Shown: positions 1 to 64,000 of the stretch, piece by piece | How the letters are laid out: each line of letters opens with the position of its first letter | Numbering within the stretch: position 1 is the stretch's first letter | Assembly (NCBI GenBank): GCA_963668175.1 | Contig: OY764159.1 | Location: forward strand, 64,001-128,000 | Direction: 5' to 3' | DNA: 64,000 bases | Source of the DNA: Syntrophales bacterium | Lineage (GTDB): Bacteria > Desulfobacterota > Syntrophia > Syntrophales > PHBD01 | The notes under the pieces: generated by a model | Told to the model about the DNA's origin: nothing | Databases searched by the model: none | The model's input: the letters and a program-made list of their open reading frames with translations, nothing else | Translations under genes and position numbers: made by a program

Positions 1-906
1 GTCCTGCGGCCTCGCTATCGAAGGAATCGGCTTGCACGCCGCACGGATAACGATATCGGCGCCTGTCGTGATGCCGGCAAGGCTTCCCCCGGCATGGTTC
101 GAAGCGAATCCGCCGGGTGTGATGGGATCGTTACACTCCGAGCCCGTCATGCGTGCCGCCTCCAACCCGGCGCCGATTTCGACGGCCTTGACCGTTCCAA
201 TGCTCATCAGGGCCTTGGCGAGATCGGCGTCGATTTTGTCGAATACGGGATCTCCCAATCCGGGAGGACAGCCCTGAACGACGATTTCCACGATACCGCC
301 CAGGGTGTCGCCTTCCTGCCTGGCCTGACGGAGCTTTTCTTCCATCCTTTCAGCCGCAGCCGAGTCGGGGCAGCACAAGGCATTGCGTCCGGCATCGGCA
401 AGGGAATCGATGCGGCAAACGATACCGCCCAGTTCTCTCGTATAGGCTACGACTCGGATTCCAGCGCCCGCTATGACCTTGCGCGCTACGGCACCGGCGG
501 CGACGCGCGATGCCGTCTCCCGTCCCGACGCCCGGCCTCCGCCGCGATGGTCGCGGATGCCGTATTTCCTCAAGTAGGTTACATCGCCGTGGCCGGGCCG
601 AAGGATCGTCCTCAATGTTTCGTAATCGCCGCTGCGGGCATCGCTATTCCTTATCAAGAGCGAAATCGCCGTCCCCGTCGTCTTACCCTCGAATGTCCCC
701 GACAGTATTTCGACACGGTCCGCTTCCTTGCGGGGTGTCGCCGAATCAAGCCGTCCCGGCCGGCGCCGGTCGAGATCAACCTGTATATCCTCCTCGGTTA
801 ACGCCAGGTTCGGCGGACATCCGTCGATAATCGCTCCAATCGCGGGACCGTGGGATTCCCCCCATGTCGTAACCCTGAAAATCTCTCCTATGGAATTACC
901 CGCCAT
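1..906 (-). CDS. aroC: Chorismate synthase (3' end runs off the window)
   Basis: Manual translation from ATG at 906 gives [24 protein letters not shown]..., RPGHGD and [11 protein letters not shown]. Open to the window edge; absent from the ORF track. Confidence 0.97.
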
Positions 907-1447
907 ATCGGCCTCCCGTAATCGCCGCCCGTCGCTTTACCGCCAGGAGGCATACTTCTTCGGCAATCTCTTGTATCAGCCGCTCGTCCGTATCGATGCG
1001 GATATCGGCCGCCGACTCGTATCGAGGCCGGCGCTCTGCAAGCACAGCATTTACTTCGTCATATAAGCCCGCCTCGGAAAGGGCAGGCCGTTGCGACTCA
1101 CTCCTTGTATCGTCCTTCATCCTTCGAACGATAGCGGTTGTCCCGGCCGTCAGCCATACGAAAAAGCCATCCGCTTTGAGACACTGGACGTTGGCTTCGT
1201 CGAGAACCGCTCCGCCGCCAAGGGCAATGACACAGCCGTTTTCAGCCGACAGTTTCCGGACAACGGCGCTTTCTTCCTTCCGGAACGACTCCCATCCTTC
1301 TTCGGCAACGATTTCCCGGATCGTCCTTCCCGATTGTTCCTCTATTAGCGCATCGGTGTCGTAAAAGGGAAGCCCCATATCGGCGGCCACCTGTTTTCCG
1401 ATCGTTGTCTTGCCCGTGCACCGGTATCCTATGAAGACGATATTCAT
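896..1447 (-). CDS. aroK: Shikimate kinase
   Basis: P-loop [27 protein letters not shown] motif. Confidence 0.95.
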
Positions 1448-1450
1448 GGC

Positions 1451-2710
1451 TCAATACCACCTGTCCAGGATATCCCAAAATCCGGGAAAGGATTTCCCGA
1501 CGCAGTCCGGATTGGAGATGGTGATGTCGGGAACGGCCAATCCCAGGACGGCAAAGCTCATGGCGATGCGGTGGTCGTTATAAGTCTCGATCGCGGCACC
1601 GTGCGGTTTACCGCCGACGATGACCATGCCGTCTTCGATCTCTTCCGCATGGGTGCCGACGCGGCGAAGTTCGTTGACCAGGGCTTCCAGGCGGTTGCTC
1701 TCCTTCATGCGCAGGTGCGAGACATTACGGATGACCGTTCTTCCCGGCCGCAACGCTGCAAGAACTGCAACCGTAGGAACGACGTCGGGCATGGGTCCGA
1801 AATCGAACTCGTAATCGCCCCGCTGAAGGGGACCGCCGGTTACTTCGATCATGTTGTCCTTCCTGGCAACCTGCACGCCGAGGCGTTCCAGGACGGACAA
1901 AAATCCAATGTCGCCCTGGAGAGTTCCGGGATTGATATTATGGATACTCACCTTCCCCCGGCACACGGCCGCTGCGAGGCAGAAGTAAGAGGCCGAGGAA
2001 ACGTCGCCCTCGACGGTATACGACCTCGCCTGGTAATGCTGTTTTCCCCTGACACGGAAACGTCCCGGAGAAACCTCTTCTACATCCACACCGAAACAAT
2101 GCATGGCCTCGACCGTCATGTCCACATAGGGACGCGACGGGACGGGGCCCACGACATCTATTTTGCTGTCGGCGCCGGCCAATGGACAGCTGATCAGCAG
2201 GGAAGAGACGAACTGGCTGCTCGCGATATCGGTGAGCACGGCACGGCCGCCCTGTAAACCCTCCGTTCGGATTACAACGGGCGGACAGCCCCGACCATTT
2301 TCCGAAGCGGCATGGACCCCCAGGGAGGAAAGGGCGTCGAGCAGCGACCCGACGGGCCTTTCGCAGAGCCTCTCGTCCCCCGTGAGGCGGAATTCCCCTT
2401 TTCCCAGGGCTGCGACCCCCATCAGAAGCCTGATGGCCGTACCGTTGTTGCCCAGATAGATATCCGTTTGCGGCGCGGCGATTCTCCCGGCCGTTCCTTC
2501 GACGGTCAGGGTCTCCGGCTCGATCTCAATGACCGCCCCCATCAGACGCAGGGCCTTAATCAGGTATTCCGTATCCTTTGAAATCAGGGCATGGTGCAGG
2601 ACCGACTTCCCCTCGGCCAGGGCCGCAATAACCAAGGCCCGTTGCGTATAACTTTTGGAGCCCGGCAGTGTGACGGCGGCATTTAAATTCGGCAACGGTT
2701 TGATTTCCAT
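1451..2710 (-). CDS. aroA: 3-phosphoshikimate 1-carboxyvinyltransferase (EPSP synthase)
   Basis: LPGSKS, GNNGTAIR, SSQFVSSLL, KESNRL, DHRIAMSF, KSFPGFW. Start set at MEIKPL, overlapping the aroE stop (TAATG). Confidence 0.97.
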   Translation of the reverse strand: MEIKPLPNLNAAVTLPGSKSYTQRALVIAALAEGKSVLHHALISKDTEYLIKALRLMGAVIEIEPETLTVEGTAGRIAAPQTDIYLGNNGTAIRLLMGVAALGKGEFRLTGDERLCERPVGSLLDALSSLGVHAASENGRGCPPVVIRTEGLQGGRAVLTDIASSQFVSSLLISCPLAGADSKIDVVGPVPSRPYVDMTVEAMHCFGVDVEEVSPGRFRVRGKQHYQARSYTVEGDVSSASYFCLAAAVCRGKVSIHNINPGTLQGDIGFLSVLERLGVQVARKDNMIEVTGGPLQRGDYEFDFGPMPDVVPTVAVLAALRPGRTVIRNVSHLRMKESNRLEALVNELRRVGTHAEEIEDGMVIVGGKPHGAAIETYNDHRIAMSFAVLGLAVPDITISNPDCVGKSFPGFWDILDRWY

Positions 2711-3525
2711 TATAATCTCCCGAGCCTCTCCGTCACAGCACACTTCATAACATCGAGAGGCGGCTCCATGCCCGTCCACAGCCGGATCTGTTCGGCACCC
2801 TGGCCGACAAACATGCCGAGACCTGTATGCGTTACACATCCGGCAGCCTCGGCCTCCTGAAGCAACTTGGTCCTGATCGGATTGTACACGATATCGACCG
2901 CGTGTCGGAACCGCGGCAGGATTTCCTTCGGTACCGGCGAGGCTTCCATATTCGGAAACATGCCGACCGGCGTCGTATTGACCAGACAATCCCCAAGGAC
3001 TGCACCAATCTCTTCAAAAGGCAGCCAGGAACAGCCGAATTCCGCTGCCAGCCCGGCGGCCTTCTCCGCCGTCTTGTTCACGACGACCGGCAAACCCTTT
3101 TCCCGAAGAAGGCCGTAAACGACGGCCCGGGCCGCCCCCCCGGCACCGACCACCACAAACCTCTTCCCTCCAATATCCATGCGCGCCTTTAAATCGGCGA
3201 CGAAGCCCTGCCAATCGGTGTTATGGCCCGTAAATCGCCCATCGCGGCGGCAAACCGTGTTGACGGCCCCGATTTGCCTGGCCCCTTCGTCGATATGATC
3301 CAGATATTCCATCATGGAGACTTTAAAGGGGATGGTCACGCTTGCCCCGGCGATATCTCCCCCGCGCAGCAGCCGGACGGCCTCCCCGATGTCGTTGGGG
3401 CAAAGGGCCACGTAACGGGCGCCGATGCCCATCCTGGTATAAGCCGCGTTATGCATAAGCGGCGAGAGGCTGTGCGCTACGGGGTTCCCCAGGAGCGCGT
3501 AGGTCTTAGCGGTCTTCATCGTCAC
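2710..3525 (-). CDS. aroE: Shikimate dehydrogenase
   Basis: GNPVAHSLSP, VTIPFK, GAVNT, NTD, GAGGAARA, NTTPVGM, DIVYNP. Confidence 0.96.
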   Translation of the reverse strand: MTMKTAKTYALLGNPVAHSLSPLMHNAAYTRMGIGARYVALCPNDIGEAVRLLRGGDIAGASVTIPFKVSMMEYLDHIDEGARQIGAVNTVCRRDGRFTGHNTDWQGFVADLKARMDIGGKRFVVVGAGGAARAVVYGLLREKGLPVVVNKTAEKAAGLAAEFGCSWLPFEEIGAVLGDCLVNTTPVGMFPNMEASPVPKEILPRFRHAVDIVYNPIRTKLLQEAEAAGCVTHTGLGMFVGQGAEQIRLWTGMEPPLDVMKCAVTERLGRL

Positions 3526-4201
3526 CTGCCAGAATTCTGTGAAGCTGCCGCATCTCCTCCGCCGTCAACTGGCCGGGAGCGGTCCTTTCCTCAGGCGACA
3601 AGGCCGCGTAGCTGATACGCGATCCCCAGAAAGGCGCCATGGCCCTGCTCAAGCGGCCCCTGGGCCCCATGCAGAAAGCGATGATGTCCCGGCCCCTTTT
3701 TTGTGAATGGACAAGCAGATTCAAGATCTTGAAATTGTCCGCATCCGTCCTGGCATAAGGAACGACCTTCACGATATCGGCGCCTTCGCCACAGCCCCGA
3801 TCCACCTTGTTTCTCAATGCACGCTCGGAAGGTGTTCCCGACATATCGTGCCATGAGAGAATCAAGTGCGTTTTCCGCTTACAATGGGCAATGGCTGCAG
3901 CGATATTTTTCCTCAAGTCCGGAGACGTCTGCAGTTCCACGTCGATAAAATCCGCCCCCAGTTCGACCGCCTGCGTCAGCAGTGCGATTCGCTCGCCTTC
4001 GCTTCCGGAAAACAATCCTCCCTCTTCCCGGCAGCGGTTAGTGACGATGACCTTCTTTCTTTTCCCGGCAAGGAGCCGTTTCAGGTCGACATCCCTGATC
4101 CCGTCGATCCGCAGTTCTACAACATCTGCCAACGTGAAGGCATTCTTCATTTTGACCAGGGCGTCTTCGTTCGACTCGGGACTAACCGATATGCACATCA
4201 T
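3506..4201 (-). CDS. aroD: Type I 3-dehydroquinate dehydratase
   Basis: VELRID, EEGG, DFIDVEL, ILSWHD, ADIVKV, FCMG, APGQ. Start MMCISV overlaps the pheA stop (ATGA). Confidence 0.93.
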   Translation of the reverse strand: MMCISVSPESNEDALVKMKNAFTLADVVELRIDGIRDVDLKRLLAGKRKKVIVTNRCREEGGLFSGSEGERIALLTQAVELGADFIDVELQTSPDLRKNIAAAIAHCKRKTHLILSWHDMSGTPSERALRNKVDRGCGEGADIVKVVPYARTDADNFKILNLLVHSQKRGRDIIAFCMGPRGRLSRAMAPFWGSRISYAALSPEERTAPGQLTAEEMRQLHRILAGDDEDR

Positions 4202-5280
4202 GGCCGGTCCTGCCCCTGGGGATAAGATCCGAGAATTTTGACGAACGCCGCCTGGGTTTTCAGCTCCTGCAGGCATTTCCCGACCTCTTTGTCTTCCGCA
4301 TGCCCCAAAAAATCGGTAAAGAAGAGGTACTCCCATGCCCGGTCCTTGACAGGGTAGGACTCTATCCTCGTCAGATTGACACCGCGCTCCGCAAATGCCG
4401 ACAGGGCCTTATAAAGCGATCCCGGGGCATGGGCCGTCCCGAAAAGGATCGATGTTTTGTCCGCTCCCGTGGGCCTTACATCCCCGCGACCTATCACGAA
4501 GAAGCGGGTTGTGTTGCCCGGATGGTCTTCGATCCCTTCCGCCATGACATTGAGATGATAAGTCGATGCCGCGGCCTGGCTCCCGATCGCGGCTGCTACC
4601 GGGTCCTCGCCGACCCGCCGGGCTGCCCCGGCCGTGCTTTCGACCTCTAAAACGGTCGCCGCGGGCAGATTGGTCCTCAACCAGCCCCGGCACTGGGCAA
4701 TGGCCTGGGGGTGGGAGTAAACCCTGCGCACCGCTTCCAGATCGCGACCAGCCGAAAGCAGGCAATGCCTGATTCTCAAAAAGACTTCCGCCTTTATGCG
4801 AAGCGGCGTGGCGATGAGCCTGTCCAGGGTCAGCTTTACGGAGCCTTCAATGGAATTTTCAATCGGGACGATGCCCAGCTGAACCGCCCCCCTTTCCACC
4901 TCTTCAAAAACACCGGCTATGGACGAAACGGGACGCAGGCCGGCTTGTCTGCCGAATTGCGAAAGGGCCGCCATATGGGAGAAGGATGCTTCGGGTCCCA
5001 GGTAAGCGACGGACAGCTCGACCTGAAGCGCCCGGCAGGCGGAAACGATTTCCCTGAAAATATCGCCCAGGGCCGCATCGGTCAGGGGACCTTCGTTCAC
5101 GCCCGTCACGGATCTGAAAACGTGGCTTTCCTGGGAAGCATCGTATACGCTTCTTCCCTGGGCGTTCTTTTCCTCGCCGATCTCGACGGCCAGGGCAGCT
5201 CGCTCATTGAGCAATTTGACCATATCGCCGTCGGTCTTTCTGATCCTCCGCCTGAGGCGTTCCAGTTTGTTCTCAGCCAT
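4198..5280 (-). CDS. pheA: Chorismate mutase / prephenate dehydratase
   Basis: N-terminal CM2 domain, YLGPEASFSH, PIENSIEG, SHPQAIAQC, NTTRF, C-terminal ACT domain (NLTRIES). Confidence 0.96.
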   Translation of the reverse strand: MAENKLERLRRRIRKTDGDMVKLLNERAALAVEIGEEKNAQGRSVYDASQESHVFRSVTGVNEGPLTDAALGDIFREIVSACRALQVELSVAYLGPEASFSHMAALSQFGRQAGLRPVSSIAGVFEEVERGAVQLGIVPIENSIEGSVKLTLDRLIATPLRIKAEVFLRIRHCLLSAGRDLEAVRRVYSHPQAIAQCRGWLRTNLPAATVLEVESTAGAARRVGEDPVAAAIGSQAAASTYHLNVMAEGIEDHPGNTTRFFVIGRGDVRPTGADKTSILFGTAHAPGSLYKALSAFAERGVNLTRIESYPVKDRAWEYLFFTDFLGHAEDKEVGKCLQELKTQAAFVKILGSYPQGQDRP

Positions 5281-6373
5281 GCTTCAGTCCCTCGATCGTT
5301 TCCCTTACGACAGGTTCCGGAACTCCACCATTGACAAAGGGCATGCCCATTTTCTTGAGGAGAACAAAATGTATATTCTCTCCCTGTTTCTTTTTGTCCA
5401 TCTTCAGCCGCGCCAAAATAGCGTCGGTTTTCACACCCGGATCTATTCGTTCGACGAGACCCATGTTCCGGATGAAAGAGGTAATTCTATCGGCATCTTC
5501 ATTGCTCAGATAGTTGAGGCGTTGCGATATTCTCGTGGCGGCCGCCATGCCCACGGAAACGGCGTCGCCGTGCGGAATCGCATAATCCGATTCCGCTTCG
5601 AGCGCATGGCCGACGGTGTGTCCGAAGTTGAGGATTCGCCGCAGTCCGGTCTCTTTTTCATCGATCTCCACGATGTTTTTCTTGATCCGGCAGCACGACG
5701 CAATGAGTCCTTCCAAAAAGGATAAATCCCTGTTTCTCAGCTTCTCCACGTTAGCTTCCATCAGGGTGGCGAGTTCCGGCGATTCGATGAGGGCGTACTT
5801 CACCATCTCCGCCAAGCCGTTCCGGAATTCCCGATCCGGCAATGTCCTGAGAAAGGCCGTATCGATGAAGACCGCCTTGGGTTGATGGAACGTGCCGATC
5901 AGGTTCTTCCCGGCGGCCGTGTCGACGCCGGTCTTGCCGCCGATGCAACTGTCTATCTGGGCAAGCAGGGTCGTGGGAAAGTGGATGCACGGTATGCCGC
6001 GCATATACAGGGATGCCATGAGTCCTGCGATATCCCCCGTAACGCCGCCGCCCAGAGCGACGAGCGCCGATGTCCTGTCGGCGCCGAGCGCCGCCAGTTT
6101 TTCGGCGATCTCCAGGCAGGTGGAAAATGATTTGGACTTCTCGCCGGCGGGAAAGTCGATCGTGTCAACCTTCAAATCCGATCTCTTCATCGTCTCACAG
6201 AGAAGGCCGCCGTGAAGGGCTGCCACATTTTCGTCGGCGATGACAAAATAGCGCTTGGCCCAGTTATTCTTGGCCATGATCAGCACCGAACGGTCCAAAA
6301 TATCCTCGCCGATATGGATATCGTACGAATTGATCTGCTTCCGGTCGAGATTGACTTTGAGTTTGTTCATCAT
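5273..6373 (-). CDS. aroB: 3-dehydroquinate synthase
   Basis: [49 protein letters not shown]. Confidence 0.96.
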
Positions 6374-7395
6374 TGCACCCTGATTTCCCTTTTCATAACC
6401 CCCTCTATGATCCTGACCTCGTCCATCATCTGGTAGAACTGTTCCGGCCGCAACGACTGAGGACCGTCGGACATGGCCTTTTCCGGCTCCGGATGGACTT
6501 CGACGATGATTCCATCGGCACCGACGGCGACGGCGGCTCTCGTTAAAGGAAGAACATACTTGGAATAGCCGGCGGCATGAGACGGATCGACGATGACCGG
6601 CAGATGGGTCAGTTCCTTCAGAACGGGAACCGCACTGATGTCGAGGGTGTTGCGCGTTGCCGTCTCGAATGTCCGGATTCCCCGTTCGCAGAGAATCACC
6701 TGCTCGTTGCCGGACGACAGGATATACTCGGCCGACATGAGAAGTTCCTCGATCGTTGTCATCAGTCCTCTTTTCAGGAGCACCGGCTTCTTGGCCTGCC
6801 CGACCTTCTTCAGCAGGGCGAAGTTCTGCACGTTCCGGGCGCCGATCTGGAGGATGTCCGCATAGGCTTCAACGAGGTCCACATCCGTCGTATTCATAAC
6901 CTCGGTGACGACAGGCATGCCCGTCGTCTCCCGGACTTTCTGCAGCAGTTTCAATCCGTCTTCGGCCATTCCCTGAAAACTGTAGGGAGACGTCCTCGGC
7001 TTGAAGGCACCGCCGCGAAGAACGTGGGCGCCCGCCTTCCGCGCGATGTAGGCGCATTCCATGAGCTGCTCGTCGCTCTCGATGGAGCAGGGACCGGCCA
7101 TGACGATGAAGTCCGGGCCGCCGATCTTCAGATCACCCACCTCAATGACGGTATTGCCCTCCTTGACCTCGCGGCTGGCAAGTTTATAGGGCTTGAGAAT
7201 CGGCATAACCTTCTCCACCCCTTCCAGGAATTCCGCCGCCTTCAGATGGGCCTTGCCTCGGTCGTCGCCGACGGCGCCGATGATGGTCCGCTCCACTCCC
7301 CTGGACATGTGGGGATTGTATCCGACCGACTCGATCCACCTTACAACGTTATCTATCTGGCCCTCCGTTGCATTTTTTTTCATTAAAACGATCAT
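6370..7395 (-). CDS. aroF: DAHP synthase, type I-beta, with N-terminal regulatory domain
   Basis: [47 protein letters not shown]. Start MIVLMK follows GGAGG/AGGAG. Confidence 0.95.
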
Positions 7396-7410
7396 GCTCC
7401 TGACCTCCCC

Positions 7411-7448
7411 AAATAAAAAGGCCGTGACGTTTTCTGCCGCCACGGCCT
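7411..7448 (-). terminator. Intrinsic terminator T2 of the aro leader
   Basis: Minus strand: AGGCCGUGGC-loop-GUCACGGCCU followed by UUUUAUUU. Confidence 0.8.
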
Positions 7449-7449
7449 C

Positions 7450-7495
7450 AAAATAAAAAAGCCGCGGGCAGTATCACTTTCGATCCACCCGCGGC
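7450..7495 (-). terminator. Intrinsic terminator T1 of the aro leader
   Basis: Minus strand: GCCGCGGGUGG...CUGCCCGCGGC followed by UUUUUUAUUUU. Confidence 0.85.
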
Positions 7496-7517
7496 CTATG
7501 TTCTTATGTTATCCTTT

Positions 7518-7622
7518 TCAGATCCTCCTGAACGCCGGGCAGACCGATGCGAAGCTATAATAATAGCTAAACCAGTAGCTAAAGTTAAAGCTTGTTAAAT
7601 CGATCTTTGCGTCCTGCGTCAT
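7518..7622 (-). CDS. Aromatic-rich attenuation leader peptide (34 aa)
   Basis: MTQDAKIDLTSFNFSYWFSYYYSFASVCPAFRRI*. 10 of 34 residues are F/Y/W. GAAGG lies upstream; terminators and aroF lie directly downstream. Confidence 0.88.
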   Translation of the reverse strand: MTQDAKIDLTSFNFSYWFSYYYSFASVCPAFRRI

Positions 7623-7842
7623 ACCATCGGCCTTCGTTAAAATTTTGTTAATGAGATCATAAGGCGGACAAATATGTCAAGGAAAAATTTTTCCGGCACA
7701 TGTCACCCGCGTTTTCTTTCATCTTTAACTATCCGTATTTTTAAGGAATTTATTTATTCAAATTTTCTAAGTCTACCCTCTTCAGCAATTAAAAGAAAAG
7801 TGCTTCTCTTTGCTCACGCTAATGTCGATCAGGCAAGGACCA

Positions 7843-8991
7843 TCACGCGGAGGGATAATGATTCCGGTCCTTGAGGACCAGGCCGAGGTATCGTTTATAA
7901 TCTGCGGTACCGGACATCAGGTCCAGGTAATATTTACAGTATTTGGCATTCGCTTTCATCTTGCGCATGGCAAAGAGCGACATCCTGCGGTGATAAAAGG
8001 CTTTTCTCAACCAGAAGGCCTGCCGGAAAAGGGGATAAATCCTGCTGCGGAGGGCCGTATGATAGGCTGAAAGCACATCCTTTTTCGAGAGTATGGCTTC
8101 CGCCGCCAATTTCCCGCTCAGCATGGCAAAATACATCCCTTCGCCGGTGATAGGCTCTACCAGACCCGCAGCATCTCCGGCAAGCAACACCTTTCCTTTT
8201 CCCGGTTGTTTCATAAAATTGTGGAACGGTATCGGGTAGCCGCTCACGCGCTCCGGCATATTGGCCTCGTTTTTCAGAAGACGACGAAGAAAGACTTGAA
8301 AGTGGTCTTTCATGTTTTTGCCGTTGGATCTCGTCAAACCGCCGAGGCCGACCGTCGCGAAAGCAGGCTTGGGAAATACCCATCCATAACCGGCGTTGAT
8401 GAAACCGAAATGGATTTGCGGATAGACACCGTCATGGTCAAAACATGTCAGATGCTCATAGGGAATGTCCGCTTCGATGCCGACGGCAAATTCAGCCCTC
8501 CTGACGCGGGGGGAAACGGCCCTGCGGACAACGCTGTAAGGGCCGTCCGCGCCGACTATGAAGTCCGCGGCCAATACATCTCCATTGTCCAGGACGACAC
8601 GATCCTGCGCGACCGCCTTGACTGCATGCCCGCATAAGATCGTACATCCGGAAGCCCGGGCTTTGTTGAGGAAATAGTGATCGAAGCTCGTCCTGTCGAC
8701 GGCGAAAAACCGTTCGGTCGGACCGGACCATTTGCATATCTTTCCCAGGTCTGCATGATAAATGCCGAAGGCGGAGGACTCCATGAGCACAAAGTCCTGC
8801 CGTGCGACGTCCCCGTATATTTCCTTTATCAGGGGTATCGCTTTTTCGGTCAGGAGCCCGCCGCACAATTTCTTGCGGGGGAAGATGGCTTTATCGACGA
8901 CCAGGACCTTCCGGCCGTTCGCCGCCAGGGTATGTGCCGCGGCGGCGCCGGCGCAGCTTCCGCCCACGATGACCACGTCATGCTTTTCCAT
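7843..8991 (-). CDS. Geranylgeranyl reductase family FAD-dependent oxidoreductase
   Basis: VVIVGGSCAGA, FPRKKLCGG, GADG, GYGWVFPK, GDAAGLVEPITGEGM. Confidence 0.85.
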   Translation of the reverse strand: MEKHDVVIVGGSCAGAAAAHTLAANGRKVLVVDKAIFPRKKLCGGLLTEKAIPLIKEIYGDVARQDFVLMESSAFGIYHADLGKICKWSGPTERFFAVDRTSFDHYFLNKARASGCTILCGHAVKAVAQDRVVLDNGDVLAADFIVGADGPYSVVRRAVSPRVRRAEFAVGIEADIPYEHLTCFDHDGVYPQIHFGFINAGYGWVFPKPAFATVGLGGLTRSNGKNMKDHFQVFLRRLLKNEANMPERVSGYPIPFHNFMKQPGKGKVLLAGDAAGLVEPITGEGMYFAMLSGKLAAEAILSKKDVLSAYHTALRSRIYPLFRQAFWLRKAFYHRRMSLFAMRKMKANAKYCKYYLDLMSGTADYKRYLGLVLKDRNHYPSA

Positions 8992-9064
8992 AGGTTCCTT
9001 CCAAAGCAAGCAAAGCCGTTCCGGTCGGCTTGCCGGGAGCCCTGTCCGCCATTGCTGCCCTTAC

Positions 9065-10380
9065 TCACTCGATCTTGCCGGATGATCTGCGGGCGGCATT
9101 CAACCGCACGCTGACGGAGTTGCCGTGGCCGTCGAGACCTTCCAGCGCGGCAAAACGGGCCGTCCGGCGCCCGAACTTCTGCAGGGCTTCTTCCGAATAG
9201 GAGAGGACGCTCGTCCGCTTGATGAAATCATAGACGCCCAAGGGGGAAGAAAACCTGGCCGTGCCGCCCGTCGGCAGGATATGATTGGGACCGGCCGTAT
9301 AATCCCCGAATGCCTCCGGTGTATAATGGCCGAGGAAAATGGCACCGGCGTGTCTGATCTTTTCCATGAGCTTCCCGGGATTTTCGACCATCAACTCCAG
9401 GTGTTCCGGTGCAATGTCATTGGAAATACCGGCGGCCTCGTCCAAATCTCCGGCAATAATGACGGCGCCGTGCGATTCCAGCGCCTGCCGGATGATGTCC
9501 TTCTTGGGAAGGCGCTCCAGTTGGGCATTGACGTCCTTTTTCACCTCGGCAGCGTATGACTCGTCGGTTGTAACGAGAATGGCGCGGGCCATTTCGTCGT
9601 GTTCCGCCTGGGCGATCAGGTCCGCAGCCGCAAAAGCGGCCGGTCCCTTGCCGTCGGCGATAATCAAGACTTCGCTGGGACCGGCGATCATGTCGATATC
9701 CACCGCACCGAATACCAGTTTCTTGGCCGCCGCCACATAAGCGTTTCCCGGTCCGACGATCTTATCCACCCGGGGGATGGATTGCGTACCGTAGGCAAGG
9801 GCTGCCACGGCCTGAGCGCCGCCGACCTTGAATATGCGCGTCACACCTCCGATCCGGGCCGCGGCGGCGATCAGGGGATTCAGATTCCGGCTCTTGACAG
9901 GCGAGACGAGAATAATGTCTTCAACGCCGGCAATCACGGCGGGAATCGCCGCCATCAGGACCGTGGACGGATAAATGGCCAGACCGCCCGGGCATAGATA
10001 CCAACCCTATCCAGCGGCCTGACCCTTTGCCCCACGACCAGACCGTTTCGCTCGCGGATTTCATAGTCCCCTGTCTTCTGTTTTCGGTGAAACGCCCGTA
10101 TGCGTTTCGCGGCCAGGGTCAGAATGGCTTTGTCGTTTCTGGAAACCTCCCCTGCCGCTTTGTCCCACTCTTCCTGCGTCACCTCCACCGTGCGGGCGTC
10201 GAGTTCCTGATGATCGAATCTGGCCGTGTACTTAAAGAGGGCCCCGTCGCCGTTTCGGACGACGTCGTCGATGATGGCGCTCACGGACGACCAGATGCCG
10301 GCGTCGAACATCTCCCGACGTTGACTGATTTCTCGAAAGAAAGCGGCGAAACCGCTGTCGGTTGTCCTGATTGTTTTCAT
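9065..10380 (-). pseudogene. hisD: Histidinol dehydrogenase with a 1-nt frameshift near 9990 (true lesion or sequencing error)
   Basis: The N-part MKTIRT...RPLDRVGIYA and the C-part (YPSTVL)MAAIPA...KVGGAQAVAALAYG, GPGNAYV, AGPSE, QAEHD, PEHLEL, GPNHILPT are in different frames. The span is 1316 nt, one short of a multiple of 3. Confidence 0.9.
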
Positions 10381-10394
10381 GTCGTTACTCCTTA

Positions 10395-11645
10395 TCAGAC
10401 CTTGACGCGGACAATGTCTGCCCCCAGGGCGGAAAATTTCTTTTCGATAGCCTCGTATCCACGATCGAGGTGATAAACCCGGGAGACTTCCGTTTTGCCC
10501 TCTGCGGCAAGGCCGGCCAGGATGAGCGACGCCGAGGCGCGTAAATCGGTCGCCATGACCTGGGCACCCTTCAGCCTGGGAATCCCCCGGACAACGGCCG
10601 TATGACCCTGAATCGTGATGTCGGCTCCCATCCGCATAAGTTCGCTCACATGCATGAAGCGATTTTCGAAGACCGTCTCGGAAATGACGCTCAAACCGCC
10701 GGCCATGGCCATGAGCGCCATGATTTGTGCCTGCAGGTCCGTGGCGAATCCGGGAAAGGGGTGGGTCGTCACATCCACGCTTCTGATTGTGCCGGTGCCG
10801 ATCACCCGCATGCCGCCCTCGACCGGCTGAACTTTCATACCCGCATCCCTTAGTTTGGCGGTCAGGGCATCGACGTGCGACGGCTCGCAACCCATGACCC
10901 TGATATCGCCGCCGGTCATGCCGGCCGCGATCATAAAGGTTCCCGCCTCGATACGGTCGGACATCACCTCGGCGTCATAGGGTTTCAGCCGTTTCACCCC
11001 GTCGATGGTAATGATGTCGGTGCCGGCGCCGCGAATATTGGCCCCCATGCCGTTGAGGACCTCAGCCAAATTGACGATTTCGGGCTCGCGGGCGGCATTT
11101 TTCAGGACGGTTGTCCCGTCGGCCAAAGCCGCGGCCATCATGATATTTTCCGTGCCCGTCACCGTCACGGGATCGAAAAAGATCGTCGCCCCATGCAGCC
11201 TTTTGACATTGGCGACGACATAACCGTCTTTCAAGTCGATTTTCGCCCCCATATCCTCCAGGGCCTTGATATGGAGGTTAACCGGCCTGGCGCCTATGGC
11301 GCAGCCGCCGGGAAGGGACACGCGCGCCTCCCCGGTCCGCGCCACCAATGGGCCCAGAACCAGGATGGAAGCCCGCATGGTCTTCACCAACTCGTAAGAG
11401 GCTTCCGTATTCGATATGTTGCCCGCGTTGATCCGCAAAGGGGGCCCTTCGTCGATCTCGACGCCGAAACTCTTGAGCAGTTTCTTTGTCGTCTGGATAT
11501 CCACCAGATTGGGGATGTTGTGACACGTATTCCATCCGTCGGTCAGAAGCGAAGCAATCATGATCGGCAGGGCGGCGTTTTTCGCGCCGCTGACGCGGAC
11601 ATCACCTTCCAGTCTATGTCCGCCGTTGATAACGATTTTATCCAT
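10395..11645 (-). CDS. murA: UDP-N-acetylglucosamine 1-carboxyvinyltransferase
   Basis: [51 protein letters not shown]. Confidence 0.98.
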
Positions 11646-11648
11646 AAA

Positions 11649-12497
11649 TCAGCACTTCCTTCCTTTGGCAACACGGTCGATGCCCGAATAATTCTTGCGA
11701 AAATCTATGGAATCGTACTGGTTCGATTCCCGAAACAGCTTCTCGATATGTGCCCTCTGACTATTGCCGATTTCCATAAACAACCAGCCGCCTTTTTTCA
11801 ATAAATATCTTGCGCCCGTGATGAGTTCCCCGTGAAATGCCGTACCGTCACCGGGAGCGCGAAGAGCCGTCTCCGGTTCATAACCGGCCACGTCGACAGG
11901 AAGATTGCGGAATTCGGCATCGGCAATGTATGGCGGGTTGGAGACGACAACATCGAACCGGCCGGACACGGGCTGGCACATGTCCCCGACAAGGAAAGCA
12001 ATCCGGTCGCCAACTCCGAGTCTCCGGGCATTGTGGCCGGCTATTTGAACGGCAGCCGGGGAAATATCCGTGGCCACAATGAAAGCCCCTTTGATCTCGC
12101 GGGCCAGCGTAATACTGATTGCGCCGCTGCCGGTGCCTATCTCGAGGATTCTGCAATCCCCCGCACAATGCTTCGCCTCCGCGAGGACTTCTTCAACGAT
12201 GATTTCCGTATCCGGTCTCGGAATGAGGACGGCGGGGGTTACGTCAAACGTGAGGGACCAGAACTCCTTGCTTCCGACGATATAGGCGACGGGTTCCCTC
12301 CGCAGCCTGCGTTCGACCCAGCGGGCGAATCCGCTCAACGCATCCGCCGGCAACGCTCTGTCGTTCCGGGTGTATAGATCCGTACGATTGATTTGCAGAT
12401 AGCGGGAGAGAAGGACTTCGGCATCAAGGCGGGCACTGAGGATGCCTTCAATTTCGAAGCTGCGGGCGGTCCCGGCCAGAAGTTCCCCAACATTCAT
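11649..12497 (-). CDS. prmC: Release factor glutamine methyltransferase
   Basis: EPVAYIVG, LIPRPDTE, IGTGSGAI, SNPPYI; follows prfA. Confidence 0.96.
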   Translation of the reverse strand: MNVGELLAGTARSFEIEGILSARLDAEVLLSRYLQINRTDLYTRNDRALPADALSGFARWVERRLRREPVAYIVGSKEFWSLTFDVTPAVLIPRPDTEIIVEEVLAEAKHCAGDCRILEIGTGSGAISITLAREIKGAFIVATDISPAAVQIAGHNARRLGVGDRIAFLVGDMCQPVSGRFDVVVSNPPYIADAEFRNLPVDVAGYEPETALRAPGDGTAFHGELITGARYLLKKGGWLFMEIGNSQRAHIEKLFRESNQYDSIDFRKNYSGIDRVAKGRKC

Positions 12498-12559
12498 CGC
12501 CGTCTCTATGATCTCCGAATGTCACTGGCGGATGGTCCCAAAGGCCGCGGCGGACTTTG

Positions 12560-13630
12560 TCATGCCGCCGACTGTTTCAGCGCTTCCGTCTGGAAATGGG
12601 TTGTAAGGCCGTCGATAACCGTCTGGATATCTCCGTTGATGAAGTTCTCCAGATTGTAGAGGGTCATCCCGATGCGGTGGTCCGTCACCCGGCCCTGCGG
12701 GAAGTTGTACGTCCTGATCCGTTCGCTCCGGTCGCCGCTTCCGACCTGGCTCTTTCTGGCTTCCGAAATCTCCGCATTCTGCTTCTGGATCATGGCGTCG
12801 AGCAATCGTGCTCTCAAGACTTTCATGGCCTTGGCTTTATTCTTCAGCTGCGACTTCTCGTCCTGGCAGGTGACGACCAGCCCCGTGGGCAGATGGGTAA
12901 TGCGCACCGCAGAGTCCGTCGTATTGACGCTCTGCCCCCCGTGGCCGCTTGAATGGTACACGTCGATCCTCAATTCGTTCGGATCGATGGATACTTCGAC
13001 CTCTTCAGCTTCAGGGAGAATGGCCACGGTCACGGCCGACGTGTGAATCCGTCCCTGAGCTTCCGTAACGGGAACCCGCTGTACCCTGTGGACGCCGCTT
13101 TCATACTTTAACCGGCTGTAAGCGCCCTTCCCCTCGATCAGGGCTATGATCTCCTTAAAGCCGCCGATACCGCTGGAAGGCGTGCTGCTGATGATTTCCA
13201 CTTTCCATCGGTTCCCTTCCGCATATCGGGCATACATCCGAAAAAGGTCCGCCGCAAACAATCCGGCTTCGTCACCGCCTGTTCCCGCCCTGATTTCCAG
13301 AAAGACGTTCTTGTCGTCGTTGGGATCCTTGGGAAGGAGAAGACGTCTTAAGTGGTCTTCCAGAGTGGCCTGTTTCTCCTTGAGTCCCGGCATCTCTTCC
13401 TTGACGATCTCTTTCAACTCCTCGTCGGTACCCCGGAGAAGGTTCTGTCCCTCCTCGATCTCGGCGACCGTCTTTTCATAGGCCTCATAGGTGGCCACGA
13501 GTTCACGGAGATCGGCATGCTCCTTGGCGTATTTCTGGTAAACGTTCTGCTTGCTGATCACCTCGGGATCGCTGAGCAGCTTCTCCAATTCCTGATGACG
13601 CAAGACGATATCTTTCAGTTTGCCAAACAT
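12560..13630 (-). CDS. prfA: Peptide chain release factor 1
   Basis: [18 protein letters not shown] (PxT motif), [15 protein letters not shown]; start MFGKLK. Confidence 0.97.
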
Positions 13631-13798
13631 AGTCCCTACGAATAAATGTCGGCATTTCGCCGGCTTGAAATGTTCGGTTGTGGGGAAGTTGCCCTCAGTG
13701 GAAGATGCGGGCACCTGACTATCGGGAAAAGAAGCAGGCAGGGGAACTCCGCTCTCTCGTTAAGGCGTTCCCCGGAGATAATGCATGCGACGGATCGG

Positions 13799-14032
13799 TT
13801 ACTTGGCTTTTTTCGTCTTGCTTGCCTTAGCTTCCTGGCCCGCGTACTTCTTGTTGAAACGTTCGACGCGTCCCGCCGTATCCATGATCTTCTGCTTGCC
13901 GGTCATGAAGGGGTGGCACTGGGAGCAGATTTCAACCTTGATCTCCGGTTTGGTCGACCTGGTCTCAAAGACATTGCCGCATACGCAGGTAACGGTCGCT
14001 TTATTATATTCGGGATGAATACCTTCTTTCAT
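13799..14032 (-). CDS. rpmE: 50S ribosomal protein L31, zinc-binding type
   Basis: [31 protein letters not shown]. Confidence 0.98.
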
Positions 14033-14085
14033 GGCGAATCGTAATCCTCCTTAACGATACTTGATAATTTTCCACAAGGGGTCGC

Positions 14086-14113
14086 ATTATAAGCATCCGT
14101 TCCAAAATTTCAA
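14086..14113 (-). promoter_or_regulatory. Putative sigma70 promoter of rpmE
   Basis: TTGAAA-16 nt-TATAAT on the minus strand, about 55 nt before the start. Confidence 0.55.
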
Positions 14114-14146
14114 GGAATATTTCGGACGCCTGTGCGGATTGCCCGT

Positions 14147-15394
14147 CTATTGATTCATGGAATCCAGGAATATCTGATTGCTGTCCGTCTTTCTGATCTT
14201 ATCAATGATGAATTCCATGGCGTCGATGGGATTCATCTCCTGGAGAAGCCGTCTTAATATCCAGATACGGTTGAGATTGGCTTTGGGGATCAGCAGCTCT
14301 TCCTTTCTCGTCCCGGAGCGGATCAGGTCGAAGGCGGGAAAGACCCTTCTGTCTGCGATGCGCCGGTCGAGGTGCAATTCCATGTTGCCCGTTCCCTTGA
14401 ATTCTTCAAAAATGACTTCGTCCATCCGACTGCCGGTATCGATGAGAGCGGTGGCGATAATGGTCAGGCTGCCGCCGTTTTCGATGTTACGGGCAGCACC
14501 GAAAAAGCGCTTCGGCTTATGGAGTGCATTCGAGTCGACGCCGCCGGAGAGGACCTTGCCGCTCGGGGGAACGACGGTGTTGTATGCCCGGGCCAGCCTC
14601 GTGATGCTGTCCAGCAGGATAACCACGTCTTTCTTGTGCTCGACGAGCCTTTTTGCTTTTTCTATAACCATTTCGGCAACTTGAACGTGGCGCGTGGCCG
14701 GTTCGTCGAATGTCGAGGAGATGACTTCCCCGGATACCCCCCGCTGCATGTCCGTCACTTCTTCAGGACGTTCGTCAATCAGCAGCACCATCAGGATCAC
14801 TTCCTTGTGATTCGTCGTGATGCTGCGGGCAATGTCCTGCAGAAGGACCGTCTTTCCTGCCCTGGGCGGAGATACGATAAGCGCCCGCTGCCCCTTTCCG
14901 ATCGGGGTGAAAAGATCCATGGTCCTGGTAGACAGGTTCTCCGGATCGACTTCAAGGCCAAGCTTTTCATCGGGGTACAGGGGGGTCAGGTTGTCGAAGA
15001 GTATTTTGTCCCTGGTGCCGTCGGGACTTTCAAAGTTGACCATGTCCACTTTGAGCAGGGCGAAATATTTTTCCCCTTCCTTCGGAGGCCTGACCTCGCC
15101 GGATACCGTATCGCCGGTTCTTAAGTTGAAGCGGCGTATTTGCGAAGGCGAAATATAAATATCGTCTGGACTGGGCAGATAGTTATAATCGACGGCACGG
15201 AGGAATCCGAAACCATCCGGCAGGATTTCCAGGACGCCGGCGCCCGATATGACCCCGTTCTTTTCAGCCTGTGCCTGCAGGATGGAAAAGATGAGATCCT
15301 GCCTCCTCATGCCGCTCGCCCCGGGGACATTCAGATCTTTGGCCAGGTTGGTCAATTCGCTGATAGGAAGCCTTTTAATGTCTTCGATGTTCAT
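14147..15394 (-). CDS. rho: Transcription termination factor Rho
   Basis: [49 protein letters not shown]. Confidence 0.99.
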
Positions 15395-15898
15395 ATTGAT
15401 GCCTTTGAAATAGTCCTTTCTCTTTGCAGAATATACAGCAGCGCGCTTCTTTCAGGATAAGCCCATCCTGTTGAGCATCAAGAAACGGTACCCCATCATT
15501 TTCCAGAATTTGCCATGCATGAACGATAGAAGAATATCGTGGAATAATACAGGCTGCTACGTAAGAACGCTTGAAACATCTCGTTTTAGGAAGGGCCTCG
15601 CGCGTACCTTATATGCTGTAGAGCACTCCCCTACCCTAAGATTCTTGATATGTCAAGGATTTTTTACCACCCAACACGGTATTCGTGCACCAGACTATTT
15701 TGATAGATAAATTGTCGACAGGAAATGAAGCGAATAGTCCAATTCACCGGGCAAGTCGTTTCTTGCGTTGTTCAACCCTAGGGAAGTATAATAATACAAT
15801 TGTTTGTACAAGTTCAAGTAAAATTTTGTGCTATTTCAGAAACCTGCCCGGAATATCCCGATTTTACAGACCAAAAACGCATAAAATCCGTATCACGT

Positions 15899-16735
15899 CT
15901 ATGCCCGGTCCCCTCGGAGCATCAGGAAATTCAGTTGCCTCCCTGTCTTTCCCGATTCACCCCGGTGGGAATAAAACAGATCGGGCAGACAGGAAGTACA
16001 AAGACCGGACATTTCGATATTTTCCGGGCTCAAACCCGCTTCAAGAAGATGCCGTCGATTCAGGGAAGGCAGATCGAGCATCCACCGGCCGTCTTCCTTG
16101 CAGGCCCGGAAATACGGACCCGCGCCGCCGTCGGGTCCCATGGCACGAACGACCTGTTCGTCGACCTGATAACAGCAGGGACCGATCGACGGACCAATCG
16201 CGGCGATCATATCCTCCGTTTCCGACAAAAAATCTTCCCTGAACCGCATGACGGCTTTCGCCGCTATCTTAAGGGCCGTCCCTCTCCATCCGGCATGAAC
16301 GACACAGACGATGCGTTTGATCCTGTCGACGATCAGGACGGGAACACAGTCCGCCGTTTTGATGCCGACGGCGATCCCCGTCTGGTTGGTGATGATGCCG
16401 TCGTACTCTGGGAGTTTGCCCTCAGGTATCCGGAAATCGGGTTCTTTTATGACGAGGATGCCGTCGCCGTGAATCTGCCTGACTGTAAGGAACTGTTCCG
16501 GAGACACGGCGAATGCTGCGGCTGTGATCTGATAATTTTTTTTAACATGCTCTTCCGGATCGCCTTCTCTGACACTGAAGTTTAAACTGCTGTAGCAGCC
16601 GCCGCTCGCACCGCCGATACGTGTGGTGAAGGCATGGGTCAGGAAAGGGAGGGTCTGCAATTGAGGGGATTGATAGTAGGTAAGCCCCCGTTCACCTGAA
16701 GTTGTACCGGGGAGGGATATTTGAACAAAGGACAT
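15899..16735 (-). CDS. pgeF: Peptidoglycan editing factor PgeF (YfiH family)
   Basis: HAFTTRIGG, QIHG, TADCVPV, HAGWRG, GPSIGPCCY, FYSHR; adjacent to rluD. Confidence 0.93.
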   Translation of the reverse strand: MSFVQISLPGTTSGERGLTYYQSPQLQTLPFLTHAFTTRIGGASGGCYSSLNFSVREGDPEEHVKKNYQITAAAFAVSPEQFLTVRQIHGDGILVIKEPDFRIPEGKLPEYDGIITNQTGIAVGIKTADCVPVLIVDRIKRIVCVVHAGWRGTALKIAAKAVMRFREDFLSETEDMIAAIGPSIGPCCYQVDEQVVRAMGPDGGAGPYFRACKEDGRWMLDLPSLNRRHLLEAGLSPENIEMSGLCTSCLPDLFYSHRGESGKTGRQLNFLMLRGDRA

Positions 16736-16845
16736 ACGATCACCGTTTCGTCAAAAGACATAGAATGCCGGACCGCTCCATGTCAATCACAAACGAAGAT
16801 CCGCCATATTCCGCGGTATCGTCTTCGACAACCGGTACAGGCCGA

Positions 16846-17811
16846 CTATGCGGAGTCATGTCTCTTCAATGACGAACACAGTTCCGCCATGTCGGCAGGC
16901 AGAGGCGAGACAAACTCCAGCCATTGGCCGGTCACCGGATGCATAAAGGAAAGTCGGCTGGCGTGGAGGGCTTGCCTGGCCATATTCTTCAGTATTTGTG
17001 CCGCATCGGAACTTCTATGCTCCCTACCGCTTCCCTTCTTGCCGTAAACAGCATCCCCGATCACCGGATAGCCCAGGGCATTCAGATGGACTCTGATCTG
17101 GTGGGTCCGTCCCGTTTCGATATCGACCTCAAGGAGGGTGGCCGCCCCATACCTTTCGCAAACACGCCAGCGGGAAAGAGCCGATCTTCCCCTCCGGCTT
17201 CTGACAGACATTTTTTTTCTGTCGACGGGATGCCGTCCGACCGGCAAGTCGACAACACCGTGTTCCTCCTTGACATCTCCATGGACAAGCACCTGGTAGG
17301 TCTTCTTGATGCGATGCTCCTTGAACTGGGCGGCAAGGCCTCGATGGGCATCGTCTGCCTTGGCGATAACGATCAGACCGGACGTGTCCTTGTCGAGACG
17401 ATGAACAATCCCCGGTCGCAGCACACCGCCGATTCCCGACAGGTCGCGGCAATGGAAAAGGACGGCATTGACAAGGGTCCCGGAGCAATGGCCCGGCGCC
17501 GGATGGACCACCATGCCGACCGGCTTGTCGACGACAAGAAGGTGCGTATCCTCATATACGATGCGAAGGGGGATATCCTCGGGAAGGACTTCACAGTTCG
17601 TCGGTTCCGGTCTCGAGAGACGGACGGCGTCGCCGATCTTTAAACGCTGCCCGGCCTTCGCCTTCTTACGGTTGACGGTCACCATCCCGTCGCTCACCGC
17701 CTTGGCAAGCTGTGAACGCGACATGGCCGGTTCTCTCCCCGCCAGGAAGATATCGAGGCGCAAATCCTTTTCCCGCTCGGCGACGATGAATTCGTGGATG
17801 GTGTCCGTCAT
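16846..17811 (-). CDS. rluD: RluA-family 23S rRNA pseudouridine synthase with S4 domain
   Basis: RLDIFL, KPVGMVVHP, IVHRLDKDTSG, TGRTHQIRVH, RQALHA. Confidence 0.92.
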   Translation of the reverse strand: MTDTIHEFIVAEREKDLRLDIFLAGREPAMSRSQLAKAVSDGMVTVNRKKAKAGQRLKIGDAVRLSRPEPTNCEVLPEDIPLRIVYEDTHLLVVDKPVGMVVHPAPGHCSGTLVNAVLFHCRDLSGIGGVLRPGIVHRLDKDTSGLIVIAKADDAHRGLAAQFKEHRIKKTYQVLVHGDVKEEHGVVDLPVGRHPVDRKKMSVRSRRGRSALSRWRVCERYGAATLLEVDIETGRTHQIRVHLNALGYPVIGDAVYGKKGSGREHRSSDAAQILKNMARQALHASRLSFMHPVTGQWLEFVSPLPADMAELCSSLKRHDSA

Positions 17812-19232
17812 GGGCTGGCGATACTCTTCAGGCCGTCCCTGATGAAAGGCATTTCCTCGTCGGCGATCGTCCTGAGATCGAACAGGATTTCATCGTCGGC
17901 GATCCTGGCGATGATCGGCGTATCGAGTCTCCGGAGCCGTGCGTCGAGGATATTCGGCGAATGCGAGTCGGATTGAACCGCAATCAGAACCGTCGGGATT
18001 TCCCTGGTTGGCAGAGCGCCGCCGCCCGTCAACGACGACCCTGCTCTGACGGTAAAACGGATACCGGGAATGCCGGCCCTTTTCAACGCGGCCGAGAGCC
18101 GCTTGGCGCGTTTTTTGACGTCCGCAATCGGTTCCGTCAGGGCATTAAGGACACGCAGCGATCTGACAGCCTTTTCAGGCTGGAGATATTGCATCATGGT
18201 CGCTTCCAGCGCGGCAAGGGTAAGTTTGTCGATCCTGAGCGCCCGGTTGAGAGGGTTCTTCTTAATCTGCGCCAGGATACGCTTCCGGCCGAGAATGATA
18301 CCTGCCTGGGGACCGCCAAGGAGCTTGTCGCCGCTGAAGGTGATCACATCGACGCCGCTTGATATCACATTCGGGACTGTCGGTTCGCTGTCCAGGCCGA
18401 ATCGCTCCAGGTCAAGGAAGCAACCGCTGCCCAGATCGTGCATCACAGGAATGCCGCATTTCTTACCGAGGGCAACCAGATCGTCCAGCCCCGTCTCCTC
18501 CGTGAAGCCGACGATACGAAAATTGCTCGTATGGACCTTCAGGATCAGGCTCGTCTCGGGATTGACGGCGTTTTCATAATCCGCCAGGCGCGTGCGATTC
18601 GTAGCGCCGACCTCTCTCAGCCGGGCACCGCTCTTTTCCATGATTTCGGGAATGCGGAATTCGCCGCCGATCTCCACCAATTCTCCGCGGGAAACGATCG
18701 CCTCCTTGCCCTGGGCGAGGGTATTCAGGCAGAGCAGGACGGCCGCGGCATTGTTATTGACGACCAGGGCGTCTTCCGCCCCGGAAAGGACGCAGAGGAT
18801 GTTTTGTACATGGTCGTACCGGAGACCTCGCCTGCCTTGATCAAGGTCATACTCCAGATTCGAATAACCGGCGCCCACGGCGGTTATTCGCTCCAGGGCT
18901 TCAGGGCAGAGCGGCGCCCTCCCCAGATTCGTGTGGATAATGATCCCGGTGGCGTTGACCACACGGCGAAGCCGGTGACGATGAAAATCGTTCAGGGCGG
19001 AGACCGCCTTGTCCAATACACGATCCAGGGCTGGAATTCTTATATTATCCGGGTTGCTTTCATTCTCCAGGATCGTCTTTCTCATGTCGTCCACGATCAT
19101 CCGGCACACCGCCTTCGCAATGTCCCGGGGAATCTTCGCCAGGGCATTCATGCCTTCCAGCTTGAGCATCATGTCGTCGATTTTGGGAAGACCTCTTAGC
19201 AACGCCTGTCTCGCCTGATCCATGGCTTCCAT
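17808..19232 (-). CDS. selA: L-seryl-tRNA(Sec) selenium transferase
   Basis: NATGIIIHTNLGRA, NLEYDL, VNNNAAA, SRGELVEIGG, FSGDKLLGGPQAG. Confidence 0.97.
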   Translation of the reverse strand: MEAMDQARQALLRGLPKIDDMMLKLEGMNALAKIPRDIAKAVCRMIVDDMRKTILENESNPDNIRIPALDRVLDKAVSALNDFHRHRLRRVVNATGIIIHTNLGRAPLCPEALERITAVGAGYSNLEYDLDQGRRGLRYDHVQNILCVLSGAEDALVVNNNAAAVLLCLNTLAQGKEAIVSRGELVEIGGEFRIPEIMEKSGARLREVGATNRTRLADYENAVNPETSLILKVHTSNFRIVGFTEETGLDDLVALGKKCGIPVMHDLGSGCFLDLERFGLDSEPTVPNVISSGVDVITFSGDKLLGGPQAGIILGRKRILAQIKKNPLNRALRIDKLTLAALEATMMQYLQPEKAVRSLRVLNALTEPIADVKKRAKRLSAALKRAGIPGIRFTVRAGSSLTGGGALPTREIPTVLIAVQSDSHSPNILDARLRRLDTPIIARIADDEILFDLRTIADEEMPFIRDGLKSIASP

Positions 19233-19485
19233 CCTGTCCTTATGCCGTTGCGGAGAAAAAATCCCGGATTTGAATCCGTCACGCCGCCGCCCCTCGCGGA
19301 CACCCTGTGTCCATATCTCGGCCGCGCAGCATCACACCATCCGTATAATCATTAATGTTTCGATAACATGTCCCGAGTGTCTTGTAAAGTCCGGTCTCAT
19401 TTATTGCATTGATAAAGCCGGATTCCGAAAACGAATACTGGATTGAATCCTTGAATTTATTCACGGCAAAAGGTAATAATAGAAC

Positions 19486-20238
19486 ATGATTGTAAAAACA
19501 CCTGTCAAACCCAAGGAGGCCTCGACGGTCATTCTGCTTCGGCCGAGTTCGGGCCATGCCAAGACCGGCTTTGAGGTTTTAATGGTTTTACGGCATCCGG
19601 ACAGCTCCTTCGTTCCCGATTCCTACGTTTTTCCAGGCGGCAGTCTGGAAGAAAGCGATTGCACAGAGGACATGGCGGCCCTCTGTTCGGGAATAGACCG
19701 GCAGCAGGCGAGAGCGATACTCGACGGAATGCCGGCAGCAGACGAAGCTCTGGGTGCCTGGGTTTCCGCCATCCGGGAAACGTTTGAAGAAGTCGGACTG
19801 CTCCTGGCCTACCGGGAAGACGGAACGCTGCTCGATTTCCGGTCCTCCGAGGAAAGTGACCGTTTCCGCCTTTATCGGAATCATTTAATGGAAAACCGGA
19901 TGTCCTTTTTCGATATCCTCATTCAAGAACGGCTGACTCTGGCTGCGGACCGTCTCCATTATTTCTCCCACTGGATCACACCCTGGTTTCTGCCGATCCG
20001 CTACGATGCGAGATTCTTTGTGGCCGCCGCGCCAGCCAACCAGAAAACCCAGCCTGACGGCGTCGAACTTATAAAACACGTTTGGATATCTCCCCATGAA
20101 TTGCTGGAAGGTGCAAGACGAAGGCAGTACGACATGGTGGAACCGACGATGTTCACCATTATGGAGATCGCCGAATTTTCGAGCATACGGGAAGTCATCT
20201 CATCGACAACGGGAAAGAGAATAGCGGCCAGGTCATAG
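19486..20238 (+). CDS. NUDIX hydrolase (NUDT19-like)
   Basis: VFPGG...AIRETFEEVG with insertion, HWITP, RYDARFF. Confidence 0.85.
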   Translation: MIVKTPVKPKEASTVILLRPSSGHAKTGFEVLMVLRHPDSSFVPDSYVFPGGSLEESDCTEDMAALCSGIDRQQARAILDGMPAADEALGAWVSAIRETFEEVGLLLAYREDGTLLDFRSSEESDRFRLYRNHLMENRMSFFDILIQERLTLAADRLHYFSHWITPWFLPIRYDARFFVAAAPANQKTQPDGVELIKHVWISPHELLEGARRRQYDMVEPTMFTIMEIAEFSSIREVISSTTGKRIAARS

Positions 20239-20423
20239 AACGTAGCGTGCCCGGCATATGCCCTCGCCCTTGACCATTCAGGATCGATCATGATATCCGG
20301 TGGATACGTTTCAAGAAGTTTTCCGTCAGAGAATAGGTCCTATATCCACTTATGGGGCTTCTGATCGTCCCTGATCGATTAGAAGGCGATCCGGACCACC
20401 ACCATTCTTTTTTGAGGCGATCC

Positions 20424-22790
20424 ATGGAAGATTCGACCGAAAACAAAAAGAGAAGCGGCATCGATCAAGGTGGATATGTCCGGCAGATTACCGAGCTCGG
20501 GCTTATCGTGGCGGAGCAAGAGAAGGTCATCGCAAGGCTAGAAGAAAGTTGGAAAACTTTCCGCCTTGTTGAAGACAGCATGCACGATGTCATTCGCCTC
20601 ATCGATCAAGAAGGATTCATCCGGTATGCCAGCCCTTCACATATGAAAGTCCTGGGCTATGCCCCGGAGACGCTCCTGGGAAAGCCCCTTTCCGATATGA
20701 TCCATCCCGAAGACAGGGAGACGGTTAAAGCATTTCACGCCCGCAACCAAGACACAAGTGCTGTTGATAAAATGGATTATCGTCTCCGCCACGCCGATGG
20801 CCATTACCTCTGGTTCGAGATGACGAGCCATTTCGTCTCCGTCAACGAAGCCGGCATCACCGGTTATGTTGTCTGCGAAAGGGACATTTCGGAACGGAAG
20901 CAGACCGACGAAGCGTTGCAGCAATCAGAGAATCGCTATCGGGCCATTTTTGAAACCACGGGCTCAGCCACACTGATCATCAATGAGGAAGGAACCGTCA
21001 TCCTGGCCAACCATGAGGCGCAGGAACTGACCGGCTACTCAAAAGAGGAACTTGAAGGAGGGAAAAAATGGCAGATGTTCGTCCATCCCGAGGATCTGCC
21101 CCGGATAGAAGAATACAACAGGTTGAGAAGTGCGGATCCCGCAAAGGCGCCGCGGAGATACGAATTCCGGATGATCGACTCCCTCGGAAGGGAGAAATAT
21201 ATCTTGAATACCGTGGCACGCATCCCCGGAACGGCGCTTACTATTTCGTCCAGCATGGATATCACCGATCTGAAGACGGCCGAATCCTCCCTGAGGGAAT
21301 CGGAGCAGAAGTACCGCCTTCTCATCGAAAAAGCGAACGATGCCATCCTGATCGCCCAGGACGGTTTCATCAAGTTTCTGAACCAAAAAGCCACATCCCT
21401 CATGGGTTATTCCGACGACGATATGACGAGGATCAAGTTTACGGAAATGATCCATCCTGACGACAGGCAGATGGTCTTGGAACGCCACCGGAGGCGTTCC
21501 CAGGGCGAATCGCCTCCCAGCCTATACCAGTTCAGGGTTATTACGAAATCGCAGAATGAGCTTGTCGTGGAAATGAATGCGATCCAGATTACCTGGGAAG
21601 GGAAACCCGCAGTCCTCTGCTTCCTCAGGGACATCACGGCCGACAAGAAGATCGAAGAGCGCCTGATGCATGTGCAGAAAATGGAAGCCATCGGTACGCT
21701 CGCCGGCGGCATAGCCCACGATTTCAACAATCTGCTCATGGGTATTCAAGGCCATGCCTCGCTTATGCTCCTGGAGATCGATCCGTCGCACCCTCACCGG
21801 GAAAGATTGAAAAGCATCGAGGAACAGATTCGCAGCGGGGCCAACCTGACGCGGCAGTTGCTCAGCATCGCTAGCGGCGGGGAATATTCAGTAAGGCCGG
21901 CCGACCTGAATGCCGTCATTGAAAAGACCATCTCCATGTTCGCCAGGGCGCGGAAAGAGGTCACGATCTTCAAGAAGTTTGCCGCGGATCTCTGGACGGT
22001 GGAAGTGGACCAGGGGCAGATTGAGCAGGTGCTTCTCAACATCTTTGTGAATGCCTGGCAGGCGATGCCGAAAGAGGGAGAGCTTTATCTCGTTACGCAA
22101 AACATGGTGCTCGACGACGATTTCGTCATACCCTATCATCTCAAATCGGGACGCTATGTGCGTTTGTCCATAACGGACACAGGCGTGGGCATGGATGAAC
22201 GTACCAAGGCCCGCATTTTCGAGCCATTTTTTACGACGAAGGAAATCGGACGCGGCACGGGGTTGGGATTGGCGTCGGCATACGGAATCATCAAGAGTCA
22301 CGGCGGCTTCATCGAAGTGACGAGTGAAAAGAATCTGGGAACAACCTTCCGTATCTACCTGCCGGCATCTTCCAAACAAGTGCAGAAAGAGGAAACGCCG
22401 TCCGTGGGTCTGAAGAAAGGCAAAGGAACTGTTCTCATCGTCGACGATGAAAAGTTGAATATCGCTGTAACCGCGGACATGCTCGAGGTGCTCGGTTACA
22501 AGGTCATATCCGCCGGAAGCGGTCAGGAAGCCGTTTACCGGTACAATGAGATGAAAGAGGAGATTTGCCTCGTCATCCTCGATATGGTGATGCCAGGTAT
22601 GGGAGGCGGGGAGACTTTCGATACGCTGAAGGACATCAACCCGGAGATCAAGGTCATCCTTACAAGCGGCTACAGTCTGGACGGGCAAGCCAAGGGTATC
22701 ATGTCGCGGGGATGCAGCGCATTCCTCCAGAAACCCTTCTCGATCAACAATCTTTCCCAAAAGCTGAGGCAGGTATTGGACGAAGCATAA
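20424..22790 (+). CDS. Hybrid sensor histidine kinase (three PAS, HisKA, HATPase, REC)
   Basis: Three HPED/HPDD PAS repeats, AHDFNNLL, NAWQAM, DTGVGM, FEPFFTTK, GTGLGL, LDMVMPG, QKPF. Start follows GAGG. Confidence 0.93.
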   Translation: MEDSTENKKRSGIDQGGYVRQITELGLIVAEQEKVIARLEESWKTFRLVEDSMHDVIRLIDQEGFIRYASPSHMKVLGYAPETLLGKPLSDMIHPEDRETVKAFHARNQDTSAVDKMDYRLRHADGHYLWFEMTSHFVSVNEAGITGYVVCERDISERKQTDEALQQSENRYRAIFETTGSATLIINEEGTVILANHEAQELTGYSKEELEGGKKWQMFVHPEDLPRIEEYNRLRSADPAKAPRRYEFRMIDSLGREKYILNTVARIPGTALTISSSMDITDLKTAESSLRESEQKYRLLIEKANDAILIAQDGFIKFLNQKATSLMGYSDDDMTRIKFTEMIHPDDRQMVLERHRRRSQGESPPSLYQFRVITKSQNELVVEMNAIQITWEGKPAVLCFLRDITADKKIEERLMHVQKMEAIGTLAGGIAHDFNNLLMGIQGHASLMLLEIDPSHPHRERLKSIEEQIRSGANLTRQLLSIASGGEYSVRPADLNAVIEKTISMFARARKEVTIFKKFAADLWTVEVDQGQIEQVLLNIFVNAWQAMPKEGELYLVTQNMVLDDDFVIPYHLKSGRYVRLSITDTGVGMDERTKARIFEPFFTTKEIGRGTGLGLASAYGIIKSHGGFIEVTSEKNLGTTFRIYLPASSKQVQKEETPSVGLKKGKGTVLIVDDEKLNIAVTADMLEVLGYKVISAGSGQEAVYRYNEMKEEICLVILDMVMPGMGGGETFDTLKDINPEIKVILTSGYSLDGQAKGIMSRGCSAFLQKPFSINNLSQKLRQVLDEA

Positions 22791-22884
22791 ACAGTGCGGG
22801 CTTGCAGCGTTTGCCCCTGAAAGACCCGTTATCCGCAGCCTCAACACTGCCCAAGTACGTTAGGTAATTCTAACCTATAAACGC

Positions 22885-24141
22885 TTACGCCTTATTGACC
22901 CCGGACCGGCAGTAATCGCGGAAATTATTGACTGCAATAAAGAACTCGCGCATCATGATAACCCACATATACTGTCCGCGTTCCGTCAGAACGAGGCAGG
23001 GTTTCCGATAGCGAAGGCCCCCGACCGCCATAAACGCCAGTATTTCAAACCACAGGTGACGAAACGCCCGGCCGCCGTATTTGACGTTCATCTCGTCCAT
23101 GTTCATCGTCATGCCGAAAAGCTTCATGAGAAAATCGTAGCGGAGGCAGTCACGAGAGGAAAAATCGCGGCTGGCCATCAGGGGGAATCCCCCAGGATCT
23201 CCCGCGACCTGATCGATGTACTCCCGGATATCAAATGTGTTCGCATAACAGGTGCCGCTTAAAAAGCCGATGGAGCCGCTTCCCAGACCTGCATATTCAT
23301 CGTAATTGACGACATACTCGTCGATCATCCCCGACTTTCTTGAAAAACACCAGGCTGAAGAAGACCGGTAACGATTTCGGAGGCACGCAACGATTTGGCG
23401 ATAGAAGGCCTTCTCTCTCCGATAATCGACCTCCCCCAATGTCCTTGAGACAATGCGGCGCGTAGAATCGGACACCATAAGCGGATAATAGGTGATCTGA
23501 TCGATTCCGAGATCCACGAGGCACTCCAGGTCACGGGCCAGCATCTCGCTCGTCTGAGAAGGAAAATTGAAAATCATGTCGGCGTTTAACGTATCGAACA
23601 ATCCCATGGCCGCTTTCAGACGTTCGGCAATCTCCCGACCGCTTCCGTATTTCTCGTAGCGTTCCATGTCTCTGAGGAGGCCGTCGTCGAAGCTCTGGAC
23701 GCCGACGGAAAGCCGGTTCACCCCGATATTTTTGAGGATTTCAAGACGATCGGGAGTCAGATGGTTGGGGTTGGTTTCCACCGATAATTCCGTGACGGGG
23801 AAAATTTCCCGGGCCATCGTCAGCGTTTCCGCCAACTCGTCTATAAGAACCGTGGGAGTTCCGCCCCCAACGTAGATGCCGTTGAATTGATAGCCGGCGC
23901 TCTTATAATGCTTCATTTCCCGCCTGAGGGCTTCGAAATAAGACCGGCACAATCCTTCCTGAAAGACAACCCTGTTGAACGAACAATAGGGACAAAGCTG
24001 TTCGCAGAAGGGGATGTGGATATACATCAGGCGGGGTTTGTCCACCGTGCAGGGGGGCACTCGGGGTACACCGCCGCCGTCGAACCGCATGGAGCGGGCG
24101 AATTCATTTCTCGCATGGGAGGCAATCAACGCATCGATCAA
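22885..24141 (-). CDS. HemN-like radical SAM protein
   Basis: YIHIPFCEQLCPYCSF (CxxxCxxC), YVGGGTPT, NRLSVGVQSFD. Confidence 0.88.
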   Translation of the reverse strand: MIDALIASHARNEFARSMRFDGGGVPRVPPCTVDKPRLMYIHIPFCEQLCPYCSFNRVVFQEGLCRSYFEALRREMKHYKSAGYQFNGIYVGGGTPTVLIDELAETLTMAREIFPVTELSVETNPNHLTPDRLEILKNIGVNRLSVGVQSFDDGLLRDMERYEKYGSGREIAERLKAAMGLFDTLNADMIFNFPSQTSEMLARDLECLVDLGIDQITYYPLMVSDSTRRIVSRTLGEVDYRREKAFYRQIVACLRNRYRSSSAWCFSRKSGMIDEYVVNYDEYAGLGSGSIGFLSGTCYANTFDIREYIDQVAGDPGGFPLMASRDFSSRDCLRYDFLMKLFGMTMNMDEMNVKYGGRAFRHLWFEILAFMAVGGLRYRKPCLVLTERGQYMWVIMMREFFIAVNNFRDYCRSGVNKA

Positions 24142-24335
24142 GTCATCTTCTCCGAAGGGCAGTTTACAGTCTTTGAAAGCATATCGCAGGTTGGTGATTT
24201 CTCGGTCCCCCGAACGCGCGGAAACGTAGCAGAGCTCTCGAAAATTATCAAGACGATATGAATATCTTCCTTTCTTGAAATAATGGCAAGTCGATGTTAT
24301 AGAATTCGAATAATTGTCGAAACAAGGATGCGGAA

Positions 24336-24905
24336 ATGACCAAGAAGATTTTAACCCTCTGGGATGATAATAAAATCAACAGAAGCGACGAAGTCGTTCT
24401 GCGCAGACCTGCCGACGAGATATCCGCACCGTTCGATGAACGTGCAATGGACGATATCCGGACGCTCATGGAAACATTCCTGAAAAGGGACGACGCCCTC
24501 GGTTTGGCGGCGCCACAGATAGGGATCAGCCGAAAGATCATCATCTTCCGCAATAAGGGATTCGAAGAGAAGACTTGGTCAAAAGGGGCCGGCGATTACG
24601 ACGTCCTTGTCAACCCCCGTATCGTCTCGACCAGGGGAGAATTGGTCAGGGGAACGGAAGGCTGCCTTTCCTGCCCGGAAATCCAGGTAGAGATCGACCG
24701 CTACCCCGAAATCAAAGTTCAGGCCTGCGATTCCAAGGGAAAGAAAATCAGCAGACGCTATGTCGATTTCCTGGCCCGTATCGTTCAGCATGAAATGGAT
24801 CACCTGGAGGGCATTCTTATCCTGGATCGCGCCGAAAACCTTTATTACCCGAACAAGAAACGCGCCTTCTTCGAGGAGATTTTCCAGGTGAAGAAGGAAC
24901 CGTAA
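24336..24905 (+). CDS. def: Peptide deformylase
   Basis: LGLAAPQIG, EGCLS, QHEMDHLEG. Confidence 0.95.
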   Translation: MTKKILTLWDDNKINRSDEVVLRRPADEISAPFDERAMDDIRTLMETFLKRDDALGLAAPQIGISRKIIIFRNKGFEEKTWSKGAGDYDVLVNPRIVSTRGELVRGTEGCLSCPEIQVEIDRYPEIKVQACDSKGKKISRRYVDFLARIVQHEMDHLEGILILDRAENLYYPNKKRAFFEEIFQVKKEP

Positions 24906-25178
24906 GCGAACGGCCAAAGCCGTATCCGTTAGATCAACAGCCATAGCGCGTTCGATCCCGACGTCAGACCGCATTCAATCTGCCCGCCCCAATAACCAAT
25001 ACATAATGGCCCGGCCATATGCCCCTTCTTGAGACGATGCCGCAGCGTCAGGGACTTCAGCCCCGCACCGCGCAAGTCCGATATCGCGTCAAATTATCCA
25101 TGAAAGGCCTAAATTGAGACGGCAATATCGCCTTCCGGGTTCTCCTCGCGCGGTGGGCTCCCGATGGCGTATCCGTTT

Positions 25179-25871
25179 TTAGATGGTTTTGCGCCAGGCC
25201 AGACGCATCTCCAGCCAGCGGGAGAGGCTTGTGAAGGCAAAGCAGATGATGAAATAGACGACGGAAATAAATAAAAATATCTGGGCGGGATAGATCATGG
25301 TCCGGTTGTTCACCTGGGTTGCCACGTGTGTCAGTTCCGAGACGCCGACAATAAAGGCCAGGGACGTATCCTTGATCATGGAGACAAACTGGTTGACAAA
25401 GGACGGGATCATATTGCGCAGGGCCTGTGGCAAAACGATATAGATCATGGCCTGCCAGTGATGAAGGCCCGTGGACAGGGCAGCTTCCATCTGTCCCCTG
25501 GGAATCCCCTCTATTCCGGCCTGCACGATCTGCGACATATACGATGATGTGAAGATCGACAGGGCCATGATGACCGTCCAGCTTTCAGGGACCGTCCCGC
25601 CCATAACGGCCGGCAAAAGGAAATACATCCAGAAGATCACCATGAGAAGAGGTATGCCCCTGATTGCGTTGACGACAACCAGGGTCGGATAACGGACGAT
25701 ACGGTTCTGGGATACGCACATAAGGCCGAGAATCATGCCGCCGAAAAATGACAGCACCAGAGAGACAACAGCGAGATAGAGCGTCAGGAGAACGCCCCCG
25801 ATGGGTCCGTTCGGATAACGGCCGATCATGAAGTGTGCAAAATTGTCCCAAATAACGCTGAAATCGCCCAT
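25179..25871 (-). CDS. Polar amino acid ABC transporter permease
   Basis: RGIPLL, IPRGQMEAA, LPQALR, IKDTSL; start MGDFSV. Confidence 0.92.
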   Translation of the reverse strand: MGDFSVIWDNFAHFMIGRYPNGPIGGVLLTLYLAVVSLVLSFFGGMILGLMCVSQNRIVRYPTLVVVNAIRGIPLLMVIFWMYFLLPAVMGGTVPESWTVIMALSIFTSSYMSQIVQAGIEGIPRGQMEAALSTGLHHWQAMIYIVLPQALRNMIPSFVNQFVSMIKDTSLAFIVGVSELTHVATQVNNRTMIYPAQIFLFISVVYFIICFAFTSLSRWLEMRLAWRKTI

Positions 25872-25876
25872 ACCGT

Positions 25877-26587
25877 TTACGCCCTGACTCCCATGGGATT
25901 CAACACTTTCTTGCTGTACCACGTCATCAGCCATGTAATGATGACGGAGATGACCAGATAGACGACGGTAGCGGCCGTAAAGGCCTCAAACCCCTTGAAC
26001 GTATAAGCCTCGACTTGCCTCGCCTGATAGGTCAATTCCGCTACGCCTATGGTCATGGCAAGGGACGAGTTCTTCGTCAGATTGAGGAATTGGTTAATAA
26101 GCGGCGGAATGGTGAGCCGGACCGCTTGCGGCAAGACGATATACTGCATCGAGCGAAGATAGGAAAAGCCGGAACTTCTGGCCGCTTCCATCTGCTCCTT
26201 GGGAATGGAGCGCACGCCTGAGCGGATATCTTCGGCAATAAAGGCCGACGTGTAAATAGTGAGCGCAATGACCGCTGCCGCAAATTCGAAATTGACGGAA
26301 TTCAGCCAATCATTGGCCGCCTTCGGCAAAACCTGATAAGAACCGAAATACCAAAAGAAGATTTGAACCAAAAGCGGAGTATTTCGAAAAAATTCCAGGT
26401 AAGCATGAGAAAACCAGAGGACAGGCTTCACCGTACTCATGCGCATTACGGCAATCAACAACCCGAGTAAAAAAGACAGGGCAACCGACACCACCGACAG
26501 CTCAATGGTAACCTTGATGCCGGAAACGATCCATTCAAAGTACTGTCCGGAAGTGACGATTGCCCAGTCGAAATTGTAATTCAACAC
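25877..26587 (-). CDS. Polar amino acid ABC transporter permease
   Basis: FRNTPLLVQ, AEDIRSG, QMEAARS, KNSSL. Confidence 0.93.
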   Translation of the reverse strand: MLNYNFDWAIVTSGQYFEWIVSGIKVTIELSVVSVALSFLLGLLIAVMRMSTVKPVLWFSHAYLEFFRNTPLLVQIFFWYFGSYQVLPKAANDWLNSVNFEFAAAVIALTIYTSAFIAEDIRSGVRSIPKEQMEAARSSGFSYLRSMQYIVLPQAVRLTIPPLINQFLNLTKNSSLAMTIGVAELTYQARQVEAYTFKGFEAFTAATVVYLVISVIITWLMTWYSKKVLNPMGVRA

Positions 26588-26608
26588 AGATGAAGTGAAC
26601 CCCTGAAA

Positions 26609-27427
26609 TTATTTGTCCGCTGTAATTTTGAACGTCCGATTCATATGGAAGGCCAAACCCTTCGGGCCGAACCATTTTTCAAAAATCTTCTTCGCCTCTC
26701 CGCTCTTCTCCATCTCGAGCAGGGTCTTGTTAACGAAATTGACAAAGTTCGTATCGCCCTTCCTCATTCCCAATCCATAAGGCTCATCGGAAATCTGGAT
26801 GTTCGGAATTTCGTATTTGTTCTTCTCGGGGTACTTGGCCAGCATGTTGGCCAGGATCGACTCGTCCGTCGTTACCGCCGCGACCTTACCCTGCTGCAGC
26901 GCCAGGAACGCCGGCGGATAATCGTCAAACGACAGGATCTGCGACGTCGGGAGTGCCTTCTTGGCGTTCTGTTCCGAAGTGGATCCCTTGGCGGTACCTA
27001 TCTTCTTGCCGGCCAGATCCTCTAACTTCTTGACGGCGCCTTTAGGAGTAATGAATTTCTGCCCCGTGAGGAAATACATATAACTGAAATCGATTTGTTT
27101 TGCTCGCTCAGGGTTCTTTGTCATCGTGGCCGCCACGAGATCGACATTGCCCTGCATCAACTGAGGAATCCTGGTGGCCGATGTCACCGGCTTCAGCTCC
27201 AGCTTAACGCCGGCCTTCTTGGCAATAGCTTTGCAGAAATCAACGTCATACCCGACGATCTCACGGGTTTTCTCATCGATAAATCCGAATCCCGGCGTCG
27301 AGTCTTTTACGCCACACACCAATACGCCTTTCTTCTTGACATCTGCCATGGTATCTCCGGCCAGGGACGTACTGCACAAGCCGCCGATCAACGCCATTGA
27401 TAACAACAAAATACCGAGCTTTTTCAT
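26609..27427 (-). CDS. Polar amino acid ABC transporter substrate-binding protein (family 3)
   Basis: Signal peptide, GYDVDF, RIPQL, ERAKQIDFS, EPYGLG. Confidence 0.92.
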   Translation of the reverse strand: MKKLGILLLSMALIGGLCSTSLAGDTMADVKKKGVLVCGVKDSTPGFGFIDEKTREIVGYDVDFCKAIAKKAGVKLELKPVTSATRIPQLMQGNVDLVAATMTKNPERAKQIDFSYMYFLTGQKFITPKGAVKKLEDLAGKKIGTAKGSTSEQNAKKALPTSQILSFDDYPPAFLALQQGKVAAVTTDESILANMLAKYPEKNKYEIPNIQISDEPYGLGMRKGDTNFVNFVNKTLLEMEKSGEAKKIFEKWFGPKGLAFHMNRTFKITADK

Positions 27428-27450
27428 TGTTTCCTCCTTCATTTCGAATT

Positions 27451-28185
27451 TTAATGCATGGGTGATAAAATTTCTTTCAGGAAAAGCTGGGCCCTTTCAT
27501 GTTTCGGATTCCGGAAGAACTCGTCCGGCGTCGCCTCTTCAAGAATGACACCATAGTCGATAAAGGCTACCCTGTCTGCAACCTCCCGGGCAAAACCCAT
27601 CTCATGGGTGACGACGATAAGCGTCATACCGGTGTGGGCCAGGCCCTGCATAACGAGGAGGACCTCTCCGATCATTTCCGGATCGAGGGCCGATGTCGGT
27701 TCGTCAAACAGCATGATCTTGGGCTTCATGGCCAAACCCCTGGCGATGGCCACACGCTGCTGCTGCCCCCCGGAAAGCTGGGAGGGATAAGAATCCCTCT
27801 TATCGGCCAGGCCGATCCGCTCCAACAGGGCCATGGCCTGTTTTTCCGCCTCTTTCTTGGGTGTCTTTCTGATCTTGATGGGTGCCAGGGTGATGTTGTT
27901 TAAGGTCGTCAAATGGGGATAGAGATTGAATTGCTGGAAGACGAATCCGATTTCAGCCCGCAACTTGTTGATATCCGTCTTGGGATCGGATATATCGAGA
28001 CCGTCGACAATGAGTTTCCCCTTATCGATCGGCTCCAGTTTGTTGATCGTCCTGATCAGAGTCGACTTCCCCGAGCCGGAAGGGCCGCAGACGACGACGA
28101 CTTCCCCCTGTTTGACCTGCAGATTGACATCATTCAACACATGAAGCTTTTTAAACCATTTATGCACACCATGGAACTGAATCAT
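27451..28185 (-). CDS. Polar amino acid ABC transporter ATP-binding protein (GlnQ type)
   Basis: [45 protein letters not shown]. Confidence 0.95.
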
Positions 28186-28335
28186 ATATTGCTCCGGGAG
28201 TTTACATCCACGCCATTGACGGCTTTAGTTGCCGATTATTGTTGATTTGTTATCTTCCGCCTCGGCTATATAGCACCTCATGAAAATAGTCAACGGTTTA
28301 ATGGACTACCGGGAACATCATACCGCCATAAACGA

Positions 28336-28353
28336 CTGTTAGACGTCTGACAG
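28336..28353. promoter_or_regulatory. 18-bp near-perfect palindrome, candidate operator
   Basis: CTGTTAGACGTCTGACAG in the divergent intergenic region. Confidence 0.45.
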
Positions 28354-28434
28354 ACGGCCGTCACGGAAAAAGACATACAGTCTTTCCGAGGCCCCTACTT
28401 CCGGGAACGACGGTTCGGGCGGCCGATGTATTGT

Positions 28435-28463
28435 TTGACATTCATATGGGCTTAAACTATAGT
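28435..28463 (+). promoter_or_regulatory. Sigma70 promoter of the polyprenyl synthase gene
   Basis: TTGACA-17 nt-TATAGT. Confidence 0.75.
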
Positions 28464-28496
28464 TCCGACCACACGGATGACGGGGGGTGGATAAGG

Positions 28497-29477
28497 ATGA
28501 AAATGCAAATAGCTGAGGTGTTTCAGTACTATGCCGATGATCTGAAGCATGTCGATGCCTACATGGACAGCCAGATGCAATCGGAAGTCAAAATCATTCC
28601 CGAAATCATCCGTCACCTTATCGGCAGCGGCGGCAAAAGGCTGAGACCGCTTCTCCTTATGGCTTCCTCATCTCTGTGCGGCTACAACGGGGACCGCCGT
28701 TATTATATGGCCGCCGTCATCGAATTCATCCATACCGCCACCCTGCTCCACGATGACGTTATCGACCATGCGCAAATAAGGCGGGGCAAAGTATCCGCGA
28801 ACAATATCTGGGGAAATGCGGCCAGTGTTCTCGTGGGCGACTTCCTCTACTCCAAGTCATTCAGCCTGATGGCGGAACAGGGCAATCTCGATATCATCAA
28901 ACTGCTCTCGTCCGCGACCAGCGCGATGTCGGAAGGTGAAGTATTTCAATTGGTTAAATGCGGCGACATCCAGATCACCGAAGAGGAATACCTGACGATC
29001 ATCGAAAAGAAGACCGCCGTCCTCATCGCGGCAGCCTGCGCCGTCGGCGGTATGCTCAGCAACGTGCCGCAGGAACAGATTCAATCCCTCATCCGATTCG
29101 GCACGATGCTCGGATCGGCTTTTCAAATAACCGACGATACGCTGGATTATATGGCGGAGGAAGAGCAATTCGGCAAGGCCATCGGCAAGGACCTGCAGGA
29201 AGGGAAAGTAACGCTTCCCCTGATTCGCACACTGAAAGTCTGTTCGCCCGAAGAGGGTGCGGCGGTCAAGAGGTTTGTCGAGCAAGCGAACGAAGGCAAT
29301 CAGGCGGTCAAAGACGTCGTCACCGTCATCCGTAAATATGACGGCATCGAATACGCCTTGAACAAGGCAAAGGCTTATATCGAGGAAGGGAAGGCCTGTC
29401 TCGATTCGTTTGCCGCATCCGATGCGAAGAGAACCCTCATTACCATCGCCGATTATGTCGTGGAAAGAAGGCTGTAA
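28497..29477 (+). CDS. ispB: Polyprenyl diphosphate synthase (IspB-like)
   Basis: GGKRLRP, HTATLLHDDVID, RRG, GDFL, KKTA, FQITDDTLD, GKDLQEGK. The start must lie after the promoter (28497 or 28503). Confidence 0.88.
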   Translation: MKMQIAEVFQYYADDLKHVDAYMDSQMQSEVKIIPEIIRHLIGSGGKRLRPLLLMASSSLCGYNGDRRYYMAAVIEFIHTATLLHDDVIDHAQIRRGKVSANNIWGNAASVLVGDFLYSKSFSLMAEQGNLDIIKLLSSATSAMSEGEVFQLVKCGDIQITEEEYLTIIEKKTAVLIAAACAVGGMLSNVPQEQIQSLIRFGTMLGSAFQITDDTLDYMAEEEQFGKAIGKDLQEGKVTLPLIRTLKVCSPEEGAAVKRFVEQANEGNQAVKDVVTVIRKYDGIEYALNKAKAYIEEGKACLDSFAASDAKRTLITIADYVVERRL

Positions 29478-31057
29478 AACCGGTCGGCCGGGTTGAGCGC
29501 TATCTTTCCGGGATGCCTGCCGGTACCGCTATCTTTCCTGTCCCTCTTCATGGCCGGAGGCAAATACCGGAGGATGTCCTCTGCCGTCATGCCGTCTTCG
29601 CCCTTTGCATCCGCAGCCAAATCCCCGGCAAGACCATGGATGAAGACGCCCTTCCGGGCGGCAGCCGCCGGAGGCAGCCCCAGGCCGGCCATGGCGGCAA
29701 TCGTTCCCGTCAGGACGTCTCCCGACCCCGCCGTCGCCATCCCGGCATTACCGTTTAAATTCAAGAATATGCTCTCGTCTTCGCAGCCGATCAGGCTATG
29801 GGCTCCCTTGAGCACGATGGTCGCCCCTAAATCCCGGGACGTCTCCTGCAATAACCTCATTCTATCGTTTTCGAGCTCGGCTTTGCTTCGATTGACGATG
29901 CGCAGCATTTCTCCCGGATGCGGCGTAAGAATCGTCGGGGCTTTTCTGTCTCTCAAAATCCCAAGATCGGCGGCAATGGCCGTCAATCCGTCGCCGTCGA
30001 TAAGCAGGGGCTTCTGGATGAGCTTTGCCAGATCCCTCACCAACTGTTGCGTTTCGGGGTCCAGGGATATGCCCGGACCGACAACGACCATGGTTGCCTT
30101 ATCGGCCATGGCCAACAATCGGTCCATATTGCTTCCGGCGATACTGCCTGCATCGGTTTCCATCAGCGGGATCATCACGAGTTCGCTTGCTTTTTGTCCT
30201 ATGCAGAGCGCGATCGACCGCGGCGTCGCCAGGCGGGCATAGCCTCCCCCGGCCTTGAGGAACGCATAGGCGGCGAAATAAGGGGCGCCGATATATTGTG
30301 CCGAGCCGGCGATGAAGAGGGCGTCCCCTACGCTGCCTTTGTAGGCGGTTCTCTCACGGGGCGGTAAATCGACCCGATCGTTGGTTTGTATTTTCAAAGT
30401 GCTTTTTTCATAGAGATCGGGAGGAAAGGATATATGGCTGACATACAGCCTGCCGCATCTTTCATATCCCGGATAGAGCATATTACCGATTTTGGGCAAC
30501 CCCAGGGCCACGGTGCAGCAAGCCCGCACAGCCGCTCCCATGATTTGGCCCGAATCACCATGAATACCGGATGGGATATCGATGCTGAGCACCGGTTTGC
30601 CGCTCTCATTGATCCGAAGGATCACCTCCCGGTGAATGCCGGACACTTCCCGGTCGAGCCCCGTACCAAAGATTGCATCGATGATACCGTCGGCACGCCG
30701 GATATCGTGCACGATGGATTGGATCGATGAAACGGAAACCATGTCGGCGGATAGCCTTTTCAGGATATCCAGATTCTCTTTCGCGGCACCCCTGAACTTC
30801 GCCTCATCGCCGATGATAAATACCTTGACCCTGCCGCCTTTAGACATGATCTGGCGGGCAACGACAAATCCGTCGCCTCCATTGTTACCGACGCTGCAAA
30901 AGACGGCAAACATTTTATTCCGGATGCCGACCTCCTTGTCCAAAACAAACGAAACGGCAAGGCCGGCGTTTTCCATCAGTATGGCCTCCGGTATGCCCAA
31001 ACGATCGATGGCATATCGGTCCATGGCTCTCATTTCCTGAACAGTGGATATCTTCAT
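29453..31057 (-). CDS. nnr: Bifunctional NAD(P)HX epimerase / dehydratase (YjeF)
   Basis: LMENAG, GNNGGDG, DAIFGTG, DIPSG, VGPG, LTPHPGE, LKGAHS, ATAGSGDVLTG. Confidence 0.94.
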   Translation of the reverse strand: MKISTVQEMRAMDRYAIDRLGIPEAILMENAGLAVSFVLDKEVGIRNKMFAVFCSVGNNGGDGFVVARQIMSKGGRVKVFIIGDEAKFRGAAKENLDILKRLSADMVSVSSIQSIVHDIRRADGIIDAIFGTGLDREVSGIHREVILRINESGKPVLSIDIPSGIHGDSGQIMGAAVRACCTVALGLPKIGNMLYPGYERCGRLYVSHISFPPDLYEKSTLKIQTNDRVDLPPRERTAYKGSVGDALFIAGSAQYIGAPYFAAYAFLKAGGGYARLATPRSIALCIGQKASELVMIPLMETDAGSIAGSNMDRLLAMADKATMVVVGPGISLDPETQQLVRDLAKLIQKPLLIDGDGLTAIAADLGILRDRKAPTILTPHPGEMLRIVNRSKAELENDRMRLLQETSRDLGATIVLKGAHSLIGCEDESIFLNLNGNAGMATAGSGDVLTGTIAAMAGLGLPPAAAARKGVFIHGLAGDLAADAKGEDGMTAEDILRYLPPAMKRDRKDSGTGRHPGKIALNPADRFYSLLSTT

Positions 31058-31069
31058 ACGTCCCCCGAA

Positions 31070-31972
31070 CTATCCGGCCGCCGCAACCCTGTTGCGCCCT
31101 CCGTTTTTGGCTTCGTATAATGCCTGATCGGCCTTTTCGATCACCGTCGCCGGAGACGGGATCTCGCCCGTCATCTCCGCCACGCCGAGACTGACCGTAA
31201 TTCTTGACTTCATCGCCTGATGTTCGAATATCTCGTTCTCAATCATCGTGCGGCAGCGCTCTGCGATAACCAGGGCCTGACTGATATTGGTTTCCGGCAG
31301 GATGCAGCAAAATTCTTCGCCCCCATACCTGGAGACGAGATCCGTACTCCGGAGATCCGCCCGTATCAATTCCGCAAGCGCCTTGAGAACGAAATCTCCG
31401 TAAAGGTGTCCGAAATTATCGTTAACGGCCTTGAAATGATCAATATCCAGCATGACTATACTAAACGATTTTTGGTAGCGCTTATACCGGTCAAATTCCT
31501 CCCTGAGCCGGAACTCCAGGAATCGGCGATTGAAGACTCCTGTCAGCCCGTCCTGCATATTCATGTCGATCAGTTTCTGTTCATAGATCGCAATCTCGGT
31601 GACATCCTTGACGGTTATATAGAGATACTTGATGACGTTATTCTCGTCCCGCAGAGGCCCCATATTGCACCACTGCTGCATGAACTCGAACCGGGACTCC
31701 AGGGCACTCACGGGCTTAAAGGGAAAGAGATATTTGTGCAGTTTCTGGGAAAAATAGTACAGGTTTCCCAGACTCAATGCGTAAGCGCAACTGCGTAGAA
31801 ATTTCGGATTATTGAGGTGCGGGAAAAAAGTGAAAAGAGGCCGGCCGACGATCTTGTCCGCCTGTATTTCACTGTGCAGTTCCATCCAGCGGTTCCATTT
31901 AAAGACGTTAAGCTCATGATCCAGGATGACGATTCCGACATCCAGAATATCAAAAATCTGCGAGAATATCAT
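31070..31972 (-). CDS. PAS-GGDEF diguanylate cyclase
   Basis: DGLTGVFNRR, DIDHFKAVND, I-site RSTD, GGEEF, ADQALYEAK. Confidence 0.93.
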   Translation of the reverse strand: MIFSQIFDILDVGIVILDHELNVFKWNRWMELHSEIQADKIVGRPLFTFFPHLNNPKFLRSCAYALSLGNLYYFSQKLHKYLFPFKPVSALESRFEFMQQWCNMGPLRDENNVIKYLYITVKDVTEIAIYEQKLIDMNMQDGLTGVFNRRFLEFRLREEFDRYKRYQKSFSIVMLDIDHFKAVNDNFGHLYGDFVLKALAELIRADLRSTDLVSRYGGEEFCCILPETNISQALVIAERCRTMIENEIFEHQAMKSRITVSLGVAEMTGEIPSPATVIEKADQALYEAKNGGRNRVAAAG

Positions 31973-32613
31973 TCATATTGCTCCATGAACTCATTCAGGG
32001 CTTTCTTAAGCCAACGGATCGATTCTTCGCTGAACAGCAGCATAAGCTGGCCGGAAACTTCACGTTTTTCAAAATTGAAGATGGTTCTCAAAACGATGAC
32101 ATGATCATGTAGAGCCGTTAATTTATGCAAGGCAATTGCCCCGGCATGCTTTTCAAGCAGGACAGTCGGCGGCGAATAGGTCATAACATCGTTCAAAATA
32201 TCTGCGATCTTGCCTATACACGCCCCGATCAGAATATTGCCGATTTCCATCAGGGCCGCTTTTTCCAGTTCATCAATCGGATCGGCCCCGTAGGTGTCCA
32301 GGTCGTCTCCGGACAGGATGCTGATCAATGCTTTTCCCGATCCGGCGGGAAAAATCAGCAATGCATGCCCCTTGCACTTACCCCAGAATTTCTGTTCGAC
32401 GACACTGATGGGCTCACGATTCCGTATTGCCTCACCGATATATTGAGAGATATCGTCTGTCTTCTTCACATGGACATCGGGGACGCTTAATTTGATGAAA
32501 ATATCGATATATTCGGCAAGATCGGCAGTTGCTTTGCCGAAGGCAATATTCATGAGTTCTTGAAGGATTTCGATTTCTTCGTCGGCGATGCGGTCTTGTT
32601 CGATATCAGTCAT
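31969..32613 (-). CDS. CheC-like phosphatase
   Basis: Two ExxN motifs: LQELMNIAFGKA and LMEIGNILIGA. Confidence 0.85.
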   Translation of the reverse strand: MTDIEQDRIADEEIEILQELMNIAFGKATADLAEYIDIFIKLSVPDVHVKKTDDISQYIGEAIRNREPISVVEQKFWGKCKGHALLIFPAGSGKALISILSGDDLDTYGADPIDELEKAALMEIGNILIGACIGKIADILNDVMTYSPPTVLLEKHAGAIALHKLTALHDHVIVLRTIFNFEKREVSGQLMLLFSEESIRWLKKALNEFMEQYE

Positions 32614-32617
32614 GCAT

Positions 32618-32995
32618 TTACGCATTCGTCAGAATGCCGAGGGCCTCCGACAAGGCCTTCTGAACGGTCTCTTTGGATGCCGGTTTTCTTATAAAGCTAA
32701 GCGCTCCAAGCGACATGGCTTTTCCGATGGATTGGATCTGGACATCAGCCGTGCACATGATAACGATAGCCTTTCCGTCAATTTTCATGATTTCTTCCAG
32801 ACATCGCATACCGTCCATTTCCGGCATGGTAATATCCATAAAAGTGATATCGGGCTGGATACCTTTAAAAGCTTCCAATGCAGAACGGCCGTCCGCCGCC
32901 TCATGAAACTCGAATTCGCTTTCCGTGATGATACAGCTTTTCAGAATCTTGCGGGCGACGGGTGAATCGTCAACAATAAGAATCTTTTTAGCCAT
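32618..32995 (-). CDS. Single-domain CheY-like response regulator
   Basis: ILIVDDS, MDITMPEMDG, CTAD, FIRKP. Confidence 0.92.
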   Translation of the reverse strand: MAKKILIVDDSPVARKILKSCIITESEFEFHEAADGRSALEAFKGIQPDITFMDITMPEMDGMRCLEEIMKIDGKAIVIMCTADVQIQSIGKAMSLGALSFIRKPASKETVQKALSEALGILTNA

Positions 32996-33206
32996 TTATC
33001 ATCAAACTCCTTACACTTAACCGCCTAATAAATCATATTCCGTACATTAAGCTCCTTCAACCGTCTCGATAGTAACACCCTACTACTACAGTATTACATA
33101 TAGCAGGATTGTACGACAAAGAAAAGATGAAGTTCATCTATATTCATTCCCGACAATTCAAGGATGGCTTGTCGTGTTAATGCTCACGTTCTTCATGACT
33201 TTTCCC

Positions 33207-33235
33207 TTGATTCCTGCCATTCCCGCTAGTATATT
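33207..33235 (+). promoter_or_regulatory. Putative sigma70 promoter
   Basis: TTGATT-17 nt-TATATT upstream of the gene at 33324. Confidence 0.5.
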
Positions 33236-33323
33236 GACATTATGAATGGTCAGGCTATTCTACATCTCGGGGAAATGCCCAACTTAAAAAGAAACCTGCT
33301 GAACATACCAAGGAGGTATCCGA

Positions 33324-34028
33324 ATGAGACCCCCCGCCCCTAAGAGCGTTACCCAACTGATTGAAGATCACATTCAGCAATGGCAAGTCGGCGGCAAGAG
33401 GAAGTACAAGCAGCCGATCCGTCCTGTCGTCACCCTGTCGCGGCTTCCGGGCAGCGGCGGCGAAGTTCTGGGCCGCAAGCTCGCCGAAAATCTAAAAATC
33501 AGTTATTTCGACAATGAAATCATCGAAGCTATTGCAAAGAGCGCCAAAGTCGGAGATACGATCGTTGAAACGCTCGACGAGCAGGATCGGTCCATGCTGA
33601 GCGACTGGATTTCCGCCCTTTTGGGAGATCAGCAGTTATGGCCCTACGAATATCTGCATCATTTATCCAGGGTTGTCGGCGCGATCGCGGCGCACGGCCA
33701 TGCCGTCATCGTGGGGAGAGGAGCCGGCTTTATTCTCCCCCCCGAGATCAGCCTCAGGGTGTTGGTCGTGGCGCCCATGGAAGACAGGGTGAGGAACGTT
33801 GCCGAGATGTTCAAGGTTCCTGAAGAGGAAGCCAGGAAGCGGGTTATCAGAGCGGAGTCGGAAAGGCGGGCATATATTCGGCGTTATTTTAATGTCGATA
33901 TGATGGACCCTATTTACTACGATCTCATCATCAATACCCAATATCTCACGATCGATAACGGCGTGGAAATCGTCAAAGCGGCATACAACACCCGCCGTTG
34001 GTACGATTATTCTACACGGGAAAAGTGA
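33324..34028 (+). CDS. Cytidylate kinase-like family protein
   Basis: VTLSRLPGSGG, VIVGRGA, YYDLIINT; AAGGAGG ribosome binding site. Confidence 0.88.
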   Translation: MRPPAPKSVTQLIEDHIQQWQVGGKRKYKQPIRPVVTLSRLPGSGGEVLGRKLAENLKISYFDNEIIEAIAKSAKVGDTIVETLDEQDRSMLSDWISALLGDQQLWPYEYLHHLSRVVGAIAAHGHAVIVGRGAGFILPPEISLRVLVVAPMEDRVRNVAEMFKVPEEEARKRVIRAESERRAYIRRYFNVDMMDPIYYDLIINTQYLTIDNGVEIVKAAYNTRRWYDYSTREK

Positions 34029-34031
34029 GAA

Positions 34032-34073
34032 GAAAACCGCCCCGTTCCCGGTCGACCCCGGAACCGGGGCGGT
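34032..34073. terminator. GC-rich hairpin between convergent genes
   Basis: ACCGCCCCG...CGGGGCGGT with an A-tract on the left, which is a U-tract for the minus strand. Confidence 0.6.
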
Positions 34074-34110
34074 CAAACGGAAGTCCCGGATATCATTCAA
34101 GGAACAACCT

Positions 34111-35985
34111 TCAAACAAACGTCATCTTCAACTCATACACACCGGCCACAATACTTTTTTCGATTTCAAAGCCTCCCCGCTCAAAGACATGGAGCATCGG
34201 CTCGTTTTCCGCAAGGACTTCGGCCGTAAATCCCAGCAAACCCTGCCTCTTGGCAAGGTATGTCAGATACGAAAGCAATTCGGTACCGACGCCTTGCTGC
34301 TGATAGTCGTCCCTGACGGCAAAGGCAACCTCGGCCGAATGTTTGTTCGGCTCCACATAGTACCGCCCGATACCGATAATCTCCTCTTGGGCCTCCTGGC
34401 CAATAACGGCCAAGATTGCTATTTCTTTGGTATAATCGATGACGACCAGCGACTGAAGCCGTTCATGGGGCATGTCGGTTCGCGAAGAAATGAATCGCCG
34501 ATAGAGACTCTGGTCGGAAAGGGAATAGATGAAATTTTTATAACGGGCCTCATCGGAGATCTTGATCGGCCGGAAGAATATATTGAAGCCCTTGCTTGTT
34601 GTTCTGTAAGCTTCCATATTCTCGGGGTATTGGCCTTCGGTGCCGGGTATAAAAGCCTGGTCCCGATAAATCAAGCCCGCCTTTTTGGCTTCGCTGATGA
34701 GCCAGCCCCGAAACTTGGGATGAGCAATGGCAATGAGCTCCATCGCCCTTTCGCGGATGTTCTTGCCGCTCAAGTACGCGATGCCGTATTCCGTAACCAC
34801 ATACTGAACATCGCCGCGGGTCATCGAGGTCCCGGCCCCCTCCTTCAGAAAAGGCACGATCCGGGATACGACTTCACATGCCGCAGTCGACTGGATCGCG
34901 AGAATCGTCTTGCCCTTTTTCGCCAGGGCGGCGCCGCGCATGAAGTCGGCATGCCCGCCGACACCGCTGTAGAACGTCTTTCCGATGGACTCCGCCGTGG
35001 CCTGACCGGTCAGATCGATTTCCAAAGCGCTGTTGATCGCCACCATGTGCTCATGGCGGGCGATAATCAGCGGATCGTTCGTATAGTCTATCGTCCTGAA
35101 TTCAATCGCGGGATTGTCGTCAACATAGGCATAGGTTTCCCGATGTCCCATGCAGAAGCTTGCTACGGTTTTTCCCCGGTCGATGACTTTTCTGGAGTTG
35201 TCTATGACTCCTTTCTGCATCAGCTCGACGATGCCGTCCGACAGCAATTCCGTATGCACGCCCAGGTGTTTCTTGCCCGAGAGATGGGAAAGAAGGGCAT
35301 TCGGAATGCTGCCGTATCCCACCTGGATCGTATCGCCGTCTTCGATCAAACGGGAAATGTAATTGCCGATCTTGGTCGTAATATCCGTGTCCGATTCGGG
35401 CGTGTATTCCAGGAGCGGCTCATTATAAGGAATCAGGAAATCAATGTTGTCGATATGGACGAAGCCCTCGCCGTGGACCCGGGGCATGTATGTATTGGCT
35501 TGAACGATAACGGTCTTGGCCATCTCCGTAGCCGCCTTTACGATATCGACGCTGATCCCCATGCTCATATAACCGTGATCGTCGGGTACCGACGTCTGGA
35601 TCAGGACGACGTCCACCCGCGCGAGCCCGCGGTAGAAAAGATCGGGCACCTTGGAAAGGAAAACAGGTGTGTAATCGGCCACCCCGGTGTTGATAGCTTC
35701 ACGGGTCGGATCGCCGATAAAGAAGGAATTGTGCCGAAAATTCTGTTTGAATTTTTCATCGGCATACGGCGCGACCCCCAGTGTCCTCACATGGATGACC
35801 TCGGCATCAAAGAAAGCTTTCGGATTGGATTTAACATACCGTATGAGTGAATGGACCAGATATTGCGGTTCGGCACAGGCAGATCCGATGAAGATCACAT
35901 CGCCGCGGTGGACGTTGTTGAACACCTTCTCCACCGGTACAAACTTGTCCGGATATGCTTCTTTCCAGTCAGCAAGCGACTTCAT
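34111..35985 (-). CDS. Acetyl-CoA hydrolase/transferase fused to a C-terminal GNAT domain
   Basis: IQVGYGSIP, LGVHTE, INSALEIDLTGQ, SGVGG, VTEYG, then RPIKISD, AEVAFAVRDDYQQQGVGT. Confidence 0.9.
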   Translation of the reverse strand: MKSLADWKEAYPDKFVPVEKVFNNVHRGDVIFIGSACAEPQYLVHSLIRYVKSNPKAFFDAEVIHVRTLGVAPYADEKFKQNFRHNSFFIGDPTREAINTGVADYTPVFLSKVPDLFYRGLARVDVVLIQTSVPDDHGYMSMGISVDIVKAATEMAKTVIVQANTYMPRVHGEGFVHIDNIDFLIPYNEPLLEYTPESDTDITTKIGNYISRLIEDGDTIQVGYGSIPNALLSHLSGKKHLGVHTELLSDGIVELMQKGVIDNSRKVIDRGKTVASFCMGHRETYAYVDDNPAIEFRTIDYTNDPLIIARHEHMVAINSALEIDLTGQATAESIGKTFYSGVGGHADFMRGAALAKKGKTILAIQSTAACEVVSRIVPFLKEGAGTSMTRGDVQYVVTEYGIAYLSGKNIRERAMELIAIAHPKFRGWLISEAKKAGLIYRDQAFIPGTEGQYPENMEAYRTTSKGFNIFFRPIKISDEARYKNFIYSLSDQSLYRRFISSRTDMPHERLQSLVVIDYTKEIAILAVIGQEAQEEIIGIGRYYVEPNKHSAEVAFAVRDDYQQQGVGTELLSYLTYLAKRQGLLGFTAEVLAENEPMLHVFERGGFEIEKSIVAGVYELKMTFV

Positions 35986-36029
35986 CTCCTGTCCTCCTCT
36001 TTCTCCATCATCTATAAAATATGTCCTTT

Positions 36030-38162
36030 TTATTTTCCGTTTTCAAAACCGGCCGGTCGCAAGACAAGCCGTCTGATCATTTCATCCTTGTCCGTCGTCG
36101 GCTCAAGACAGGTCTTGCCATGGCAGACATAGGCCGTAGCCCCACCGGTTTTGGCCGTCATATGCTCCGTAAAGGGCGCTATTACGGCAATTTCCGGCGA
36201 TGGGTCATCGGCCGGACGGTATAGAATAGCCAGTTCGGGGAGATAACATTCAGCAAGCCGTCGAAGCATGGCTTCCGTATCGACGCCGCCGGGCTCACCC
36301 ACAACGACCACTTCCCTCGAATCTATCTCAAGCAAATTTAGTGCCGTCATGAAGCACGAACAGGCCGACGGGAGCCTGGCTATCGTTCCCGAAAAGGCAT
36401 GAACGACCCGGCGGGCCTCCTCTTCCAGATCGCTCCGTCCGGTCAGCCTGGACAGGCGGATCAGATTGACGGCCGTCAAAGCATTGCCTGACGGGGTTGC
36501 CCCATCGTAGGCCTCCTTTTTCCGGAAGACCGTATTTTTCCCGTCATGGGCCGTGAAAAAAAATCCCCCCGATTTCACATCGAGAAAATACTTCGTGCAG
36601 TCTTCCTGGAGGGACAACGCCAGCTTCAAACAGCCGGTATCGAAACTTACCTGGTAATAATGAATCAGGCCCCATATGAAGAATGCGTAGTCGTCCAGGT
36701 TGGCGGGAATACCTTCGCCGTTTCCCCGCAGGCAATGCAGAAGCCTGCCGCGGCTATCTCGTAAACGGCTGCAGACGAAGTCGATGGCGGCCTTAGCGTG
36801 CTCCAGATATGTGCTCACACCCAACACGCGCGCCCCCTCGGACAATGCGGCGATCATGAGGCCGTTCCAGTCCGTCAGGATCTTATCGTCCCTCTGGGGA
36901 CGTACGCGCCTGGATCGGTATGTAAAGAGGCGCTGCCTTGCCGCTTCCAGTTTCTTCTCGAACTCTTCCGGAGGAAGTCCTAACGTCCCGGCAAATTCAG
37001 CGGCTGCCATGGCAGTGTGGAGGATGTTCATCCCCGTTTTTCTTCCGGTCGACTCATCCCTGAAATTGCCGTCCTGGTCGATGCGATAAAATTTCAAGAA
37101 CCACAGCGTGTCTTCGCGGTCCAGGAGACCGGCCACTTCCTCGTACCGCCACAGGTAAAACTTGCCTTCGCGGCCTTCGCTGTCGGCATCTTCCGCCGTA
37201 TAGAATCCTCCTTCGGGCGATGTCATATCCCGCAAAACGTAAGCCAGGACGTCTGAGGCCGTTTGCCTGTAAATGATGCGGCCCGTAGCTTGATAGGCCT
37301 CCAGATAGACAAGGGCGAGCTGTGCCTGGTCGTACAGCATCTTCTCGAAATGGGGAACAAGCCACCGGTCATCCGTCGAATAGCGGTGGAAACCATAGCC
37401 TACCTGGTCATATATGCCGCCCTGGCGCATGCATCGGAGCGTCGTTTCGACCATTTCCAGAGCCCGATCGTCTCCGAAACGTTTCCAGTAACGCAGAAGA
37501 AACAGAAGATGCCATGGCAGGGGAAATTTCGGAGCGGGCAGGAATCCGCCGCGGTCGTGGTCGAACATGTCTGCAAGTTCATCATAGGCCCGCTTGCTGA
37601 TCCCCGATATATCCGCCGCCGGAGTCTGCCGTTCGAACCGCTTCAGCTCTTTGCTTATCTCCTCCGCGGCATTAAGGGCATCGTTTCGCCGTGAGGACCA
37701 GATATTCCGGACAAGCGGGATTAGTTCCAGCATGCCCATTCTTCCCGACGCATTGTTTTTCGGCAGATACGTGGCCGCATAAAACGGCAGTCCTTCAGGG
37801 GTCAGAATAACGGTCAGGGGCCAGCCACCCGTGCCGGTCAGCAATTGACAGGCCGTCATGTAGACTTTATCGATGTCGGGCCTCTCTTCGCGATCGGCTT
37901 TGACAGAGATGAAGACTTCATTCATCAGCGCCGCGACTTCCGCATCTTCGAACGATTCATGCGCCATCACGTGACACCAGTGACAGGCAGAGTAGCCGAT
38001 GGAGAGAAAAACCGGCTTCCCCTCGGCTCTGGCTTTCGCGAAGGCCTCTTCACCCCAGGGATACCAGTCGACGGGATTTTTGGCATGCTGCTGCAAATAG
38101 GGGCTCTTCTCATGGATAAGCCGGTTGGGAGGTGCGGAGGAGATCGGATTCTCACTCATCAT
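36030..38162 (-). CDS. YyaL/SSP411 family thioredoxin domain protein (DUF255)
   Basis: [54 protein letters not shown]. Confidence 0.93.
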
Positions 38163-38663
38163 AGCGTTACATCTTGCCGGATTTTGTCAAACCCGATCTT
38201 GGTGCCTTTCTGTCCGATGGCAGGCGGCAAATTGCTGAGCACGAGACAAACATGCATGAAACGCGGTTTGCATAAAAGGAACATCCCGCGCCATTTTCTT
38301 CCGGATGACCGTATTGCAGCTATTTTGAGGACCTTAGTTTATGAAAACCATTGAGAAAAGAGGCCTCTCAACATCCTCAGCTTTCTCTACATCCACCGCA
38401 ACGACGACTTGTCGTACCGTCACCCATAGTATGGATTATAAAGGAAGAATGGCCTGAAAGCAAGCAAAAGGCCGGATCATGATATCCATAGCAGCGCGCC
38501 GGCTCCATGCGAAATCGCAAACCGCCCGAGAGCCGATCCCGATACAACAGACGACAGGCCGACTGCTTATTTCCCCTCTCGGCAAACTATGATATACATT
38601 AACCATATTGAAAGATGAAAACCGAAAATCGTCACATAAACGATCAGGAAGGAGGATGAAGCC

Positions 38664-39272
38664 ATGTTGGATAAGATATCCTGGTTGGGGCATTCAAGCA
38701 TTAAAATCAAGACGGACAAAGTTATCTACATCGATCCCTGGAAACTCAAGGATCAAGAAAAGGCGGATTTAATCCTCATCAGCCACAGTCATGGAGATCA
38801 TTTATCGCCCTCCGACGTGAAAAAAATTCAGAAGGATGAGACCGTCATCATCACCACGGCCGATTGCGCCTCCCAACTGAGCGGCAACATCAGAACCGTC
38901 CGACCCGGCGACGTGGTCACTGTTTACGAAATAAAAGTAGAGGCCGTTCCTTCCTATAATGTCTCCAAAACCTTCCACCCGGCGGCCAACGGTTGGGTCG
39001 GCTTTGTGATTACCTTGGCCGGGAAAAGAATCTACTACGCCGGGGATACCGATTCCGTGCCCGAATTAAAGAATATCGAGGCCGATATCATGATCATGCC
39101 CGTAGGGGGAACATACACGATGACAGCCGAGGAAGCCGCCCAGGCAGTCAATCTCGTCAATCCTGAGGCCGCAATCCCGATCCACTGGGGCGACATCATC
39201 GGCTCCGCGGCCGATGCCGATAAATTCAAGCGGCTGTGCCGGGTGCCGGTCGTCATCAAACCTATTGCATAA
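38664..39272 (+). CDS. MBL-fold metallo-hydrolase
   Basis: WLGHSS, IDP, SHSHGDH, YAGDT, PVGGTYTM, IPIHWG. Confidence 0.9.
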   Translation: MLDKISWLGHSSIKIKTDKVIYIDPWKLKDQEKADLILISHSHGDHLSPSDVKKIQKDETVIITTADCASQLSGNIRTVRPGDVVTVYEIKVEAVPSYNVSKTFHPAANGWVGFVITLAGKRIYYAGDTDSVPELKNIEADIMIMPVGGTYTMTAEEAAQAVNLVNPEAAIPIHWGDIIGSAADADKFKRLCRVPVVIKPIA

Positions 39273-39654
39273 GGACAATTTCGTCCGTTGCCGGCACAGA
39301 AATATCTTTTCCGGAGGCGGGGCGATTGCAGCGGCTTTCGTTCTACCTCGTTTTGTATCTTTTGTTTCTCCATTCGACCATTCCTTTCTCCCGTTTTTAT
39401 TATCGTCATCGCCGATTTTTCAAGCAATCCGGACCATCCCGTGAAACCTCATGCCTCTGAAGCCACAGAAAATGCCTGATTTTAAAGAGCTTTTCATAAA
39501 GCTATAAACTGCAATAATTAACGATAGTAAAAGATAGTGACGCATAAATATATTATTGCAATGCTTGATAATGAATAGTATAATCGGACAAAGTATAAGA
39601 ACCTCTATTAAACTATAATAGAGAACAAGAAAGTAAAAGTCGGTTGGGGGGAGG

Positions 39655-39855
39655 ATGGTTATGTTGGAGATCGGAGGCCACAAACTATACAATGTTCAAG
39701 AGCTTACGGAGAAATTGGATGTGACGAAACTTACCATCAGAACCTATATCAAACAGGGGAGGCTCGGCGCCCGGAAAATAGGGGGCAAGTGGTACGTGAC
39801 AGAGGAAGAACTCATCAGTTTCTTATCCTTAGCGGATCGCAGCAAAGAAGCATAG
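39655..39855 (+). CDS. HTH_17 (excisionase/MerR-like) DNA-binding protein
   Basis: LYNVQELTEKLDVTKLTIRTYIKQGRLGARKIGGKWYV; GGGGAGG ribosome binding site. Confidence 0.85.
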   Translation: MVMLEIGGHKLYNVQELTEKLDVTKLTIRTYIKQGRLGARKIGGKWYVTEEELISFLSLADRSKEA

Positions 39856-39889
39856 GCCTAAACATCGCCCGGGAGAGGTAAAAACAAAG

Positions 39890-40075
39890 ATGCAGAAAAA
39901 CGGATATGGGGAATTGATGGCCAAGTATGTGGGAAACCGCTGGATTTACATCGACAGAAACAAGAGGGGAGAAGGCGTATTAAGGGATAGAGACGATAGT
40001 ACGCTGGTCCGCGATACGGAAACAGGGAATGAGGCGTCACAGGCGACACGGTCGATTATTGATAGACAAACCTAA
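39890..40075 (+). CDS. Small hypothetical protein (ELMxKYxGN motif)
   Basis: GAGAGG ribosome binding site; shares a motif with the next ORF. Confidence 0.55.
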   Translation: MQKNGYGELMAKYVGNRWIYIDRNKRGEGVLRDRDDSTLVRDTETGNEASQATRSIIDRQT

Positions 40076-40127
40076 CCTTGAGGTACGGAAGAAACCTCTG
40101 GTTTTCGCTCAAAGGGAGATCATGTCC

Positions 40128-40310
40128 ATGAATACGATCGAAAGAGAACTCATGAAAAAATATACCGGTAACGGCGGCGGCAGTTTCGGCAGACAGAACA
40201 TCAACACGGATACGAAGCCGGATCATAGCAGGATCATGATCAAAGAGGCCGAAAAGGAAACGAGGGAACAATCGGACCGCCTCATCCGCGAACTGATGGA
40301 AAGACTTTAA
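40128..40310 (+). CDS. Small hypothetical protein (ELMxKYxGN motif)
   Basis: GGGAG ribosome binding site 9 nt before the ATG; 60 aa; followed by a hairpin. Confidence 0.6.
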   Translation: MNTIERELMKKYTGNGGGSFGRQNINTDTKPDHSRIMIKEAEKETREQSDRLIRELMERL

Positions 40311-40328
40311 ACCCGCCCGCGAACTATC

Positions 40329-40363
40329 CAGGGGGGCGGCCTTTGCCGCACCCCTGATCCTTT
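40329..40363 (+). terminator. Hairpin after the small-gene cluster
   Basis: CAGGGGGGCGGC-CTTT-GCCGCACCCCTG with a weak U-tract. Confidence 0.5.
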
Positions 40364-40546
40364 ACGACTCGTTTTCAAGACAGGCGTTTCCGCCCCGCAA
40401 ATTCGGCCGGCATTCACAGTACCTGTCCTATTCTCAACCGGAAAATCCTCTTGTTGCCGTTACGCCCTTTCCGCCGCACCTTCATTATGCGCCCGAGACA
40501 GGAAAAGGCGTCTTCTGAAAGCCTTTCTCCTGTCTGCATTCGTATT

Positions 40547-41374
40547 TTATCCTACATAAGACGGCAGGTCCCCAGGCTCCTTGCCTTGAAAACTGCAAGC
40601 GATATTGCAGGTTTTACAGGGCCCCTTGAGTGCCGGCAGAGGCGGCTCTCCTTTGATACCGTCTATGAAGTCAAGACATCGATTCACCGTTTCTTCGTCG
40701 CCGTCTACGATGAGCGAAACGGACCCTTCCGCGCCGCCATACCCCCCCGACGTAAAATGAACGGTATGCAGCCCGAAAAGGTTCTGGATGGCCTCTATTT
40801 CCGTCACGACGCTGCCGTCGGCCACACAGGCCATGCCGACGAGGGCGCCGATGGAGCGTCCCAGGGCAAGTCGGCCGCCATACCGGGCGGCTTCCTCCAC
40901 GGAGGGGATCAATTTTTCCAACCCTACCGGATAGATGGTCCTGATGCCCTGCGCTTTCAGCGCCATGTAGAACTGGCCCATCGTTCCGCCCACCGGGCTG
41001 GCCATGACCACGCCGACATTCCCCAGCGGGTCGACGGCATTGGCCCCTTTCAAGAGAATGTCGCCCTTGGTGAGGTTGTTGAGAACCTCCCCCGGTTCAA
41101 CGGCCAGAATCTCGCCCTTATGAAAGGTAACGGGCCTTGATCTCAATTCCTGGCTCAGGACGCAATAGAAACCCCTGATAACCTGACCTGCCATATATCT
41201 TTCCTTCTCGGTCTTTTCTCCGAGAAGTTCCTCGAGGATATAGGCGTTGGTCGAGCCGCGGCCAATGAGAAGATATCCGTTGTCCTTAGCCTTTTGTACT
41301 TCATCCAGACCCGCCACGGCCTTGCCGATCAGCCTTTTCGATTCCGACGGAGTCAATGTAAACAGCGCTTGCAT
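40547..41374 (-). CDS. Hypothetical protein, possibly RpiA/NagB/CoA-transferase-like fold
   Basis: AAAGGAGG before MQALFTLTPSESKRLI; GRGST, KGANAVD, C-terminal CxxCxxxC. Confidence 0.75.
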   Translation of the reverse strand: MQALFTLTPSESKRLIGKAVAGLDEVQKAKDNGYLLIGRGSTNAYILEELLGEKTEKERYMAGQVIRGFYCVLSQELRSRPVTFHKGEILAVEPGEVLNNLTKGDILLKGANAVDPLGNVGVVMASPVGGTMGQFYMALKAQGIRTIYPVGLEKLIPSVEEAARYGGRLALGRSIGALVGMACVADGSVVTEIEAIQNLFGLHTVHFTSGGYGGAEGSVSLIVDGDEETVNRCLDFIDGIKGEPPLPALKGPCKTCNIACSFQGKEPGDLPSYVG

Positions 41375-41605
41375 TGCCAGCCTCCTTTCGGGAGTCATGT
41401 CCTCCCTTTCCGCGATATATGAATAATGTTTCTTCCAATCCACCGCCCTTTTTTATCGATCCGGTTGCTTCTCCCTATTCAGATATATCATACCATGCCT
41501 CCTCGACGACCCCAACGGACTTTTTCATTTAAAACAAAATTTGAAAGTTATTCGTTAACGGATATGGCCGTGCGGCGTCACGGTCGACATTTTTTCAAGT
41601 TATGG

Positions 41606-41634
41606 TTGAACTTCGCATACAATCAGGGTATAAA
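41606..41634 (+). promoter_or_regulatory. Putative sigma70 promoter of fixC
   Basis: TTGAAC-17 nt-TATAAA; a TTCAA-N7-TTGAA inverted repeat overlaps the -35. Confidence 0.45.
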
Positions 41635-41675
41635 TTTTCCGTATTTCCGTATTCTCGGACAAGGCAATCAATCGG

Positions 41676-42962
41676 ATGGAAAAATTTGACGTCATCATCG
41701 TCGGGGCCGGGCTGGCTGGACTGGCAGCTGCGTATACCCTCGCCGGAAACGATATGGAGGTTCTGGTTCTGGAGCGCGGCGACTATCCCGGCGCCAAGAA
41801 TGTCTCCGGCGGTCGTCTTTACGTCAACCCTGTCCGCGGTCTCTTTACGGAACTATGGGACCAGGCCCCCTTGGAACGCTTCATCGTGCACGAGGGGTTG
41901 ACCCTGTTGGCGGAAGAACGCTCCGTCACTTTGGATTATACGGGGAGCGAACTGCGGATGGCGCCCCATCAGAGTTACAGTGTGCTGCGCTCCAGATTTG
42001 ACCGATGGCTTGCAGATCAGGCCGAAGCCAAGGGGGCCATGCTGCTCACCAAGATAAGGGTTGACGAGTTGATCCGGGATAAAGGGATGGTTGCGGGCGT
42101 CCTGGCGGGCGGCGATGAATTGCGCGCCGACGTGGTCATCGCCTGCGACGGCGTCATGTCGTTGATTGCGGAACAGGCCGGGCTTCGCGGTCCCGGAGTG
42201 CCGAGCGATCACGCGGTGGCGGTTAAAGAAGTAATCGCGCTGGAGGCAGAACGGATCAACGACCGTTTCGGCGTCGCCGAAGGAGAAGGCACGGCGCGCC
42301 TGTATGTCGGAGATGTCACACGCGGCAAATTCGGCGGAGGGTTCCTCTATACCAACAAGGAAAGCATTAGCCTGGGCATCGTCATGGGTTTGAAGGACCT
42401 TCTCGAAGACCGCACAGTCAGCAATTTCCCGGCACTCATGGAACGATTCAAGAACCGTCCGGAAATCGCCTGCCTGATTAAAGGCGGATCGACCGTCGAA
42501 TATGCCGCCCATGTCATCCCCGAAGGAGGATTTGGCGGCTTGGGCCGTCTGTACGGGGACGGCATCATGGTTGCGGGAGATGCGGCCGGTCTGGCCCTGA
42601 ACATGGGCTTCACGGTCCGGGGCATGGAATACGCCCTGGCTTCCGGATATCACGCCGCCCGGACCGTTCTGAAGGCCAAACAGAGAGGCGGTTTCGACAA
42701 GGAAAGCCTTTCTTCCTATCAACAGACCCTCAAGGACAGCTTCGTTCTAAAGGATTTCGAAAATTTCCGCGAGGCACCCCATATCTTGGATAATCCCCGC
42801 ATTTTCAATCAATACCCCGAAATGATCGGCGATATACTCAAAAATCTATATGAAGTTCCCGGCGGCGCCAAGGAAAGGATATATCCCGCTCTGAGAAAGC
42901 GCCTGCCCTGGGGAGAAGTCTGGAAAATCGCGAAAGATGCAAGGACCATGACGAAGATATGA
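41676..42962 (+). CDS. fixC: FixC-type ETF:quinone oxidoreductase flavoprotein
   Basis: VGAGLAG, ERGDYPGAKNVSGGRLY, GGGFLYTNKESISLG, EYAAHVIPEGG, AGDAAG. Confidence 0.92.
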   Translation: MEKFDVIIVGAGLAGLAAAYTLAGNDMEVLVLERGDYPGAKNVSGGRLYVNPVRGLFTELWDQAPLERFIVHEGLTLLAEERSVTLDYTGSELRMAPHQSYSVLRSRFDRWLADQAEAKGAMLLTKIRVDELIRDKGMVAGVLAGGDELRADVVIACDGVMSLIAEQAGLRGPGVPSDHAVAVKEVIALEAERINDRFGVAEGEGTARLYVGDVTRGKFGGGFLYTNKESISLGIVMGLKDLLEDRTVSNFPALMERFKNRPEIACLIKGGSTVEYAAHVIPEGGFGGLGRLYGDGIMVAGDAAGLALNMGFTVRGMEYALASGYHAARTVLKAKQRGGFDKESLSSYQQTLKDSFVLKDFENFREAPHILDNPRIFNQYPEMIGDILKNLYEVPGGAKERIYPALRKRLPWGEVWKIAKDARTMTKI

Positions 42963-43243
42963 GCGACGGCACCGATTTGAAAGCAAAATTGGGACTCGAC
43001 GTATTCAAACCCTTGAACGAACCGCACATCAAAATCAAAAGCGGCCAAGAGAGGGATGAACGTCTTCAGGCGGCGGTCCGCATATGTCCGGCGGGGCTTT
43101 ACAGCCAAAACGATCAGGGGGATGTCGCTCTGACGACGGAGGGCTGTCTGGAATGCGGTACATGCCGTTTGCTATGCACAACGGACGTTTTGGAGTGGCG
43201 CTATCCCGAAGGCGGAACGGGTGTTCAGTTCCGCTTTGGTTAG
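42959..43243 (+). CDS. fixX: FixX ferredoxin-like protein
   Basis: CPAGLY, GCLECGTCRLLC, WRYPEGGTGVQFRFG. Confidence 0.93.
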   Translation: MSDGTDLKAKLGLDVFKPLNEPHIKIKSGQERDERLQAAVRICPAGLYSQNDQGDVALTTEGCLECGTCRLLCTTDVLEWRYPEGGTGVQFRFG

Positions 43244-43467
43244 CAGCAATGCCGCCTGGGTACGCACCCGGAGACAAGGGCAGAAAAGACGGACCCGGTG
43301 CCTGGTGGCGGCGTGATCCCAAGAACGGTAAACCAGGCTCGCCGTCAGGACGGCGGACGTCCATGATATTCATTTTTTCGTTTCACAAGTTTCCCGGAAG
43401 CTTGACGCCGGTGAGGCCATCGAGGTGACACCATGGCCGGGATAATAAGACCACAAGGAGGGATGAT

Positions 43468-44607
43468 ATGGATTTCAAACTGACCGAAGAACAAGAGTTG
43501 ATTCGCAAGAACATGCGGGAATTCGCGGAAAAGAACGTGGACCCTATTGCCGTGGAAATCGATGAAAACAGCCGTCATCCGGCCGAGCTGTTCAAGAAAC
43601 TGGCCGAAGGAGACTGGATGGGCATTCCCATTCCCCCGCAATACGGGGGGGCCGGGGCCGATTACCTGACCCACATCGTTGCGGTGGAAGAACTCTCCCG
43701 TTCCTGTGCATCCACGGGTTTTACCGTGTCCATTCACGTCGGCATCGCCTGTATGCTGGTTCTCCTTTACGGCAACGACGAACAGAAGAAGAAATTCCTC
43801 GTCCCGATGGCCAAAGGGCAGCATCTCGGGGCCTTCGTCCTTACAGAACCGGGCGCGGGAACGGACGTCATGTCGGCGACGACGACAGCCGTTCTCGACG
43901 GGAACGACTACGTCCTCAACGGGACAAAAACCTTCACCTCGAACGGTCCCACGGGCGATACGTATGCCGTCTTCGCCTGGACGGACAAGGCAGCGGGCCG
44001 AAAGGGCATGAGCGCTTTTATCATCCCCAAGGGAACTCCGGGCATGAAGCCGGGAGAGCATTTCAATAAAATGGGCCTCCGTTCGTCGCAGACGTCCGAA
44101 GTCTTCTTCAAGGATTGCCGGGTCCCGAAGGAATTCCTCCTGGGCAAGGAAGGAGCAGGGCTGGCCATGGCCATGACGGGTTTCGACCACGGCAGGGTGG
44201 GTATTGCCGCCCAATCGGTCGGCATCCTGCAGGCCGCCCTGGACGAATCCATCAAATACTCCAAGGAGCGCGTGCAGTTCGGAAATCCGATTTCCAGAAA
44301 TCAGGCCATCTCTTGGATGATCGCCAATATGGCGACGGACCTTGCCGCGGCTCGCTTCCTGACCTATCATGCCGCCTGGCTCAAGGACCAAAACCAGCCT
44401 TTCAGCAAGGAAGCGTCCATGGCCAAGCTTTTCGCCGCCGAGGCGGCCATGAGGCATACCATTAAAGCAGTGCAAATACACGGCGGCTACGGCTATGTCA
44501 AGGGCGCCAAGGTGGAGAGGCTGATGCGCGACGCCAAGATCACGGAAATCTACGAGGGGACCTCGGAAGCCCAGCGTATGGTCATTTCCGGCAACGTCCT
44601 GCGCTGA
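43468..44607 (+). CDS. Acyl-CoA dehydrogenase (butyryl-CoA dehydrogenase-like)
   Basis: MDFKLTEEQ, LTEPGAGTD, LNGTKTF, KMGLR, RVQFG, HGGYGY, IYEGTSEAQR. Confidence 0.93.
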   Translation: MDFKLTEEQELIRKNMREFAEKNVDPIAVEIDENSRHPAELFKKLAEGDWMGIPIPPQYGGAGADYLTHIVAVEELSRSCASTGFTVSIHVGIACMLVLLYGNDEQKKKFLVPMAKGQHLGAFVLTEPGAGTDVMSATTTAVLDGNDYVLNGTKTFTSNGPTGDTYAVFAWTDKAAGRKGMSAFIIPKGTPGMKPGEHFNKMGLRSSQTSEVFFKDCRVPKEFLLGKEGAGLAMAMTGFDHGRVGIAAQSVGILQAALDESIKYSKERVQFGNPISRNQAISWMIANMATDLAAARFLTYHAAWLKDQNQPFSKEASMAKLFAAEAAMRHTIKAVQIHGGYGYVKGAKVERLMRDAKITEIYEGTSEAQRMVISGNVLR

Positions 44608-44631
44608 TTCCGTTTTTCTAAAGTTTTGAAA

Positions 44632-44664
44632 CCGGGCACGGCACACGTCGTGTGCCGTGCCCGG
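44632..44664. repeat. Perfect 15-bp inverted repeat (REP-like hairpin)
   Basis: CCGGGCACGGCACAC-GTC-GTGTGCCGTGCCCGG, no U-tract. Confidence 0.7.
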
Positions 44665-44726
44665 ACCGTCTTCGGCGGTAAATATTGCGGTGCCGACCGT
44701 ATTCCGGCACCAAGAGGTGACAGATC

Positions 44727-45491
44727 ATGCCCAACTTCGTAACCTGCTTCAAATGGGTCGTCGATGAAGCCTACATCCGGCGGGGATCATCGGGAGCACT
44801 CGACTTCTCCTCCGTGGACTACAAGATCAGCGATTACGACCGCAACGCCATGGAGGAGGCCGTCCGTCTTCGCGAGGCACAGGGCGGTGCGGTTGTTGCC
44901 GTCACAGTCGGTACCCCGGAAGCAACCAAAGGCCTGAAAGATGCCCTTTCCCGGGGCGCGGACCAGGCATTCTTCATCGCCGATGCCGCTTTCCGCGATC
45001 TGGACCCGGGGCAGACGGCCGGAATTCTGGGGGAAATCATCCGTTCGCGGATTCCTTACGACCTCATTCTCTGCGGCGAGGGATCGAGCGACCTCTATGC
45101 CCAGCAGGTCGGTCCCGGACTGGCCGAATGCCTGGGGATTCCCAGCATATCCTTTGTACAAAAAATTCATTTGGACGGCCACCGCCTGACGGCAGAGCGC
45201 AAGGTTGAGGAGGGCGTCGAGATCGTCACCGTGGAACTTCCGGCCCTGGTGACGGTGCTCCCCGAGATCAATACTCCCAGGATTCCGGGCGTGAAAGACA
45301 CCCTCATGGCTTCAAAAAAACCGGTGACGACCATCCGCAAGGACGATCTTACGGAAGTCGGCGCATCCCGCCTGCGCACCACCGGTATGACAGCGGCAGG
45401 CATGGGACGCGATTCCGTCCGGTTCGGCACCGATGCCGGGGACATCGGACGCTTCGTCGAATCTTTACGAAAGAAAGGCGTCATCGCTTAA
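44727..45491 (+). CDS. etfB: Electron transfer flavoprotein beta subunit (FixA type)
   Basis: CFKWV, YDRNAMEEA, ALSRGAD, LILCGEGSSDLYAQQVG, INTPRIP. Confidence 0.92.
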   Translation: MPNFVTCFKWVVDEAYIRRGSSGALDFSSVDYKISDYDRNAMEEAVRLREAQGGAVVAVTVGTPEATKGLKDALSRGADQAFFIADAAFRDLDPGQTAGILGEIIRSRIPYDLILCGEGSSDLYAQQVGPGLAECLGIPSISFVQKIHLDGHRLTAERKVEEGVEIVTVELPALVTVLPEINTPRIPGVKDTLMASKKPVTTIRKDDLTEVGASRLRTTGMTAAGMGRDSVRFGTDAGDIGRFVESLRKKGVIA

Positions 45492-45504
45492 AAGGGGTTA
45501 ATAT

Positions 45505-46455
45505 ATGGCTGGAGTTTGGATTATAGCGGAAACGAAGGAACAGGCGCAGGCGCTGCTCGGCATCGGCAAGGTCACAGCGGCCGCGATGGCAACGGCGGTG
45601 ACCGTGTTGCTTCCTAAAGATCGAGGAGCATCCTCGGATTTTTTCTCTCTTGGGGCGGACCAGGTATTCTTTTTGCCCATCCTTCCCCAAGACCAATCCT
45701 TCGACGCCTATCTCCCCGTCATGGCGGCCGAGGCGAAGAATGAAGACCCGGATCTCATCCTGGTTGCCGCAACGGCCAGAGGCAGGGACCTGGCCGCTCG
45801 ACTTGCGGCCAGGCTGGATACCGGTCTTTGCAGTGCCTGCATCGGCATGCATTACGACAGCTCAAGCAAGACCCTGGAAATGGAGCGCCTGGCTTACGGA
45901 GGAGCCGCCATTCAGAAAGTCGCCTGCACGACCCGTCCTTTTATCGCAACAATCACGCCCGGCACCTTTGAGGCGGCGAAGCCGGCAGAACCCAGGGAAG
46001 GCGCCGTAAAGGAACTGCCCGCACCGCCTCCTTCGGCGGTCAAAATCGCGGGAATAAAGGCCAAGGAACGGACAGGCCGGGATATCGCGGCAGCGAAGGT
46101 CGTGGTTTGCGTCGGCAGGGGCCTGCAAAAAGAGGAAGACCTCGCTCTGGCCAGGGAGCTGGCGGAATTGCTGGAGGGCGAAATCGGATGCACCCGGCCG
46201 ATCTCGGAAGAGATGCATTGGCTTCCGGAAGACCTCTGCATCGGGCTGTCCGGCATTCAGGTCAAACCCGACCTCTATATCGGACTGGGCGTCTCCGGTC
46301 AGATCCAGCATGTCACCGGTATACGCAATGCAAAAGTCATCTGCGCCGTCAATCAGGATGAGCACGCCCCGATCTTCGACGCCGCCGATTTCGGTATTGT
46401 CGGCGATCTCTACGATATTGTCCCGAAACTTATTGCCGAGTTGAGGAAACGCTGA
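45505..46455 (+). CDS. etfA: Electron transfer flavoprotein alpha subunit (FixB type)
   Basis: LAARLAARL, RLAYGG, VGRG, GVSGQIQH, APIFDAADFGIVGD. Confidence 0.93.
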   Translation: MAGVWIIAETKEQAQALLGIGKVTAAAMATAVTVLLPKDRGASSDFFSLGADQVFFLPILPQDQSFDAYLPVMAAEAKNEDPDLILVAATARGRDLAARLAARLDTGLCSACIGMHYDSSSKTLEMERLAYGGAAIQKVACTTRPFIATITPGTFEAAKPAEPREGAVKELPAPPPSAVKIAGIKAKERTGRDIAAAKVVVCVGRGLQKEEDLALARELAELLEGEIGCTRPISEEMHWLPEDLCIGLSGIQVKPDLYIGLGVSGQIQHVTGIRNAKVICAVNQDEHAPIFDAADFGIVGDLYDIVPKLIAELRKR

Positions 46456-46587
46456 AAGGACAGGCGGTCTTCATAACCGATCAATAGATGTATTCGTTTT
46501 ATATGGGGATGTTTCGAACGGCGGATGATACGGGATCGAAATCCGGTCAGGGTGCAGCCTGAATTCCAGAGATAATACCGTATGATT

Positions 46588-46631
46588 CGAGGCTGCGATA
46601 AGCAGCTCGCAAGGGCTTCTTTGCAGCCTCG
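46588..46631. terminator. Hairpin between etfA and the convergent small ORF
   Basis: CGAGGCTGCGA...TTGCAGCCTCG followed by TTCTCTATTT on the plus strand. Confidence 0.5.
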
Positions 46632-46635
46632 TTCT

Positions 46636-46824
46636 CTATTTCTGCCGGAAGACGGAAGCAGTCGACTCCATCGCCGCAGCAACAGCGAACTGCGCACAGG
46701 ATACGCCGAAACCCGTACACGCCGCCTGCGCATTCACCGCCACATCAATAACCCTTGCCGTCTTTGCCTCCGGCAGGGGCTGCTCCAACCTATCCAGGAA
46801 GCTGTCGAAATCACTCAACACCAT
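46636..46824 (-). CDS. Small hypothetical protein (62 aa)
   Basis: Strong GAGGGAGGGG ribosome binding site before the ATG; structured leader; no recognisable family. Confidence 0.55.
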   Translation of the reverse strand: MVLSDFDSFLDRLEQPLPEAKTARVIDVAVNAQAACTGFGVSCAQFAVAAAMESTASVFRQK

Positions 46825-46964
46825 CCGCCCCTCCCTCTAACATTGCATCACATTTTATTTAAGAGGAGGGGTGTCCCCCAACACAGCCCTCCCGCATGCC
46901 GATTTCTGCGTATAACAAGTTTACGTGTTCGTCAATGGATTTTTCAAAGACGGTTTTCTTTCGA

Positions 46965-47639
46965 TTATGAAACCCGGAAGCGATACTCCAGAATCGCCTT
47001 GAGATTCGCCGTTTCGATACGGTGAATGGCATCGAAATAGGGCCAGATGTCTCCTACCCACTTACGGTCCGTGCGATCGCGCCCGGTGGAGATATATTCC
47101 GGAACGTTCGTCACGCTCCGATCATAATAGGGATGCTTGCAGTTGGTCCATAACATGACGGTGCCCGGCTTGCGGAGCGTCGGCATGGCATCGAGAAAAC
47201 GAAAATGATACCTCATCCAGAGTTCCTCGCCCTGATCCCAGGCGCAGGGATAATCGACGACACGGCTGTCGGGATAGGCCTCTGCCCGTATGTAGATGGG
47301 GGTGTCCTTGCCGAGGAATTCCTCACCCTTGTACAGGCCGCCGCCGATGTGCTTAAAACGGCGCAGACTGAACGTCCACTCCTCCAAGCTGTAAACGTTC
47401 GCTGCGTATTCGAAGGCCATATCGACCGGGCATTGAATATACTCGCCGATGTGGCTGTACTTGCCGAAGATTTCCTCGTGCTGGTAAGATTCTTTCGTCA
47501 GCTCCTGAAGCTTCGCCGATATATCGGGAATGCCATGGTCTTCACAGGAATAAAGACCGGGGATATCTCTCGAAGCGATGCCATTGGTAACAAGAGCATC
47601 TCGGCTCCACGGCCCCAAACTGTCGCGCGTCTTTTCCAT
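46965..47639 (-). CDS. SRPBCC-fold cyclase, NzsI/CqsB2 carbazole synthase-like
   Basis: LEEWTFS, VDYPCAWDQGEELWM, WTNCKHPYYD, WVGDIW, NLKAILEYR; AAGGAGG ribosome binding site. Confidence 0.82.
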   Translation of the reverse strand: MEKTRDSLGPWSRDALVTNGIASRDIPGLYSCEDHGIPDISAKLQELTKESYQHEEIFGKYSHIGEYIQCPVDMAFEYAANVYSLEEWTFSLRRFKHIGGGLYKGEEFLGKDTPIYIRAEAYPDSRVVDYPCAWDQGEELWMRYHFRFLDAMPTLRKPGTVMLWTNCKHPYYDRSVTNVPEYISTGRDRTDRKWVGDIWPYFDAIHRIETANLKAILEYRFRVS

Positions 47640-47709
47640 GATTCCTCCTTAAAATCCATACAATGTAAATTTATTAAGATCGCCGATGCGATTTTTCCGT
47701 TTACAACGC

Positions 47710-48711
47710 CTATATCCATCGTATTGCCAGGGCACTCACGAAGTCCCCGCCATTGGAGAAGGTCCCCATGGCAATCCGGTCGCCATGATGTACTTTACCC
47801 TTTTCCAGGGCATCGGCCAGGGTGACGGGCAGAGAACCCTGGAAGAGATTCCCGTATTGCTCAAGCGTATCATGAACGCGGGGGGCATCGATACCTATCC
47901 GATCCCGCCATTCCCTGATAAAATGCGTATTGGGCTGATGCGTCAAGAGCAGTGCTATATCGTCGGCCGACAGGCCGGCCCCGGCAAGACAGTTTTTAAC
48001 AGCCTGTGGGACAAGCTCCAGGGCGTTTTTGCCGATCGTCTGCACCAGTTCGGCCGAGAAATGTACCATGATCGGGCCGGAACCCCTTTCCCAGTAATTC
48101 AAAGAGGCGGCCTGAACACTGTCGGGCTCAAATACGAAGAGGCCGTAATTTTCGCCGCAGGAGCGCTCGTAACTGCCAAGAAAGCTCGATTCCCCTTTAG
48201 ACAGAAGCGTGGCGGACGCCCCATCGCCTAGGACCCAGGATAATCTCGATTTTTGAAATTCGGGAAGCCTGGAGATGAAATTGGTCACGGTTACAACCGC
48301 CACCGTCCTGTAAAGGCCCGCTTCGATGAACGCCCGAGCCGTATTGAGCATGGACAGATACGAACTGCAACCGGTATCGATATTGATGACGGATGCCCCC
48401 TTTGCACCTACCCGGTGCTGGATGGCGGGTCCGATGCTGGGCCAGAGATAGTCGCTGAAGATGCAGGAATAGAGGATCAGGTCGACATCTTGCGGACCGG
48501 TGCCGGTGCGGTCAAGAAGGCGTTCAAGCACCCTGGCCCCCAGGTCTGATGAAAGGTATTCCGGCGAAGCAAAGCGTCTCTGCAAGACGCCCTTAAAAAA
48601 AAGATCGTTGTCCAGTTCGCCGCCATTTTCGACATTCGATACCAGTTTTTCGTTATCGACAATGCGCTCCGGCATGAAATTGACAACGTCGATGATTTGC
48701 GCACCTTTCAT
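47710..48711 (-). CDS. FabH-like ketosynthase III (NzsJ/CqsB1-like)
   Basis: Cys-His-Asn triad (DTGCSSY, THQPN, YGNLF), GDGA. Confidence 0.88.
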   Translation of the reverse strand: MKGAQIIDVVNFMPERIVDNEKLVSNVENGGELDNDLFFKGVLQRRFASPEYLSSDLGARVLERLLDRTGTGPQDVDLILYSCIFSDYLWPSIGPAIQHRVGAKGASVINIDTGCSSYLSMLNTARAFIEAGLYRTVAVVTVTNFISRLPEFQKSRLSWVLGDGASATLLSKGESSFLGSYERSCGENYGLFVFEPDSVQAASLNYWERGSGPIMVHFSAELVQTIGKNALELVPQAVKNCLAGAGLSADDIALLLTHQPNTHFIREWRDRIGIDAPRVHDTLEQYGNLFQGSLPVTLADALEKGKVHHGDRIAMGTFSNGGDFVSALAIRWI

Positions 48712-48840
48712 GACTTGGATCCTTCATCATCCTCCGACGGATACTGTCCTGCCCCCCTCAAGGGCGATATTCACGTATTGGAAGGGGCAATAATTCCGGT
48801 TATTTATATCGGCCGAAGCAGACAGCCGAATCTCTTCGCA

Positions 48841-50580
48841 TCACAGAGGCTCCGTTTCCGGATCATCCGGCAGAAACGGCGTAAAGGGCGGCATTTCTTC
48901 GCAGGACAACCTCAGTTCCAGAACGCCCGGTATGGCGGTGTTTTCGTGATAGCTCTTAAGTTCCCTGCGCAGTTCGGACAGAGTTCCCGCACTGCCGACC
49001 CAGAGCCTCCCGGCATCGCCGAATCCTCTGACGGTCTGGGCGATATCTACCGGCGCATAGCGGACACACTCCAGTCTCGATTCGAAAAACAACTGCTGAC
49101 GCAGCGCACACATCCCGTGCATACCGTTGTTGAAAATAACATAGAGAATCGGGAGCCTGTATTCCACAGCCGTATGGATTTCAAAACCGGATATGAGAAA
49201 AGCGCCGTCACCTGCAAAAACGATGGTCCTGGCCCCTCGATCCGAACCCATCTGGGCGCCGACAGCGGCCGCGATGGCGTAACCCATCCCTCCCATGCCC
49301 AGGGCAATGATCGAACTGGCCCCGGACGGCAGCCGGGTCATGTGTATCGCCGCCGTGGCGCAGTTTCCCGCATCATGGATCAGATGACCGTTCACCGGCA
49401 GGTAATCCTGCAGACACCTGATCGCCTCGCTTTGCTTAAGCGGCGGCGAGTCGGCTGCAGCATGACGGTTATTTACATCAGGGGACGGGACAGGAAGAGG
49501 CTTGAATATCCGTCGTGTGTAGCCGGCAATCGGTTTGACTTTCAGTGGCGTTCGCTCCTGCAGCATGGATAGGACCTGAAAGACTTCACCCGCGTCGGCT
49601 TCAATGGCGATATCGGGAGTGGTGATCCGAGCGATTTGACCGATATCGACATTGACAACGGCGATTCTCTTTTTTTTAAGAACGACGCCGAGAGGCTGCC
49701 GTGTCATGAAATTGAGGCCCGATCCGACGACGACGAGCAGGTCCGCTCGCTCTTTCAAATAGGCATGAACGGACGGATGTCCGGCGACGCCCAGACTGCC
49801 CAGATAGAGAGGATCGTCGTTGGCGAATTCGGCGCGTCCGGAAAGGGTCGTCACCACGGGTAATCCGGCTGCCCGGGCGAAATCGGCCACGGCCTGCGGC
49901 TTGCTGCAGCGTCTCACCCCTTGACCGAAAACGATGACAGGATTTGCGGCCCGGCCGATTTCATCAAAGAGAGGGCGAACGGTCTCTTCCGACAACTTCG
50001 CCGGACGGACTTCGCCGCTCAGTTTTTCAACCCACCCGTCGGGGACGGGATCGACTTCCTTATCGAAGATATCGCGCGGCAGGAGTAAGGCCGCAGGCCC
50101 CGGCCGTCCGGAAAGAGCGGCCTTAACGGCCTCGGTCATGTGGCTCCAGAAGGATGCCGGATTCGATATTCTGGCCGTGTACTTGGTCACGGAACGCCAT
50201 AGCCCCAGGCTGTCTACCGATCGTCCGACCCCGGAAGACTCCTGGAACGAACCGGTTCCGTCCAATGCTGACGGAGGCTGCCCGATCAATGCCAGGATGG
50301 GAACCGACTCTGCATAGGACTCGGCAACGCCGGCAATGAGGTTCATCATGCCGCCGCCCGACGTCGAGCAACAGACGCCCAATGTCCTGTGCACCCGCGC
50401 GCGGCAGTCGGCCATGAACCCCGCCCCGTCTTCGCTTTTGGCCATGACGGACTTCAGTCTCCCTTGTCCCAGCCGGTGGATGGCGTCATGGAGATGTTCG
50501 ATGTTCGCGCCGCTGACGCCAAACACGTATCTCACATCCAGGGCAATTAAGGCTTCGACCAGAGCGTCACTCAGCATCAT
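48841..50580 (-). CDS. ThDP-dependent carboligase (acetolactate synthase superfamily, NzsH/CqsB3/ScyA-like)
   Basis: FGVSGANIE, SEDGAGFMAD, TSGGGMMN, FQES, GMGGMGY, GDGAF...FNNGMHGMC. Confidence 0.88.
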   Translation of the reverse strand: MMLSDALVEALIALDVRYVFGVSGANIEHLHDAIHRLGQGRLKSVMAKSEDGAGFMADCRARVHRTLGVCCSTSGGGMMNLIAGVAESYAESVPILALIGQPPSALDGTGSFQESSGVGRSVDSLGLWRSVTKYTARISNPASFWSHMTEAVKAALSGRPGPAALLLPRDIFDKEVDPVPDGWVEKLSGEVRPAKLSEETVRPLFDEIGRAANPVIVFGQGVRRCSKPQAVADFARAAGLPVVTTLSGRAEFANDDPLYLGSLGVAGHPSVHAYLKERADLLVVVGSGLNFMTRQPLGVVLKKKRIAVVNVDIGQIARITTPDIAIEADAGEVFQVLSMLQERTPLKVKPIAGYTRRIFKPLPVPSPDVNNRHAAADSPPLKQSEAIRCLQDYLPVNGHLIHDAGNCATAAIHMTRLPSGASSIIALGMGGMGYAIAAAVGAQMGSDRGARTIVFAGDGAFLISGFEIHTAVEYRLPILYVIFNNGMHGMCALRQQLFFESRLECVRYAPVDIAQTVRGFGDAGRLWVGSAGTLSELRRELKSYHENTAIPGVLELRLSCEEMPPFTPFLPDDPETEPL

Positions 50581-50752
50581 AGGGTATCAGGTAAATTCCT
50601 CCCCCTGCTCACCGGGCAACTCGCCCGGATTTCTTGCTGCGTCTTTTCCGGCACCAGTGTCCCGCCGGAAAACAAAAAATCACCTCGCCCCCGATTCTGT
50701 CCGTGGGTGCCCATTTATTCAACATTATTCATTAAATTTTCACTGCCGCGGC

Positions 50753-50781
50753 AGTATATGGGGTGCCGTTCCGTGTGTCAA
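50753..50781 (-). promoter_or_regulatory. Sigma70 promoter of the ThDP/KSIII/SRPBCC cassette
   Basis: TTGACA-17 nt-TATACT; palindrome ACTGCCGCGGCAGT (50742-50755) overlaps the -10/+1 region. Confidence 0.72.
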
Positions 50782-50859
50782 CCATTTTCAACGGTGGGAT
50801 GTTTTGCAGATAAAGCACTTTAAGCGAAAACCGGATGATTTTATGAACCTTCCGGAAAG

Positions 50860-50902
50860 AAAAGGATCTCTGCGGCTTATCAAGCGGCAGAGATCCTTTT
50901 TT
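50860..50902. terminator. Bidirectional intrinsic terminator downstream of the cytochrome c gene
   Basis: AAAAGGATCTCTGC...GCAGAGATCCTTTTTT. Confidence 0.8.
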
Positions 50903-50973
50903 CCAGCGGAAGACAGCGGTACACGAGGCATCCAAATCGCAATTCACCGGCACGAGGGGTGATGCCCCATGGA

Positions 50974-51351
50974 TCACGGAACTTTCAAGCCAAAATGATG
51001 GCACTTGGCGCAGGCGTCTTCTGAGGGCTTATGGGCATGATGACATTGCTCGCAAGCCATTTCGCCGAGATGCGTATCATGCGGATTCGGTCTTACGGCA
51101 GCCGTTTTCATCGCCAGCTTTTCCGCATCGCCGTGACAAGAGAGACACTTGGCTGAAGGCACGGAATTCTTTGGGGGCGTTTCCTGATGGCAGGCATCGC
51201 ATTTGAGCCCCTTCGCTTTATGCTTGTCGGCAAGCATCATCTTGTCCTGGGCCATAATCATAAGCGGAAGGCCTGCAAGAACAAAACAAATGATCAGGAA
51301 AGCGGCAACCAACGCATTCCTGCTTTTTCGGGTAACCGGTATGTTCATCAT
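50974..51351 (-). CDS. Periplasmic tetraheme cytochrome c (flavocytochrome heme subunit)
   Basis: Signal peptide; four CxxCH motifs (CDACH, CLSCH, CEQCH, CAKCH); NPH motif. Confidence 0.92.
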   Translation of the reverse strand: MMNIPVTRKSRNALVAAFLIICFVLAGLPLMIMAQDKMMLADKHKAKGLKCDACHQETPPKNSVPSAKCLSCHGDAEKLAMKTAAVRPNPHDTHLGEMACEQCHHAHKPSEDACAKCHHFGLKVP

Positions 51352-51373
51352 ATCAACCTCCCATACCGTTATG

Positions 51374-51413
51374 AAAAAGCGGAGAGAAGGGTCTTCCCTC
51401 GTTCTCCGCTTTC
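51374..51413 (-). terminator. Terminator-like hairpin between the flavoprotein and cytochrome genes
   Basis: Minus strand: GAAAGCGGAGA..GAGGG-AAGA-CCCUU..UCUCCGCUUUUU. Confidence 0.55.
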
Positions 51414-51424
51414 GTATTTATCTG

Positions 51425-53149
51425 CTATTTCCAAGGCTTCAAAGCTGCGGCATTCTTTCCGGCAATGCGCCCGAAGACAATCAATTCGGTCAGATTTCCG
51501 CCTCCTTGATAGACGAATTTCAGTGCGGAAGATATCTCGCCGGCCGTAAATAACCTGGGAATGGGCTTGCCTTCCCAAGTGAGGACCTCTCTTTGCGCAT
51601 TCGCCATGATGCCGCCTTTGGTATTCGGCCCACCGGCAACAAGAGGCAGGGCATAGAAAGGAGGCTTTTCGACGGGTTTCAGCGTTCCGGCCCTGCGGCT
51701 GAAATCTTCATCCTTCCCTTTCTTGCAGAAATCGTTGAAGCGGGCAACGGTCTTGCTCAGGTTGGATGCATCCATCATATTCCTGTTCTCTTTTTGATTC
51801 TTAATCTTCTCGGCCAGGGCCTCCAGGGTGTCCGCCTGCAGAATCCAGCCGCGATTTATCGCGTCCATATTATCCTTGGTCCAGGGGACGAAACCGAAAC
51901 CGGCCGTCGAAATACCGAGGGACGTTATGGTGACATTGGCCCGTAACGTTTCGTCAAAGATCATCCAGCTCGGCATCCGCGGGTATATCAGGTTGGTGAT
52001 GTCGAATTTGACCGCTTCCTTATAGAAGAAGTAACGGCTTGGATCGGTTGTAATCAAAGTCTCCGCGGCATAACGGTTGCCGTAGTTGTCGACGACGATG
52101 GAGTTGGCCCCTCCGACGGAATCGGTGATGATTCCCATTTTCAAACCATAACGGCGGATGGGAACGACCATGATCATCCGGGATGCCGCCTTGCCCACTT
52201 TTGCCAACCCGGCACCGATCTTCATGGCCATCGCAATACCGTCACCGGTATTTTCCGGGCTTCCGTAAAAAGCCCATCCTTCGATTCCCGGTCCTTCCAG
52301 GAAAGCCTTTCGCATAGGCACGCTGTATTCATAACCGCCGGTCGTAATGATAACGGCCCTTTTGGCCTTACATGTCACCGTACCACCGTTTTTCTTTTGG
52401 CCGACCACACCGAGGATCTCTCCATCATCGTTTGCGATCAGACGAATGGCCGGCGTTTCCCACAGAATATTGACTTTTCGCTTTTCAACCGCCTCTCTCA
52501 GTACGGTAAAAAACGCCTCGCCGTTCATTTTTTGGTTCTTCGGCAAATCCTTCGTGGGGACATCGAAACTGGCCTTGTCCGTAAACGAACTTCCGTATAC
52601 GCGATACTTGCACTCTTTGGCGCCCGGGAAATTGGGGAAAGCGGCGCCCGAGAAGCGGGAAAAGGCCACGACATTGAAAGTCGGGTCCAGCTTCTTTAAA
52701 TAGTCGACATTCTCCGGAGAAAGATCGGCCCAGGCCTGCGCCAGGCCATCGGAAAATTCCGGCTGTTCGCCTTCCAGTTTGGCCGGGATATTCTCTCCGC
52801 TGAACATGGCTTTGGCATATGCCTTCAGCGCCTCCTTGTTTCCCGTCGGATCGGGGCAATGGAAGATACCGCCGGACATACGTGTATTGTTGATCAGATT
52901 GTTCTGAGGTTGCTTTTCCAGGATTATAACCTTCGCACCAGCGTCGGCAGCTTCGATAGCCGCACAAGCCCCTGCCCCGCCGAATCCCAGGATCACGACA
53001 TCGGCTTCTTTATCCCATTTCTTGGGAATCCCTGCCGATTCGGCAGTTCCCGTCCCAAGACCCGTCAAGGCCAGTGCACCCGTACCGAGAGCTACGCCCT
53101 TGATCAGATTTCTCCTGGTTACTCCTTTTTCCGAGATTTCTTTAGCCAT
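51425..53149 (-). CDS. Tat-exported FAD_binding_2 flavoprotein (flavocytochrome c flavin subunit)
   Basis: Tat motif TRRNLIK, DVVILGFGGAG, TRMSGG, TGGY, NTGDG, NTKGG, IPRLFTAGE, FGRIAG. Confidence 0.9.
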   Translation of the reverse strand: MAKEISEKGVTRRNLIKGVALGTGALALTGLGTGTAESAGIPKKWDKEADVVILGFGGAGACAAIEAADAGAKVIILEKQPQNNLINNTRMSGGIFHCPDPTGNKEALKAYAKAMFSGENIPAKLEGEQPEFSDGLAQAWADLSPENVDYLKKLDPTFNVVAFSRFSGAAFPNFPGAKECKYRVYGSSFTDKASFDVPTKDLPKNQKMNGEAFFTVLREAVEKRKVNILWETPAIRLIANDDGEILGVVGQKKNGGTVTCKAKRAVIITTGGYEYSVPMRKAFLEGPGIEGWAFYGSPENTGDGIAMAMKIGAGLAKVGKAASRMIMVVPIRRYGLKMGIITDSVGGANSIVVDNYGNRYAAETLITTDPSRYFFYKEAVKFDITNLIYPRMPSWMIFDETLRANVTITSLGISTAGFGFVPWTKDNMDAINRGWILQADTLEALAEKIKNQKENRNMMDASNLSKTVARFNDFCKKGKDEDFSRRAGTLKPVEKPPFYALPLVAGGPNTKGGIMANAQREVLTWEGKPIPRLFTAGEISSALKFVYQGGGNLTELIVFGRIAGKNAAALKPWK

Positions 53150-53340
53150 TTCGGGAATCTCCTTTCCACAATATGATGATGGTTCGATAAGATGTTATTC
53201 TGTTTCGGCAACTTATCTCTTCTCTTTATGTATCACATTTTCATCCATTAATCCGCATTTTTTCATCACTTTGAAGGGCTTAGGACCACACGTGGGCATC
53301 CATTACCGAAAACGCTATCGAACCTCGTGAATCCGACTGT

Positions 53341-54249
53341 TCATTTCATGATAAGCTTGAATGATTTCAACCTGTCCACGGGGTAGTAAGACTTCTTGGA
53401 ATGGGCGAGATCGGGAAGCCCCATATCGCTTTCCTTGTTGATATAACGATAACCCGTAAAAAGCTGTTTGGCACACTCATTGTCGAGGAATTGATACAAA
53501 CCGCGGATATCGGAAAAGGCCTTTTCAAAATTGAGGACGCCGGTCGCATCGTTCAATCGCGAAGCGATCGCCAGCGCACTGACGACACCGTCAATTCGGA
53601 TTAAAAGCCCCCTGCCTTCGAGCGTATCGACAGAACGCAGGGCCGTTGTCAATGCTCTCTTTTCGCAGGCGAGGCTTTCATTTTCCGGTCCATCGCAGTC
53701 GCCATGCTCGGCGCACCATTTCGTCAAAAATTCGAGACACTCTTCTGCGTGGCTGCTCGTCAGGCGTTCCATGGCCACTCTTCCCGTATCCTTGTGCGTC
53801 CGGTCGAATTGGTGGATCAGATTTCGTTTCTTCGAGAATCGATTGCCTTTCAGGAGGGCGAGATCTTCTGTCAGATAGATGTAATCTTCATACTCGGGTT
53901 GCTCCGAGACAACGAACAGGGATTCGACGGCAGCAAGGTCGAACTGCTGTAAATAATCCGCCGGAACGAACCAGTATTCCCGATAGTCCAGTCGCCGGGC
54001 CAGCTGATGAAGATACTCGGGGGAGAAAGACCCTTTGGGGTTTACGGGCAGGACCAGATAGCGGTCCTGCGGGTTGTTGACGGCCTCATTGCCGAGAATC
54101 ACTGCCCCATCTTCGATGGCATAGCTGCTCGTATACTTTTGCCCGCTCCAAACAATGACCGACAAAAGGGAATAGATGCTCAAACGATAAGGCTGGTTGA
54201 CAAAATACGGATTAAGCAATGCATAATCTTCGATGCTTATTGGCTTCAT
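53341..54249 (-). CDS. DUF2156 domain protein (aminoacyl-tRNA transferase-like GNAT fold)
   Basis: DYIY, LKGNRFSKKRNLI, FEKA, GLYQ, YINKESDMGLPDLAHSKKSYYP; start follows GAGGTG. Confidence 0.85.
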   Translation of the reverse strand: MKPISIEDYALLNPYFVNQPYRLSIYSLLSVIVWSGQKYTSSYAIEDGAVILGNEAVNNPQDRYLVLPVNPKGSFSPEYLHQLARRLDYREYWFVPADYLQQFDLAAVESLFVVSEQPEYEDYIYLTEDLALLKGNRFSKKRNLIHQFDRTHKDTGRVAMERLTSSHAEECLEFLTKWCAEHGDCDGPENESLACEKRALTTALRSVDTLEGRGLLIRIDGVVSALAIASRLNDATGVLNFEKAFSDIRGLYQFLDNECAKQLFTGYRYINKESDMGLPDLAHSKKSYYPVDRLKSFKLIMK

Positions 54250-54284
54250 GGAAATACGCACCTCATTTTACTCTTGGTTGTCTT

Positions 54285-54707
54285 TTATCCTTTCAACAGC
54301 ATGGGCCTGGACGCAGCCATCGCTTTAAAGCCCAGCTTCTCATAAAATCGAAACGAATCCCTCTCTGCAATAAGACCGATCCACCTCAAGCCGTCCGCAT
54401 GCAGCCGTTCGATGATCGTCTCGATCATCATCTTACCGATCCCTTGGCCCCGGCGAGACAACGATACTTTGACGTCCTGGATGTAGGCATCGCTGACACG
54501 GTCGCTGATCGCCCTCGCCATGCCGACAATCCGTTCGCCTTCGAAAACCGCGAGGAAACAATGACTGCCGGAAATGAGCCGCAACACGAGCCGGGGATCA
54601 TCCCCATCTTCAACTTCCCACCAGCCCTCTTCCTGATAGAGGGCAACAATCTGCCGGATTTGATCGGAAGTGACGGTCGTAACGAATGTATATTGCCTAT
54701 CCGGCAT
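54285..54707 (-). CDS. GNAT family N-acetyltransferase
   Basis: VGMARAISD, AYIQDV, RRGQGIG, FYEKLGF. Confidence 0.9.
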   Translation of the reverse strand: MPDRQYTFVTTVTSDQIRQIVALYQEEGWWEVEDGDDPRLVLRLISGSHCFLAVFEGERIVGMARAISDRVSDAYIQDVKVSLSRRGQGIGKMMIETIIERLHADGLRWIGLIAERDSFRFYEKLGFKAMAASRPMLLKG

Positions 54708-54728
54708 CTCGGGCTCCTTTCTTTTCGT

Positions 54729-55403
54729 TTACGCGGTAAGACGGCCCTGCAGGCCCGGGGCCATCGTCTTTTCCAGATGCATCCGCTGACACTCAAACTC
54801 GTCATGGTTGTCCGTTGCCGTAAACTTGATCATTTCGCCGAAGGATATGGTCACTCTGGAAAAGGGTTTGGGAAGGAAGAAGTTGTCCCAACTGTTAAAA
54901 TACCAGGCACGGTTGGCAGAAGTGTAGAAAGGAATGATCATGGCGTCCGCCGCGTGGGCGAGTCTTATCACCCCTGCCTTGACCTGTCCTGCCGGTCCCT
55001 GCGGACCGTCAACAATGTGCCCTACCATCCGCGACTGCCCAAAGCGCCCGATGATTGTTCGCAGGGCTTCCGCTCCGCCCCGCGAGGAAGAACCACGAAT
55101 AGGTTGCCAGCCGCTTCTCCTTGCGACGTCCGCAATAATCTCCCCGTCCCGGCTCTTGCTGATCATGATAGACGGATTCAAATGCCGATATTTCTGAAAA
55201 TAGCGGATGGCCGAAAAGAACTGCTGGTGCCACGCGCAGAGGACAACGGTCCCGCCTTGATTCACAAACGTCAGCCATTCGGTCTCATTTTCAATCCTCA
55301 GTCTGAAGGTAAGGCTGTATAAACGGATAAACCGGTATAAAAAAGCCAGAAAAGGCTTTGTCGTCAATACATTTTTCATTTCCATAACGGCGCATCGACT
55401 CAC
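54729..55403 (-). CDS. DUF374 lysophospholipid acyltransferase family protein
   Basis: AWH, MISKSRDGEII, IRGSSSRGG, DGPQGP, SWDNFFLPKPFS. Confidence 0.88.
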   Translation of the reverse strand: MSRCAVMEMKNVLTTKPFLAFLYRFIRLYSLTFRLRIENETEWLTFVNQGGTVVLCAWHQQFFSAIRYFQKYRHLNPSIMISKSRDGEIIADVARRSGWQPIRGSSSRGGAEALRTIIGRFGQSRMVGHIVDGPQGPAGQVKAGVIRLAHAADAMIIPFYTSANRAWYFNSWDNFFLPKPFSRVTISFGEMIKFTATDNHDEFECQRMHLEKTMAPGLQGRLTA

Positions 55404-56362
55404 TTTCCTTTGTAAATGAAGCGTTCAAAAAATCGGTTAAAGGGCGTCCAGTCGGACTCGCTGTCATGGGCCGAATTTCCGATAAACTCCTGAAAGGCGT
55501 TCACCTTGGCATCGAGATCATCCATATAGTGCACGACAAGGGCTTCCACGGTTTTCGGTCTCTTTGGCGATCCGTATTCGAGAACGCCGTGATGGCTCAA
55601 AATCAGATGTCGAAGCGTCATAGCCAACTGGGGCGGAAAGCTCTCAACGGTCGCAATCTTCGCATCCAGCATTTCGAGACCGATTACAATGTGCCCTATA
55701 AGCCTGCCTTCATCCGTATAGTCAATGAGGCTGTCATAGGAAAATTCGTAAATTTTGCCGATGTCGTGGAGGATGCTCCCGACCAGCAGCATGTCACGGT
55801 TGACTCCTTGATAATGATGGGCAGCAAAATCGACAAGACGGACAACCGACAGGGTATGTTCGAGAAGCCCCCCCACATAGACATGATGGAACCCCTTGGC
55901 GGCCGGCGCGCGCTTGAAAAGGCGGAGGATATCTTCATCCTGCAGGAAGGCATCGAGCAGCGCCCGCAGATGGCTGTTTTCGACCTGCTCGACGAAAACC
56001 ATGAGATCTTTAAACATCTCGTCGATATCCTGCTTTGCGACCGGAAAGTAATCGGCCGGATCGATGTCCAGATTGTCAACCTTGACCACATCAGCGACGG
56101 AAAGCTGCACGGCATTGCGAAAGTTTAACGCCCGCGCGGAGATTTGCACGATGTCGCCTTTTTTGAACACCTTGTCCCATTCATGGGCATTATCCCAGAC
56201 TTTGCCTTCCACTTCCCCGGTCCTGTCTTTCAGGCGGAGGTTCAGATAAGGCAGTCCTTTCTGCGAATAGGCCAGGGTCTTCTCCGCGACCAGGAAATGG
56301 TCGCTGATTTTAGCCCCCGACTTGATATCCTTGATATAAATATTTTTTGTAATCAAATGCAT
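55400..56362 (-). CDS. YhaM-like 3'-5' exoribonuclease (OB fold plus HD domain)
   Basis: LKDRTG, PAAKGFHH, GGLLEHT, LHDIGK, GHI, SHHG, GSPKRP, DDLDAK. Confidence 0.9.
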   Translation of the reverse strand: MHLITKNIYIKDIKSGAKISDHFLVAEKTLAYSQKGLPYLNLRLKDRTGEVEGKVWDNAHEWDKVFKKGDIVQISARALNFRNAVQLSVADVVKVDNLDIDPADYFPVAKQDIDEMFKDLMVFVEQVENSHLRALLDAFLQDEDILRLFKRAPAAKGFHHVYVGGLLEHTLSVVRLVDFAAHHYQGVNRDMLLVGSILHDIGKIYEFSYDSLIDYTDEGRLIGHIVIGLEMLDAKIATVESFPPQLAMTLRHLILSHHGVLEYGSPKRPKTVEALVVHYMDDLDAKVNAFQEFIGNSAHDSESDWTPFNRFFERFIYKGK

Positions 56363-57156
56363 ACCCTTTCTTCACCATGATAGATTGTCATCTTGTCTCC
56401 ACGCACGGAACCGATGACCGTTATACCGGCCTGTCGGGCCAGACTGAGGGCCGCCGATGTCGGCACGGAGATTGAAATCACGACAGGAATCCCTATTGTC
56501 CATATCTTATGAATGATCTCGGCAGAAATTCTTCCCGTCCGGACAAGTATATTTCGCGATGCGTCCATGTCATTAAGTAACATGTTTCCGGCAAGCATGT
56601 CGACAGCATTATGCCGGCCGATATCCTCACGGACGGCGATGATACCCGACGCATCGGCCAGAGCGGCGCAATGGGTGCCCCTCGTCTCTTCATGAAGAAC
56701 TGCCAGAGAGATCATGTCGCGCATTAATGAGCAGGCTGTTGCCGGCGTTATCTTCATATCTATGCAGCTCTCGAGGGGTTCCCGCATCTGGTTTATCCTG
56801 TAACTCCCGGCACCGCTGGATGCAATGGACCGGACGTTATCAGGTCCCGAAAACAAATCGTTCTTGTTCGCGCAGGAACTTGCCCGGGTGAGACGGACGG
56901 CCCGGCCGTCTTCGGAAACCTGCAATCCGGCAATATCCCTCTTCGATCGGATCAGACCTTCGGACAACAGGAATCCGACAGCGAGTTCATCGATATGCTC
57001 GCCAACGCAGGCGATGGAAACCATCTTTTCGCCGTCGACGAACACATCGAGAGCAATTTCCCGGATGATCGCGGCCCGGACCGGTCGCGAGGAAGAACCG
57101 ATAAGTTCATTCACCTCGCACCACTCCACGGAAGAGTCGCCGGATGTCTTCATCAT
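56353..57156 (-). CDS. fdhD: Formate dehydrogenase accessory sulfurtransferase FdhD (divergent)
   Basis: ELAVGFLLSEG, TRGTHCAAL, REDIGRHNAVD, TGRISAE, SVPT. Confidence 0.85.
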   Translation of the reverse strand: MMKTSGDSSVEWCEVNELIGSSSRPVRAAIIREIALDVFVDGEKMVSIACVGEHIDELAVGFLLSEGLIRSKRDIAGLQVSEDGRAVRLTRASSCANKNDLFSGPDNVRSIASSGAGSYRINQMREPLESCIDMKITPATACSLMRDMISLAVLHEETRGTHCAALADASGIIAVREDIGRHNAVDMLAGNMLLNDMDASRNILVRTGRISAEIIHKIWTIGIPVVISISVPTSAALSLARQAGITVIGSVRGDKMTIYHGEERVCI

Positions 57157-59072
57157 TTCGCTTCTCTTTCCCTTAGCAGGCGATGTTCGCCGGCCCGGAT
57201 GGTCAGTTTGGTCATATCGAAATATTCCATCAGGGGAATGATGAACTTTCGTGACAATCCGGTCAACTCCTTAAAACTTGTCGGTGTGGCTTTGCCCTCC
57301 CTGATCAGCAATCCCTTATAGTCCTCCCGGAGGTTTTCGAGAACCCTTCTGTCATAGTACAATTCCTCGCTTATCTTGACCAGGGCCCCCTCTCTCAGCA
57401 TAACATTCAGAACATTGACCACCTGAGATTTCTGCCCGGAGAATTTTTCCCCAATCTCCTTGACCGTCGGCGGCGCCAGTCCGCAGTCCCGATAAGATAA
57501 CGCTATGGCGCTCCGCAAATCTTCCATGTCCGCCTTGAGAGCAACTCGGTGGGTCGTCATGCGGACACTCTCTTTATCGATCACGATCTTACCGGCCTTT
57601 TCCATGTCCTTAAGCGCCATATTGAAAATTCTGGCTGCAATATAAGATCCCAATGTTGATCGCAACTCCTCCTTGGCGACACCTTCCTTGAGGACATTTT
57701 TCTTATGGTACGCCTCCAGTTCCCAGATCATGGCGTTTTGGAGAATTTCATAAACGGAACCCGAGACAACCCGGATGGGCTCATGCTCAACCTGGACGAC
57801 CTGCCGCCGGGATATTTGCCCCTCCAGGATTTTCTTCAGCTTATTCTGATGCAGACCCGTCCTGATCACCAGATGAGAAAGATCGATCCCTTCGAGTCCT
57901 GCACGTTCGATAATCGTCAGAGTTCTTTCTATCGGCTCTCCGCTGCAAAGACGGGCAAGCTCTCCGATCGAGCCGGCAGCATTTCGTTTATGCTTTTTCG
58001 GCAGAGGGTCGACGACGGTACCGCCGCCGATGGTCGTTACCGGCGAATAACTGCGGATGACAAACCGGTCGTCCGCCATAACCACCGTCGGGGATTCCAG
58101 AAAGAGCTGGGCATAGGCACGCTCACCCGGTTCGGCGGATTCCTTTTCCAGCAGAATTAATCGTGCAATGATTTCACTCGTTGCCGTATGAAACCTTACG
58201 AGCGTCCGGTTCTTCATTTTTTTTTCATTGACGGCCAGATACTCGAACAAAATGTCAATGCGGCGCGTCGGCTCAAAGGTTCCGGGGGCAACGAGGACAT
58301 GGCCCCTGTCGACCATCGCCTTGTCGATACCCTGAAGGTTGACCGCCGTGCGCTGTCCCGAATCGGCCATGTTGACGGGCCGGTTGTGTACCTGCAGGCC
58401 CCTGACTTTCGCCCGCAGGGCCGCGGGTTGAATTTCTATTTCCTCACCAACACCGACACGGCCCGAGACAAGAGTCCCTGTAACAACCGTGCCGAAACCT
58501 TTTATCGTAAAGACACGGTCAATGGGCAGTCTGAACAGGCCTGCGTCCGCGACCTCCTCGATCCTGTCAGTCATGGATTCCAGCGCTGACATCAGGCTGG
58601 GAATACCCGCCCCTGTCACGGACGAAACGGGTATGATAGGCGCTCCCTTCAAGAAGCTCTTTTCCAGGAAAGCCCGGATATCTTCGGTCACAAGCGACAG
58701 CCAGTCCTCATCGACCATGTCCGTCTTCGTCAAGACCACAATACCCTGGCTGATGCCCAAAAGCGAACATATATCGACGTGCTCCCGCGTCTGGGGCATA
58801 ATCCCCTCGTCCGCTGCGACGACCAGCATAACGAAATCGATCCCGGCGGCCCCGGCCACCATGTTCTTGATGAACTTTTCATGGCCCGGGACGTCCACGA
58901 TACCGAGTATCCGTCCGTTGGGAAGCGGCAGAAAAGCGAAACCGAGTTCGATGGTGATGCCCCGTTCCTTTTCCTCCTTAAGCCTGTCCGTATCTATACC
59001 GGTCAGCGCCTTGATCAGAGACGTCTTGCCGTGATCGACGTGACCGGCTGTTCCCATGACAACATTTTTCAT
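57153..59072 (-). CDS. selB: Selenocysteine-specific elongation factor
   Basis: [50 protein letters not shown]-terminal winged helix [14 protein letters not shown]. Confidence 0.97.
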
Positions 59073-59307
59073 TCAGTCATTCCCCGCAGAGGACGATCTT
59101 TTTTAGTAACAAACTCCCTCCATTTTCACAACGACTAAAAGTGCGAAGGCTTGCCGCAACCGATAGGTGGTGCAATCCGGTCATGGATGTGGTACAGGAA
59201 CATAAGCAGCCTGTATCCGCAGCTTTCGATCACACGTTCCGGCAAACACTGGTTTGATTTACGTGAAGGATGGCGTTGCAAATGGCCCTGGATCGCGAGG
59301 GTACTTT

Positions 59308-59871
59308 ATGAAAATAGTTATCCGGGGAGGAAGCGTAGCTGCAGGCCACGGTGTCGAACGGGGCTACGTCGACATTCTTAAAAGCTTCTACCATCGAAGG
59401 AACCACGAAATCATCAACCGGTCCCGGGCCAGGGATACGTCATTCGACGGCGTCAACTCCTTCGATGCAGATATCGATCCCCTGAAGCCGGACATCCTGA
59501 TGATTCACTTCGGGATCGACGATGCCTTTTTGCCGGTCTATCGTTCCGAATTCAAGGAGAACCTGGTCCATATCATACGCCGGGCAGACAAGCGTTTTCG
59601 TCCGGATATCGTCCTCGTCATGTCGCACTTGCTTGATAATCCCCGCGAGAGGGATGCCGTCGATATTTACCACCGGGTCATCAGGGAAGTAGCTTCCGAT
59701 CTCGGCTGTGCCATGATCCCGACCCATACGTACTGGGCGGGATACCTTTCTCAGCACAGCCTGAAACCCGCAGATCTTCTGATGCAGGATTCCCGCTATC
59801 CGAATGAAAGGGGGCATGGCGTTTACGCTGAAGCTGTCACTCACTGGCTCTCAGAGCTGTATGGTATCTGA
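59308..59871 (+). CDS. SGNH/GDSL hydrolase-fold protein with atypical catalytic residues
   Basis: GGSVAAG, HFGIDD, FKENL, DSRYPNERGH. Confidence 0.78.
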   Translation: MKIVIRGGSVAAGHGVERGYVDILKSFYHRRNHEIINRSRARDTSFDGVNSFDADIDPLKPDILMIHFGIDDAFLPVYRSEFKENLVHIIRRADKRFRPDIVLVMSHLLDNPRERDAVDIYHRVIREVASDLGCAMIPTHTYWAGYLSQHSLKPADLLMQDSRYPNERGHGVYAEAVTHWLSELYGI

Positions 59872-59912
59872 CCGTTCCCAATGAACGAAGATCGAGGGCT
59901 GACGTGGCGTGC

Positions 59913-62900
59913 TCAAAACGATGCGAGCAATTCCCGGGACTGCTTCAGGAAGACGGTTGCGTCTGTTTGTTCAAAGATATCAACCGCTTCCCTGACGTAT
60001 CGCTCGGCCAACCGGTTCTTTCCCTGAAGGTGGAACAATCTTCCCAATTCCATGGACGCCTGCGCGACGAAGCTCATGGCGCCGATTTGACGGGCCGACC
60101 TGAGGGCGCAGTTGAGATGTTTTTCCGCTTTCTTCCTGGCCAAAGGGACCGTTTTAAGCAGAAACCAGAAATTCTTGGTTAAGAAGGAAATATCCTTCTT
60201 CCCCCCTCCCTGGACTATTTGCAGGTAGATCTTACCGAGGACGCAATTAAGCATGGCATAACGATACATGCTTTCGCTCACATTACAGAAGTCGATGGCA
60301 TTCTCCACGATGTCGACCCCCTGTTGAAGATTTCCCCGCGCGATTTGGACGATGCCGTTTAGTCCCTTGGCGACGGTCCCGACAAAACCGTATCCATACC
60401 TCTCATTGAATAATTCGATTTCGTGGAGGATGTATTCCGCCTGCTGATGTTGGCCGTTTGCCACATAGGAGATGCCCAGCATCAATTTCGCGGTAAACGT
60501 GAACACGGGCTCCAGTGCTGCCTTGATGGATTTTTGAAAACAGTCTATGGCGGAAGGGTAATCCCCCTGCACGAGATAGCTGATACCCAGACAGGTATGG
60601 CCATGGACCATGCACCCCATGTCATCGTAACTCTGGCCGTAGTCCAGAAGGAGCAACCCGGCATCATAGGCGCCGCGGGGCTCTCCTTTAAAATAATGGG
60701 CATATCCGATCCCTGCCGTCGACAAACGGAATATATTCTTGTCAGCAAGATGCAGGTCCATTTTGTGAACGCGCGTGCCAAGGTCAAGGGCTTCATCCAT
60801 GAGCCCCAAGTCGGAACAATTCATACTCAGCCACGTGCTGGCATAACAGATGATCGTCTCGTCGCCGATCTTTTCTCCGATAGCCAAGGCCTTGTGCAAG
60901 TACTCATACCCTTCGCGAAGGTACTCCAATCGTCCGTAAGCCGCTCCCATCCATACATAATACATCCCCAGCCTTTTCTTGTCTCCCAGGGAGACGGCAA
61001 AATCTTCGTAACGTTTCAGGACGTCGATCATCTGGTTATAATCGGCACGATGATAATAGACGACGGCCCAGTTGAGGAAAACATCCATCAACATCATGTC
61101 CGTCTCTCCTGTCCTGTCGGAAATATTGAGCAGCAATTCGAACGCTTCCCGGTAATATTGATGGGCCTCGTCAACGGCATAACGGTCGCGGTTCTTCTCA
61201 CCCGCTTTCGTCAGGTAATAAACGGCCTTGAGCTGAGAGTGTCCTTGTTTGAAATGGTACGCCAGGGCTTCGTAATACTCGGGAAGACGGTCGTGAAAGT
61301 GGGTTTCCATCACACGTCCGATCTTTTCATGGATCTCCTGCCGCTCTTTCTTCAATAAGCCGTTGTAGACGACCTCCTGAGTCAGGGCATGTTTGAATAT
61401 CAGTTCCTGTTCGGATTCAAGCGCATTCCCGGTACGAATGAAGTCCAGGCCTTCCAGACTGCTTATATGCCCGTTCAGATGTTCTTTGAGATCCGTGATG
61501 CTCTCCAGAATGTCATAGAGAAAGGATCTCCCGATTACGGACGCTTCCTGGAGGATACGTTTGGGTTCCCTTTCGAGCCTGTCGAGCCGTGCGGCAATAA
61601 CGCCCTGAACGGTGGAGGGGATATTGATGGATGTCAGCGGTTTCGACAGCAACCAGTGGTTGTTCCCTCTGACCAGTACTTCCGACTCGATCAGGGAATT
61701 GATGACTTCTTCAATATAGAACGGATTGCCTTCCACCTTATCCCAGATAAAATCTCTCAGTTCAGACGGAATGGATCTCGTCTTCAGGAGCGATTTAACC
61801 ATGATCTGCGTATCGGCCGGGGAGAGATCGTGAAGAACGATATCCTGATACGTGGCGGAACTTGCCGCGGGGAAAGTGGACGTAAACTTGAATACCGGCC
61901 GGTAAGTGCAAATAAAGAGCATGGTGTGATTCAATTCGGACAATACGCTGCCCAGCAGTTCCACCGTTGAAGGATCTGCCCAGTGGAGATCTTCTATACA
62001 GATGACCGTCGGCATTCTTTGTGAGAGATTGGCCAGGATCAATTGAACGGCCTCACGGAGCCTCACCTTCCAATACTCCGGCCCGACTTCTTCAATTTCC
62101 GCATACTTCAGAGACAGGAGACTTCCCACGTAAGGAATAAGATCGACCCTTTCCCCTAGGAGGGTGCCGATGACGGATTCTATCTTCTCCTTGATCTGTT
62201 GACGGGAATCGCCCTCCTCGATACGCCAGGTGCGATTCATCAGGTCGATAATCGGGAAATAGGGTATGTTCTGGGCATAAGCGTAGGCATTCATTTGCCG
62301 CCAAAGGACATCATGCCAATCCGACGATTTTCTGAACTCTTCCACCAAACGGCTTTTCCCGGTCCCGGCATCGCCCATGATCGAGACGACCGATCCCTGC
62401 CCTTGCTTGAGACGATCCAAAGCGTCGCCCAATACGGTCATCTCGGCCATTCTGCCGACCAATTCAGCGCTGAGCCCTGAGAGCCTGTGAATTTTTGTAG
62501 GCTCTCCCTTGGTGGCTATGACCTTGAATATCTGGATTCGCTCTTTCTTGCCCTTGACTTGGGCAGTATCAAGTTTCTTGAAGTGAAAGAATCCCTGGGC
62601 ATGACGCCATGTTTCCGCTCCGACGATGATTTCATCCGCCCGGGCCTGTCCAAGAAGTCGTGATGCCACATTGATCGTATCGCCGAGAATGCCATGCTTG
62701 CCTTCATCGACATTGATGTCTCCCGTGACAACGAGTCCAGTATTGATCCCTGTGTGCATCGTTACGGAACTGCCGGTTCTCTTTTCCAGGGAGGGACTCA
62801 TGTTCCGCACGGTTTCATGGATTTCCAGGGCGGCTTTGATGGCCCTGATCGGGTCATCCTCATGGGTTTTCGGAATACCGAACATGACCATGATCGCGTC

Positions 62901-63254
62901 ACCGATGAATTTTTCGATGAATCCCTCATATTTGACAACGACCCGGGCGATCTCCCCAAAAATACGCCCCATGATGTCCTTCACCTCTTCCGGATCGAGT
63001 GTTTCGGACATCGCCGTGTATCCGGAAACATCGCAAAATAAAACAGTTACATGTTTCCGCTCGCTTTGGGTGATGATTGTGGACGGGGAGCCCGAGGATG
63101 GCGTCGGATTTTTACAGCCGCAGAAACCGCAGAACAGTGTATCCCAAGGGATCATTTCCTTGCACTGGGGACATTCCCAGGCAATCTTTGTCCCGCACTG
63201 TTCACAGAAACTTATTCCATGACGATTTTCAAACTGGCATTTTGAGCACTTCAT
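59913..63254 (-). CDS. Class III adenylate/guanylate cyclase with double zinc ribbon, STAND-type ATPase and TPR region
   Basis: Four N-terminal CxxC, VLFCDVSG, KFIGDA, GDTINVASRL, GDAGTGKSRL, EDLHWAD, GNPFY, FKHAL. Confidence 0.92.
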   Translation of the reverse strand: MKCSKCQFENRHGISFCEQCGTKIAWECPQCKEMIPWDTLFCGFCGCKNPTPSSGSPSTIITQSERKHVTVLFCDVSGYTAMSETLDPEEVKDIMGRIFGEIARVVVKYEGFIEKFIGDAIMVMFGIPKTHEDDPIRAIKAALEIHETVRNMSPSLEKRTGSSVTMHTGINTGLVVTGDINVDEGKHGILGDTINVASRLLGQARADEIIVGAETWRHAQGFFHFKKLDTAQVKGKKERIQIFKVIATKGEPTKIHRLSGLSAELVGRMAEMTVLGDALDRLKQGQGSVVSIMGDAGTGKSRLVEEFRKSSDWHDVLWRQMNAYAYAQNIPYFPIIDLMNRTWRIEEGDSRQQIKEKIESVIGTLLGERVDLIPYVGSLLSLKYAEIEEVGPEYWKVRLREAVQLILANLSQRMPTVICIEDLHWADPSTVELLGSVLSELNHTMLFICTYRPVFKFTSTFPAASSATYQDIVLHDLSPADTQIMVKSLLKTRSIPSELRDFIWDKVEGNPFYIEEVINSLIESEVLVRGNNHWLLSKPLTSINIPSTVQGVIAARLDRLEREPKRILQEASVIGRSFLYDILESITDLKEHLNGHISSLEGLDFIRTGNALESEQELIFKHALTQEVVYNGLLKKERQEIHEKIGRVMETHFHDRLPEYYEALAYHFKQGHSQLKAVYYLTKAGEKNRDRYAVDEAHQYYREAFELLLNISDRTGETDMMLMDVFLNWAVVYYHRADYNQMIDVLKRYEDFAVSLGDKKRLGMYYVWMGAAYGRLEYLREGYEYLHKALAIGEKIGDETIICYASTWLSMNCSDLGLMDEALDLGTRVHKMDLHLADKNIFRLSTAGIGYAHYFKGEPRGAYDAGLLLLDYGQSYDDMGCMVHGHTCLGISYLVQGDYPSAIDCFQKSIKAALEPVFTFTAKLMLGISYVANGQHQQAEYILHEIELFNERYGYGFVGTVAKGLNGIVQIARGNLQQGVDIVENAIDFCNVSESMYRYAMLNCVLGKIYLQIVQGGGKKDISFLTKNFWFLLKTVPLARKKAEKHLNCALRSARQIGAMSFVAQASMELGRLFHLQGKNRLAERYVREAVDIFEQTDATVFLKQSRELLASF

Positions 63255-63587
63255 CCGTGCAAAGCCTTAAATTGTCACAGAAAAACAAGATGGCCTCTTC
63301 ATTTCACTTAGGCCATCACTATAATCCGCCGAAACAATTATGTAACGTCTTGACGATTATCTTGTATAATCGAATGCTTAAATATTTTAATCCCGATTGT
63401 CAAGGTATTTCTATGCGGAGATGGAATATCGCATGTACTGCGAAAATGAAATCATGCTTGCATAGTCGTTAAGTGTACAAAGATCTTTAGAAGAATTAGT
63501 GATTTAAATGTTCGCCACCTGCCGAGAGGAACAAACACCCGATCATGACGGACATCATCCGAAGGCGTGATCTCATCTAGTCCACCC

Positions 63588-63629
63588 CGGGGCAGATGGG
63601 TCTCTTCGAGACCCATCTGCCCCGTTTTT
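63588..63629 (+). terminator. Perfect 17-bp hairpin with a plus-strand U-tract
   Basis: CGGGGCAGATGGGTCTC-TTC-GAGACCCATCTGCCCCG-TTTTT. Confidence 0.7.
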
Positions 63630-63684
63630 CCGGCGCTTCATGAAAGTCTGACGCGATATTGGGTTGGATTCAAGCCTCTATTCT

Positions 63685-64000
63685 CTAATGCTTGTTGCTC
63701 TTATGCCAGATTCCCTGTTCTTTGGCTGCCTTGATAAGATCCTCCCGCGTGTCGGGATGGGCGATGCTGATCAACATTTCCGCCCTTTCCCAGGTTGTTC
63801 TGCCTTTCAGGTTCACCATGCCATACTCCGTCACGACATATTGCACGACGGTTCTGGGGATCGTAACAATGGCGCCCGGTTCCAATTTCGGCACAATACG
63901 GGATTTGATTTCGCCGGTCTTCTTGTTCTTCTGGTTTGAGGTGAGGCAGATAAAAGCCTTCCCACCCTTGGAACTGTAGGCACCGAACGTATAATCGAAC
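63685..64000 (-). CDS. Acetyl-CoA hydrolase/transferase family protein, C-terminal part (5' end beyond the window)
   Basis: Manual translation: [19 protein letters not shown]...SRIVP...[12 protein letters not shown]...[13 protein letters not shown]. Confidence 0.9.

Follow-up and report, generated by a model that had tools for sequence, protein, structure and literature searches.

How can an operon be induced when two terminators stand in series ahead of its first gene? Within the window, the 64,000-nucleotide stretch of a Syntrophales bacterium genome analysed here, a short open reading frame rich in aromatic codons precedes aroF, and two terminator-like hairpins follow it back to back. Leader-peptide attenuation is textbook regulation, drawn from a small number of Gammaproteobacteria, Actinobacteria and Firmicutes. 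A literature search whose coverage left out most subscription journals returned no description of this leader family or of a two-terminator leader-peptide attenuator. The second hairpin, T2, looks like a strong terminator, and induction would therefore need something that disables it.

We read the region as a ribosome-mediated attenuator of the shikimate/phenylalanine operon, built of six alternately pairing segments with two serial terminators, the second of which is silenced by a relay pairing, and we give this full reading a probability of about 0.58. That the region is a ribosome-mediated (leader-peptide) transcription attenuator of some kind is very likely, and such an aromatic leader switch very likely governs entry to aromatic amino acid synthesis. 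Comparison of related leaders establishes the predicted leader ORF, the hairpins T1 and T2 and the antiterminator; the pairing of segment 1 with segment 2, the kinetic order of events and the silencing of T2 by the relay are inferred.

The leader upstream of aroF

On the minus strand the order of elements is TTGACA, leader ORF, T1, T2 and aroF. The features on which the argument draws are the following.

896..7395, minus strand: aroF-aroB-pheA-aroD-aroE-aroA-aroK operon, all in one direction, the putative regulated genes of the leader
7411..7429, minus strand: segment 6, T2 3' arm CGUCACGGCCUU and U-tract to 7411
7434..7449, minus strand: segment 5, T2 5' arm GAGGCCGUGGCG and the GCAG of the T2 loop, candidate relay partner of segment 4
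7450..7471, minus strand: segment 4, T1 3' arm CUGCCCGCGGC (7471-7461) and U-tract UUUUUUAUUUU (7460-7450)
7476..7496, minus strand: segment 3, T1 5' arm and loop, holding the antiterminator 3' strand (7491-7480)
7518..7622, minus strand: leader ORF from the ORF list, 34 codons and a stop, MTQDAKIDLTSFNFSYWFSYYYSFASVCPAFRRI
7524..7529, minus strand: Shine-Dalgarno-like AGGAGG, formed by two AGG Arg codons directly ahead of the final sense codon and the stop
7534..7548, minus strand: segment 2, antiterminator 5' strand AUCGGUCUGCCCGGC with core GGUCUGCCC (codons V-C-P)
7551..7589, minus strand: regulatory run, codons 12-24 (F N F S Y W F S Y Y Y S F), nine aromatic codons in 13
7599..7635, minus strand: segment 1, ribosome-binding and start-codon region of the leader with its first codons, predicted from MFE helices to pair with segment 2
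7675..7680, minus strand: promoter-like -35 hexamer TTGACA, read from the sequence, upstream of the leader ORF

The first gene, aroF, encodes DAHP synthase and begins with an ATG at 7395, behind a likely Shine-Dalgarno sequence (GGAGG, 7408-7404). The NCBIfam matches of aroF, aroB, pheA, aroD, aroE and aroA lie above the curated cut-offs, and those of aroK all lie under the curated cut-off, the best being to shikimate kinase (E 1.6e-41). The TTGACA hexamer holds an identical position in 19 of 19 related leaders compared. The -10 element is weak (TG-n-TCTCAT-like) and does not fix a start site for the candidate promoter, and a consensus promoter scan made no call at the TTGACA region, 7675..7680. 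Elsewhere in the window, hisD (9065-10890, minus strand) is broken into a pair of ORFs, 9955..10890 and 9065..9955, that lie in different frames; the change occurs near 9985-9995, where ...RVGIY continues in the other frame as PGGLAIYPSTVLM..., and the split is either an assembly error or a pseudogene.

Leader peptides were parsed at 103 of 126 aroF loci, the other 23 falling outside the rules set for the motif or the ATG. The parsed peptides run from 22 to 34 aa, hold 5-10 aromatic residues each (Tyr 374, Phe 299 and Trp 119 over all 103) and share a conserved C-terminal tail, ...VCPxLRR(T). Of 144 Arg codons in the tails of these relatives, 134 are AGG, a codon that accounts for 13.6% of Arg positions across the genome, and the MFE structure of 40 of the 64 leaders that carry the AGGAGG motif pairs it with the pyrimidine-rich positions -10 to -5 of the leader AUG. 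The run of end-product codons lies directly upstream of the biosynthetic operon, as is typical of leader-peptide attenuators, and the downstream pathway matches the regulatory codons in each paralogue found (aromatic, Trp, Val and Phe). A conserved second small ORF was looked for between T1 and T2 and is absent, the only frame being one of nine codons with a GTG start in the variable T1 loop. Codon choice in the 103 leaders is mostly U-ending at aromatic positions (TAT 285 versus TAC 89; TTT 230 versus TTC 69), opposite to the preference of the genome (TTC 69%, TAC 56%).

How would such a leader work? In the OFF state, with aromatic tRNAs charged or the leader untranslated, segment 2 would be covered by a passing ribosome or paired with segment 1. 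T1 (3:4) would form and stop most polymerases, and segment 4, locked in T1, would leave segment 5 free for T2 (5:6) to stop whatever leaks through T1. In the ON state a ribosome, probably with a queue behind it, would stall in the Tyr/Phe/Trp run and leave segment 2 free to pair with segment 3 in an antiterminator of 12-13 bp. The freed T1 3' arm would then pair with the emerging T2 5' arm, the T1 U-tract serving as the loop of this relay (4:5), and segment 6 would be left partnerless, allowing polymerase to read into aroF. If this is true, the OFF leak would be the product of two leak rates, and the ON state would escape both terminators.

Two predicted terminators in series

The original prediction placed two back-to-back terminator hairpins ahead of aroF, T1 at 7450-7495 and T2 at 7411-7448, and both are there. 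T1 has a stem of 7496-7485 with 7471-7460 and an inner 3 bp, followed by UUUUUUAUUUU (7460-7450), and folds at -26.3 kcal/mol; the T2 stem joins 7449-7438 with 7429-7418, is followed by UUUUUAUUU (7419-7411) and folds at -23.5 kcal/mol. An intrinsic terminator between leader ORF and first structural gene, as leader attenuators have, is thus found twice. U-runs past hairpins were also looked for in the direction of the antisense strand and are absent from it.

Are these hairpins conserved? In a DNA search of 40 relatives, several families showed 68-76% identity over the stretch between the aromatic run and T2, both included. A covariance model, R1, covers 154 positions from the antiterminator 5' strand to T2 in 19 leaders, and its structure contains T1 and T2 only. 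Full-length matches to R1 occur in 147 of 151 sampled genomes of the order Syntrophales (113 of the 117 high-quality ones) and in 80 of 151 genomes of a phylum sample, which included the window's genome and four others of the same order; outside the order the count is 75 of 146. Matches to a leader consensus pattern, on at least 120 stretches, include Syntrophales, Syntrophaceae, Smithella and Smithellaceae. Downstream of the 153 order-level loci examined (30 + 9 + 4 + 110) lie 126 aroF genes, 15 genes for an ABC-type substrate-binding protein, 7 porin-like genes and one AroH-type chorismate mutase gene, and the remaining four loci are other leaders of the window's own genome. Helix arms were taken from alignments to the covariance model, an MFE-based parser having been dropped with 19 of 178 loci unresolved, and one alignment (A3), with six reverse-strand rows and a misaligned T2 in the transporter leaders of one genus, was left out of the pair counts.

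An Rfam 15 cmscan of 6900-8100 with E up to 10 returned no leader family (His_leader, Phe_leader and Trp_leader, the latter two being the families of the pheL/pheM/trpL attenuators, or others). The best match, SorY, scored 21.4 bits against a gathering score of 111 and amounts to just two hairpins.

Other leaders of the same genome lie outside the window (L051, L052, L053, L054 and L055), and hits of R1 include the first four in this list:

5 kb outside the window: Trp-codon (WWW) leader before trpE, two terminators
outside the window: Val-rich leader before ilvB, two terminators
outside the window: Phe-rich leader before a substrate-binding protein (transporter gene), two terminators
outside the window: Ala-rich leader before an aminotransferase, first hairpin without a clean U-tract
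outside the window: dapA leader, single terminator

A crude genome-wide terminator scan gave 715 candidates and 10 tandem pairs, and the only clean pairs among these 10 are the four at the aro, trp, ilv and transporter leaders. The two-terminator cassette of this genome spans the aromatic, Trp and branched-chain pathways and an amino acid transporter.

The aligned leaders speak clearly on T1 and T2. Among 100 aroF leaders of the order aligned to R1, 95.5% of T1 and T2 positions are paired, with double-sided changes at 15 of 23 pairs (166 cells) and none of 500 shuffles reaching any measure, although the alignment was fitted on these two helices, which favours their pairing figures. The picture outside the order is the same (95.7% paired, double changes at 14 of 23 pairs). 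Covariation across homologous leaders had been named as a check, and for T1 and T2 it is strong, which supports the original prediction of a leader-peptide attenuator with two terminator-like hairpins in series. Stems are conserved and loops are not. The four columns past the T1 stem hold T in 90-100 of the 100 leaders and those past the T2 stem in 72-98, and the consensus shows a longer U-rich run after T1. T2 sits directly past the T1 U-tract, with a median spacer of 12 nt (5-95% range 9-17); conservation of its 5' and 3' arms, counted by columns, does not clearly differ once the stem ends are excluded. Three of 25 out-of-order homologues are missing T2, with the T1 core unchanged, and the dapA leader has one terminator, so T2 is dispensable. 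Because homologues with T1 alone exist, T1 should be able to act as the sole terminator.

One of the closest parallels is the his leader of Escherichia coli and Salmonella, where hairpins AB, CD and EF compete with BC and DE and only EF precedes uridines (PMC10989985). Like the his leader as described there, the present one combines a peptide of regulatory codons with six alternating segments that would relay ribosome position to a final terminator: 1:2, 3:4 and 5:6 can form against 2:3 and 4:5, with mixed support for 4:5, the relay. Unlike in that description, the middle hairpin, T1, also bears a conserved U-tract (T in 90-100 of 100 leaders after T1), so that two termination points are predicted and the last hairpin is not the only terminator-like one. 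The design is thus a his-type six-segment chain whose middle hairpin is itself terminator-like. It bears no sequence relation to the his leader: at E up to 10, the leader families of Rfam gave no match.

Could T1 be a middle hairpin and nothing else? We consider it improbable that this is a his-type chain with one working terminator, in which T1 is the C:D hairpin, its U-run forms the relay loop and a partner for the A-rich linker, and the relay is the true T2 antiterminator. Such a chain would share its six-segment logic with the his leader (PMC10989985), and it would suit the long T1 loop (median 11 nt), the simple terminator scan of the region, which called T2 alone, and the Ala-rich leader, whose first hairpin lacks a clean U-tract. 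T1 itself argues the other way, with a GC-rich stem of 11-13 bp followed by at least four U in 90-100 of 100 leaders, as does the existence of T1-only homologues.

With both hairpins read as terminators, how does the leader compare with other attenuators? Stalling of the ribosome at aromatic codons selects antiterminator over terminator at pheL-pheA, pheM-pheST and trpL (PMC11802643). The present leader resembles these gammaproteobacterial ones in that aromatic-codon stalling would take place ahead of aromatic biosynthesis genes. They have a single terminator and runs of a single amino acid, whereas here there are two terminators and a mixed Tyr/Phe/Trp run; in them segment 1 shares sequence with the regulatory codons, and in the present leader it is predicted to be the start region; and their Rfam models gave no cmscan match. 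In Corynebacterium glutamicum, a Phe-Tyr-Phe leader lies before the DAHP synthase operon at aroR-aroF, which is induced by ribosome stalling (Neshat et al. 2014, as summarised in PMC11802643). The two systems would share a ribosome-sensed aromatic leader ahead of DAHP synthase and differ in phylum, and the summary in PMC11802643 describes no second terminator or relay for aroR-aroF. Two terminators in series within a 5' leader were also noted for the rimP-leader, where their inverted stem motifs are related (Naville and Gautheret 2010, PMC2965389). The rimP-leader has no leader peptide and its sensor is unknown, and the extra terminator lies upstream of the ancestral one; a leader peptide is present here.

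The antiterminator and the fate of segment 2

The predicted antiterminator pairs UCGGUCUGCCCG (7547-7536, codons 26-29) with CGGGUGGAUCGA (7491-7480) over 12 bp, three of them G-U, and the stretch from codon 25 to the T1 loop folds into it at -24.6 kcal/mol. The helix is present as first drawn and is conserved, with few compensatory changes. Its columns (14-24 with 83-95) are 86.9% paired, against at most 48.8% in slid controls, with double changes at three pairs and a covariation score that 4 of 500 shuffles reach. Two further pairs are gained in the T1 5' arm (columns 25-82, 97% paired, and 26-81, 74%), and the extended helix comprises 13 bp. Taken over both versions of the helix, pairing is 86.7-86.9% against no more than 49% in slid controls, and 4-8 of 500 shuffles match the covariation score. 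Because it reaches so far into the T1 5' arm, nearly the whole of that arm is claimed by two partners. The helix is exclusive with the terminator, as expected of an antiterminator, and its covariation is modest.

The core was compared in 152 leaders of all classes, 26 of 178 being unparsable. Leaders of the aroF, transporter and porin-like classes retain its nine base pairs, GGUCUGCCC with GGGYRGAYC, and most of the 19 leaders from other orders lose the last pair or two of them. A-U and C-G replacements occur in a few cases, and one genus swaps two outer pairs on both sides.

Might the conserved bases serve something other than pairing? The sequence could be kept less for a ribosome switch than for a product acting in trans, either the terminated leader RNA working as a small RNA or the conserved ...VCPxLRR peptide, or for a protein that recognises the repeated GCCRYGG motifs. 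This would account for the unusually high sequence conservation of the stems and the peptide tail. The leader RNAs and peptides of the Sinorhizobium trp attenuator have known trans functions. We nevertheless find this highly improbable: the alternative pairings explain the conserved bases, the regulatory codons fit the downstream pathway in each paralogue and the hairpin loops are unconserved.

On the ribosome-switch reading, the position of the ribosome would control the antiterminator. What, then, keeps segment 2 from segment 3 in the OFF state? The original prediction was that full translation masks the antiterminator, and this probably needs changing. When the leaders were folded up to the stop codon (n=103), segment 2 was 80% paired, with partners peaking at positions +2 to +9 of the AUG and in the 5' UTR; its partner in the window is 7635-7599. 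In these models the 1:2 pairing, which was absent from the original description, would be a classical anti-antiterminator. Since segment 2 and the AGGAGG motif both pair with the leader start region, the default fold would hide segment 2 together with the leader start. A ribosome protects roughly 12-15 nt 5' of its P site. The stop codon lies 8 codons past the V of VCP in 85 of the 103 parsed leaders, so a ribosome at the stop would barely cover segment 2. It would therefore be the 1:2 pairing and the transit of ribosomes, not their parking, that keep segment 2 away from segment 3.

The energetics bear on the same question. The whole leader folds better than 200 of 200 shuffles (z = -5.87). 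Stepwise folding, with 12 nt assumed hidden in the polymerase, offers a rough equilibrium view, not kinetics: for RNA free from 7549, the best fold is the antiterminator, with no T1, while the 3' end lies at 7470-7455, shifts to T1 from a 3' end at 7452, and with the 3' end at 7412 is antiterminator plus relay (14 + 14 bp, -48.3 kcal/mol). With segment 2 masked and the free RNA starting at 7529, T1 forms first and T2 after it. The full-length ground state is T1 with T2, at -58.5 kcal/mol versus about -46 for antiterminator plus relay (a sum of separate folds), and consequently the ON state would have to be kinetic, as in classical attenuators.

The proposed relay and the possible role of T2

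The proposed relay, a 10-bp pairing of CCGCGGCUUU (7467-7458) with GAGGCCGUGG (7449-7440) extended by CUGC/GCAG, can be drawn exactly where it had been placed, and folds as a hairpin at -21.6 kcal/mol. Its positions are paired in 93.8% of cells among the 100 aroF leaders; slid controls reach 62% at best. The predicted relay hairpin has a median of -16.5 kcal/mol and lies at or below -10 in 174 of the 175 leaders having T2. As a null from the window's own genome, the T2 5' half was scored against the T1 3' half alongside 707 unrelated candidate terminators; the cognate half was outdone by only 15 (aro), 7 (transporter), 0 (trp) and 55 (ilv) of the 707. Relay pairing exceeds chance expectation in this genome. 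Its four attenuators are cross-compatible in relay pairing, without cognate specificity.

Does this complementarity exist for the relay? The same attenuator could carry T2 as an unconditional back-up or as a relic duplicate of T1, with the relay reflecting no more than a shared GC-rich, partly palindromic core. T2 would then lower the OFF and ON levels by the same factor. We think this rather unlikely, and the evidence divides. The cross-compatibility just described agrees with it, as does the absence of relay covariation in the 100 aroF leaders of the order, where 330 and 254 of 500 shuffles do as well as the real alignment. The out-of-order alignment (26 rows, 23 with T2, one a reverse-strand match) points the other way: its relay is 94.3% paired versus 91.7 +/- 0.8% when shuffled (0 of 500) and has 10 double-change cells versus 4.1 (0 of 500), with C-G replaced by U-A at two internal pairs that have 0-1 unpaired cells. 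In six transporter leaders of one genus, T2 is internally mismatched, yet its 5' arm complements the T1 3' arm perfectly, and the relay hairpin (-16.5 to -20.7) is at least as stable as the T2 region (-14.6 to -18.6). Compensatory changes of this kind outside the order, and in one genus at the cost of the T2 stem, speak against a mere back-up. Covariation in the alternative helices, a proposed check on the scheme, is therefore positive though modest for the antiterminator, whereas for the relay it is absent among the aroF leaders of the order and present to some degree outside it.

Single mismatches in the relay are frequent, as an unselected pairing would have them: at least one falls within the 7 core pairs in about 31 of 162 leaders, and these make up a dozen variant classes. 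Over 175 leaders (150 distinct), the mean number of mismatches per 7 core pairs is 0.293 for the relay, 0.020 for T1 and 0.167 for T2, so any selection on the relay would be weaker than that on the terminators. Permutation lowers the fit of the relay (0.293 versus 0.412 core mismatches permuted, 0 of 5000) and likewise that of a control pairing between the T1 5' arm and the T2 3' arm (0.420 versus 0.567, 0 of 5000; 88.7% paired versus 94.3% for the relay, 11-14 of 500 permutations), kin being non-independent in these as in every relay pairing and permutation test. That the by-product control gives a similar signal is in keeping with a back-up T2. The T1 and T2 cores are nearly identical, and relay complementarity may for that reason simply follow from the two hairpins having a common origin. 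What the permutations show is that both hairpins share one core in each lineage; they do not point to the pairing that selects for it. The T1 core, moreover, is already constrained by the antiterminator (to columns 81-82) and is unchanged in homologues without T2. Against a back-up stand three further points: the conserved part of T2 is the stretch that faces the T1 3' arm, whereas its apical pair varies freely; T2 always lies directly past the T1 U-tract; and an unconditional strong terminator ahead of the operon would waste induction. We regard the relay helix as plausible, and as unproven.

How far might a relay-silenced T2 extend beyond this operon? We would give even odds to a modular two-stage attenuator in which T2 is conditional and read out through a strand relay, the cassette occurring in at least four pathways and much of the phylum, which for some relatives is given as Thermodesulfobacteriota/Desulfobacterota. 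If the relay works, a kinetic RNA switch would gain dynamic range by chaining a second, conditional terminator to the first. In vitro transcription offers a direct test of the idea, which would also serve the design of synthetic RNA switches. The leaders form a large uncurated RNA family with no Rfam match, in a mostly uncultured anaerobic lineage, and R1 can be used to annotate hundreds of them along with small ORFs missed by gene callers.

Several members of this family are unusual in their context. In other orders, the aromatic leaders L172, L175, L176, L178-L180, L183, L189-L191, L194 and L196 precede a gene starting ...GK(R/Q)IR(L/M)ERI...PMDHG. This gene presumably resembles not DAHP synthase but the aldolase-type ADH synthase by which dehydroquinate is made on an alternative route. 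Among the matches listed, L248 is the sole Syntrophales-type leader in a bin labelled uncultured Treponema sp.; it lies on a 6790-base contig, and the spirochaete label is probably a binning error. In L159, the leader before the AroH-type chorismate mutase, a second copy of the T1 5' arm with a U-run follows T1 in place of a separate T2 hairpin, and R1 also matches the opposite strand there.

Follow-up and report, generated by a model that had tools for sequence, protein, structure and literature searches.

A candidate leader-peptide attenuator with mixed Phe, Tyr and Trp codons and two terminators upstream of the aromatic supra-operon of a Syntrophales bacterium

The aromatic operon and its leader ORF

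The window, which is the whole 64,000-nucleotide stretch of DNA analysed here, carries at its left end a series of minus-strand genes for aromatic amino acid biosynthesis. The first of these, aroF (6370..7395), encodes a DAHP synthase with an N-terminal extension 5' of the catalytic domain (NCBIfam NF006421, 516.7 bits, cut-off 335), and GGGGAGG (7404..7410, minus strand) reads as its Shine-Dalgarno (SD) sequence. The closest named records to the AroF protein are from Syntrophales, Syntrophus sp. and Thermodesulfobacteriota MAGs. NCBIfam models also identified aroB (6373-5273), pheA (CM-PDT, chorismate mutase/prephenate dehydratase; 5280-4198), aroD (4336-3506), aroE (3525-2710), aroA (2989-1451) and aroK (1447-896). 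The next gene, aroC (906-1), continues past the window's left end, and tyrA, the prephenate dehydrogenase gene, lies after it just beyond the window edge. Since the gene order is aroF-aroB-pheA-aroD-aroE-aroA-aroK-aroC-tyrA, all seven common steps and the Phe and Tyr branch enzymes sit behind the leader described below. An earlier, sequence-only reading of this DNA had placed the whole shikimate operon plus pheA here, with which our gene calls agree, and had omitted tyrA; the lineage it had guessed fits the records closest to AroF.

Upstream of aroF, the minus strand contains a leader ORF of 34 codons plus stop (7518..7622; ATG 7622-7620, TGA 7520-7518) that encodes MTQDAKIDLTSFNFSYWFSYYYSFASVCPAFRRI. 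Re-reading the sequence returned this ORF exactly as it had been noted, and the same count of four Phe, four Tyr and one Trp in codons 12-24 (7551..7589, minus strand). The aromatic residues are F12, F14, F18, F24, Y16, Y20-22 and W17. With a background of 5.7% for F, Y and W together, taken from the operon's own proteins, the binomial probability of at least nine aromatic codons in 13 is 3.8e-9. A putative SD-like GAAGG (7631..7635, minus strand) precedes the ATG by 8 nt.

A putative -35 box of the leader promoter, TTGACA, was read at 7675..7680 (minus strand). The same hexamer is found 145-183 nt 5' of the leader stop codon in 27 of 30 related loci, while a 28th match (L022) is misplaced. 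If the conserved TTGACA is indeed a -35 box, transcription would start some 20-25 nt 5' of the leader ATG. No good or canonical -10 hexamer was found near the conserved TTGACA. Our promoter scan returned a single site, which lay inside the ORF and was at chance level, and it did not pick the TTGACA site. The minus-strand stretch 7675-7700 shows a T-rich tract followed by TTGACA that is kept in relatives, with a T(G/A)TG motif 12-13 nt further on.

Two terminators separate the leader from aroF

Two intrinsic terminators lie between the leader ORF and aroF. Terminator T1 (7459..7497, minus strand; U-tract 7460-7450) consists of segments 3 and 4 of the leader RNA and has a predicted energy of -26.3 kcal/mol. 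Terminator T2 (7418..7449, minus strand; U-tract 7419-7411) consists of segments 5 and 6, with 12 pairs of which eight are G-C, and a predicted energy of -21.8 kcal/mol. The earlier reading had described one terminator, 22 nt after the leader stop codon and followed by aroF. T1 and an aroF that begins at 7395 bear this out, with the trivial correction that the gap is 20-21 nt when the stem is counted from 7497 or 7496; T2 had been missed.

Both hairpins are preserved in the alignment of relatives. The T1 helix is paired in 94.9% of the alignment cells, with changes on both sides in five of its 12 pairs, and the T2 helix in 94.5%, with both-side changes in seven of 12. Taken jointly, 94.7% of the cells are paired, 12 of the 24 pairs changed on both sides, and none of 500 shuffles reached any of the five measures we used. 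The full leader also folds better than all of 200 shuffles (z -4.76). T2 is present in 28 of the 30 relatives. It is missing from L016 and L030, where T1 is the only terminator, and also from the distant loci L044 and L048. We also considered a mini-ORF that would start at the ATG inside the T1 CCATGG sequence found in many relatives, and rejected it: this genome, with CCGCGG in that place, does not have it.

Alternative helices in the leader RNA

Within the leader ORF lies a segment (GGUCUGCCC...) that is able to pair with the 5' arm of T1 and that had gone unnoticed in the sequence-only reading. This segment 2 (UCGGUCUGCCCGGCG; 7533..7547, minus strand) closely resembles the T1 3' arm and, judged by pairing, energy and shuffles, it would form the 5' half of an antiterminator. 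On its 5' side 3 nt separate it from the last aromatic codon, and on its 3' side 12 nt from the stop codon. The predicted antiterminator helix 2:3 has an energy of -22.0 kcal/mol in this genome, which was equalled by 3 of 100 shuffles. Over the 30 loci, 84.5% of the cells are paired across 14 pairs, the mean energy of helix 2:3 is -24.3 kcal/mol compared with -22.9 for T1, and comparison with shuffles of segment 2 gives a mean z of -3.6. Folding of the stretch 7547-7438 further suggested that segment 2 may pair with segment 5 while T1 stays intact between them.

Segment 2 coincides with the conserved VCP tail of the leader peptide, in which GGTCTGCCC retains its wobble bases across relatives. 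The wobble C of the Val codon GTC is kept in 28 of 30 loci and that of the Cys codon TGC in 29 of 30. In 10 loci, Pro is replaced by Leu (CCC to CTG) with G-U pairing preserved. On this pattern of substitutions, we read the tail as conserved at the level of nucleotides, that is, as RNA.

The best upstream partner of segment 2 is segment 1 (7599..7620, minus strand), which starts at the G of the start codon and gives a duplex of -16.2 kcal/mol. Helix 1:2 is weak in this genome, where 19 of 100 shuffles were equally good, and over the loci its energies are often no better than those of shuffles (0 to 57 of 100 equally good). Reading by eye, we counted about 20 of the 30 loci in which the partner overlaps an in-frame start codon (AUGGACAGA or AUGGGCAGA). 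This overlap would explain the MDR or MGR with which the leader peptides recurrently start. In the seven loci of one genus, the partner instead overlaps the SD region.

A further alternative helix, 4:5 (7438..7473, minus strand), pairs the T1 3' arm and U-tract with the 5' arm of T2 at -19.3 kcal/mol. Across the 30 loci, where the U-tract often takes part, 95.4% of the cells are paired over its eight pairs. In each of the 28 loci that have T2, the helix outperforms its composition-matched shuffles on average, and the two loci without T2 behave as negatives in this test. Covariation over helices 2:3 and 4:5 is thin, with both-side changes in three of 22 pairs; most of the five shuffle measures were not exceeded. 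If segment 2 takes the T1 5' arm and the freed T1 3' arm in turn takes the T2 5' arm, the two steps would make up a six-segment relay.

Conservation of the leader among relatives

An aroF orthologue was found in all 41 of the related genomes searched, and the leader was compared in the best 30 of these 41 loci. The genomes are related, so the counts given here overstate independence. Looking for a conserved F/Y/W-rich ORF in relatives had been proposed along with the first reading, and each of the 30 loci carries such a short ORF upstream of aroF, always with a (V/L)C(P/L) tail. The distance from the leader stop to aroF is 90-139 nt in 28 of the loci. It is longer in L006 and L007 (255 and 273 nt) because of about 140 extra bases after T2. 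These extra bases between T2 and aroF occur in one genus (L006:2511-2660, minus strand; L007:1330-1500, plus strand), and an Rfam scan of the two loci at the gathering threshold matched no family to them.

Over the 30 loci, 218 of the 420 codons in the 14 positions 5' of segment 2 are aromatic, against the 5.7% background; the L003 window in this count is mis-anchored by four codons. F and Y are present in all 30 loci, while W is present in 25 and absent from five. The synonyms TAT/TAC and TTT/TTC vary freely among loci, F, Y and W replace each other, and indels within the ORF are multiples of three (+3 in L021, -3 in L026). Such free synonymous variation, exchange among the three aromatic codons and indels in threes are what selection leaves behind when it acts on the class of codon and on the frame. 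The N-terminal part of the leader is not conserved, save where it overlaps segment 1.

A model for attenuation of the aromatic supra-operon

The leader very probably acts as a ribosome-mediated, leader-peptide transcription attenuator of the aromatic supra-operon from aroF to tyrA. It combines a short 5'-leader ORF that is equipped with an ATG and a putative SD-like GAAGG here and is found in 30 of 30 loci, a cluster of end-product codons (9 of 13 here), two intrinsic terminators between leader and first gene, both with covariation, and a putative antiterminator that shares a strand with a terminator and whose other strand, as judged by geometry and energetics, would be freed by a stall and covered once the ribosome has reached the stop codon. 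The central idea of the earlier reading, that stalling at the aromatic codons of one leader lifts termination, is thereby supported, with the conserved ORF and codon run, the antiterminator and the gene-matched codon runs of the sister leaders described below all pointing the same way. From the ORF, the two terminators, the complementarities and the conservation computed here, we infer leader translation, stalling, a kinetic folding order and the effective inputs among the three amino acids.

When Phe-, Tyr- and Trp-tRNA are charged, the ribosome would reach the stop codon and cover segment 2. T1 (3:4) and T2 (5:6) would then both fold and transcription would end 5' of aroF. If the leader is not translated, segment 1 would pair with segment 2, and T1 and T2 would fold as in the OFF state. 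In the ON state, the ribosome would stall on a hungry aromatic codon among codons 12-24 and segment 2 would stay free. It would take segment 3 once this has been made, so that T1 could not form; the freed segment 4 and the T1 U-tract would then pair with segment 5, so that T2 could not form either. With both terminators disarmed, RNA polymerase would continue into aroF.

When this genome's leader was folded at equilibrium, T1 and T2 formed for every ribosome position tried (W17, Y21, F24 and the stop codon), and this approach thus cannot separate the ON and OFF states. Since T1 wins at equilibrium even with segment 2 free (-26.3 compared with -22.0 kcal/mol for helix 2:3), antitermination must be kinetic. 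The switch in the Escherichia coli trp leader is likewise kinetic.

A family of leaders with exchanged codon runs

We built a covariance model, R1, from the leader region and searched two samples of 151 genomes with it, one from the order and one from the phylum. One or more matches were found in 146 genomes of the order sample and in 87 of the phylum sample, and many genomes had two to six matches. In the present genome, one match is a WWW leader (MIQVMSSIGSWWWRKSREGFVRC) with its own tandem terminators (L034:1501-1680, or G000:C1:59183-59361, minus strand), 4.6 kb left of position 1 of the window. It lies 5' of trpE (TIGR00564, 559.7 bits), which is followed by trpG, D, C, F, B and A. There are thus two separate leaders in the aromatic gene cluster.

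Another match is a Phe-only leader (seven Phe in 11 codons) with T1 and T2 (L032:1501-1681, or G000:C1:3384885-3385065, minus strand), located 5' of a periplasmic binding protein gene. The protein has a weak match to the branched-chain amino acid ABC type (51 bits) and the next ORF is ABC ATPase-like; this locus may be a Phe-controlled uptake system. At a third match (L033:1501-1691, or G000:C1:1960463-1960653, minus strand), seven Ala codons stand in a row within an ORF (MNVTGTIHFAAAAAAARALPPMAGDAFL); T1- and T2-like hairpins come next, and then an aminotransferase gene, whose best match is alanine transaminase (512 bits; the cut-off of 647 is not reached). This ORF is a candidate alanine-sensing leader, of which we know no earlier description.

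A separate scan of this genome for terminators preceded by small ORFs identified three more leaders. A WWW leader with a terminator (G000:C1:438277-438363, plus strand) lies 5' of iorA, which encodes indolepyruvate:ferredoxin oxidoreductase alpha (gene in L084; 629 bits, just short of the cut-off of 651). A route through indolepyruvate may therefore also be under the control of Trp supply. An Ile-rich leader (G000:C1:626061-626144, plus strand) precedes a citramalate synthase gene (in L085; 727 bits), and an Ile/Val-rich leader (G000:C1:761490-761570, minus strand) precedes ilvB, encoding the acetolactate synthase large subunit (in L086; 821 bits). Leader-peptide attenuation thus appears to be a general control of amino acid pathways in this genome.

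In five relatives, we parsed 22 of the 29 R1 matches; the partial-model matches L065, L067, L068, L070, L073, L075 and L077 were left out. F/Y/W leaders were found 5' of aroF and F-only leaders 5' of the binding protein gene in all five, and the WWW leader 5' of trpE in four. Val/Leu runs precede ilvB-like genes at three loci in two of the five genomes, and additional W leaders precede other genes. We also observed that an SD-like AGGAGG, formed by two AGG Arg codons, lies immediately 5' of the stop codon of the aroF leader (7521-7529, minus strand). GGAGG occurs close to the leader stop in 18 of the 30 relatives; in the Phe and Trp sister leaders, it is instead located immediately 5' of segment 2.

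Beyond the order, an F/Y/W leader was present in all seven loci examined. Four of these lie 5' of aroF-like genes. In the other three, which belong to other orders of the phylum, the leader and its terminator pair lie 5' of an ADH synthase gene instead of a DAHP synthase gene (L045:560-1655, L047:553-1649 and L051:676-1662, all minus strand). ADH synthase (2-amino-3,7-dideoxy-D-threo-hept-6-ulosonate synthase) is the non-homologous first enzyme of the alternative, archaeal-type dehydroquinate route. The codon run thus follows the pathway and not the gene family, which we regard as the strongest argument that the codons would be the sensor. In a crude scan across many phyla, 30 of 77 aroF homologues had an aromatic-rich ORF upstream, compared with seven on the reverse strand. 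Three of the original 80 loci (L097, L101 and L129) had been dropped for their short upstream flanks, and some of the 30 are false, with L112 and L130 being ordinary proteins.

Which amino acids may be sensed

The sequence-only reading had proposed that a shortage of any one of Phe, Tyr and Trp would be sensed. Trp is the weakest part of this proposal, being represented by a single codon that is absent in five of 30 relatives, in a genome whose trp operon has its own WWW leader. We judge the chances that Trp is an effective input to be about even. The competing explanation is an attenuator in which Phe, Tyr or both are the sole real inputs, with the trp operon's separate WWW leader seeing to Trp, and this is a real possibility to which we nevertheless do not incline. 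It would account for the imbalance between a single W codon and four codons each for F and Y, for the five relatives that do without W, and for the location of trpE behind its own leader 12 kb downstream, while the operon itself contains pheA and tyrA and no trp gene. Codons can also be silent: as described in a review (PMC11802643), Tyr availability is without effect on the Corynebacterium aroR leader, whose codons are F-Y-F, and codon presence therefore does not prove input. Against this explanation, W is kept in 25 of 30 loci and usually at one position (YWF or FWF), despite the rarity of UGG, which makes up 0.6% of codons for the operon's own proteins. Distant orthologues also keep one or two W codons. 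Moreover, a single hungry codon is enough to stall a ribosome.

A possible relay through two terminators

Whether T2 takes part in the response is a separate question. We lean slightly towards a six-segment relay, through helix 2:3 and then helix 4:5, operating at this locus. Summed energies make 2:3 plus T2 slightly more stable than 2:3 plus 4:5, so the relay depends on the order of folding. Alternatively, T2 stands outside any relay, as a constitutive back-up or as a terminator for another factor, and helix 4:5 reflects the CC(A/G)TGG core that is duplicated in T1 and T2. We consider this explanation rather unlikely. In its favour, T2 is a little more stable than helix 4:5 (means of -19.7 and -16.6 kcal/mol), the core is nearly palindromic and so offers cross-pairing for free, and covariation specific to 4:5 is minimal, with a both-side change in one of eight pairs. 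The relatives L016 and L030 and the distant loci L044 and L048 do without T2, and the relay would for that reason be an add-on and not essential.

However, a constitutive terminator would cut the ON and OFF transcripts alike, which leaves no reason for its retention in 28 of 30 orthologues. Helix 4:5 is also kept in paralogues whose T1 and T2 sequences differ. Among paralogues and distant orthologues with T2, it is stronger than the shuffle mean in 25 of 25, and at most 5 of 100 shuffles are equally good in 23 of 25. In the trp-type leaders L034, L074 and L076, helix 4:5 is even stronger than T2 (-19 to -24 compared with -17 to -18 kcal/mol) and reaches into the T1 U-tract, which pairs with an A-rich stretch.

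Combining the relay with the leader family leads to a wider proposal, which we hold with no more conviction for than against: a modular chassis with a double-terminator relay would be found phylum-wide, with the codon run alone being swapped (F/Y/W, F, W, V/L/I and possibly Ala) and the whole being re-attached to DAHP or ADH synthase genes, such that one sensing event would disarm both terminators.

Readings in which the codons are not the sensor

Two further explanations deny the codon run its role. The first is that the leader acts as a peptide, either a TnaC-like arrest peptide that senses a free amino acid in the ribosome tunnel or a small protein with an independent function. The C-terminal VCP.LRR motif does look conserved as protein, but it is the nucleotides of this tail that are conserved, wobble positions included, and Pro to Leu is tolerated where pairing is kept. 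The N-terminal part is not conserved apart from the overlap with segment 1, and the paralogues exchange their codon run according to the gene downstream. A peptide function is thus very improbable.

Less probable still is an untranslated element (a riboswitch, T-box or protein-binding leader) with an ORF by chance, for which nothing specific speaks beyond structured non-peptide leaders 5' of aroF being conceivable, and against which stand a frame that stays open and in phase at all 30 loci, where indels are multiples of three, a codon class that tracks the pathway, and the lack of any Rfam family at threshold. In the region 7300-7900, no match to T-box, Phe_leader (RF01859) or Trp_leader (RF00513) was found at E-values up to 10, and the permissive threshold gave chance-level matches only (SorY, trpB motif and suhB), all to the terminators. 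TRAP-like triplet repeats were considered and rejected: the UAG/AGC repeats are 12-13 nt apart and not 2-3 nt.

Relation to known attenuators

The attenuator proposed here resembles enterobacterial pheL-pheA and trpL-trpEDCBA in setting helix 3:4, and a putative helix 1:2, against 2:3, in its run of cognate codons, in its intrinsic terminator and in the predicted masking of segment 2 by a ribosome at the stop codon. Unlike pheL and trpL, which each serve one amino acid and a terminal pathway, it has mixed codons and precedes the common pathway. Segment 1 lies on the start codon, a second terminator follows, and neither RF01859 nor RF00513 matches. The his leader of E. coli and Salmonella has six segments, in which A:B, C:D and E:F compete with B:C and D:E, and its last hairpin alone is a terminator. 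Our leader shares with it the six-segment chain along which a change of partner at the front would spread to the last hairpin. Three hairpins and two bridging helices are predicted here on the basis of complementarity, and, unlike in the his leader, the middle hairpin 3:4 has a full U-tract and is a terminator too.

Multivalent leaders are known from the ilvGMEDA, ilvBN and thr attenuators of the branched-chain and Thr/Ile pathways in enterobacteria. As in the model proposed here, one leader mixes codons for several end products and any shortage relieves termination; their sequence family is unrelated. With these leaders known and aroR published, the premise of the earlier reading, one amino acid per known leader, is too restrictive.

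In Corynebacterium glutamicum, aroR encodes a Phe-Tyr-Phe leader peptide 5' of the aroF operon (Neshat et al. 2014, via the review PMC11802643), and according to the review this leader responds to Phe. The two loci share a mixed aromatic leader peptide 5' of a DAHP synthase operon, in which stalling raises transcription (PMC11802643), or would do so in the model for the locus studied here. Compared by description, aroR has three regulatory codons and no Trp, whereas the leader here has nine including Trp, and a second terminator is not mentioned in the passages of the review on aroR (PMC11802643). In Acholeplasma, the uORFC-13-1 motif is a predicted upstream ORF by a terminator 5' of aroF, and is proposed to read the speed of Phe incorporation (PMC8632094). 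It resembles our locus in this arrangement of predicted ORF and terminator; as far as its description goes, it is set apart as a Phe sensor from another lineage (PMC8632094). A mixed aromatic leader 5' of aroF is thus not new as an idea, given what the review reports of aroR.

Our search of the literature on delta-proteobacteria, Syntrophus and Desulfovibrio, with most subscription journals outside its scope, found no aromatic leader-peptide attenuation. In Rodionov 2004 (PMC545781), the terms 'aromatic', 'leader peptide', 'aroF' and 'aroG' do not occur. The best reading of the mechanism is classical attenuation, a textbook principle, extended by a relay. What is new is the phylum-wide sequence family, the proposed double-terminator relay, the use of one chassis for several amino acids and its association with two unrelated first enzymes.

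Implications for aromatic amino acid control

The model proposed here offers a concrete and testable view of aromatic amino acid control in syntrophic anaerobes, which grow slowly and are hard to culture. Control would be layered, with an F/Y/W leader acting on the common, Phe and Tyr steps and a separate WWW leader on the Trp branch. The leaders define an RNA family without an Rfam entry, from which annotation would gain. If the relay is true, two terminators would provide a simple natural route to a very low OFF level from one sensor, which would be of interest for attenuation research and synthetic biology.

Follow-up and report, generated by a model that had tools for sequence, protein, structure and literature searches.

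It was asked whether a compact locus in a Syntrophales bacterium could specify the nucleus of a carbazole alkaloid. The locus lies in a 64,000-nt window, which is the whole stretch of DNA analysed here. Three intact, co-oriented open reading frames were located on the minus strand at 46965..50580, in agreement with the first-pass annotation, in the order of a ThDP-dependent carboligase of the NzsH/CqsB3/CbzD type (48841..50580, 579 aa), a KSIII-like condensing enzyme (KS) of the NzsJ/CqsB1/CbzF type (47710..48711, 333 aa) and a carbazole synthase (cyclase) of the CqsB2/NzsI type (46965..47639, 224 aa), with intergenic gaps of 129 and 70 nt, respectively. The ribosome-binding site of the cyclase gene (TAAGGAGG, 47644..47651, minus strand) was read directly from the sequence. 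A sigma-70-like promoter candidate, TTGACA-17-TATACT (11/12; 50753..50781, minus strand), lies some 170 nt upstream of the ThDP gene; it was the best, and well placed, of the four promoter-like sites found, a count not enriched over the 3.5 in shuffled sequences. Promoter-like sites were present at 4/4 Syntrophales copies of the trio, and visual inspection showed TTGACA hexamers ahead of the orthologue in loci L001, L002 and L017.

The trio is flanked by fixC, fixX, an acyl-CoA dehydrogenase gene and etfBA on one side and by genes for a tetraheme cytochrome c and a flavoprotein on the other. Inspection of these flanking genes revealed no ACP, second KASIII, aminotransferase, prenyltransferase or oxygenase adjoining the trio, as had largely been noted before, and the nine ACP-type and 19 class I/II aminotransferase matches of the host genome were all away from it. 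Functional links to neighbouring genes were rejected: the flavocytochrome and ETF genes do not adjoin the trio in L001, L002 or L017, and a FAS-like operon, which adjoins the trio in L017, lies about 0.66 Mb off in the host (measured round the contig ends) and is not near the trio in L001 or L002, while the L017 trio has its own promoter-like site. Neither flank was duplicated in the genome, apart from one local hairpin, and the search for structured RNA in 45500-52000 gave two matches only, both far under the gathering score. The description of the host as a strict anaerobe is supported only indirectly: its order also holds Syntrophus MAGs and no COX1 match (heme-copper oxidase) was obtained in the 100% complete genome, but a cytochrome bd oxidase is encoded. 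The host also carries putative hydrogenase motifs.

The ThDP enzyme has the full set of three TPP Pfam domains, and its E50, GDG at 457-459 and NN at 484-485 were invariant in a 10-row alignment; C115, H258 and N288 of the KS were likewise invariant in an 11-row alignment, so that the intact ThDP motif with its glutamate and the intact ketosynthase triad reported earlier were both confirmed. The best PDB match of the ThDP enzyme was BbmA (E 3e-70), and its identity was 59.4% over 581 positions to CbzD and 56.4% to the ThDP gene product of the cqs-type locus L097, where the ThDP and KS genes neighbour a 98%-CqsB2 gene. The KS was 60.5% identical to CbzF over 329 positions and 51.4% to the KS of L097, and its model (pLDDT 94) adopted the FabH/PqsC fold. 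By sequence, the ThDP enzyme groups with the CbzD/CqsB3 type, apart from AHAS, the NzsH/CqsB3 class being defined by the use of indole-3-pyruvate and pyruvate, and the KS groups with CbzF/CqsB1, not with FabH. The identities of the trio to characterised cores (51-60%) are in the range between known clusters themselves (CbzD/NzsH, 376/582; CbzF/NzsJ, 183/328; PMC11610953).

The cyclase gave no Pfam match, and the motifs CAWDQGEELWM, WTNCKHPYYD and NLKAILEYR were all present in it. Its similarity to CqsB2/NzsI, on which the first-pass annotation had made its reading depend, was established by an E value of 8e-79 against PDB 6ipv (CqsB2) and by 56.6% identity to P0086, a sequence identical to CqsB2, over 212 aa. 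In a 90-row alignment, E107, Y144, Y172, H206 and E209 share columns with the catalytic residues Glu105, Tyr144, Tyr172, His206 and Glu209 of CqsB2 (PMC7466098), i.e. five of five. The neighbours of these residues differ, being Y201, D203 and I205 versus V, H and G in CqsB2.

Residues lining the KS pocket were considered with respect to the acyl donor. W90, at the tunnel-gating position, and F194 are common to the window KS and CbzF, while the cqs-type KS, which uses 3-hydroxybutyryl thioesters, has S90 and V194. Trp90 was found in 98/120 database rows, as the family default, and also in Streptomyces clusters to which no product was assigned here, and it therefore discriminates the donor weakly. 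W90 aligns with a Phe of FabH, probably the counterpart of Phe87 in E. coli. Phe87 of E. coli FabH shuts the tunnel to longer chains (PMC12625853), and the use of acetyl-CoA by CbzF is a proposal only (PMC11610953). Since the pocket of the window KS is like that of CbzF, not that of CqsB1, acetyl-CoA is the likelier donor, and the 3-hydroxybutyryl unit named in the first-pass annotation is not the best supported one. Provided that the trio does build a carbazole nucleus, acetyl would be the rather probable donor, 3-hydroxybutyryl or another short acyl a distinctly less probable one and an aryl or long acyl an unlikely one.

The trio was found in 4/339 genomes of the host's class, in three different chromosomal settings, and in 1/391 genomes sampled from the phylum, that one being the host; the class search also gave two weak hits to the cyclase (G177 and G312), which were about 50 aa with stops and were discarded as spurious. 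Matches to both the ThDP enzyme and the KS were also carried by 39 of the 42 cyclase-bearing genome loci fetched, and the grouping of the three genes is thus not due to chance. In the trees, all three proteins fell with the CqsB/Cbz branch, and the clade of Syntrophales and cyanobacteria had 100/100 support in the concatenated tree. The cyanobacterial copies were nested inside the Syntrophales ones in the quick trees of the KS and the ThDP enzyme (SH-aLRT 95 and 90, respectively); the Syntrophales copies held together in the cyclase tree (92) and the concatenated tree (69/93), the best of the latter keeping the five rows together. It is conceivable, although improbable, that the cyanobacterial clusters came from the anaerobes, as the nesting in the KS and ThDP trees would suggest. 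The trio is under purifying selection: the comparison of L001 with L002 gave a dN/dS of 0.07-0.17, and the window has diverged from its relatives nearly to saturation at synonymous sites, with the frames still open. Its composition was more typical of the host than that of about 90% of 421 genome windows (GC3 0.64-0.67).

The nearest relatives of the trio outside its own lineage are cyanobacterial clusters with trp genes and the tryptophan dehydrogenase ScyB. A ScyB-type enzyme was found in 7/8 intact cyanobacterial sister loci (above the NCBIfam cut-off in L004 and L008, called by BLAST in the remainder) and trpE in 5/8, and this gene content points to indole-3-pyruvate as the substrate of the trio. 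The host has trpE, trpC, trpB and trpA over cut-off; no dedicated aminotransferase or ScyB orthologue was found in it, the best matches being 24% identical to ScyB and 29-33% to the cluster aminotransferases. An indolepyruvate:ferredoxin oxidoreductase, over cut-off in 3/4 cassette genomes, could drain indole-3-pyruvate.

We consider it quite probable, from the sequence comparisons, that the trio is a stand-alone functional operon for the carbazole nucleus, with a 1-alkyl-2-methylcarbazole-3,4-diol as the product. A host aminotransferase would convert tryptophan to indole-3-pyruvate. By orthology, the KS would be acylated at Cys115 by a thioester of the host, to judge from the pocket most likely acetyl-CoA, and would carry out the condensation with CO2 loss. 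The cyclase, as its five conserved residues suggest, would then close and aromatise ring A; in the known system, this enzyme needs no cofactor and the carbazole C4-OH derives from water (PMC7466098), as would also apply here. None of the proposed steps would require O2. The product would most likely be 3,4-dihydroxy-1,2-dimethylcarbazole, i.e. the carbazomycin core, present as a catechol under anoxia and as an ortho-quinone by oxidation in air, and this known core is more likely than a new scaffold, the first-pass annotation having allowed for a new product. Since the known enzyme set is present with which Streptomyces convert tryptophan into carbazole alkaloids, the host probably makes a small redox-active carbazole.

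The carbazomycin cluster of Streptomyces luteosporeus (cbz, with CbzD, CbzE and CbzF) is, like the window, without ACP or NzsF, acetyl-CoA being its proposed donor (PMC11610953), so that the missing ACP is not special; it adds an aminotransferase, an SDR, an FAD protein and an O-methyltransferase, none of which is beside the window trio, and its host is an aerobic actinomycete. The carquinostatin (cqs) and neocarazostatin (nzs) clusters have the gene order KS-cyclase-ThDP, versus ThDP-KS-cyclase in the window, and add ACP, KASIII, aminotransferase, prenyltransferase and IPP isomerase (PMC7466098). The clustered NzsH/I/J trio constitutes the carbazole core cassette, and homologous clusters have been predicted in Scytonema tolypothrichoides and Sorangium cellulosum (PMC7466098); the same clustering was found in the window. 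The trio of Scytonema shares its gene order and 67/71/80% identity with that of the window and belongs to the sister clade of the latter. Unlike the window trio, the Scytonema and Sorangium clusters carry precursor-supply and tailoring genes; their hosts are oxygenic or aerobic, and no literature link from these clusters to products was found. Three further systems are likened by their descriptions. The NzsH homologues Cbei2730 and CbeiHKI805_0381 of Clostridium beijerinckii (sattazolins) form indole acyloins in an anaerobe, the acyloin core only, and the accessible part of the report does not mention a carbazole ring (PMC9822442). ScyA of scytonemin biosynthesis has the ThDP acyloin step in common with the window, as does the cyanobacterin route (CybE, CybF), in which a second condensing enzyme follows with a CoA ester (PMC12395478). 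This furanolide route is set apart by its gene content as far as the accessible text describes it, with an ammonia-lyase, a CoA ligase and no CqsB2-type cyclase, and its enzymes convert indole substrates poorly, at about 1.2% (PMC12395478); the window has the cyclase, and the lyase and ligase are unlinked.

The generic annotations of homologues, 'acetolactate synthase' and '3-oxoacyl-ACP synthase III', would suit ordinary primary metabolism, with an acetolactate synthase and FabH beside an unrelated hypothetical protein. This reading is effectively refuted by sequence: the ThDP enzyme scored 251 bits against the TIGR00118 cut-off of 538, under every NCBIfam acetolactate synthase cut-off shown, and the KS 144 bits against that of TIGR00747 (FabH), 292, while the acetolactate synthase-like and KSIII genes that the host has separately are just 23-29% identical to those of the trio and branch outside. 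The first-pass annotation was therefore right not to regard the ThDP enzyme as a plain acetolactate synthase. A passenger cassette that is silent or was acquired recently, with no current function, would fit the rarity and the three different insertion sites, but is very improbable in view of the intact frames and active sites, the purifying selection, the host-typical composition and the promoter-like sites at every Syntrophales copy.

Two other readings concern the product. It appears unlikely that the trio acts on indole-3-pyruvate but yields something else, namely a carbazole that is mono-oxygenated or not aromatised, a shunt product (indole acyloin or ester), or a carbazole completed by host enzymes not linked to the trio, such as a methyltransferase or reductase. 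Unless cyclisation is efficient, the product of the KS undergoes spontaneous rearrangement, and there are mono-oxygenated carbazoles, of unknown hydride source (PMC7466098); the cyclase pocket neighbours are unlike those of CqsB2, but its catalytic residues are all kept. The host also encodes a protein related, at 46% identity, to the UbiG-like methyltransferase found in the cyanobacterial clusters; at that level, this gene is missing from the three remaining cassette genomes, where the best match has an E value of 3e-16 or weaker. It was found in the cassette-free G048, and is hence not linked to the trio. An aromatic CoA ester donor (benzoyl or cinnamoyl type), leading to a hyellazole-like carbazole with a 1-aryl or 1-styryl group, seems as improbable as the passenger cassette. 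The sister loci L008, L015 and L016 have an intact aromatic ammonia-lyase and a CoA ligase, L012 has the ligase, and the host has an aromatic ammonia-lyase gene near a CoA ligase gene elsewhere in its genome; however, the lyase family occurs in 169/339 class genomes, which makes its co-occurrence with the trio uninformative. The KSs of L008, L012, L015 and L016 are all C90/Y145/S159/L192/G194, whereas the window KS, W90/F145/W159/F192/F194, equals those of four cyanobacterial clusters without intact lyase. A ring-cleavage hydrolase was over cut-off in 0/4 cassette genomes and a benzoate-CoA ligase in 1/4, not the host, and on these grounds together with the KS pocket the benzoyl-CoA donor was dropped.

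Returning to the carbazole operon, an antioxidant or shuttle role of its product is speculation. It is improbable, although conceivable, that the catechol/ortho-quinone pair serves a long-resident Syntrophales lineage as a syntrophic electron shuttle (diffusible or membrane) or an oxygen buffer, with periplasmic cytochromes, for instance the adjoining flavocytochrome pair, recycling it. Carbazole enzymology and chemistry and the ACP-less core (carbazomycin cluster) are already known; bacterial carbazoles of this kind are on record for aerobic actinomycetes, and clusters have been predicted for one myxobacterium and one cyanobacterium (PMC7466098). The anaerobic host lineage, for which no report of a carbazole core was found in the literature searched, the stand-alone three-gene form and the natural KS-cyclase fusions, which occur in relatives (P0201 is one such protein), are new. 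The oxygen-free chemistry makes such a pathway plausible in anaerobes, and for syntrophic anaerobes, a group whose small-molecule chemistry is barely known, a conserved copy of the whole core under selection would mean an additional alkaloid pathway. With just three genes, the trio offers a clean test of the core-only product and of the host thioester taken; the difference in KS pocket between clusters with and without a linked lyase gives a handle on donor specificity, and the fusions give one on the hand-over of the unstable intermediate.

Beside the trio lies a 62-aa ORF with no family assigned (46636..46824, minus strand). It had no tblastn match in L001, L002, L017 or L057 and no ESM Atlas match at >=0.9; weak relatives occur in 4/150 other genomes, none of which has the cassette. 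It is probably a passenger outside the core, with its own ribosome-binding site and promoter-like site, and a 69% identical ORF occupies the equivalent position in the metagenome locus L056.

The three minus-strand genes of the window, encoding a ThDP-dependent enzyme (48841-50580, 579 aa), a ketosynthase (KS) of the KSIII-like type (47710-48711, 333 aa) and a cyclase (46965-47639, 224 aa), form a genuine carbazole core that is intact and under selection. The open reading frames were intact and co-oriented where the first-pass annotation had placed them, and the active-site motifs on which it had relied were confirmed, with E50, GDG457-459 and NN484-485 invariant across 10 aligned ThDP proteins and the triad C115, H258 and N288 invariant across 11 aligned KS proteins. 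All three TPP domains and both KSIII domains were detected with Pfam, to which the cyclase gave no match. In independently assembled contigs of sequencing run X1 (possibly the source sample), the trio was connected at one flank to the etf genes and at the opposite flank to the cytochrome genes, with 0 differences, and it is therefore not a misassembly. A sigma-70-like site (11/12 match) about 170 nt upstream of the trio was taken as a candidate only, because the scan returned 4 sites against 3.5 expected.

The proposed kinship of the cyclase with CqsB2 was borne out by its match to the solved CqsB2 (E 8e-79) and by 56.6% identity over 212 aa to database protein P0086, which is identical to CqsB2. 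The residues named as catalytic in CqsB2 (Glu105, Tyr144, Tyr172, His206 and Glu209; review PMC7466098) were aligned with E107, Y144, Y172, H206 and E209 of the window protein (5/5). The ThDP enzyme and the KS were 59.4% and 60.5% identical to CbzD and CbzF, respectively, and 56.4% and 51.4% identical to the proteins encoded next to a 98%-CqsB2 gene of Streptomyces locus L097 (used as stand-ins for NzsH, NzsJ, CqsB1 and CqsB3), the same range as between known carbazole clusters. ThDP and KS matches were also present in 39 of the 42 fetched genome loci holding the cyclase. A plain acetolactate synthase, raised earlier as the alternative, does not describe the ThDP enzyme, which scored far below the acetolactate synthase cut-off; the KS scored far below that of FabH, and separate, distant copies of both families are carried by the host.

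In three single-protein trees (quick trees on subsets of loci), the window proteins fell within the CqsB/Cbz branch; a second group, mostly from actinomycetes, was separate and lay at a greater distance. The Syntrophales and cyanobacterial copies were grouped at 100/100 in a concatenated tree of 23 rows, and Syntrophales monophyly was supported at 69/93, so transfer between them may have run in either direction. The dN/dS values between the Syntrophales loci L001 and L002 were 0.147, 0.174 and 0.069 for the three genes, synonymous sites between the window and its relatives were near saturation (pS 0.67-0.81; pN 0.06-0.24) and the cassette composition was typical of the host; the cassette is therefore old in the lineage and under selection, though patchy. 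Of the 339 genomes of the class, four carried the cyclase, and these same four the ThDP orthologue; two further cyclase matches, short and with internal stops, were dropped, and a phylum sample of 391 genomes gave no match except the host. The other carriers were two Syntrophus MAGs of the same order as the host and one Syntrophaceae MAG of the same family. The four copies occupied three unrelated chromosomal settings, namely between etfA and a flavocytochrome pair (host), after a purF-like gene (L001, L002) and after a FAS-like operon (L017), with no tailoring genes adjoining any of them. Fragments of all three genes (~94% identity) were recovered from wetland metagenome run X6. In the distant group (actinomycete loci L019-L042), the gene order was ThDP-cyclase-KS and Asn replaced His258 of the KS; one of its members, S. 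diacarni, is described as a chlocarbazomycin producer (PMC10100901).

Syntrophales are obligate anaerobes. The host genome (a single 4.57 Mb contig, 100% complete) gave no COX1 match, one FeFe- and two NiFe-hydrogenase motif matches, and encodes a cytochrome bd oxidase. [quoted passage not shown] The cyclase reaction is cofactor-free, the C4 oxygen comes from water and the catechol oxidation is spontaneous, according to PMC7466098. No step would require O2, so an anaerobic host would be no paradox. A redox-shuttle role of the product, as first suggested, is possible and receives no support from the gene neighbourhood. Natural in-frame KS-cyclase fusions were found in at least three separate lineages: P0201 (L057:3-1595; 583 aa; 71% and 85% identity to the window proteins; its cluster has three full-length members), P0310 (567 aa) and a 662-codon frame in Streptomyces locus L100 (4197-6182). 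They fit the view, put forward in PMC7466098, that KS and cyclase work in concert on an unstable intermediate. The P0201 linker resembles a read-through intergenic region, and cyclase homologues P0094, P0101, P0103 and P0106 carry an extra N-terminal region of ~100 aa of unassigned kind.

For the acyl donor, KS pocket positions 90, 145, 159, 192 and 194 were picked by eye. W90/F145/W159/F192/F194 was shared by the window KS, the other Syntrophales copies (L001, L002, L017) and the four cyanobacterial clusters in which no intact ammonia-lyase is present; the residues are W90/F145/R159/L192/F194 in CbzF, S90 and V194 in cqs-type KS, and C90/Y145/S159/L192/G194 in the four cyanobacterial clusters that include a CoA ligase (3/4 also with an intact ammonia-lyase). 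The W90 column holds Phe in FabH of B. subtilis, S. aureus and Burkholderia, presumably at the position of E. coli FabH Phe87. E. coli FabH is restricted to acetyl-CoA by Phe87 (PMC12625853), and acetyl-CoA is itself a proposal for CbzF (PMC11610953). Trp90 is the family default (98/120 rows), which counts against it as donor evidence, and benzoate degradation markers were not found in the host genome. Acetyl-CoA is, from these residues, our best guess, and would give 3,4-dihydroxy-1,2-dimethylcarbazole, the unmethylated carbazomycin core. Hyellazole is a 1-phenyl carbazole. Cyanobacterial clusters L008, L015 and L016 (and L012) combine a distinct small-residue KS pocket with genes for an aromatic ammonia-lyase, a CoA ligase, ScyB and tryptophan synthesis (trp), and are candidate producers of carbazoles with a 1-aryl or 1-styryl group, hyellazole being an example. 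In L003, L004 and L014, only lyase fragments are left and the pocket has Trp90.

A ScyB-type tryptophan dehydrogenase was carried by 7 of the 8 intact cyanobacterial sister loci and trpE by 5, with trpC, trpA and DAHP synthase additionally in L008 (the L012 sequence stops 2 kb beyond the cyclase), and this gene content points to indole-3-pyruvate as the probable substrate across the Syntrophales and cyanobacterial clade. The host makes tryptophan, its trp genes lying ~52 kb from the trio, and its genome gave 19 class I/II aminotransferase matches, with no close ScyB or cluster-type aminotransferase. NzsH homologues from Clostridium beijerinckii produce indole acyloins (PMC9822442), and the carbazomycin cluster lacks an ACP (PMC11610953). 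The trio has been listed in S. cattleya, Sorangium cellulosum and Scytonema tolypothrichoides in PMC7466098, whose accessible text mentions neither 'anaerob' nor 'Syntroph'. No report of it in Syntrophales or another anaerobe was found among the papers searched, though the primary papers and their supplements may list such homologues. The cassette is of interest because its host is an anaerobic syntroph, because it consists of three bare genes and because it is easy to test.

Other loci were also recorded. A 62-aa ORF (46636-46824, minus strand) contains a conserved pair of Cys six residues apart and matched nothing in Pfam or Atlas; the host genome has a paralogue at G000:C1:3692720, and weak relatives occur in 4 of the 150 other genomes. 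A 298-aa protein (40547-41443, minus strand), divergent from the fixC-etf operon, had no match in Pfam or NCBIfam. A tetraheme cytochrome c3 and a Tat-type flavoprotein of a fumarate reductase-like family (50974-53149, minus strand) scored below all specific cut-offs and are predicted to form a periplasmic reductase, its substrate unassigned. The FAS-like operon, conserved in both genomes (L017:172-7035 and G000:C1:4017577-4024496), encodes acyl-CoA dehydrogenase, KSIII, two FabA/Z-like dehydratases, FabG, FabF, ACP, acyltransferase and PPTase. The region G000:C1:4453770-4463713 (L102) holds an aromatic ammonia-lyase and, close to it, genes for a ketosynthase, an ACP, an ABC transporter, a crotonase and a CoA ligase; the lyase family occurs in 169 of the 339 class genomes. 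Three ACPs with several ketosynthase-like and radical-SAM-like ORFs, recognized by eye at G000:C1:720450-737668 (L054 reaches 734999), possibly represent an unusual lipid pathway.
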